Part shown: piece by piece, positions 1 through 27,741 of the stretch
Numbering within the stretch: position 1 is the stretch's first letter
Layout: each line of letters starts with the position of its first letter
Source of the DNA: a virus
Taxonomy: Duplodnaviria > Caudoviricetes
Reading direction: 5' to 3' (one strand)
Length of the DNA stretch: 27,741 bases
Virus record (IMG/VR): IMGVR_UViG_3300009684_001214
Coordinates: 1 to 27,741 of that record
Program-made: the position numbers and the translations under genes
The notes under the pieces: generated by a model
Seen by the model: only the letters and a program-made list of their open reading frames with translations
What the model was told of the DNA's origin: nothing
Database searches by the model: none

Positions 1-662
1 CACTCAAGGTGCAGGTTTTCAAGGGGCGCAGGGAAATCAGGGATATCAAGGTGCCCAAGGCAATCAAGGCTTCCAAGGAAATCAAGGTTTCCAGGGATAC
101 CAAGGTAATCAAGGCACTCAAGGCACTCAAGGCACTCAAGGTGCAGGTTTTCAAGGGGCGCAGGGAAATCAGGGATATCAAGGTAATCAAGGCTACCAAG
201 GTTACCAAGGTCGTGATGGTACTGCTGTTAATCAAGGCTTCCAAGGCAATCAAGGTAATCAAGGTCGTGATGGCACTGCTGTTAATCAAGGCTTCCAAGG
301 AAATCAAGGTTTCCAGGGATACCAAGGCAATCAGGGGTATCAAGGTAATCAAGGTTTCCAGGGCAATCAGGGCTTCCAAGGAGCACAAGGTTATCAAGGT
401 GCTCGCGGATTCCAAGGTAATCAGGGATACCAAGGCGATCAGGGATACCAAGGCAATCAGGGCTACCAAGGATTTCAGGGCAATCAAGGCTTCCAGGGCA
501 ATCAGGGCTTCCAGGGCAATCAGGGATTCCAAGGCTTCCAAGGCAATCAAGGATATCAAGGCAATCAAGGATATCAAGGCAATCAAGGATATCAAGGCAA
601 TCAAGGCTTCCAGGGATATCAAGGAGCCAATGGTGCTCAAGGATTCCAAGGCACTCCTGGCA
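1..662 (+). repeat. 9-nt periodic coding repeat (CAAGGN-NNN) encoding collagen-like triplets, with larger internal duplications
   Basis: Recurrent caaggcaat/caaggatat/caaggcttc units. Positions 1-52 are repeated at 133-184, and the GRDGTAVNQG interruption is encoded twice (about 206 and 260). Confidence 0.95.
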
Positions 663-1210
663 CCAACGGAACTGGTAATGGAACTGATAGTACAAAAGTA
701 GCAAAGGCCGGTGATACAATGACTGGTGACTTAACAGTGAATGCCGATCTCTATACATATCGTACTGGTGGTACAACTGGAGTTATCTTTCTCAATAGCG
801 CGGGCAATAGATACTTGTATTATAATGGCACAACCTACGAAATGCCAAGTGCAGGATTAAGTGTTGGTGGTGCAATCACAGCCACTGGTGATATTACTGC
901 ATTTTATAACTCATCCGATCGAAGATTAAAAGAAAACATTGTTAAGATTGCAGGTGCATTGGATAAACTATCTCATATTAACGGATACCATTACAACTAC
1001 ATTAATAAAGATACAAAATTAGTTGGTCTAATGACTCAAGAGATTGAAACAGTTTTACCAGAAGCTGTATACGAACATACTCCTAGAGATGTGAAACCTG
1101 ATGCAGAAAATCCATACAAGGCCATTAGATACGATCTCATTGTTCCATTGTTAGTTGAAGCCGTTAAGGAACTCACTGCTAGAGTTGAAGAACTTGAGAA
1201 AAATAAATAG
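2..1210 (+). CDS. Collagen-like (Gly-X-Gln repeat) tail/head fibre with C-terminal intramolecular chaperone (peptidase S74-like) domain; 5' end outside window
   Basis: Frame 2 is open from the window start and reads TQGAGFQGAQGNQGYQGAQGNQGFQG..., continuing in frame into ORF 719..1210. The C-terminus has S-D-R-R-L-K-E-N-I, G-L-M-T-Q-E-I-E-T-V-L-P-E-A-V and Y-D-L-I-V-P-L-L-V-E-A-V-K-E-L motifs plus a coiled coil, typical of S74 chaperone domains. Confidence 0.9.
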   Translation, partial: TQGAGFQGAQGNQGYQGAQGNQGFQGNQGFQGYQGNQGTQGTQGTQGAGFQGAQGNQGYQGNQGYQGYQGRDGTAVNQGFQGNQGNQGRDGTAVNQGFQGNQGFQGYQGNQGYQGNQGFQGNQGFQGAQGYQGARGFQGNQGYQGDQGYQGNQGYQGFQGNQGFQGNQGFQGNQGFQGFQGNQGYQGNQGYQGNQGYQGNQGFQGYQGANGAQGFQGTPGTNGTGNGTDSTKVAKAGDTMTGDLTVNADLYTYRTGGTTGVIFLNSAGNRYLYYNGTTYEMPSAGLSVGGAITATGDITAFYNSSDRRLKENIVKIAGALDKLSHINGYHYNYINKDTKLVGLMTQEIETVLPEAVYEHTPRDVKPDAENPYKAIRYDLIVPLLVEAVKELTARVEELEKNK

Positions 1211-1223
1211 TCGACCAAGATCA

Positions 1224-1251
1224 TTGACATCAACTCTTGTTAGTGTATAAT
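1224..1251 (+). promoter_or_regulatory. Sigma70-type promoter, probably producing a leaderless mRNA
   Basis: TTGACA (1224-1229), 16 nt, TATAAT (1246-1251); ATG 1259 follows after 7 nt with no Shine-Dalgarno. Confidence 0.8.
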
Positions 1252-1258
1252 TAATAGC

Positions 1259-3943
1259 ATGAAACTTGCTATTATTGACATTATTGGTATACCATATGAT
1301 GGTACTACCGTAGACAAACAAGGACTTGGGGGAAGCGAAAGTGCTGTATCCTTGGTCGCTCGCGAACTCAGTGACATCGGTTTTGATGTCACTGTATTCA
1401 ACAACTGTACAACAGATCATGCTCGCCCTGGTGTGTATGATGGAGTTACATACCTTCCATTAGCAGATCTAGCTAACGATCATGCGTTTGATGTAATCAT
1501 TAGTTCTCGAACTGTAATTCCATTTACTGCACCCGGCGATTATGAACGGCTAGGAGACAACAGAGCATGGCCATTCTATGAGATGCATCTTTATGATAGG
1601 ATTGTAAGTCGAGCAAAAGTTCGTGTGCTATGGATGCATGATACATTTTGTCTTGGTGACAACTTGATCGAAGAACTGGCAGTGGCAAATAGAATCACAG
1701 ATATCTTCACACTTAGTGACTTCCATTTGACCTACGTGGCCAACTGCAATCACGGACGTAGACGTAACTTTGAAGTATTGAAGAATAAGTTTTTCATTAC
1801 ACGCAACGGCGCACGTAACTATCGCAAAGAAGTTGATATCAGCGCTAAAGATCCAGACTTATTTGTCTACAATGCTAGTGTGACCAAAGGTATGATTCCC
1901 CTGGTCAATCTCATATGGCCACATGTCAAGCGTCATATTCCCACTGCTAGATTAAAGATCATTGGTGGCTATTATAGATTCAGCACAGCATCAGAACCAG
2001 ACCAACAAGAAAAAGATTGGCAAGTTATGGCTGCTGATCCCAAACTTGCCAACTTGGGTGTGGAGTTTACAGGAGTTATCACACAACGAGAAATCGCTGA
2101 TATCTTGACTTCCGCCAGCTTTATGATCTACCCATGTGCATTTCCGGAAACATTTGGTATATCTACATTGGAATCACTATTGTACAATACTCCTAGTATC
2201 ACATGTAGATTTGGAGCCTTGGAAGAAATAGCACTAGATGATGCCTGCTATCATATTGACTATGCAGTAGAACCCAATGGGTTATTCCCGGATATCAATA
2301 CGCCCGAGCAAGTTGAAAAGTTTGTAGCCACAACTGTACAGGCTTATCATAACAAGTATCTGCATCAACAGAAGCAATACTATTGCAATATTGTCAAAGA
2401 TATTGCAGGATGGGACAGTGTGGCCATGCAATGGAAACAACATTTTGTCAAGCGGCTAGGTGGGTATTTGTCACGAGAAGACTATCGTGCAGCATCTAAA
2501 ATCAATCATAGAGTGCATAAGGTTTATGGTCGTAGGTTTCACAATGCTATTGAAATGGAAAACTATAAGAGTGGTAATGAACAACCAATTGTAGTTGTTA
2601 GCCCATTTTACAATTGTGACCGGTATATTGAGCAGTGCATTGACAGCGTGGCTTCACAAGACTACGACAATTATATGCATGTATTAATTGATGACTGTAG
2701 TACAGATAGCAGTGCAGATCGTGTGAGAGCCAAGATAGAATCCCTGCCTAAGGAATTGCAGGCCAAGTTTGTATTGATTATTAATCCAGAAAACCGTGGT
2801 GCACCAAGAAATCAAATTGATACACTACGCAGAGTCGCAAACGAAACAGCTATTGTCATGCTGCTGGATGGTGACGATAGTCTGGTAAATGATAATAGTA
2901 TATTTGCTCGTTATAACACCATATATGACGGCACAACAGAATTCACCTATGGTTCGTGCTGGAGCATGACTGATAACATTCCCCTGATCAGTCAGCCTTA
3001 TCCTGAAGCAGTCAAGCAGGCTCGTGCTTATAGACAGCATCACTTTAACTGGATCCTGCCCTACACACACCTGCGAACTTTCAAGAAGAGTCTAATTGAT
3101 AATCTTGATGATAGCCTGTTCAAGGATGATCAGGGCAAGTGGTATCGTGCCGGCGGCGACGGCAGTGTGTTCTACGCCTTAATTGAAGCTGCGGATCCTG
3201 ACAAGGTAAAATGCCTACAGGATGTTGTTTACAATTATAATGACATCAACCCCCTCAATGACTACAAGGTCAATGCAGCAGAGCAGAATCAAACAGCCCA
3301 CGCAATTGTAAACAAAATGACACGATCTAAAAAAAAGATCCTAATAGCAATCCCCACAGCACGTAATATCGAACCTGATACATTTAAAAGTATCTATGAT
3401 TTAGAAGTACCTGATGGATACGAAACTACCTTCCAATATTTCTATGGATACAATATTGATCAAGTTCGCAATCTAATTGCAGACTGGGTAGTTAATGGAT
3501 TTGATTACTTGTTCAGTGTGGATAGCGATATTGCATTCCCACCAGATACCCTGAAACGATTGCTGGCACACGACCGTGACGTAGTAAGTGGATTGTATGT
3601 ACAACGGAAACCAGGACTACACGTATTAGAAATATACGAACCTAACGAATATGGTGGAGTAAATAATATTCCCTTTGAACGTGTCAAGGGACGCGGTCTA
3701 GTAGAGATTGTGGGCTGCGGGTTTGGTTGTGCATTGATCAAGGCCCAAGTAATGCGTGACATTGGATATCCACAATTCAAGTATCATTCTGCCATAGATC
3801 ACGCAAATACCATATCAGAAGACGTGGATTTTTGCAGAAAAGCACGTGATAAAGGCTTTAAATTGTGGGCCGATACCACAATACATTGCAGTCACATTGG
3901 CAGCTTTACTTTTAACATAGACAACGCCATTCAAGCTGTATAG
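1259..3943 (+). CDS. Multidomain glycosyltransferase (GT-B/GT4-like + GT-A/GT2 + second GT-A-like domain)
   Basis: N-terminal GLGGSE and PETFGISTLES (GT4 E-x7-E motif); middle VVSPFYN...IDDCSTD...LDGDD (GT2); C-terminal ILIAIP...FSVDSD...GFGCALI...SEDVDFC (GT-A). Confidence 0.9.
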   Translation: MKLAIIDIIGIPYDGTTVDKQGLGGSESAVSLVARELSDIGFDVTVFNNCTTDHARPGVYDGVTYLPLADLANDHAFDVIISSRTVIPFTAPGDYERLGDNRAWPFYEMHLYDRIVSRAKVRVLWMHDTFCLGDNLIEELAVANRITDIFTLSDFHLTYVANCNHGRRRNFEVLKNKFFITRNGARNYRKEVDISAKDPDLFVYNASVTKGMIPLVNLIWPHVKRHIPTARLKIIGGYYRFSTASEPDQQEKDWQVMAADPKLANLGVEFTGVITQREIADILTSASFMIYPCAFPETFGISTLESLLYNTPSITCRFGALEEIALDDACYHIDYAVEPNGLFPDINTPEQVEKFVATTVQAYHNKYLHQQKQYYCNIVKDIAGWDSVAMQWKQHFVKRLGGYLSREDYRAASKINHRVHKVYGRRFHNAIEMENYKSGNEQPIVVVSPFYNCDRYIEQCIDSVASQDYDNYMHVLIDDCSTDSSADRVRAKIESLPKELQAKFVLIINPENRGAPRNQIDTLRRVANETAIVMLLDGDDSLVNDNSIFARYNTIYDGTTEFTYGSCWSMTDNIPLISQPYPEAVKQARAYRQHHFNWILPYTHLRTFKKSLIDNLDDSLFKDDQGKWYRAGGDGSVFYALIEAADPDKVKCLQDVVYNYNDINPLNDYKVNAAEQNQTAHAIVNKMTRSKKKILIAIPTARNIEPDTFKSIYDLEVPDGYETTFQYFYGYNIDQVRNLIADWVVNGFDYLFSVDSDIAFPPDTLKRLLAHDRDVVSGLYVQRKPGLHVLEIYEPNEYGGVNNIPFERVKGRGLVEIVGCGFGCALIKAQVMRDIGYPQFKYHSAIDHANTISEDVDFCRKARDKGFKLWADTTIHCSHIGSFTFNIDNAIQAV

Positions 3944-3961
3944 AAATATTATATATTTTAC

Positions 3962-3992
3962 AATAAATACTCCATAGCAGGGGGTATTTATT
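3962..3992 (+). promoter_or_regulatory. Late promoter (ATAAATA 3963-3969) embedded in the 5' arm of an RBS-occluding hairpin
   Basis: AATAAATACTCC (3962-3973) pairs with GGGGTATTTATT (3981-3992): 12 bp including one G-U, ending immediately before ATG 3993. Confidence 0.75.
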
Positions 3993-4439
3993 ATGTCACT
4001 ATCAGGAATAACATTTGGACCAGGGATTACATTAGGTACCGGCATTTCTATTGGCGGCAGCACCGGGGGCGGCAACGGCGGTAACGGATCAATACTGTAC
4101 ACAGATATGAATCCACCTATCATACCTGGAAATCAACTACAAGACAGTTCTGCTACAGTCAACGGTACGACTGGATTTACTATTAATAGTAGCGGTGCAA
4201 CGGGTGTTGCAGTTATGAGTCTTTCTGCAAGCAATCAAACATATTTCAATAATTTAGGATTAGGTACACATACTGCAACATTTGGTTCGGGCAGCACACA
4301 TGCTAGCGCAACAGTTACTGTAACAGCTCTTCCAGATGGATCTGGTGGTGGCGGCCCTGGCGGAGCTTCTTTGGTATTCTTTATAGACAATGGAATATCC
4401 TACCCAGCAACATTCAATTTCCCAATCACAATAAGTTAA
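3993..4439 (+). CDS. Hypothetical Gly/Ser/Thr-rich protein, probably virion-associated
   Basis: 148-aa ORF behind a late-type promoter; beta-rich composition; N-terminal GITFGPGITLGTGISIG repeat. Confidence 0.7.
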   Translation: MSLSGITFGPGITLGTGISIGGSTGGGNGGNGSILYTDMNPPIIPGNQLQDSSATVNGTTGFTINSSGATGVAVMSLSASNQTYFNNLGLGTHTATFGSGSTHASATVTVTALPDGSGGGGPGGASLVFFIDNGISYPATFNFPITIS

Positions 4440-4448
4440 GGATCAAAC

Positions 4449-4529
4449 ATGAACACAAATAACCAACCATTGCAACCACATGAGCCAGGCTTTTGGGAAT
4501 TTCATAGCAGCAAATTACCTAAGAAATAA
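4449..4529 (+). CDS. Putative 26-aa micro-ORF (MNTNNQPLQPHEPGFWEFHSSKLPKK)
   Basis: AAGGA RBS just upstream of ATG 4449; fills the gap between two genes, with TAA 4527-4529 five nt before the next ATG. Confidence 0.45.
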   Translation: MNTNNQPLQPHEPGFWEFHSSKLPKK

Positions 4530-4534
4530 AAATC

Positions 4535-5314
4535 ATGGCAGCTAACGGAATATCGACTAGAACAGGTGCCAATCCTGTAGCAACTAAAATCTTGCGCAGG
4601 ACTGAGAAGTTAACCTTGGCTGCAACCAAACGCAGTGATAATACCAAACCTGGATATAGAGTACTAAACAACATCACAGGCACACATACTGCCTATGTAA
4701 ATGGTACAGGTGGGGCACAACTTGCTACTTTATCGGGATCCAAATCAAATGTAGATGGTAGTCCATGGGCAGCAGCACCTGCTAACGGCGGCACCAGTGG
4801 CAGTGTAGATGCATCTGGTTTTTTTGAGCAACAACTAATTGGTGGAACTTATATAGCGTTTGATCAAAGCATATCGGGTCAGCATGTTGTGGCCATTTGC
4901 ACTAACTTTAATGGTAATCCCACACACGGTAGTTATATTAAAGTCAATGGTACAGTTGTGGCCAGTGATTACTCAGTGGCTCCGGACGGTACTGACAATA
5001 GTGTAGGTGGAGGTGTTGGCACTAGGATGACTAGAGGACATACCGTTGTTATTATAAATTCTAGTGGTTCCATAATTAGTAAAACTGTTTACGACACTTA
5101 CGGAACTCCTTCCTTATGCAACAACATGGCCACTGCTCTTCGGGCAATGCCGGCTGGGACCATTGTGGCAATTGGCACGTATGATGCTACCAGTTGTACG
5201 CAGGCATTGAGAGATGCCTTTACAAACTATTTTAATGATATAGATTATACCAATACATGGAATAGTCAACGTAGAAGCCAAATGTTCCTAGGAAAACGTA
5301 ACGGCACATCTTAA
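4535..5314 (+). CDS. Putative virion protein with C-terminal ILEI/PANDER (GG-type lectin-like) domain
   Basis: RGHTVVIIN...YDTYG...MATALRAMPAGTIVAIGTYDA...R-S-x-M-F-L-G-K pattern matches my recollection of the ILEI/PANDER family. Confidence 0.7.
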   Translation: MAANGISTRTGANPVATKILRRTEKLTLAATKRSDNTKPGYRVLNNITGTHTAYVNGTGGAQLATLSGSKSNVDGSPWAAAPANGGTSGSVDASGFFEQQLIGGTYIAFDQSISGQHVVAICTNFNGNPTHGSYIKVNGTVVASDYSVAPDGTDNSVGGGVGTRMTRGHTVVIINSSGSIISKTVYDTYGTPSLCNNMATALRAMPAGTIVAIGTYDATSCTQALRDAFTNYFNDIDYTNTWNSQRRSQMFLGKRNGTS

Positions 5315-5322
5315 AGTTTATA

Positions 5323-5352
5323 CTAAATAATATACCAACTTAACAGGTATAT
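5323..5352 (+). promoter_or_regulatory. Late promoter CTAAATA with weak RBS-covering hairpin
   Basis: CTAAATA 5323-5329; ATATACC (5330-5336) is complementary to GGTATAT (5346-5352) before ATG 5353. Confidence 0.55.
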
Positions 5353-6174
5353 ATGAAAAGAATCGTATTCGCACTGCTCCTAGCAGTTTCTAGCCTAGCC
5401 CATGCATGGGAACAACGTGCTCCACTAGCACTACTATCTTGTCAAATACATAGTCCATACGGTTTTGCTCAAACTAAGAAAACATTAACATCTATCTGTC
5501 GCCAAGGCTACTTATCAGCATATGATGCTGCTGCCAAGATACCTGCTTATGTTGCCTATACTCTAACACCGCCCAATGCGCTGGGCTGTATTGCTCGTAC
5601 CAACGCATTTGCTGCTGATAAGAGTGTTCAGGCAGGCGCAACTCCTGCTGATTATGCAGGTGCTGGATTTGACAAGGGACATATGAGTCCAGATGGTGAT
5701 TTGAGTTGGGATCAGCAGGTAGAATACGAAAGTTTCTTAATGACCAATATGACACCACAAGCACCATCACTAAATCGTGGCATTTGGAAGTTGTTAGAAA
5801 CCAATGTACGCGGTTGGGCTGTAGAACTTAATCAACCCTATACCATATATGTAGGAGCCGTATACAATGCCAAAGACACAAAGATCGGCAATGGAGTGGT
5901 TGTTCCACATGCCTTATACAAGATAGCGATCAATAATCAAACTAAAGAAGTTGCGGGATGGATGTTTCCGCATGTATCACCTTATCCTAATCTAGGTAAT
6001 GACTTGACCAAGTTTCGTTTACCTATTGCACAAATTCAACAACAAGGCGGTGTGACATTCAAGTATCCAGCAGGCGCCAAAGAATTGCAACCAGGAAAAG
6101 AGTGGTCCATAGACTTTGCAGCATTGACTAATGCAAAGCGTGCCAAATGTGGTGCCAATGCAACTGATGATTAA
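5353..6174 (+). CDS. DNA/RNA non-specific endonuclease (NucA/EndoG beta-beta-alpha-metal family) with signal peptide
   Basis: FDKGHMSP (DRGH motif) and SFLMTNMTPQAPSLNRGIWKLLE; N-terminal MKRIVFALLLAVSSLAHA is a classic Sec signal peptide with an A-x-A site. Confidence 0.92.
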   Translation: MKRIVFALLLAVSSLAHAWEQRAPLALLSCQIHSPYGFAQTKKTLTSICRQGYLSAYDAAAKIPAYVAYTLTPPNALGCIARTNAFAADKSVQAGATPADYAGAGFDKGHMSPDGDLSWDQQVEYESFLMTNMTPQAPSLNRGIWKLLETNVRGWAVELNQPYTIYVGAVYNAKDTKIGNGVVVPHALYKIAINNQTKEVAGWMFPHVSPYPNLGNDLTKFRLPIAQIQQQGGVTFKYPAGAKELQPGKEWSIDFAALTNAKRAKCGANATDD

Positions 6175-6180
6175 AAAGAA

Positions 6181-6282
6181 CCCACCTTAGGGACCGTTGT
6201 CGTCACGGGTGTGAGCTTGCTCACACAGGCGTCCGCGCAATTGAACTGTCAGGCGTACTTGACGGGAGATAAAGTAACTCCC
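6181..6282 (+). ncRNA. Candidate structured intergenic RNA, family unknown
   Basis: GC-rich island with consecutive hairpins: CCGT/ACGG (6194-6208), GTGTGAG-CTTG-CTCACAC (6209-6226), GTCAGG-CGTA-CTTGAC (6248-6263), GGGAG/CTCCC (6264-6282). Confidence 0.5.
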
Positions 6283-6283
6283 A

Positions 6284-6290
6284 CTAAATA
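6284..6290 (+). promoter_or_regulatory. T4-late-like promoter CTAAATA
   Basis: Same TAAATA core found before many genes here; only 4 nt before ATG 6295, with no SD. Confidence 0.55.
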
Positions 6291-6294
6291 CACG

Positions 6295-6900
6295 ATGCGA
6301 GCACAAGAATTCATCCCCGAAGGTATACATCAAGATGTGGCTATAGACCCTAGTGATAGAGCGTCTTCTGACCCTTTATATTACCAGTCTATAGACAGCA
6401 GATTTGTTAATAATATGTTGCATCAGCATTATAGAGGTAAAACGGAGATTGATCCAAAATCTCCTGCTGCTGAACGTATTAAAACATTAGACAAAATTTT
6501 TAAAAGATTCAATTTGTCTAAACCAGCAAAAGTTTATACAGGAATACCCGTAAGTGTTGAACATGCTTATAAAAAATACAAAGCTGATCGTTCTAAACCA
6601 ATTAGGTTACACTTACCTGCTTATACTAGTACATCAACTAAGTTGCAACAAGCACACAAATTTGGTTCCGCGGGTGGAAATAATTTACTAATGATAGAAC
6701 TTCCAATTGGAACACCTGCTGTAAGTCTTAAAAAAATAAGTAGGCACGCTCAAGAAAACGAAGTTTTATTACCAAGAGGAATGGACATTGAGGTTCAACC
6801 AACACCAAATGTTATTGAGAAGAATGGCGAAAAAATTTATGTTTGGAAAGCGGTAGCATTAGGTCATTCACCAATACAAATATTTCAGGATAAGGCATGA
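6295..6900 (+). CDS. ADP-ribosyltransferase (R-S-E clade, VIP2/T4 Alt-like); start re-assigned to ATG 6295
   Basis: KVYTGI (strand 1, Arg position is Thr), PAYTSTS (STS motif) and QENEVLLPRG (E-x-E). The upstream GTG extension (6211) runs through a structured GC-rich region, while MRAQEFIPE matches the N-termini of neighbouring genes. Confidence 0.8.
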   Translation: MRAQEFIPEGIHQDVAIDPSDRASSDPLYYQSIDSRFVNNMLHQHYRGKTEIDPKSPAAERIKTLDKIFKRFNLSKPAKVYTGIPVSVEHAYKKYKADRSKPIRLHLPAYTSTSTKLQQAHKFGSAGGNNLLMIELPIGTPAVSLKKISRHAQENEVLLPRGMDIEVQPTPNVIEKNGEKIYVWKAVALGHSPIQIFQDKA

Positions 6901-7706
6901 GAATAACAGAACTATTATCTGAAACTCAAGAGGCAATTGAAAAACTTCCATCTACTGGATATACCGGTGGAAAAAAGTCATTATATGTGCCTACCCAGTT
7001 CAAATCTGATGTTACAAAAGAGTTGCCAGGTGGTAGTGGATACTTATACACAATAGGGCCTGGGCAGTATGGCACTGATATACAAATATGGGATCCTAAA
7101 GGACCGGACTATATCAATTCACAAACGCCGCCGGTCAAGAAACCTCGAGAGTCAGATGGGGCTTATAACGAAAGAGTTCAATATTGGGAGTATGCCAATA
7201 AACGAGCATTAAAAACTCCTGGGCAATTGATTGGCAAATTGTCGATTACACCAGCGGACACAAGGACAAGCCATTTCCCATTACCCAACGCAGTAAGAGT
7301 TGATACTATTACAGTTGATGAAGACTATCGTGGCCGGGGTATTGCTAAAGCATTATACGGTATTGTATTAACTATTATGCAAGTGCCATTGGTTGCTGGA
7401 ACTAGTCAAACAGCCGGCGGCCGTCAAATGTGGGTTAGCCTGGCTAGTATACCCGGCGCTAAGATAAAAGGGTATGTTGGGTTAGAAACTTATGATCTAA
7501 ATTCTCGTAATATTGATACAGTCATGGGTCAATTGGGTGGTGAACATCTTGGCCAGGCCCAAGATGGGGAAAGATTTTTTACATTTGATGTACAACCTAA
7601 CTCAACTGGGAAAGAATTAGAGGCTTATGTCAAAACTTCGTTGAGTAAAATATATGGCAGTGGTCAATATAATTCTGGACTATATGCAACTTGGGGTGGC
7701 GCATGA
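6897..7706 (+). CDS. GNAT-family acetyltransferase domain protein
   Basis: VDTITVDEDYRGRGIAKALY is acetyl-CoA-binding motif A, followed by QTAGGRQMW; ATGA overlap with the upstream gene. Confidence 0.8.
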   Translation: MRITELLSETQEAIEKLPSTGYTGGKKSLYVPTQFKSDVTKELPGGSGYLYTIGPGQYGTDIQIWDPKGPDYINSQTPPVKKPRESDGAYNERVQYWEYANKRALKTPGQLIGKLSITPADTRTSHFPLPNAVRVDTITVDEDYRGRGIAKALYGIVLTIMQVPLVAGTSQTAGGRQMWVSLASIPGAKIKGYVGLETYDLNSRNIDTVMGQLGGEHLGQAQDGERFFTFDVQPNSTGKELEAYVKTSLSKIYGSGQYNSGLYATWGGA

Positions 7707-8107
7707 AAATCACAGAATTATTAATTGAAGGTCAAGAATCTCGAGCAACATTTGTTGACATGTTCAAAAAGTTCCTACCCTTGGCCATGGAAGTTCTAGA
7801 GATTGACAGTCTTCCCAAGATGGACTTTGAACCTGAGATACACACAGGCAGTCAGCCCAGCTTTGGTATGTATGTTAACGGCGAGAAAACTCTACATGTG
7901 GCAATACTTAATCGTCACCCTGTAGATATACTCAGAACAGTAGCACACGAACTAGTTCATTATCGTCAAGACATTAGGGATGAACTCAACGATGAAAGTG
8001 GTGCCACTGGTAGTCCCGAAGAAAATCAAGCACATGAGATAGCCGGAGTTGTTATGCGTCACTTTAATAAACGCTATCCCGAATTCTTACGCAGCAGGCC
8101 AATATAA
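7703..8107 (+). CDS. HExxH zincin-like metallopeptidase domain protein; start re-assigned to ATG 7703
   Basis: ILRTVAHELVHYRQ plus downstream EENQAH; ATGA overlap with the GNAT stop; N-terminus MKITELLIE. Confidence 0.75.
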   Translation: MKITELLIEGQESRATFVDMFKKFLPLAMEVLEIDSLPKMDFEPEIHTGSQPSFGMYVNGEKTLHVAILNRHPVDILRTVAHELVHYRQDIRDELNDESGATGSPEENQAHEIAGVVMRHFNKRYPEFLRSRPI

Positions 8108-8685
8108 TGAAACTGGTTTACATACATGGCGCCAGCGCCACAAGTGAGAGCTTTAATCATATTAAAGAACATCTGGGCGGTGATAGCCTATGTATCAATT
8201 ACAACAGCGCTGATGGTTTTGAAAACAATCTTCAAACCATGCAAACTACATTGGCTGAAGAAACGGATATATTCTTTATTGCTCATAGTCTAGGAGGCAT
8301 ATATTCGCTACACCTAGCCAATGCTATGCCCACACAGGTGCTAGGCGCAGTCACTTTAAGCACTCCTTATGGTGGTGCAGAACATGCAGATTTTGCCAGG
8401 TACTTCTTGCCCTTTAGTCGCCTGCTAAAAGATATTGGTCCACTCAGCTGGCCCATGAGACAGGCTGATAATATTGAAATCAAACACCCCTGGTGTAATA
8501 TTGTCACTGTTAAAGGCAATACACCGTGGATACAAGGGGCAAATGACGGAGTAGTAACAGTTGCTAGCCAACGCCATCATAGTCGAGGAATGGAACTAAT
8601 TGAAGTTGATTATAATCATTATGAAGTAGTGCTTAGTGAACAGGTGATTGATATAATTAAACAACGTATCAGATTACACAAATAG
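8107..8685 (+). CDS. Alpha/beta hydrolase (lipase/esterase-like)
   Basis: YIHGA oxyanion segment, AHSLGG nucleophile elbow, LSTPYGG, NDGVV and C-terminal NH complete a Ser-Asp-His triad; TAATG overlap. Confidence 0.88.
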   Translation: MKLVYIHGASATSESFNHIKEHLGGDSLCINYNSADGFENNLQTMQTTLAEETDIFFIAHSLGGIYSLHLANAMPTQVLGAVTLSTPYGGAEHADFARYFLPFSRLLKDIGPLSWPMRQADNIEIKHPWCNIVTVKGNTPWIQGANDGVVTVASQRHHSRGMELIEVDYNHYEVVLSEQVIDIIKQRIRLHK

Positions 8686-8710
8686 AAAAAGTCCCTTTCG
8701 GGACTTTTTC
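8685..8710. terminator. Bidirectional intrinsic terminator
   Basis: GAAAAAGTCCC-TTTC-GGGACTTTTTC perfect inverted repeat between convergent genes. Confidence 0.9.
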
Positions 8711-8763
8711 ATTTCTTCTAAATTATGTTTTGGCTATGCCTAATATATTATTTTTATTATAAA

Positions 8764-9054
8764 TTATTTTTTAGAGGTTTTAGATGCGGTAGCTACACCT
8801 TGATTAACAAAGCTATACATCTTTTCAGCAGTTTCTAGAACTTTATCAAGTCCTGGAAATTCTGGCATTGCTACGGATGTAACAATTTGACCGGTCTTCT
8901 CATCACGAGTAGCGGTCATCTCCCATCCTTGAAATTTAGCATGGAAGTCTTCTTTTACCAAGTCTTTGGCCATACCAAGAATATCTGTACGAATTTCGTA
9001 ACCATTCTTGTTGAATTTAACTTCTGGCAATTTTGGGGTATCATGTAGTGACAT
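8764..9054 (-). CDS. Hypothetical protein (96 aa, MSLHDTPKLPEVKFNKNGYEIR...); start re-assigned
   Basis: Strong AAGGAGA RBS before minus-strand ATG 9054; late-type CTAAATA at 9119-9113. Confidence 0.8.
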   Translation of the reverse strand: MSLHDTPKLPEVKFNKNGYEIRTDILGMAKDLVKEDFHAKFQGWEMTATRDEKTGQIVTSVAMPEFPGLDKVLETAEKMYSFVNQGVATASKTSKK

Positions 9055-9107
9055 ATTATTCTCCTTGTGTGTAATGTCTGTGTGTAAACAGTAACTAATT
9101 TTACTGT

Positions 9108-9212
9108 CTAAGTATTTAGTATACACAGATTGACTGTGTAATACAACTGAAGTGAGTCATTTAGTTTCGGGTATCTTACCGCGTCGTCTGTCATTGGTAT
9201 CCATTGATTCAT
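9108..9212 (-). CDS. Possible 34-aa micro-ORF (MNQWIPMTDDAVRYPK...)
   Basis: ATG overlaps the TAA of the upstream micro-ORF (TAATG) with AAAGGA nearby; the 3' part runs into the promoter/hairpin region, so it is uncertain. Confidence 0.35.
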   Translation of the reverse strand: MNQWIPMTDDAVRYPKLNDSLQLYYTVNLCILNT

Positions 9213-9349
9213 TAGATCCATCCTTTAAAATCTTCCATCATGACACGTTTGGCGCCGGCATAATCTCCGCTTTGTGCAAGATGTGTAGCAGCACGAACAC
9301 GTCCAATGTTTTCTAAAAAGTTATAGATTGACGTTAGTATAACTTTCAT
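9212..9349 (-). CDS. 45-aa micro-ORF (MKVILTSIYNFLENIGRVRAATHLAQSGDYAGAKRVMMEDFKGWI)
   Basis: Manually translated; starts 2 nt after the upstream stop; amphipathic helical pattern. Confidence 0.7.
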   Translation of the reverse strand: MKVILTSIYNFLENIGRVRAATHLAQSGDYAGAKRVMMEDFKGWI

Positions 9350-9351
9350 AA

Positions 9352-9525
9352 TTACCATCCGCGTCCTGATTGTTTCAAGTCAAATTGACGAGTAAGACGA
9401 TCCACGTCACATGAATTTTGTGGCGAATTTCTAACAATGTATTCTTCTAGTGCAGATCCGTAAGTTTGTGGCTGTTCAAATCTCTGAAACATCTTTTGAA
9501 AGTATTCAACTAGTTGGTTTAACAT
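9352..9525 (-). CDS. 57-aa small protein, possibly DUF3563-like (MLNQLVEYFQKMFQRFEQPQTYGSALEEYIVRNSPQNSCDVDRLTRQFDLKQSGRGW)
   Basis: Strong AAGGAGA RBS; TATAAATA at 9592-9585 on the minus strand. The E-x-Y...D-V-D-R-L-x-R-x-F-D pattern recalls DUF3563 (family assignment from memory only). Confidence 0.75.
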   Translation of the reverse strand: MLNQLVEYFQKMFQRFEQPQTYGSALEEYIVRNSPQNSCDVDRLTRQFDLKQSGRGW

Positions 9526-9559
9526 ATTTTTCTCCTTGTGTGTGTTAAAATATTATAAC

Positions 9560-9592
9560 GACTCAGTGTTTATACTGAGTCAATTATTTATA
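9560..9592 (-). promoter_or_regulatory. Late promoter TATAAATA followed by 5'-terminal hairpin
   Basis: TATTTATA at 9585-9592 on + is the exact T4 late consensus on -; GACTCAGT/ACTGAGTC inverted repeat at 9560-9581. Confidence 0.7.
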
Positions 9593-9624
9593 CATTATGT
9601 GCGGTTGCAGCATTTTTTACAACC

Positions 9625-9669
9625 TTGTGTTTCACCATATTATATGTTACAATTGTTATAGGATAAATA
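9625..9669 (+). promoter_or_regulatory. Possible extended -10 sigma70 promoter plus late promoter
   Basis: TTGTGT (9625-9630), 17 nt, TACAAT (9648-9653) with TGn; ATAAATA 9663-9669. Confidence 0.5.
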
Positions 9670-9686
9670 TCACAAAGGATACTAAC

Positions 9687-9986
9687 TTGAAACGAGCAAC
9701 ACGCAGCCTACTTGAAGAACTCAATTCCATATCGGAAAAGAAAAATAGCGAAGCTATCATTGAAGCTAGGGCCACACATGTCATTGACAGTGCAATTAAC
9801 CTATTGGCATTGATCAAAGAGAACTTCCCACCTGATCAAGCATACGAACTAGAACGTAGACTAATTAACAGTATCAAGGGAGGAGACTCTAAAAAGTTTA
9901 CTCGTAGTATACGCAAGCTACGCGATAACAAGGAAACTGCACGCCATCTTAAAATCATTGATGGTGATCTCAAAGACGAAGATTAA
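9687..9986 (+). CDS. Hypothetical helical protein; likely TTG start at 9687
   Basis: AAAGGA RBS before TTG 9687 (MKRATRSLLEEL...); the longer ORF start overlaps promoter sequences. Confidence 0.75.
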   Translation: MKRATRSLLEELNSISEKKNSEAIIEARATHVIDSAINLLALIKENFPPDQAYELERRLINSIKGGDSKKFTRSIRKLRDNKETARHLKIIDGDLKDED

Positions 9987-10017
9987 AGGCCATTATTGTT
10001 ATTTTTTTACAGAATGG

Positions 10018-10052
10018 ATAAATAATTACACTAGAGTCTCATAGGGAGGCTC
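10018..10052 (+). promoter_or_regulatory. Late promoter with 5' leader hairpin
   Basis: ATAAATA 10018-10024; GAGTCTC-ATAGG-GAGGCTC hairpin 10034-10052; AGGAGA RBS follows. Confidence 0.65.
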
Positions 10053-10075
10053 AAAAACGATTAGGAGAACTTATC

Positions 10076-10435
10076 ATGGCAGGAATTGCAAAAGTACACG
10101 GAAGCACCGCAGCAGGTGCATTTTATGGTTATCAACCAACATTTCTATTAATTAGCGGAACAGGCGTTGGCACAGCTGACACAGTATCCGCAGCTGGTCT
10201 TATCACAGCACAAGGCAACTTTGGAAAAGCAATTCGTGCTATCCAGATTGCAGCTAGCATTGTGTTCATTGGACCACGCAGCGACAACGGTTTTATCGTT
10301 GCAGTTGATGCTGCTACAGCATCTGACAACAACGCATCTGATGTAGCAACATTGTTTGATACAAATATCACAGCAGCAACTGGTGTCTCTACAACAGTTA
10401 CAGTCAAGACATTGACATTAGCTGACTTTGCTTAA
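10076..10435 (+). CDS. Small Ala/Thr/Gly-rich protein, probably an abundant virion (decoration-type) protein
   Basis: Monocistronic unit with late promoter, leader hairpin, strong RBS and its own terminator. The function is inferred. Confidence 0.75.
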   Translation: MAGIAKVHGSTAAGAFYGYQPTFLLISGTGVGTADTVSAAGLITAQGNFGKAIRAIQIAASIVFIGPRSDNGFIVAVDAATASDNNASDVATLFDTNITAATGVSTTVTVKTLTLADFA

Positions 10436-10458
10436 TTAGCATAGACTTTTAAACTGAC

Positions 10459-10487
10459 AAAAGGTGGAATTTTATTCCACCTTTTTT
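10459..10487 (+). terminator. Intrinsic terminator
   Basis: AAAAGGTGGAAT-TTT-ATTCCACCTTTT followed by further Ts. Confidence 0.9.
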
Positions 10488-10519
10488 CTTGGCCATAAAT
10501 AATGTTATATAGGTATATT

Positions 10520-10948
10520 ATGGAAATTATTGAAATTCAAACACTGGTGGATATCACCAACACAGGAGCAATTAGACCCAGCCATGGCACACAGCTGGCC
10601 ATTGATCAAAACAAGAATTTTATCACATTGATGCAATGTGTAGAACTACGATCCATTGTATCCTACGATACAAGACCTGTTAATGACAAAGTAGATATCA
10701 AAAACATGGGATTTGGCACGGCCTACAAGGGAAAACAACAGGTATGGACCTTTAGATTTGCTCCAGATAGATCCGGAGTATATGAAGCGATCCCAGGTGA
10801 CGGTATTGGCAACTTGATCAACGACCTAAACGAAGTCCCTGTAATTAAAAATTTAGGAGAAACGATAAATATTGACAAGGCGATCTTTAATTGCAAAGAT
10901 AGTCAATATAAAAACACTATTATTAAAATTCTTCAAGGCACCATCTAA
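10520..10948 (+). CDS. Hypothetical protein; likely start ATG 10520
   Basis: ATAAATA 10495-10501 and AGGT RBS precede MEIIEIQTLVDITNTG. Confidence 0.75.
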   Translation: MEIIEIQTLVDITNTGAIRPSHGTQLAIDQNKNFITLMQCVELRSIVSYDTRPVNDKVDIKNMGFGTAYKGKQQVWTFRFAPDRSGVYEAIPGDGIGNLINDLNEVPVIKNLGETINIDKAIFNCKDSQYKNTIIKILQGTI

Positions 10949-11002
10949 GGCACTAAAATTATAACAAGCGGATAGTTTGCAACAACACTTGAGGAACAAG
11001 AT

Positions 11003-11242
11003 ATGTCAACGAAAACAACAGATATTGAGAAAGAAAATCTAGAAGCTCATGTAGAGTTATGTGCTCAGCGTTATGAATCCTTAGATAGAAGACTGACCAA
11101 CATTGAAGAAAAAGTTGGTGGCCTACAAAAAACCATTGAAGACAGTCATCAAAGCATGACAAAAGTCATCATTGCCACAGCCGGAACCATTGTCACTGGC
11201 GTGTTAAGTGTATTATTTGTTATTCTGACCAAGATGGGCTGA
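11003..11242 (+). CDS. Small coiled-coil protein with C-terminal transmembrane helix (XhlA/holin-like architecture)
   Basis: Heptad LDRRLTNIEEKVGGLQKTI, then hydrophobic VIIATAGTIVTGVLSVLFVIL; GAGGA RBS. Confidence 0.75.
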   Translation: MSTKTTDIEKENLEAHVELCAQRYESLDRRLTNIEEKVGGLQKTIEDSHQSMTKVIIATAGTIVTGVLSVLFVILTKMG

Positions 11243-11243
11243 T

Positions 11244-11450
11244 ATGAAGATTCATCAGCTATTATCTGGTATCAGAATTCCTGTCACCAATGAGGAACAG
11301 CAGTTCATAAACAAACATGATACACGGATCAGACTGACCAGCTTGGATGAACACGATCAATGGACAGCACAAAATTTAGTGCGCAAGGGCATTTACACCA
11401 TGAGCTCAGACAGCAGTATGCTAATTAAGAATCTAAATGAAACCCATTAA
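11244..11450 (+). CDS. Hypothetical protein
   Basis: 68-aa ORF tightly packed between its neighbours. Confidence 0.7.
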   Translation: MKIHQLLSGIRIPVTNEEQQFINKHDTRIRLTSLDEHDQWTAQNLVRKGIYTMSSDSSMLIKNLNETH

Positions 11451-11904
11451 CGAAGAATTATATCGCAAAATAGACCGAGTCACCGCCGAAGTGCGTGAGA
11501 ATTTTCGCCGCCGCGGTCTAGTTATTCCTGTAGAAAATAAAGATGGTTCAATTACATTAGAGAACTTCACTATTGTTAGACAAGGTACAGGTTTTTATGC
11601 CATACTCAATCGTAACGGTGAAGCAGTAGTTGAGCAGATCAACTTGCCGCAAACTGCTGCATTGTTGGCCAATGGGTTAGCCCTGGGACGCTTTCTAGAT
11701 AACGAACTTCTTACTAAAGATCGTAATTATGGTTATGCACTATTTGACGAAACACTGCACGAAAGAGCAGTTCAACGCAGTAACAAGAAGCCTTTAGATT
11801 ACTTTGATCTAAGATTGAGTAAATGTATGATTGCCCGTGCCAAGAAAGAACAATACAAGAATGATATTGTTAAGAGTTTTGAGAAACTTCAAAAACTAAT
11901 ATAA
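11437..11904 (+). CDS. Hypothetical protein
   Basis: 155-aa ORF overlapping the upstream gene by 14 nt. Confidence 0.75.
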   Translation: MKPINEELYRKIDRVTAEVRENFRRRGLVIPVENKDGSITLENFTIVRQGTGFYAILNRNGEAVVEQINLPQTAALLANGLALGRFLDNELLTKDRNYGYALFDETLHERAVQRSNKKPLDYFDLRLSKCMIARAKKEQYKNDIVKSFEKLQKLI

Positions 11905-11907
11905 ATA
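11900..11907 (+). promoter_or_regulatory. T4-late consensus promoter TATAAATA
   Basis: Exact match, 25 nt upstream of ATG 11933. Confidence 0.7.
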
Positions 11908-11932
11908 ACATTAGACCCTTTTTGGAACACAT

Positions 11933-13309
11933 ATGAAAACTACAGATTTTACACGCAAGATTACCAGCGCTAAACTAAAAGAAAATTTAGAAAAACGTTT
12001 TGGTACCAATGTCAATCTAACCAAGTACAACCGTGAGCAGTTGGAAGACATTCGTAACAAGTTCCGCACAAAGATCTTCCAACAGGAAGGTAGTGCAGGT
12101 ATTAACGATCTGTTGGCCAATGAAACATATCAAAAAGACAAAGCAATGTTAGAGTTGCTCAACACAAGGATTAAAGAAATGCTAGGCGAAAACCTTAAAC
12201 AATTAAAAAACAAAATGATCGAACTTAGCGAGGCTAAGAAATCTAAACCTGACTTCCTTGACATGGATAAAGATGGTGACAAGAAAGAGCCAATGAAGAA
12301 AGCTATTGCTGATAAGAAAGTTAAAGAAGGCTTTCCTACAGTAGCAGATGCAAAAGCTCGTGCTGAGAAAGAAAAGACCACTGGTAAGTTTGACAAGAAG
12401 CAAACAAGCACAGGTACCGTTTATACACGCAAATCAAGCACATTTGACAATGGTACTGAAGACAAACCAAAGTCAAAGAAAGTTAAAGAAGCTTTTCCTA
12501 CAGTGGCTAGCGCTCGTGCCGAACATGAAAAGAACAAAACCACTGGCAAGTTTGATAAAAAGACAACCAGTACAGGTGATGTATATACACGTAAGTCCAG
12601 CACATTTGACAATGGTACTGAAGACAAACCAAAGTCAAAGAAAACTGGCAAAGCCGTGGCAGAAGAACTAAAAGGCAAGCAAGGCAAACTTGATGTTGAC
12701 CATGACGGCAAGTTGGAAAAGAGCGACTTTGCTGCTCTACGTGCCAAGAAGAAGGTCAAGGAGTCTACCATGTTCAAGCAAAATGTGCGTTTTGTTAACG
12801 AAAGCATTGGTTATCTATTGAGCGAAGACGAAGAAGGTAAGGCCAAGGCCATTACTGCTGCCGGTGACATGGTTAACGATTTTACAAGTTGGATGCAACG
12901 TGTTGGGCAATACCAAACCAAGAGCATGATTGAGTTGTCAGATGCTATCCGTGCAGACTTTGGTCCAGCAGAAGCAGAAGCATTCAAGCAGGCAGTTGGA
13001 CCAGCATTGAGCGCTACACTAGAAGTATTGACACAGCAACGCGAAGCAGTAAGTAATGCTGTTGCAGCATTGGCCGGCGAAGCAGTTCCTGAAGAGCCAA
13101 TGGGAATGGAACCAGAAATGCCTCCAGAACCAGGTATGGACATGAGCGAGCCAGACATGATGAATCCAGAACCAGAAGACGAATTTGGCGCTAGCGATGC
13201 TGCTGCTGGAATGGGTACTACTGGACGTGAGATGCGTGAAAGCCGTGAGCAAGTTCGTGCTCGTAAATTGGCCGAATCACACAGCATCATGAGTAAGTTG
13301 GCTCGATGA
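11933..13309 (+). CDS. Highly charged protein, putative prohead core/scaffold-like, with EF-hand-like DxDxDG motifs and an internal duplication
   Basis: Lys/Glu-rich; DMDKDGD and DVDHDGK motifs; many (L/I/V)-x-E sites; acidic Pro/Met-rich linker; late promoter. The function is inferred. Confidence 0.65.
   Translation: MKTTDFTRKITSAKLKENLEKRFGTNVNLTKYNREQLEDIRNKFRTKIFQQEGSAGINDLLANETYQKDKAMLELLNTRIKEMLGENLKQLKNKMIELSEAKKSKPDFLDMDKDGDKKEPMKKAIADKKVKEGFPTVADAKARAEKEKTTGKFDKKQTSTGTVYTRKSSTFDNGTEDKPKSKKVKEAFPTVASARAEHEKNKTTGKFDKKTTSTGDVYTRKSSTFDNGTEDKPKSKKTGKAVAEELKGKQGKLDVDHDGKLEKSDFAALRAKKKVKESTMFKQNVRFVNESIGYLLSEDEEGKAKAITAAGDMVNDFTSWMQRVGQYQTKSMIELSDAIRADFGPAEAEAFKQAVGPALSATLEVLTQQREAVSNAVAALAGEAVPEEPMGMEPEMPPEPGMDMSEPDMMNPEPEDEFGASDAAAGMGTTGREMRESREQVRARKLAESHSIMSKLAR
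12314..12643 (+). repeat. Tandem 162-nt (54-aa) in-frame duplication
   Basis: KKVKE[G/A]FPTVA...KTTGKFDKK.TSTG.VYTRKSSTFDNGTEDKPKSKK occurs twice; 45 nt are identical at 12437-12481 and 12599-12643. Confidence 0.95.
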
Positions 13310-13662
13310 AATTATTTGAAGTTGACATGGGGTCTGCTAGAGACGTTCTAGCAGTGCTTCAAGGGTTGGCCAATAAAGATCAGCAACAATCTAATTTGCC
13401 GTTTCCTGTTGCACAAAATATTTTTAAATCTTTTGGTTATGCACTAGGTGACGGTGATAGGGATAGCGTTGAAATCCTTAAGAAATTAAAGAACGAAGTT
13501 GACCCCGAAGGTAATGTTATTGCTGACATTACCGACAATGCTGAAATTGTGCTAAACACCAATACACCCAGCGATCAAGCAGGTGGACAGATCAAACAGG
13601 CCACTGGTCCCAGTGTGGATCAAATGGCTGCTGGCAACAAAGATTTATCTCCAAAAATTTGA
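13306..13662 (+). CDS. Hypothetical protein
   Basis: ATGA overlap with the upstream gene; N-terminus MKLFEVD. Confidence 0.75.
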   Translation: MKLFEVDMGSARDVLAVLQGLANKDQQQSNLPFPVAQNIFKSFGYALGDGDRDSVEILKKLKNEVDPEGNVIADITDNAEIVLNTNTPSDQAGGQIKQATGPSVDQMAAGNKDLSPKI

Positions 13663-13687
13663 CCTAGAGAGTTCATAGTGTTATAAT
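13659..13687 (+). promoter_or_regulatory. Sigma70-type promoter with extended -10, probably leaderless
   Basis: TTGACC (13659-13664), 17 nt, TATAAT (13682-13687) with TGn; ATG 13695 follows after 7 nt with no SD. Confidence 0.8.
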
Positions 13688-13694
13688 TAACATT

Positions 13695-14417
13695 ATGAAC
13701 ATCTACACCCCTCCCCCTTTCGTCGAACGATACCAATACAAAAACTGTAAACAGATCAATGATACTGTTACTCGCAAGCGAGTTTATCAAACTCCCGACG
13801 GCGAAAGATTACCCAGTGTAACTACTATTCTAAGTGCCACCAAGGACATGACTGCGTTGAACGAATGGCGCAATAGGATTGGGCACGATAAAGCACAGCA
13901 AATTACCACAGAGGCGGCCGGAGTAGGGACGGGTCTTCACGCTAATTTGGAGAAGTTCTTAGTTGGCGAAGTTCGTCAACCTGGTAATAATCCTGTTCAT
14001 GTTAAAGCCAATGCTATGGCAAATATTATTATCGAAAATGGATTAAAGGACGTCGACGAAGTATGGGCTATGGAGCAGAGTTTATATTTTCCTGGGTTGT
14101 ATAGCGGAACTACTGATCTAGTGTGTGTTTATAAAGGTAATCCTTGTATTGCCGATTACAAACAAACCAATCGTCCTAAAAAATTAGAATATGTAGAAGA
14201 TTACTTTTTACAACTAATGGCATATATGTTGGCTCATAATGAAATTTATGGAACAGATATGCGAGAGGGTCACATCTTTATGTGTAGCCGCGGTGATGAT
14301 GGAATGAAACCTGGCGGAGAAGTATACCAACAGTTTGATTTGTTACCACAAGATTTTAACAAATATCAAGATCTTTGGCTCACCAAAGTAGAAGAATATT
14401 ACGCTCTTACTGCATAA
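13695..14417 (+). CDS. PD-(D/E)XK exonuclease (phage exonuclease/MGME1-like)
   Basis: LPSVTTIL, GTGLH, E, YSGTTDLV, IADYKQ and YFLQLMAY motifs. Confidence 0.88.
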   Translation: MNIYTPPPFVERYQYKNCKQINDTVTRKRVYQTPDGERLPSVTTILSATKDMTALNEWRNRIGHDKAQQITTEAAGVGTGLHANLEKFLVGEVRQPGNNPVHVKANAMANIIIENGLKDVDEVWAMEQSLYFPGLYSGTTDLVCVYKGNPCIADYKQTNRPKKLEYVEDYFLQLMAYMLAHNEIYGTDMREGHIFMCSRGDDGMKPGGEVYQQFDLLPQDFNKYQDLWLTKVEEYYALTA

Positions 14418-14433
14418 GATTGCCCACCTGCCA

Positions 14434-14466
14434 ATGATAAATATCCTATAATGAGGATATTTTCAT
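14434..14466 (+). promoter_or_regulatory. Late promoter (ATAAATA 14437-14443) embedded in an RBS/ATG-occluding hairpin
   Basis: AAATATCCT (14439-14447) pairs with AGGATATTT (14454-14462), extendable by ATGA/TCAT across a 1-nt bulge into the start codon. Confidence 0.75.
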
Positions 14467-16429
14467 GGCAATAATTGAAGTAGCAAAGATACAGGTCAGA
14501 CGTGGGCAAGAGCTTCAAACAGGTATTCCACGATTAGATCCTGGAGAATTTGGATGGGCAGAAGATACTGAAAACCTGTATATTGGTAAAAGAATTGCAG
14601 AAGGTGCCGCCGATGACAACAATAGTCGTATATTGACCAATAACGATCTAGACAATATATTCTCTTTGATTGGCAGTTCGGTAACTAATGCCATTTCTTA
14701 CAAATATAGAGAAGATGTAAGTTATATATCTCATGCGGTATCAAGAAAAATACAATCAAGATTAGATGATGAAGTAAGTCTAGCATCATTTGGAGTTAAG
14801 CCTAGTTTTACAGCCACTGATATTACACTAGAATTCCAAAATGCTATTAATGATTTGTTTTACAATCAAGCATGGAATTCTTTTGAGCGCAGCGATGCAA
14901 GACGTGCATTAATTATTCCAGCTGGTAATTATCTTATTAACGGTGCAATATCACTACCACCTTACACCACATTAATAGGGCAAGGACAAGATATAACTAT
15001 ATTGACATTAACTTCATCTAATACCAATATGTTTGAAACAATGGATGCTATGGGGAATAGTATCTCAAAAATCAATAATACTTCTAATGCAGCAGCCAAC
15101 ATCAGTAATATGCAATCCGGTATAAAGAGAGCTAGAGATGTTACTATTCAAGGTATGACATTGCAGTATTCATCTAGCACAATTGCAGTTAACACAAATT
15201 CATTAATTTCTCTAGATAATGTTTTAAATGCCAATATAAAATCTGTATCTTTTAAAACTGATTATAATAGAGCATCTACTACAACATACGGGCTAGTTAC
15301 TGGCAGTAGCAAAGGTATATCTATACACGGTACAGGCGGCAGTGTAAATGGGTCAATGGCTACAAATCTATGTGTAGATATCTCCATTGATGAGTGCCAA
15401 TTTGATAGCTTGGTTACTGGAGTTGTTGCAACTGGTGTAGTTGTTAGACCTGTAATTACCAACAGTATGTTGAATAATTTGGGTCGCGGCATTGTCATGC
15501 AGGCCGACGGTGTTGGTGTTGCACCAACCAATGGTGTTTTTAGATCTAATAGAGTTGAAAATGTTGTTGCAGAAGGAATTTACGCTAGCACTAGCACAAA
15601 TATGACTAACCATATTAGTGAAAATAATTATTTTGTAAATGTTGCTAATGGTCCTGGTCTTGATGATTTTGTTACATCCTCAACTGGTGCAACATCTGTA
15701 ATTAAGTTCTTTTCTAATGGTAATACCTCTATAAATGACTACTTCAATAGAAAGACCATTGCGGATAATACTACCAATCCTAATTTTTATTATAATCCAT
15801 TAATAGCTGGCCGTGTAGCAGTCAATAATAACACTGCGGTAACAACTCAAACAGCAGTTGTGACCACTGCCAGTGTTATGAAAATTGGTCTTAATGGGCA
15901 AGATCAAATGCTATCTATACGTTATCAATTAACCAATAGTGGAGTATCTAGAAAAGGTAATTTAATATTAAACATTGCTAGGGACGGATATTCATCAATT
16001 ACAGATACTTACAATTATATTATCGATACAGCTACTGTTTCGCCTAACACCACTGATATGGCTGCAAATATAAGTCTGTCTGGTAGTGATAGCTTGGTTG
16101 TTAGTGGGCCAAATGCTGTATTAAATGCATTAGTTGGTAGTCCTGATGGATATTACATAACTGGAAATGACGTATATAGAAACTTGTCGGGGTATGTGAA
16201 TAAGATTGAAGCTGTATCCAATGGATACAAGATAACTACAAATTCTGCAAGTCCACAGTTTGATTACACCACACCTAGTGAACTGTATACCTTGGTACAA
16301 GCTGGTAGCAATAATTCATATTTTGTTACAGATGAATCCCAAGTGTTTGATAAAAATTATGTAAAATTAGCAGTACAAGGTAATACAACTGTTACCAACA
16401 TTGAATACCAAATAGACATTTTAACCTAA
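14465..16429 (+). CDS. Tail/baseplate-associated protein with Mtd-N-like N-terminus and pectin-lyase-like beta-helix
   Basis: KIQVRRG...LDPGEFGWAEDT..LYIG N-terminal motif; VSLASFGV...LIIPAGNYLI...TTLIGQG entry into an Asn-rich beta-helix. Confidence 0.75.
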   Translation: MAIIEVAKIQVRRGQELQTGIPRLDPGEFGWAEDTENLYIGKRIAEGAADDNNSRILTNNDLDNIFSLIGSSVTNAISYKYREDVSYISHAVSRKIQSRLDDEVSLASFGVKPSFTATDITLEFQNAINDLFYNQAWNSFERSDARRALIIPAGNYLINGAISLPPYTTLIGQGQDITILTLTSSNTNMFETMDAMGNSISKINNTSNAAANISNMQSGIKRARDVTIQGMTLQYSSSTIAVNTNSLISLDNVLNANIKSVSFKTDYNRASTTTYGLVTGSSKGISIHGTGGSVNGSMATNLCVDISIDECQFDSLVTGVVATGVVVRPVITNSMLNNLGRGIVMQADGVGVAPTNGVFRSNRVENVVAEGIYASTSTNMTNHISENNYFVNVANGPGLDDFVTSSTGATSVIKFFSNGNTSINDYFNRKTIADNTTNPNFYYNPLIAGRVAVNNNTAVTTQTAVVTTASVMKIGLNGQDQMLSIRYQLTNSGVSRKGNLILNIARDGYSSITDTYNYIIDTATVSPNTTDMAANISLSGSDSLVVSGPNAVLNALVGSPDGYYITGNDVYRNLSGYVNKIEAVSNGYKITTNSASPQFDYTTPSELYTLVQAGSNNSYFVTDESQVFDKNYVKLAVQGNTTVTNIEYQIDILT

Positions 16430-16436
16430 AATAGAT

Positions 16437-16871
16437 ATGTTTAAATTACCAATTGACGACAGACTGTCGTCGTGGGCCACTCATCGCGCCCACTTGACCA
16501 CTAGCGACAATGCATTGATGGATACATGGCAATTCTGGAAATCTGCGCCATTTACTCCCTACAATAATAAAATTGATCCATACCACAAACAGAGTTGGCC
16601 CAGCCCCTGGGAAATCATTGTTGAAAATTGTTACGATGACTTTACCAAGACCGTTATGATTGCTTGGACATTGAAATTGACTGAAAAGTTTAAAGAATCT
16701 AAAATTGAGATCAAAACTTTCATAGACAACGACAAATCTAAGCAGTATAATGTAGTATGTGTTGACGAACAATGGGCGATCAATTATAGTGACCTAGGAC
16801 CAGTTCCACTGGCAGAGTTGCCAGATTCACTACTATTGGAAAATATAATCGAAATTGATTTACCAAGGTAA
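16437..16871 (+). CDS. Hypothetical protein
   Basis: 144-aa ORF, Trp-rich (WPSPWEII), tightly packed. Confidence 0.75.
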   Translation: MFKLPIDDRLSSWATHRAHLTTSDNALMDTWQFWKSAPFTPYNNKIDPYHKQSWPSPWEIIVENCYDDFTKTVMIAWTLKLTEKFKESKIEIKTFIDNDKSKQYNVVCVDEQWAINYSDLGPVPLAELPDSLLLENIIEIDLPR

Positions 16872-16903
16872 ATATTTTTCAACACACATAACAAGGTTTT
16901 CTA

Positions 16904-19240
16904 ATGACAATGATCAACGTGATCAAACGAGATGGGGTCAAAGTGCCCTTAGATATTTCTAAAATACAAAGACAAGTAGCTCATGCTTGCAGCGGTATAG
17001 ACGGGGTTAGTCCCAGTATGATTGAGATCAAAGCGCAAATAGAATTGCACGATGGCATGAGCACAAAAACTATAGACGAGCTCTTGCTCAAGGCCATGGT
17101 TAACCTAATTGATGAAAGTGAAAACCCCGAAATCAATAATGTCAACTATCAATTTGTAGCAGGTAGACAGCGTGTGTCTATGTTACGTAAAGAAGTCTAC
17201 GATAGTTATACACCTCCTAAACTCTACAGCATTGTAAAACGTAACATAGAACGTGGTATGTATACTCCAGAATTACTGGAGTGGTATACAGAAGATGAGT
17301 GGAATATCATTGACTTGTTTATTGATCATGACAAGGATGAAAAATATACCTATGCTGCTATTGCACAACTTACTGAAAAGTACCTGGTACAAAATCGTGC
17401 CACTGGCGAAGTATTTGAGACTCCACAAGTTCGTTACGCTATCGCCGCTGCCACTGCATTTCATAACGAGCCAAAAGAAACAAGGTTAAAATGGGTCAAG
17501 GAATATTACGAGTGTGGAAGTGATGGACACTTTACCTTGGCCACTCCAGTCTTGGCCGGTCTAGGAACTACCACTAGACAATTCAGCTCATGTGTACTGA
17601 TAAGTGCAGATGACACTCTTGACAGTATCTTTGCTAGCGGCGAAATGATGGCCAAATATGCCTCAAAACGAGCCGGAATTGGCCTAGAAATTGGTAGAAT
17701 TCGCCCGTTAGGTGCACCAATTCGCAATGGTGAAATCAAACACACGGGTATGATACCCTTTCTTAAAAAATGGTTTGCAGATTTGAGATCATGCAGTCAG
17801 GGCGGAATTCGTAATGCGTCATGCACAGTAACTTTCCCCATTTGGCATTATCAGTTCGAAGATCTTATTGTATTAAAAAACAATCAAGGCACTGATGAAA
17901 CTCGTGTACGCCAAATGGATTACTCAGTAGTGGTCAATAGAATGTTTTGGAATCGTTACAAGCGTGGCGAAACAATGAGCCTGTTTGATCCGCACGATGT
18001 TCCAGACCTATACGAAGCCTACTATCGCAGCACGGAAGAATTTGAAGCACTATACTTGAACTATGAGAAGCATCCGACAATTAAAAAGAAAATCGTATCG
18101 GCAGATGAGATATTCAAAAATGGAATCCTTAAAGAAAGGACTGATACTGGGCGCATATATCTTGTCAACATCGACAACGTCATCGCACAAGGTCCGTTTG
18201 ACACAACTCTTGATCCCATATATCAATCAAACCTATGCCAGGAGATACTTTTACCCACCCGTCCTTTCCAAAGAATTGAAGACCCAGATGGGCGCATTGC
18301 TCTTTGTACTCTTGGCAGCATAAACTGGGGTGCATTTCGTAACCCGCAAGAAATGCGTAAGGCTTGCAGAGTTCTAGTACGCAGTCTGAGTAATTTGTTA
18401 AGCTATCAAGATTTCTTAAGCATTCAAAGTAAACTGGCCAATGATGAATTTGAACCACTAGGTGTGGGCATTACTAATCTAGCCTACTGGCATGCACGTA
18501 AGAGTTTTAAATACGGTGAACCGGAAGCACTTGCAGAAGTCAAGCGTTGGATGGAACATCAAGCATTTTACCTAACAGAAACCAGTGTCGAGCTTGCCCA
18601 AGAACGTGGCGCCTGCAAACGTAGTGAATTTACTTACTATGGCAAGGGTGTATTTCCTTGGGAACGTCGTGCAGCAGGTAGTAACGAACTAACTGACTTT
18701 ACACCTAGCCTAGATTGGGAACCATTACGTGCTCGTATAATCAAGTATGGTATTCGTAATGCCACCTTAATGGCCGTGGCACCGGTTGAGTCCAGCTCAG
18801 TTGTACTTAACAGTACTAACGGAATTGAAATGCCAATGGAACTTATTAGTGTCAAGGAATCAAAAGCCGGATCATTTGTACAAGTAGTGCCAGAATACAG
18901 ACGATTAAAGAATCGTTACCAACTTATGTGGGATCAAAAAGACTGTGTTGACTATCTCAAAACCAGTGCAGTGTTAGCAGTATACATCGATCAAAGTCTA
19001 AGTACCAATACATTCTACAGTCCCAAGCATTTTAAAGATGGTAAGGTTCCCGGGACATTGATTGCCAAGAACTTGATGTTAGCATACAAGTGGGGCTTGA
19101 AAACGATTTATTATAGTCTCATAGACAAGGTTGGGAGTAAGAATATATTGACTACTCAAAGTGATAGATTGATTACGGCAGAACCTGTTGCAATATATAC
19201 TGAACCAGAGGATGAGGATTGTTTGGCCTGTAAGTTATGA
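16904..19240 (+). CDS. nrdA: Ribonucleoside-diphosphate reductase class Ia alpha subunit with ATP cone
   Basis: VIKRDG ATP cone, FSSC, SNLCQEI (N-x-C-x-E), ALCTL, KTIYY and C-terminal CLAC; GTAAATA at 16868-16874 upstream. Confidence 0.97.
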   Translation: MTMINVIKRDGVKVPLDISKIQRQVAHACSGIDGVSPSMIEIKAQIELHDGMSTKTIDELLLKAMVNLIDESENPEINNVNYQFVAGRQRVSMLRKEVYDSYTPPKLYSIVKRNIERGMYTPELLEWYTEDEWNIIDLFIDHDKDEKYTYAAIAQLTEKYLVQNRATGEVFETPQVRYAIAAATAFHNEPKETRLKWVKEYYECGSDGHFTLATPVLAGLGTTTRQFSSCVLISADDTLDSIFASGEMMAKYASKRAGIGLEIGRIRPLGAPIRNGEIKHTGMIPFLKKWFADLRSCSQGGIRNASCTVTFPIWHYQFEDLIVLKNNQGTDETRVRQMDYSVVVNRMFWNRYKRGETMSLFDPHDVPDLYEAYYRSTEEFEALYLNYEKHPTIKKKIVSADEIFKNGILKERTDTGRIYLVNIDNVIAQGPFDTTLDPIYQSNLCQEILLPTRPFQRIEDPDGRIALCTLGSINWGAFRNPQEMRKACRVLVRSLSNLLSYQDFLSIQSKLANDEFEPLGVGITNLAYWHARKSFKYGEPEALAEVKRWMEHQAFYLTETSVELAQERGACKRSEFTYYGKGVFPWERRAAGSNELTDFTPSLDWEPLRARIIKYGIRNATLMAVAPVESSSVVLNSTNGIEMPMELISVKESKAGSFVQVVPEYRRLKNRYQLMWDQKDCVDYLKTSAVLAVYIDQSLSTNTFYSPKHFKDGKVPGTLIAKNLMLAYKWGLKTIYYSLIDKVGSKNILTTQSDRLITAEPVAIYTEPEDEDCLACKL

Positions 19241-19785
19241 CCTATAGTTTTATTAAATCAATCCTTAACGAGGAACAACAGTCAGGCGAGAAACTCAAGC
19301 AGATCAAACTGCCATATGCTCGCGGTGACTTAGATCCTGCTATATCAGAAGATACCATCAACTACCATTATGGTAAGTTGTATAAAGGATATGTGGATCG
19401 TTACAACAGTAAAGAAGGTGATGCTGATTTTAATGAAGCCGGTGCATTCTTACACAGCATCTTGTTTGCGCAGTATCAAGCACCCGCACAAAAGAATGAG
19501 CCCACTGGTGCTATTGCAGAATTTATCAACAAACACTACAGTGGTGGATTCAAAGAGTTTAAAGAACAATTTGAAAAAGCAGCTATGGCGATACAAGGAA
19601 GCGGTTGGGTCTATTTGGCCAAGAACGGACAGGTAAAAACAATTAAGAATCATCAAATCAAGAGTGATATTGTATTGTTAGTTGATTGGTGGGAACACTC
19701 GTGGGCCTTGGACTATCAAGCAGACAAGAAAAAGTATTTAGAGAACCAGTGGAAAATTATCAACTGGGCAAACATAACAGTTTAA
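19237..19785 (+). CDS. sod: Fe/Mn superoxide dismutase
   Basis: LPYARGDLDPAISEDTINYHY, FLH, GSGWVYL and DWWEH retain the four metal ligands (His, His, Asp, His). Confidence 0.9.
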   Translation: MTYSFIKSILNEEQQSGEKLKQIKLPYARGDLDPAISEDTINYHYGKLYKGYVDRYNSKEGDADFNEAGAFLHSILFAQYQAPAQKNEPTGAIAEFINKHYSGGFKEFKEQFEKAAMAIQGSGWVYLAKNGQVKTIKNHQIKSDIVLLVDWWEHSWALDYQADKKKYLENQWKIINWANITV

Positions 19786-19793
19786 GGAATAAT

Positions 19794-20894
19794 ATGTCAA
19801 AAGAACAATATAATCTATCAAAGCAAACAAACTATCTAAAACGCAAGATGTTTCTAGACCCAGCTGGGCCAGTGACTGTACAACGGTTTGAAGAATTTAA
19901 GTATCCCAAGATTGCTAAATTTGAAGAACTGGCTCGTGGCTTCTTTTGGGTGCCAGAAGAAATTAGTCTCACTAAAGACAAGATAGATCACAAGGATTCA
20001 AGTGATGCAGTCAAGCACATTTTCACCAGCAACTTATTGCGTCAAACAGCCCTGGATAGTATTCAAGGCCGTGCTCCTAATCAAGTGTTTAGTCCTGTTA
20101 TCAGTCTGCCTGAATTAGAAGCACTAGTAAGTAACTGGAGTTTCTTTGAAACTAACATTCACAGCAAGAGCTATAGTCACATTATTCGCAATGTGTATGG
20201 TGTGCCCAAGGACGAGTTCAACAAGATACATGATACAAAAGAAATTGTAGACATGGCTGCAAGCATTGGAAGATATTATGAAGCATTACACGTTCTTAAC
20301 TGCCGCAAGGAATGTGGTGAGGAAATTGACACCCGTACACACAAGAAGGCAATTTGGTTGGCACTACATGCCAGCTACGCACTTGAAGCATTCCGTTTCA
20401 TGGTGTCATTTGCTACCAGTCTTGCCATGGTGGAGAACAAGATCTATATTGGTAACGGCAATATCATCTCTTTGATTCTACAGGATGAATTACTACATGC
20501 AGAGTGGACTGCATGGATTATCAATAATGTTGTAAAAGATGATCAAGACTTTGCCAACTTGGTTGACGAATGCCGCGAAGAAGTATATGCTATGTATATG
20601 GAAGTTATTTCAGAAGAAAAAGCATGGGCAGACTATTTGTTCAAGAAGGGCCCTGTTATTGGACTTAATGCAGCTATCCTTAAAGACTTTGTGGATCACA
20701 CAGCATTTACTCGCTTAAAGGATATTGGAATCAAGTACGCCGAAGACCACCCACGTAGCAGTCCTATCCCATGGTTCAATAAACATATACAATTAAACAA
20801 AAAACAGTCAGCCCTTCAGGAGACGGAGTCTACTTCTTATGTTATTGGAGCAATGTCTGATAGCGTCAACTATGAAGAACTTCCAGATCTATAA
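19794..20894 (+). CDS. nrdB: Ribonucleotide reductase class Ia beta subunit; start re-assigned to ATG 19794
   Basis: FFWVPEEI, LDSIQ, ETNIHSKSY (radical Tyr), LEAFRF and DELLH; AAGGA RBS before ATG 19794. Confidence 0.96.
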   Translation: MSKEQYNLSKQTNYLKRKMFLDPAGPVTVQRFEEFKYPKIAKFEELARGFFWVPEEISLTKDKIDHKDSSDAVKHIFTSNLLRQTALDSIQGRAPNQVFSPVISLPELEALVSNWSFFETNIHSKSYSHIIRNVYGVPKDEFNKIHDTKEIVDMAASIGRYYEALHVLNCRKECGEEIDTRTHKKAIWLALHASYALEAFRFMVSFATSLAMVENKIYIGNGNIISLILQDELLHAEWTAWIINNVVKDDQDFANLVDECREEVYAMYMEVISEEKAWADYLFKKGPVIGLNAAILKDFVDHTAFTRLKDIGIKYAEDHPRSSPIPWFNKHIQLNKKQSALQETESTSYVIGAMSDSVNYEELPDL

Positions 20895-20910
20895 GGAAAA
20901 ATAAAATAAA

Positions 20911-21147
20911 ATGAAAGCTATTATCTGGTCAAAATATAATTGTAATCAATGCGACCAAGCCAAGGCATTGCTAAAACAAAAAGGATATGTCATTGAAGAA
21001 CGCAAGATTGGCGATGGATATACTCGAGAAGAACTGTTAGAAGCAGTGCCCAATGCTCGCAGCGTTCCACAAATTTTCATCGAGGATGAATTAGTTGGTG
21101 GATTTACAGAATTACAAAAGTATATCAAGGAGCAAGTAAATGAATGA
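20911..21147 (+). CDS. Glutaredoxin (phage NrdC-like)
   Basis: CNQC active site, SVPQIF and VGGF motifs; follows nrdB. Confidence 0.93.
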   Translation: MKAIIWSKYNCNQCDQAKALLKQKGYVIEERKIGDGYTREELLEAVPNARSVPQIFIEDELVGGFTELQKYIKEQVNE

Positions 21148-21526
21148 TGATTTTGATATTTTTGCAAAACCGCTGGACGATTGGAGCACTACCTACTCTA
21201 TTGACACTTCATCAACCTCGTCTTTGTATAATACTATAATTGGTCCATATCCTAGTTTCAATGTAGGAGCAGTTGGATCATCGTATACTACAAACTCCAC
21301 TGGCTTCAATGGAACAGGCTTCTCTAGTGATCTGCAGGTCAAAGGTTCTGCAAATTTTGACGGCAACGTTACTATCAAAGGTGTTGACCTTGTCAAACTG
21401 TTAGAAACTATTCAAGACAGATTGGCAATACTTGTACCTGATCCTGAGAAATTGGAAAAATACCAGGCATTGAAAAAAGCCTACGATCACTACAAATTAT
21501 TGGAGACTTTGGTAAAAGAGGATTAG
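21140..21526 (+). CDS. Hypothetical protein
   Basis: AAGGAG RBS; Ser/Thr-rich N-terminal half and helical C-terminal half. Confidence 0.75.
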   Translation: MNDDFDIFAKPLDDWSTTYSIDTSSTSSLYNTIIGPYPSFNVGAVGSSYTTNSTGFNGTGFSSDLQVKGSANFDGNVTIKGVDLVKLLETIQDRLAILVPDPEKLEKYQALKKAYDHYKLLETLVKED

Positions 21527-21934
21527 ATGACAACTAAAAAATTATGGGATAGCATAGATGGTGCTGCATTAAAAAGTTTGCCTAATGCAGCAAAAGGTTA
21601 CGAACAAAGGATCGTTATACCAGAATTTACATTCTTAGGTGTGCATGATCAACCCGACTTTGGAGTAATCACCATTTGGTATTATGGCAAGGATAGAACT
21701 ATTGAATTAAAGAGTTTGAAAGAATACTTATTTCAATATAGAGATACTGTAATCAGTTACGAACGTTGTTTGGATGTGTTTTACAAACACCTGATCAGTG
21801 CTTACGAACCAGACCGTGTACGTATAGAAATTGATTTTAGACCAAGAGGTGGTATTTCAAGTCGATTAACAGTTGATAGCGATTGGGGACACTTAGGTGG
21901 AACTGATCAATATTGGCAACATCATAAAAATTAA
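21527..21934 (+). CDS. queF: QueF (preQ0 reductase) type-I homologue lacking the catalytic cysteine
   Basis: PEFT, QPDF, IELKSLKEYL (QueF motif), SYE and FRPRGGIS all match unimodular QueF; EFTFLGVHDQPD replaces EFTSLCPxTGQPD. Confidence 0.85.
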   Translation: MTTKKLWDSIDGAALKSLPNAAKGYEQRIVIPEFTFLGVHDQPDFGVITIWYYGKDRTIELKSLKEYLFQYRDTVISYERCLDVFYKHLISAYEPDRVRIEIDFRPRGGISSRLTVDSDWGHLGGTDQYWQHHKN

Positions 21935-21940
21935 AGAAAA

Positions 21941-23227
21941 ATGGATTATAAAATTAAAGACATATCCCTGGCTGCATGGGGACACAAAGAAATAGCAGTG
22001 GCAGAATCAGAAATGCCAGGCCTAATGACTATCTTGAAAGAATATCAAGCCAGTCAACCTCTAGCAGGTGCTCGTATTGTAGGTTCACTACACATGACTA
22101 TTCAAACTGCTGTGCTGGTCAAAGTGCTAGTGGCTCTTGGTGCAAGTGTTCGTTGGAGTAGCTGCAATATTTTCTCAACACAGGATCATGCTGCTGCGGC
22201 CATTGCCGATCTAGGTATTCCGGTGTTTGCTTGGAAAGGCGAAACTGAAGAAGAATACTGGTGGTGTATTGAACAAACAGTACGTGGTCCAGATGGCTGG
22301 GAACCAAACATGATTCTTGATGACGGACATGACTTGACCTGGTGGATTCACGATCGACATCCTGATCTGCTTGATGGTATTCGTGGTGTCAGTGAAGAAA
22401 CTACTACAGGTATATATAGAATTAAAGAAGCTATTGCAGCAGGTACATTTAAACTACGTGCATTCAATGTCAACGATAGCGTTACCAAGACCAAGTTTGA
22501 CAACCTGTATGGTTGCCGGGAAAGTCTAGTTGATGGTATCAAACGTGCAACTGACGTAATGATTGCCGGTAAGGTTGCAGTTGTTGCCGGCTACGGTGAC
22601 GTAGGCAAAGGTTCTGCACAGGCCCTGCGAGCATTGAGCGCACAGGTCTGGGTTACTGAAGCTGATCCAATCTGTGCCCTACAGGCTGCTATGGAAGGCT
22701 ATCGTGTTGTCACCATGGACTATGCCGCTGACAAGGCTGATATCTTTGTAACTGCTACAGGTAACATCAATGTTATTACTAGAGCACACATGGAACAGAT
22801 GAAAGATCAAAGCATTGTTTGTAACATTGGACACTTTGATAATGAGATTGATGTAGCAGCCCTGGCCGACTGTGAGTGGGACGAAATCAAGCCACAAGTG
22901 GATCACGTTATCTTCCCCAGTGGTAAGCGTATTATCCTATTGGCCAAAGGTCGCTTGGTAAATCTTGGTTGCGGTACAGGACATCCTAGTTTTGTAATGA
23001 GCAACAGTTTTACCAATCAAGTTCTAGCACAAATGGAACTATGGAATCATAGCGACCGGTACAACGTAGGTGAGTTATATATCCTACCCAAACATCTAGA
23101 TGAAAAAGTTGCCAGTTTGCACTTGAGTAAAATTGGTGCCGAACTGACTCGGCTAACTGACGAACAGGCCAAGTATATCGGTGTTGGGTTAGATGGTCCA
23201 TTCAAGCCAGAAACCTACAGATATTAA
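21941..23227 (+). CDS. ahcY: Adenosylhomocysteinase (SAH hydrolase)
   Basis: [69 protein letters not shown] and C-terminal YRY. Confidence 0.98.
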
Positions 23228-23232
23228 GCATC

Positions 23233-23400
23233 ATGGCCATGGATCCAAAAGATAAAAAAATTGCAGATCTAGAACAGCAGGTAAAATTGCTGTTGGCCAA
23301 GACAAGCGAAATAAATAGACAGGTTGATTTACTTGTCAGAGAAAACAACAGACGCAAAAGTGAAATAACACAATTAAGCGCATCAATCAAAAGAGAATAA
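23233..23400 (+). CDS. 55-aa coiled-coil protein missed by the ORF track
   Basis: MAMDPKDKKIADLEQQVKLLLAKTSEINRQVDLLVRENNRRKSEITQLSASIKRE fills the gap between ahcY and 23404; alternative start at 23239. Confidence 0.7.
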   Translation: MAMDPKDKKIADLEQQVKLLLAKTSEINRQVDLLVRENNRRKSEITQLSASIKRE

Positions 23401-23403
23401 AAT

Positions 23404-23691
23404 ATGTTAATGAAAAAACCAATTGTAGCAGGAACAGTAGTAAGTATTAAATTAATCAACGGTGAAGAAATTATCACACGTTATGATGACGAGGATGCAG
23501 ATACAGTCACCATTAATCGCCCATTGGCATTGACCATGAATGGTCAAGGACTAGGTATGATCCCTTGGTTATTCCTAGGTGATCAAGATACATTTCCCAT
23601 TAAGAAGTCACATATCTTTGTCATGGTTATCAGCAAGAAAGAAGCTGCTGATCAATACATGGAAGGCACCACTGGAATTGCCTTGCGTTAA
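23404..23691 (+). CDS. Sm/LSm-like fold small protein
   Basis: GTVVSIKLINGEEII resembles the Sm1 motif (V-x-hydrophobic-x-L-x-N-G-x-x-hydrophobic); all-beta pattern. Confidence 0.6.
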   Translation: MLMKKPIVAGTVVSIKLINGEEIITRYDDEDADTVTINRPLALTMNGQGLGMIPWLFLGDQDTFPIKKSHIFVMVISKKEAADQYMEGTTGIALR

Positions 23692-23699
23692 GCAATAAC

Positions 23700-24752
23700 A
23701 TGGCCGGTGAAGATAAACCAGCGCAGCGTAAATCTGATTCCAACAGTGGTGGTGGTTCAATCACTACTACTGATGGGAATTCTACTGTCTATGCCAACAA
23801 CCTGTTAGTATCCGTCAATGGATCAATTGGCACAGGCCACGGTCCTGGCCCTCACGTTGGCGGTGCTTGGCAAACAACATCGGGTAGTGGAACAGTATTT
23901 GCACATGGTGTTGAAGTAAACTTCACCGGTAATCCAGATACATGCGGTCATGCTCGTGTAGGTGGTAGCGGTGATGTGTTTGTAGGCGACAGTGTTGACC
24001 AAGATACTACTCCTAATCGTGCCATGAATGAAATTGATGAGGAAGATGCTGTGAACCCAGGTGGCGGTGCAGCATTGATCTCATCAGCTTCTGCTTTGGG
24101 CGCAGTAAGCACACAGGAACTGGCAGCAGCTAAAACTCCTATAATAGGCGCCAGAGATACTAGTCTACCTGCTGCAACTGCAAAGATATTAAGTACAGAT
24201 TGTGCAGACATTCATGCCTTATTTCCAAATGAACAACAACCTAATATTGTTCCACCAAGTGGTGATGCAATAGATTTCATTCCACTAACTGCTAGATACA
24301 CAGTAGCTGGTATGACTAGAAAACCCAGTGTAATTTTTGATCATGCACTACGCGGACCGGCAAGTGGCTTAACATTAGAACAGATCCTGTGCAATTTAAA
24401 GATGCTGGCCATCAATGTAGTTGAGCCCATCAAGGCACACTATCCACAAGCATTTTTAACCAACACATGGCGTCCCGAAGGTATTGGTAGTCCAACCAGT
24501 CAGCATCCCAAAGGTATGGCAGTTGATATGCAATTTAAAACTGCTGCCAAGAAAGATTACTTTGCCATAGCACAGTGGATTAGAGACAATGTTGTTTTTG
24601 ATCAACTGCTGTTGGAGTATAAAACTACTGGTAGTGGCTTGCCTTGGATACATGTTAGTTTCAACAAAGCTAGCAATAGAAAACAAGTGCTGACCTTGCT
24701 TAACAATCACACCTACGGTCCAGGATTGATTGATTTGTCACAAACAGAGTAA
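23700..24752 (+). CDS. PAAR-like (T4 gp5.4-type) spike-tip domain fused to peptidase M15 (Zn D-Ala-D-Ala/Hedgehog-like) domain
   Basis: N-terminal ~97 aa: PAQRKSD, STVYANN, HGPGPH, GSGTVFAHG, DTCGH, GSGDVFVG. C-terminus: WR...SQHPKGMAVD...WIHVS (H-x6-D...H Zn ligands). Confidence 0.85.
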   Translation: MAGEDKPAQRKSDSNSGGGSITTTDGNSTVYANNLLVSVNGSIGTGHGPGPHVGGAWQTTSGSGTVFAHGVEVNFTGNPDTCGHARVGGSGDVFVGDSVDQDTTPNRAMNEIDEEDAVNPGGGAALISSASALGAVSTQELAAAKTPIIGARDTSLPAATAKILSTDCADIHALFPNEQQPNIVPPSGDAIDFIPLTARYTVAGMTRKPSVIFDHALRGPASGLTLEQILCNLKMLAINVVEPIKAHYPQAFLTNTWRPEGIGSPTSQHPKGMAVDMQFKTAAKKDYFAIAQWIRDNVVFDQLLLEYKTTGSGLPWIHVSFNKASNRKQVLTLLNNHTYGPGLIDLSQTE

Positions 24753-24763
24753 TGCAATAAATA

Positions 24764-24871
24764 CTATATCTAGTAGGGGTAAAGTTGCATAGCGGCTTGA
24801 GATAGTGAAAGACTATACTGGCTAGACGGAGGCTATATTCGGGCCCTATGGAGTCCGTCACTAATTTATAG
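24764..24871 (+). ncRNA. Candidate structured intergenic RNA downstream of a late promoter (ATAAATA 24757-24763)
   Basis: Stems AAGTTGC/GCGGCTT (24782-24798), ATAGT/ACTAT (24802-24816), GACGGA/TCCGTC (24825-24859), closing TAGT/ACTA; possible pseudoknot TAGGG (24774-24778)/CCCTA (24844-24848). Confidence 0.5.
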
Positions 24872-24882
24872 AAAAATAGTTT

Positions 24883-25755
24883 ATGCAACAAAAAACTTAT
24901 CGAACAATAGCAATTTCAGACATTCACCTTGGCACTAAAGATAGCCAAGCTGAAAAACTCAATAACTTTCTTAAACATAATACCTGCGAAACACTGTATC
25001 TTGTTGGCGACATTCTGGACATTTGGAAGATTCAACAAAACAAATGGCGCTGGAAACAAAGTCACTCTAATGTGATCCGACGTATACTTGGATTTGCCAA
25101 ACGTGGAACTAAAGTAATCTATATTGCTGGAAATCACGATGAATTTTTACGTCCCTTGATGCCTTACGATATTGGTTTTGGTAATATTGAAATTGCCAAT
25201 CAAGCAGAACATATTGGTATTGATGGAAAACACTATCTTGTTGTTCACGGTGATCTGTTTGACGGAATCACACGTTTGGCCCCGTGGCTCAGTTTCCTTG
25301 GAGATAAAGCATATGATTTGATCCTTACACTTAATACCAGATTCAATTGGATAAGACATCGTATGGGATTTGGTTATTGGAGTCTTAGTCAATATCTCAA
25401 ACATCGTGTCAAAAGAGCCGTGGACTTTATTTTCCAATTTGAAAAAAATCTAGTGTCCTACTGCAAGAAGCGTGGGTTTGATGGGGTCATTTGCGGGCAT
25501 ATACACAATCCGGAAATCAAGTTGATTGATAATATTTGGTATTTCAATGATGGAGATTTTGTAGAAAGCGTATCGGCCCTATGTGAAACACACGATGGTG
25601 ATTGGATACTTATTCATCTTGAAGAAAACGAGTGGCGTCCGTTTCAAGTATTAGATCGCCGGACTGATCAAATACTAACAGGAGAACTTTGTATCCCTTG
25701 GTTTGAGCAGAAAGGATTTTCTGTTTTACGATACCAAGATCGCGACTTAAAGTAA
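24883..25755 (+). CDS. Calcineurin-like metallophosphoesterase, UDP-2,3-diacylglucosamine hydrolase (LpxH)-like family
   Basis: SDIHLG, VGDILD, GNHD, HGD and CGHIH motifs; NDGDFVES. Confidence 0.88.
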   Translation: MQQKTYRTIAISDIHLGTKDSQAEKLNNFLKHNTCETLYLVGDILDIWKIQQNKWRWKQSHSNVIRRILGFAKRGTKVIYIAGNHDEFLRPLMPYDIGFGNIEIANQAEHIGIDGKHYLVVHGDLFDGITRLAPWLSFLGDKAYDLILTLNTRFNWIRHRMGFGYWSLSQYLKHRVKRAVDFIFQFEKNLVSYCKKRGFDGVICGHIHNPEIKLIDNIWYFNDGDFVESVSALCETHDGDWILIHLEENEWRPFQVLDRRTDQILTGELCIPWFEQKGFSVLRYQDRDLK

Positions 25756-25798
25756 ATGGGCTTTTGATTTCTACTACTATATAAAAAAAGGATCTAAA

Positions 25799-26689
25799 AT
25801 GAAAAGAGTATGGCTTTTACATCACGCCAGCGGAATAACTGCTTATGAAAATACAAGATTACTTGAATGTCTTGAACAAAATGGTATCAAAGGTGAAATA
25901 TTTGAACCCAGGTACTTTGACATTATTGTTAACCGCGGCAATGCCAAGAGTATTAGATACAAGGGCGAAAAGATTGATTTACCTGATTTGATACTAAGTC
26001 GCACTGGTTCTGGTAGTGCTTATTTTACCCTGGCACTGATGAGACAGTTTGAAAAATTGGGTGTTCCTGTTATTAACGATGCCGAGAGTGTGGCAATAGT
26101 AAGTGATAAATTAATGACCAGCCAGGCTTTGGCCAGTGCTGGATTACCTATCCCCAAGACAATACTAGTTAATGGTGATGTTGATGTTGAGTTGATTGAA
26201 AAAGAAATTGGCTTTCCCTGCGTGGTAAAAGCCACTAGTGGTTCAAGAGGCAAAACAGTATATCTATGTGAGACACGTAAGATTTTTGAAGGCCTAATGG
26301 AATTGCTGTCAAGCATTGCATTGAAAAAGACATTGATTATACAGGAGTTTGTTGATGCCATGCCAGGCACTGATCTACGTGTATGGGTCATTGGTGGCAA
26401 AAGTATTATTGCCATGAAGCGCACCGGTGCAGATGGAGACTTTCGTGCTAATATAAGCACAGGAGGCACAGGCGAATTATTTGATATTACACCAGAGATT
26501 GATTACATTGCTAGAGAAACAGCAAGAGTATTGGGATTACAAATTGCAGGTATTGACCTGTTATTTGATAAAGATGGTTATAAGGTATGCGAAGCAAACT
26601 CCAGCCCTGGTTTCAAAGGCATGGATAAATACTGTGGTCAAGACATGGCACAGCATATAGTAGATTTTGTAAAATTAAAGTTACAATAA
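25799..26689 (+). CDS. RimK-family ATP-grasp alpha-L-glutamate ligase
   Basis: DKL..Q.LA..GLPIPKT, PCVVK, GSRG, IQEFV, DLRVWVIGG, FRANISTGG, GIDLL and EANSSPG. Confidence 0.92.
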   Translation: MKRVWLLHHASGITAYENTRLLECLEQNGIKGEIFEPRYFDIIVNRGNAKSIRYKGEKIDLPDLILSRTGSGSAYFTLALMRQFEKLGVPVINDAESVAIVSDKLMTSQALASAGLPIPKTILVNGDVDVELIEKEIGFPCVVKATSGSRGKTVYLCETRKIFEGLMELLSSIALKKTLIIQEFVDAMPGTDLRVWVIGGKSIIAMKRTGADGDFRANISTGGTGELFDITPEIDYIARETARVLGLQIAGIDLLFDKDGYKVCEANSSPGFKGMDKYCGQDMAQHIVDFVKLKLQ

Positions 26690-26708
26690 CAGGGGCAAGG
26701 TAAAACCA

Positions 26709-27431
26709 ATGTCAAACAAGATGAAACTTAGTGATAAAATTACCATTGTAATTCCTTGCAAGAATGAAGAAAATTATATTCCTTATCTATTAACGCACCT
26801 ACGCAATCAAATGATAGGTAGTACCAGAATCATTATTGCAGATTGTTCAACGGACAATACTCGAGAAGTTATTCAAGCCACCAAAGGCAATTTGAATGTA
26901 GAAATTATTGAAGGAGGCCCTGTTTCAGTTGCAAAGAATAGCGGAGCACGACTAGCCACTACTCCTTATATCTTGTTCATTGATGCCGACGTTCGTTTCT
27001 TCAAGAACACAGTTATTCGTGATGCAGTTGATAAACTTGAATCAAATAATTTGGATCTAGTTGGATTGAGCATAAAGTGTTATGACAAAGACAAGCGAGC
27101 AATGATTGGGTTCACTCTTTTTAACACAATCAATCACACATTGAAATATTTTTCACCCTTTGCAGTTGGATCATTTATGCTGACTCGCAGAGACCGGTTT
27201 GAAGAATTTGGTGGGTTTCCAGAAAACTTTTCAACATCAGAAGATTACTTTTTGTCCAGAAAATATAGTCCCCAAAAGTTCAGAATCATCAGACATTACT
27301 GCGGACAGGATTCCCGTAGGTTTAAAAAAATGGGATACACGGGTATGGCCAAATACTTGGTTAAGAATTTTATCAATCGCAACAACAAACAATATTGGGA
27401 CACATTAGATAATAGCAAATATTGGGATTAA
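26709..27431 (+). CDS. Glycosyltransferase family 2
   Basis: IVIPCKNEE, ADCSTDNT, LFIDAD, FGGF and SEDY motifs; the start could also be the Met four codons downstream. Confidence 0.92.
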   Translation: MSNKMKLSDKITIVIPCKNEENYIPYLLTHLRNQMIGSTRIIIADCSTDNTREVIQATKGNLNVEIIEGGPVSVAKNSGARLATTPYILFIDADVRFFKNTVIRDAVDKLESNNLDLVGLSIKCYDKDKRAMIGFTLFNTINHTLKYFSPFAVGSFMLTRRDRFEEFGGFPENFSTSEDYFLSRKYSPQKFRIIRHYCGQDSRRFKKMGYTGMAKYLVKNFINRNNKQYWDTLDNSKYWD

Positions 27432-27436
27432 TCAAG

Positions 27437-27465
27437 TTGACAACAAGACAAAATAAATATATAAT
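27437..27465 (+). promoter_or_regulatory. Perfect-consensus sigma70 promoter with overlapping late-type ATAAATA
   Basis: TTGACA (27437-27442), 17 nt, TATAAT (27460-27465); ATAAATA 27453-27459 lies in the spacer. Confidence 0.88.
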
Positions 27466-27470
27466 ATAAT

Positions 27471-27584
27471 TTTAACACACACTGAGAAGCCTGGGTCAGG
27501 AAAGAGGAGTAAGGCTGTATGGTCGTAGACGGGTTGTATATGCCCTAGAAGGTATGCAAGTGCTCTTTCATTATGTGTGTTAAA
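27471..27584 (+). ncRNA. Candidate ~114-nt small RNA, family unknown
   Basis: Starts at the predicted +1 of the perfect promoter; 11-bp closing stem TTTAACACACA/TGTGTGTTAAA; internal stems CCTG/CAGG, TGTATG/TATGCA, GGGT/GCCC; no credible ORF. Confidence 0.6.
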
Positions 27585-27591
27585 TAAGAGT

Positions 27592-27741
27592 TATTGTTGT
27601 ATGAAGTAGATTGAAAAAGATTCAAGACTCGGGGGCAGTGCCCGACATCTCCACCATAAGCAGTTTGGGTCATATGTTATAAGTCCATAGTGCATTCATA
27701 TACAAGACTGTTTCTGATGGGGATGACACAGGATCGATTGA
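27592..27741 (+). ncRNA. ssrA: Circularly permuted (two-piece) tmRNA gene: acceptor piece ending CCA 27656, intervening sequence, coding piece starting 27719 (truncated by window end)
   Basis: GAC-TCGGG-GGCAGTG-CCCGA-CATCTCC-A-CCA (27626-27656) lies upstream of GGGGATG-ACACAGGATCGA-TTGA (27719-27741). The acceptor stem GGGGATG/CATCTCC has G3-U70, and TTGA pairs with TCAA (helix 2a). The 5' boundary is estimated from TAAATA 27581-27586. Confidence 0.88.

Follow-up and report, generated by a model that had tools for sequence, protein, structure and literature searches.

A portable N-terminal tag resembling the T4 capsid-targeting sequence on unrelated enzyme genes of an uncultured jumbo phage

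Results

Organisation of the locus

The stretch of DNA analysed here, which we call the window, is an entire viral fragment of 27.7 kb (27,741 nucleotides); it shows synteny to Pseudomonas phage PA5oct at 148-166 kb of that genome. The complete relative G005 (322.5 kb) carries homologues of the window's HExxH gene (66%) and of its gene at 11933 (55%) in the same order, and the G005 capsid protein is 68-71% identical to the capsid proteins of CBB, GAP32, Phosso and Vibrio 2.275.O. On the basis of this synteny, gene order and capsid identity, the window phage is classified by sequence as an uncultured Rak2/PA5oct-like, T4-related jumbo phage. Its best-matching sequence data set is a freshwater metagenome. 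Complete relatives encode a gp21-type protease: Pfam recognises both this enzyme (PF03420) and the capsid protein (PF07068) in G001 and G005.

At the locus, four overlapping genes on the forward strand encode an ADP-ribosyltransferase-fold protein, hereafter ART (6295..6900), a GNAT acetyltransferase (6897..7706), a minimal zincin, hereafter the HExxH protein (7703..8107), and an alpha/beta hydrolase (8107..8685). The ART and GNAT genes overlap by ATGA, as do the GNAT and HExxH genes, and the HExxH and hydrolase genes meet in TAATG. A sequence scan places an intrinsic terminator-like hairpin, 11-bp and bidirectional, at the end of the hydrolase gene (8685..8710). At the other end, a predicted late promoter, TAAATA (6285..6290, forward strand), lies 4 nt 5' of the ART ATG, so that the transcript would be leaderless. 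A first-pass annotation made from the letters alone had described three translationally coupled reading frames with similar nine-residue starts, with a TAAATA box before them and a hydrolase and terminator after them. All of these elements are real and were located, and the enzyme types it assigned to the four genes agree with matches to PF03496, PF00583, phrog_87 and PF12697.

The support for TAAATA as a promoter is positional, since the hexamer shows no over-representation by count (22 found, 32.7 expected). It precedes many late-type genes, and its distance to the start codon peaks at 4-5 nt in related loci. A spacing of 4-7 nt was found for 69/256 tagged genes (see below) versus 117/2,909 untagged ones, a leaderless class that is partly built in by a gene caller that rewards TAAATA 2-9 nt before the start, while the 4-5 nt peak is not. 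ATAAATA is a predicted late promoter in CBB (accessible text of PMC5259590). A scan for sigma-70 promoters stayed at the chance level (13 versus 11.8).

The enzymes

The ART was noted earlier as an ADP-ribosyltransferase, and this description holds for the fold and for two of the three motifs. Profile, alignment and structure model agree on an Alt/VIP2/C3-like fold (PF03496, E 2e-14; Foldseek match to the R-S-E clade fold, E about 1e-10), and T111, S112, E154 and E156, which make up the S-T-S motif and the catalytic E-x-E, are invariant in all 16 aligned homologues. The first-strand Arg does not hold: Thr or Ser occupies its position in 16/16, so that an Alt-like activity cannot be assumed. 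By sequence, we thus regard the protein as having an Alt-like fold and not as a canonical Alt/VIP2 (R-S-E) member. A search of IMG/VR located the ART in just 3 loci, one of them within a different tagged array, and none of the isolates yielded it.

The GNAT matches PF00583 just over the cut-off (22.9 bits against 20.7; E 1e-4), and its acetyl-CoA motif A is intact, reading YRGRGIA in the window and R-G-x-G-[IL]-A in 14/17 homologues. All 17 homologues carry the tag described below, and in relatives the gene sits at other tagged arrays. The isolates yielded one weak match, and a PDB sequence search found no solved relative.

The HExxH protein belongs to phrog_87 (E 3e-4). Its residues H82, E83, H86 and E107, which correspond to the HExxH motif and a downstream Glu ligand, are invariant, and the best structural matches of its confident model are all zincins (1oz9, Z 8.5; 7bb8, Z 8.3; Wss1, Z 8.2; rmsd 2.8-3.4 over 106-110 residues), while Foldseek gave the model weak matches, none of them at E 0.001. 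The zinc ligands and the modelled fold together suggest a putative gluzincin-type metallopeptidase. The top match, 1oz9, is what we take to be a YbeY-family protein, and further YbeY entries stand at ranks 4 and 10, so that the class of substrate cannot be read from the fold by itself. Among isolates, the only matches are in three cyanophages; PA5oct and CBB have none. PADLOC and NCBIfam searches gave no informative match for the locus.

A nine-residue tag on unrelated proteins

The three enzymes begin with MRAQEFIPE (ART, 6295..6321), MRITELLSE (GNAT, 6897..6923) and MKITELLIE (HExxH protein, 7703..7729), all on the forward strand. The T4 record gives MKTYQEFIAE as the start of IPII and IPIII, and MELITELFDE as that of Alt; the ART tag resembles the IPII/IPIII form, and the GNAT and HExxH tags resemble the Alt form. 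The N-terminal tag had been proposed to be portable among unrelated late-type genes, and the comparative evidence bears this out. When starts in five sequences were called blind to the motif, its strict form, M[KR]xx[ED][FLIV][LIVFM]xE, occurred at 17 of 813 called starts versus 0 of 3,695 internal Met, which is beyond chance. The hits (window, 3/37; G001, 5/226; G002, 2/97; G003, 2/60; G005, 5/393) are not independent, since some of these genes are orthologues shared among G002, G003 and the window. When the scan was widened to 185 loci and genomes and the pattern relaxed, 373 of 3,165 unique proteins, forming 59 clusters, carried it, a set in which anchor orthologues are over-counted because the loci were gathered by homology to window genes.

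Across 99 distinct tags, synonymous codon variation is comparable to that in the genomes, indicating that the peptide is what is conserved. In the HExxH protein, Glu9 is kept in at least 90% of tags despite varying residues 2-7. The tag is also the least confident part of both structure models (pLDDT 35 for ART residues 1-10 and 52 for HExxH residues 1-10). Pfam domains among 98 representatives of the tagged proteins include GNAT, Kinase-PolyVal, GH19, LysM, SLT, M23, phage lysozyme, PG-binding, NT5C, poly(A)/CCA polymerase and deaminase, with the majority of representatives giving no match. Judged by these domains, the tagged repertoire resembles that of injected polyvalent proteins. In the literature searched, mainly outside subscription journals, we found no paper describing the tag in the Rak2/PA5oct-like clade and no description of a leaderless late arrangement there.

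A conserved anchor with optional insertions

The first-pass annotation had described the three enzymes as a cassette, but the relatives show that it is not a fixed one: the HExxH gene is a conserved anchor, and the ART and GNAT genes are optional insertions that come and go. Among 65 distinct HExxH homologues of at least 50% identity, 63 are tagged and 53 stand directly behind TAAATA (at most 9 nt). In a further seven, one or two inserted genes separate the promoter from the anchor, eight of the nine inserted genes being tagged, and the remaining five lack the promoter. In contigs of two public sequencing runs, 6298 is followed directly by 6901, which removes the ART precisely between its own start and the next, although at a likeness of 85 these contigs may come from related phages.

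The hydrolase was rejected as a member of the tagged set. None of its 18 homologues is tagged, ten have a leaderless TAAATA of their own, often on the other strand, and the gene lies directly downstream of the HExxH gene in only 3/65 loci. A joint that skips the hydrolase occurs in three public runs, which may likewise stem from related phages.

Candidate cut sites in scaffold proteins and at domain joints

The T4 prohead protease gp21 cuts at a consensus of (I/L)-x-E, and the tag ends in what is likely a prohead-protease site, judging from its sequence. We ranked 319 proteins of at least 200 aa from G001, G002 and G005 by their density of [ILV]-x-E-[SGADN]. Two genes lying between those of the protease and the capsid protein came first, at densities of 3.99 and 3.97 per 100 aa, and the G001 protease came next; the position of the two genes suggests that they encode the scaffold. 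In G001, G005, PA5oct and CBB, [LF]-x-E also occurs near the N-termini of the capsid protein and the protease. A similar signal is seen in the window, where a likely head-core protein of 458 aa (11933..13309, forward strand), homologous to a PA5oct virion protein, contains repeats bordered by nine [ILV]-x-E-small sites. Among proteins of at least 200 aa, internal sites are no denser in the tagged than in the untagged (p 0.49).

The sites reappear where domains are joined. Longer relatives of the HExxH domain number 222; in these, it is fused to ART-PolyVal, GNAT, HAD, GH19, deaminase and other domains, and 20 of its 65 homologues exceed 200 aa. Among 120 listed of these longer relatives, the linker held a site in 42/56 cases before the HExxH domain and in 57/64 after it, versus 11.6% of random windows. 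In junction clusters, which are not fully independent because several registers of one joint are included, a site was present at 69/112 clusters when the body of a tagged solo gene lay inside a longer protein, versus 17/139 clusters for bodies of untagged genes. Junction sites also border modules other than HExxH. The small NFADG module is an example: its distinct upstream contexts end in Glu in 51/51 cases, and in 44/51 this Glu closes a hydrophobic-x-Glu whose middle residue varies freely, versus a background of 1.6%, while the front of the tag is kept in 0/51. The junction motifs may partly be inherited remnants of the tag of the downstream gene; still, fused forms that retain the tail of the tag alone are what a selected cut site predicts.

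Virion proteins of cultured relatives

Mass-spectrometric virion data exist for isolates (accessible text of PMC7318152, PMC5259590 and PMC7247149), and the cultured relatives PA5oct and CBB carry few tags and contain no homologue of the three enzymes. The PA5oct record marks 93 proteins as MS-detected, a list that is not purely structural because it includes metabolic enzymes; we matched 92 of them among 373 called genes. Two of four strictly tagged PA5oct proteins are in the virion (p 0.26), and a tag profile gave 3/4 at its loosest threshold (p 0.048) and no significance at other thresholds. With a loose pattern that was chosen after seeing the data, 5/8 tagged versus 87/365 other proteins were in the virion (p 0.024). 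In CBB, where the pattern was fixed beforehand and the test covered 250 of 378 kb (95-345 kb) and 42 of 55 MS proteins, the single tagged gene was not among the MS proteins (0/1), an uninformative result since CBB lacks the tag expansion. Virion-protein N-termini showed no general enrichment of hydrophobic-x-Glu in PA5oct or CBB. The tag-like gene that follows the portal has as its orthologue a PA5oct virion protein, which itself begins with a tag, MKINDIITE.

Discussion

A possible address-and-cut system

The reading of these data that we favour is a T4-type system that addresses and cuts proteins, with a reshuffled payload of the polyvalent-protein kind. According to this reading, the tagged genes would be transcribed late, as leaderless messages, from TAAATA. 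The front of the tag, M-[KR]-[AI]-x-[EQ]-[FL], would be the address that binds the prohead core and brings the enzyme into the head, and the hydrophobic-x-Glu tail would be the cut site, with a T4-type prohead protease cutting after the final Glu. The trimmed enzymes would then be ejected into the next host together with the DNA and modify its proteins by ADP-ribosylation, acetylation and proteolysis, the payload of relatives also opening the cell wall. Tagged genes, here those of the ART and the GNAT, would be gained and lost between the promoter and the HExxH anchor, and may also become fused to the anchor as polyvalent-type chains, from which the head protease would release the individual domains. 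We consider this sequence of events, from late leaderless transcription, head addressing and the prohead-protease cut to ejection and host-protein modification, to be fairly probable when taken as a whole.

With this in mind, one may speculate further that this abundant clade of jumbo phages commands a modular arsenal for injection through a two-part code, in which an address opens each gene and a head-protease site marks each border between modules, and that the modules move among solo genes, the promoter-proximal slot and polyvalent chains. The polyvalent proteins would then be cut by the prohead protease and not by their own MPTase, the injected proteome would be readable from sequence, and the ART, as a variant with Thr/Ser-S-E, would be active on a new target. 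This joint reading is tentative, and we hold it to be possible rather than probable.

Another explanation is that the tagged proteins belong to the head core or are otherwise associated with the head, lose the tag as the head matures and are never ejected, with the enzymes acting in assembly, for instance on phage proteins, or at a late stage in the cell that makes the phage. Among the tagged genes are several small, conserved ones in head or virion modules that carry no enzyme domain, and the 458-aa protein at 11933 resembles degradable core material. In T4, gp24 sheds a 10-residue peptide and yet stays un-ejected (accessible part of PMC9958956). The variable tagged set, however, consists of host-acting and wall-degrading domain types that are known from polyvalent proteins (accessible part of PMC5512222), and its rapid gain and loss suits a conflict with the host better than it suits assembly. 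We regard trimming of the tagged proteins with no ejection as distinctly unlikely.

The protease that cuts the tags and junctions may also be sought in the HExxH anchor itself, which would then be a Glu-specific protease acting in the head or after injection. Its position as the constant member and the fusion hub, together with its invariant zinc ligands, speaks for such a role, and a processing role has been proposed for the MPTases of polyvalent proteins (PMC5512222, in its accessible part). The same motif, however, is densest in the proteins at the scaffold position and recurs near the N-termini of the capsid protein and the protease, including those of PA5oct and CBB, in which HExxH has no match, and the junction sites flank non-HExxH modules too. 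An anchor that cuts its neighbours is thus quite improbable, and the prohead protease remains our preferred candidate for the cut. Least credible of all is that the shared start has no packaging role and serves translation initiation or recombination, as a 5' coding sequence that favours leaderless and coupled genes and also allows genes to be swapped: tagged genes are often leaderless or coupled, the breakpoint of the ART loss falls within the first four bases of the start, and non-homologous tags share synonymous codons in 260/387 cases within a locus versus 10,356/17,982 across loci (pairs that are not independent and include genome codon bias), but conservation is at the peptide level, 117 untagged genes, the hydrolase among them, are leaderless too, and the hydrophobic-x-Glu at internal joints would be left unexplained.

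Relation to known systems

The T4 capsid-targeting sequence (CTS), the injection of ARTs and the polyvalent proteins are all long known. The CTS and the injected proteins IPI, IPIII and Alt are treated in PMC3012670, PMC9958956, PMC5694885 and bioRxiv 10.1101/2022.04.14.488369, whose accessible parts disagree on the number of T4 proteins that use the CTS; in one review it is conserved only in IPII and IPIII (PMC9958956). The tag of the window clade is like the CTS of IPII/IPIII and the propeptides of IPI and Alt, which are removed by gp21, in comprising about ten N-terminal residues that end in Glu, and the window tags share QEFI-x-E with IPII/III and ITEL with Alt. Unrelated cargo stands behind one leader in both cases (for T4, accessible text of PMC3012670), and a gp21-family protease is present in the clade. 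Unlike the CTS, the clade tag is one residue shorter, is spread over about 59 families instead of a few, has a cargo consisting largely of enzymes, is often found on leaderless genes, recurs by its tail at internal domain joints, and is known here from sequence alone.

Polyvalent proteins and head-packaged ARTs have been described previously (Iyer et al. 2017, PMC5512222; PMC7824862; PMC9503650; accessible parts). As in those proteins, an MPTase is the hub for ART, GNAT, kinase and lysozyme partners, and true HExxH-ART-PolyVal and HExxH-GNAT fusions exist in relatives; the enzymes of the window, in contrast, are solo genes, and multi-domain polypeptides occur only in relatives. The ART shares with T4 Alt its fold, the S-T-S and E-x-E motifs and, by prediction, an N-terminal propeptide, but is 201 aa long versus 682, and the first-strand Arg is absent throughout its family. 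In the giant phages SPN3US and phiKZ, head and ejection proteins are cleaved after Glu (accessible parts of PMC5694885 and PMC10052503), as we predict for the clade tags. Those phages belong to another lineage and have long propeptides with A/S-x-E motifs, unlike the short uniform tags of the window clade.

If the address-and-cut reading is correct, the virion-delivered effectors of uncultured jumbo phages would become predictable from a short motif, providing a ready list of early-acting candidates for host takeover or counter-defence. For the tagged enzymes themselves, we currently consider an anti-defence role unlikely. The tags and junction sites also make it testable how solo modules build polyvalent proteins, and which protease frees the domains.

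An RNA-like element beside the promoter

Immediately upstream of the promoter lies a conserved structured RNA-like element of 98 nt (6185..6282, forward strand), for which covariation indicates two hairpins and one likely pseudoknot. Compensatory changes were found for 11 of the 23 proposed pairs (94.4% of cells paired), and the two hairpins covary fully; proposed helices 2 and 3 have no compensatory support in the alignment, and folding of the single sequence is unremarkable (z -1.16). The element has no Rfam match, and in the literature searched, large lists of candidate RNAs excepted, we found no paper on it in the Rak2/PA5oct-like clade. We rejected the idea that it is a dedicated leader of the tagged slot, since TAAATA and a tagged gene follow only 25 of 82 distinct copies. 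There are 37 distinct copies in related loci and about 140 such stretches overall; most of these occur in other contexts, so that the element is likely an independent small RNA lying outside the tag system.

A conserved RNA-like element upstream of the promoter

Immediately upstream of the predicted TAAATA promoter lies a conserved, structured RNA-like element (window 6185-6282), showing covariation among related copies, for which Rfam returned no match. Both of its hairpins (n=2) covary in full, and a likely pseudoknot of 3 bp includes one compensatory pair. The pattern of this element was found in about 140 IMG/VR stretches, in several gene contexts, and at some loci a second 3' form occurs. 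In the related loci and the window (6285-6297), the distance between TAAATA and the ATG falls into two classes, one of 4-7 nt, which is leaderless and is partly built in by a gene caller that rewards TAAATA 2-9 nt ahead of a start, and another of roughly 16-30 nt. Late genes of the leaderless type seem to be common in the clade of this phage; a literature search on such genes in this clade found no paper.

Effector fusions, shared modules and neighbouring genes

In three related loci, HExxH domains occur within polyvalent-type proteins of 1,100-2,000 aa, in which several effector domains are fused (L005:1775-7828, L096:9395-13045 and L090:9950-13339); their partner there is a GNAT, a deaminase, a CCA/poly(A) polymerase, an NT5C or a GH19 domain. 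Many unrelated proteins carrying the nine-residue N-terminal tag (P0078, P0092, P0100 and others) end in a module of about 55 aa that starts with NFADG, is without a Pfam match, and exists also as a stand-alone tagged gene.

In most relatives, the slot holding the tagged genes is bounded by three conserved small genes on the reverse strand (window 8764-9525). Farther along, a lysine-rich repeat protein of 458 aa (window 11933-13309), homologous to a virion protein of the Pseudomonas phage PA5oct, contains nine [ILV]-x-E-small sites placed at repeat borders, and its patterns are matched by about 670 stored stretches. Two conserved small genes nearby have looser tag-like starts, MKIHQLLSG (window 11244-11450) and MKLFEVDMG (window 13306-13662).

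Elsewhere in the window, a permuted, two-piece tmRNA (27542-27741) is cut by the contig end. The neighbours of nrdA/nrdB include genes for an Fe/Mn superoxide dismutase, a QueF-like protein, an S-adenosylhomocysteine hydrolase and a RimK-like protein (window 19237-19785, 21527-23227 and 25799-26689), and a homologue of this superoxide dismutase is on the PA5oct list of virion proteins detected by mass spectrometry.
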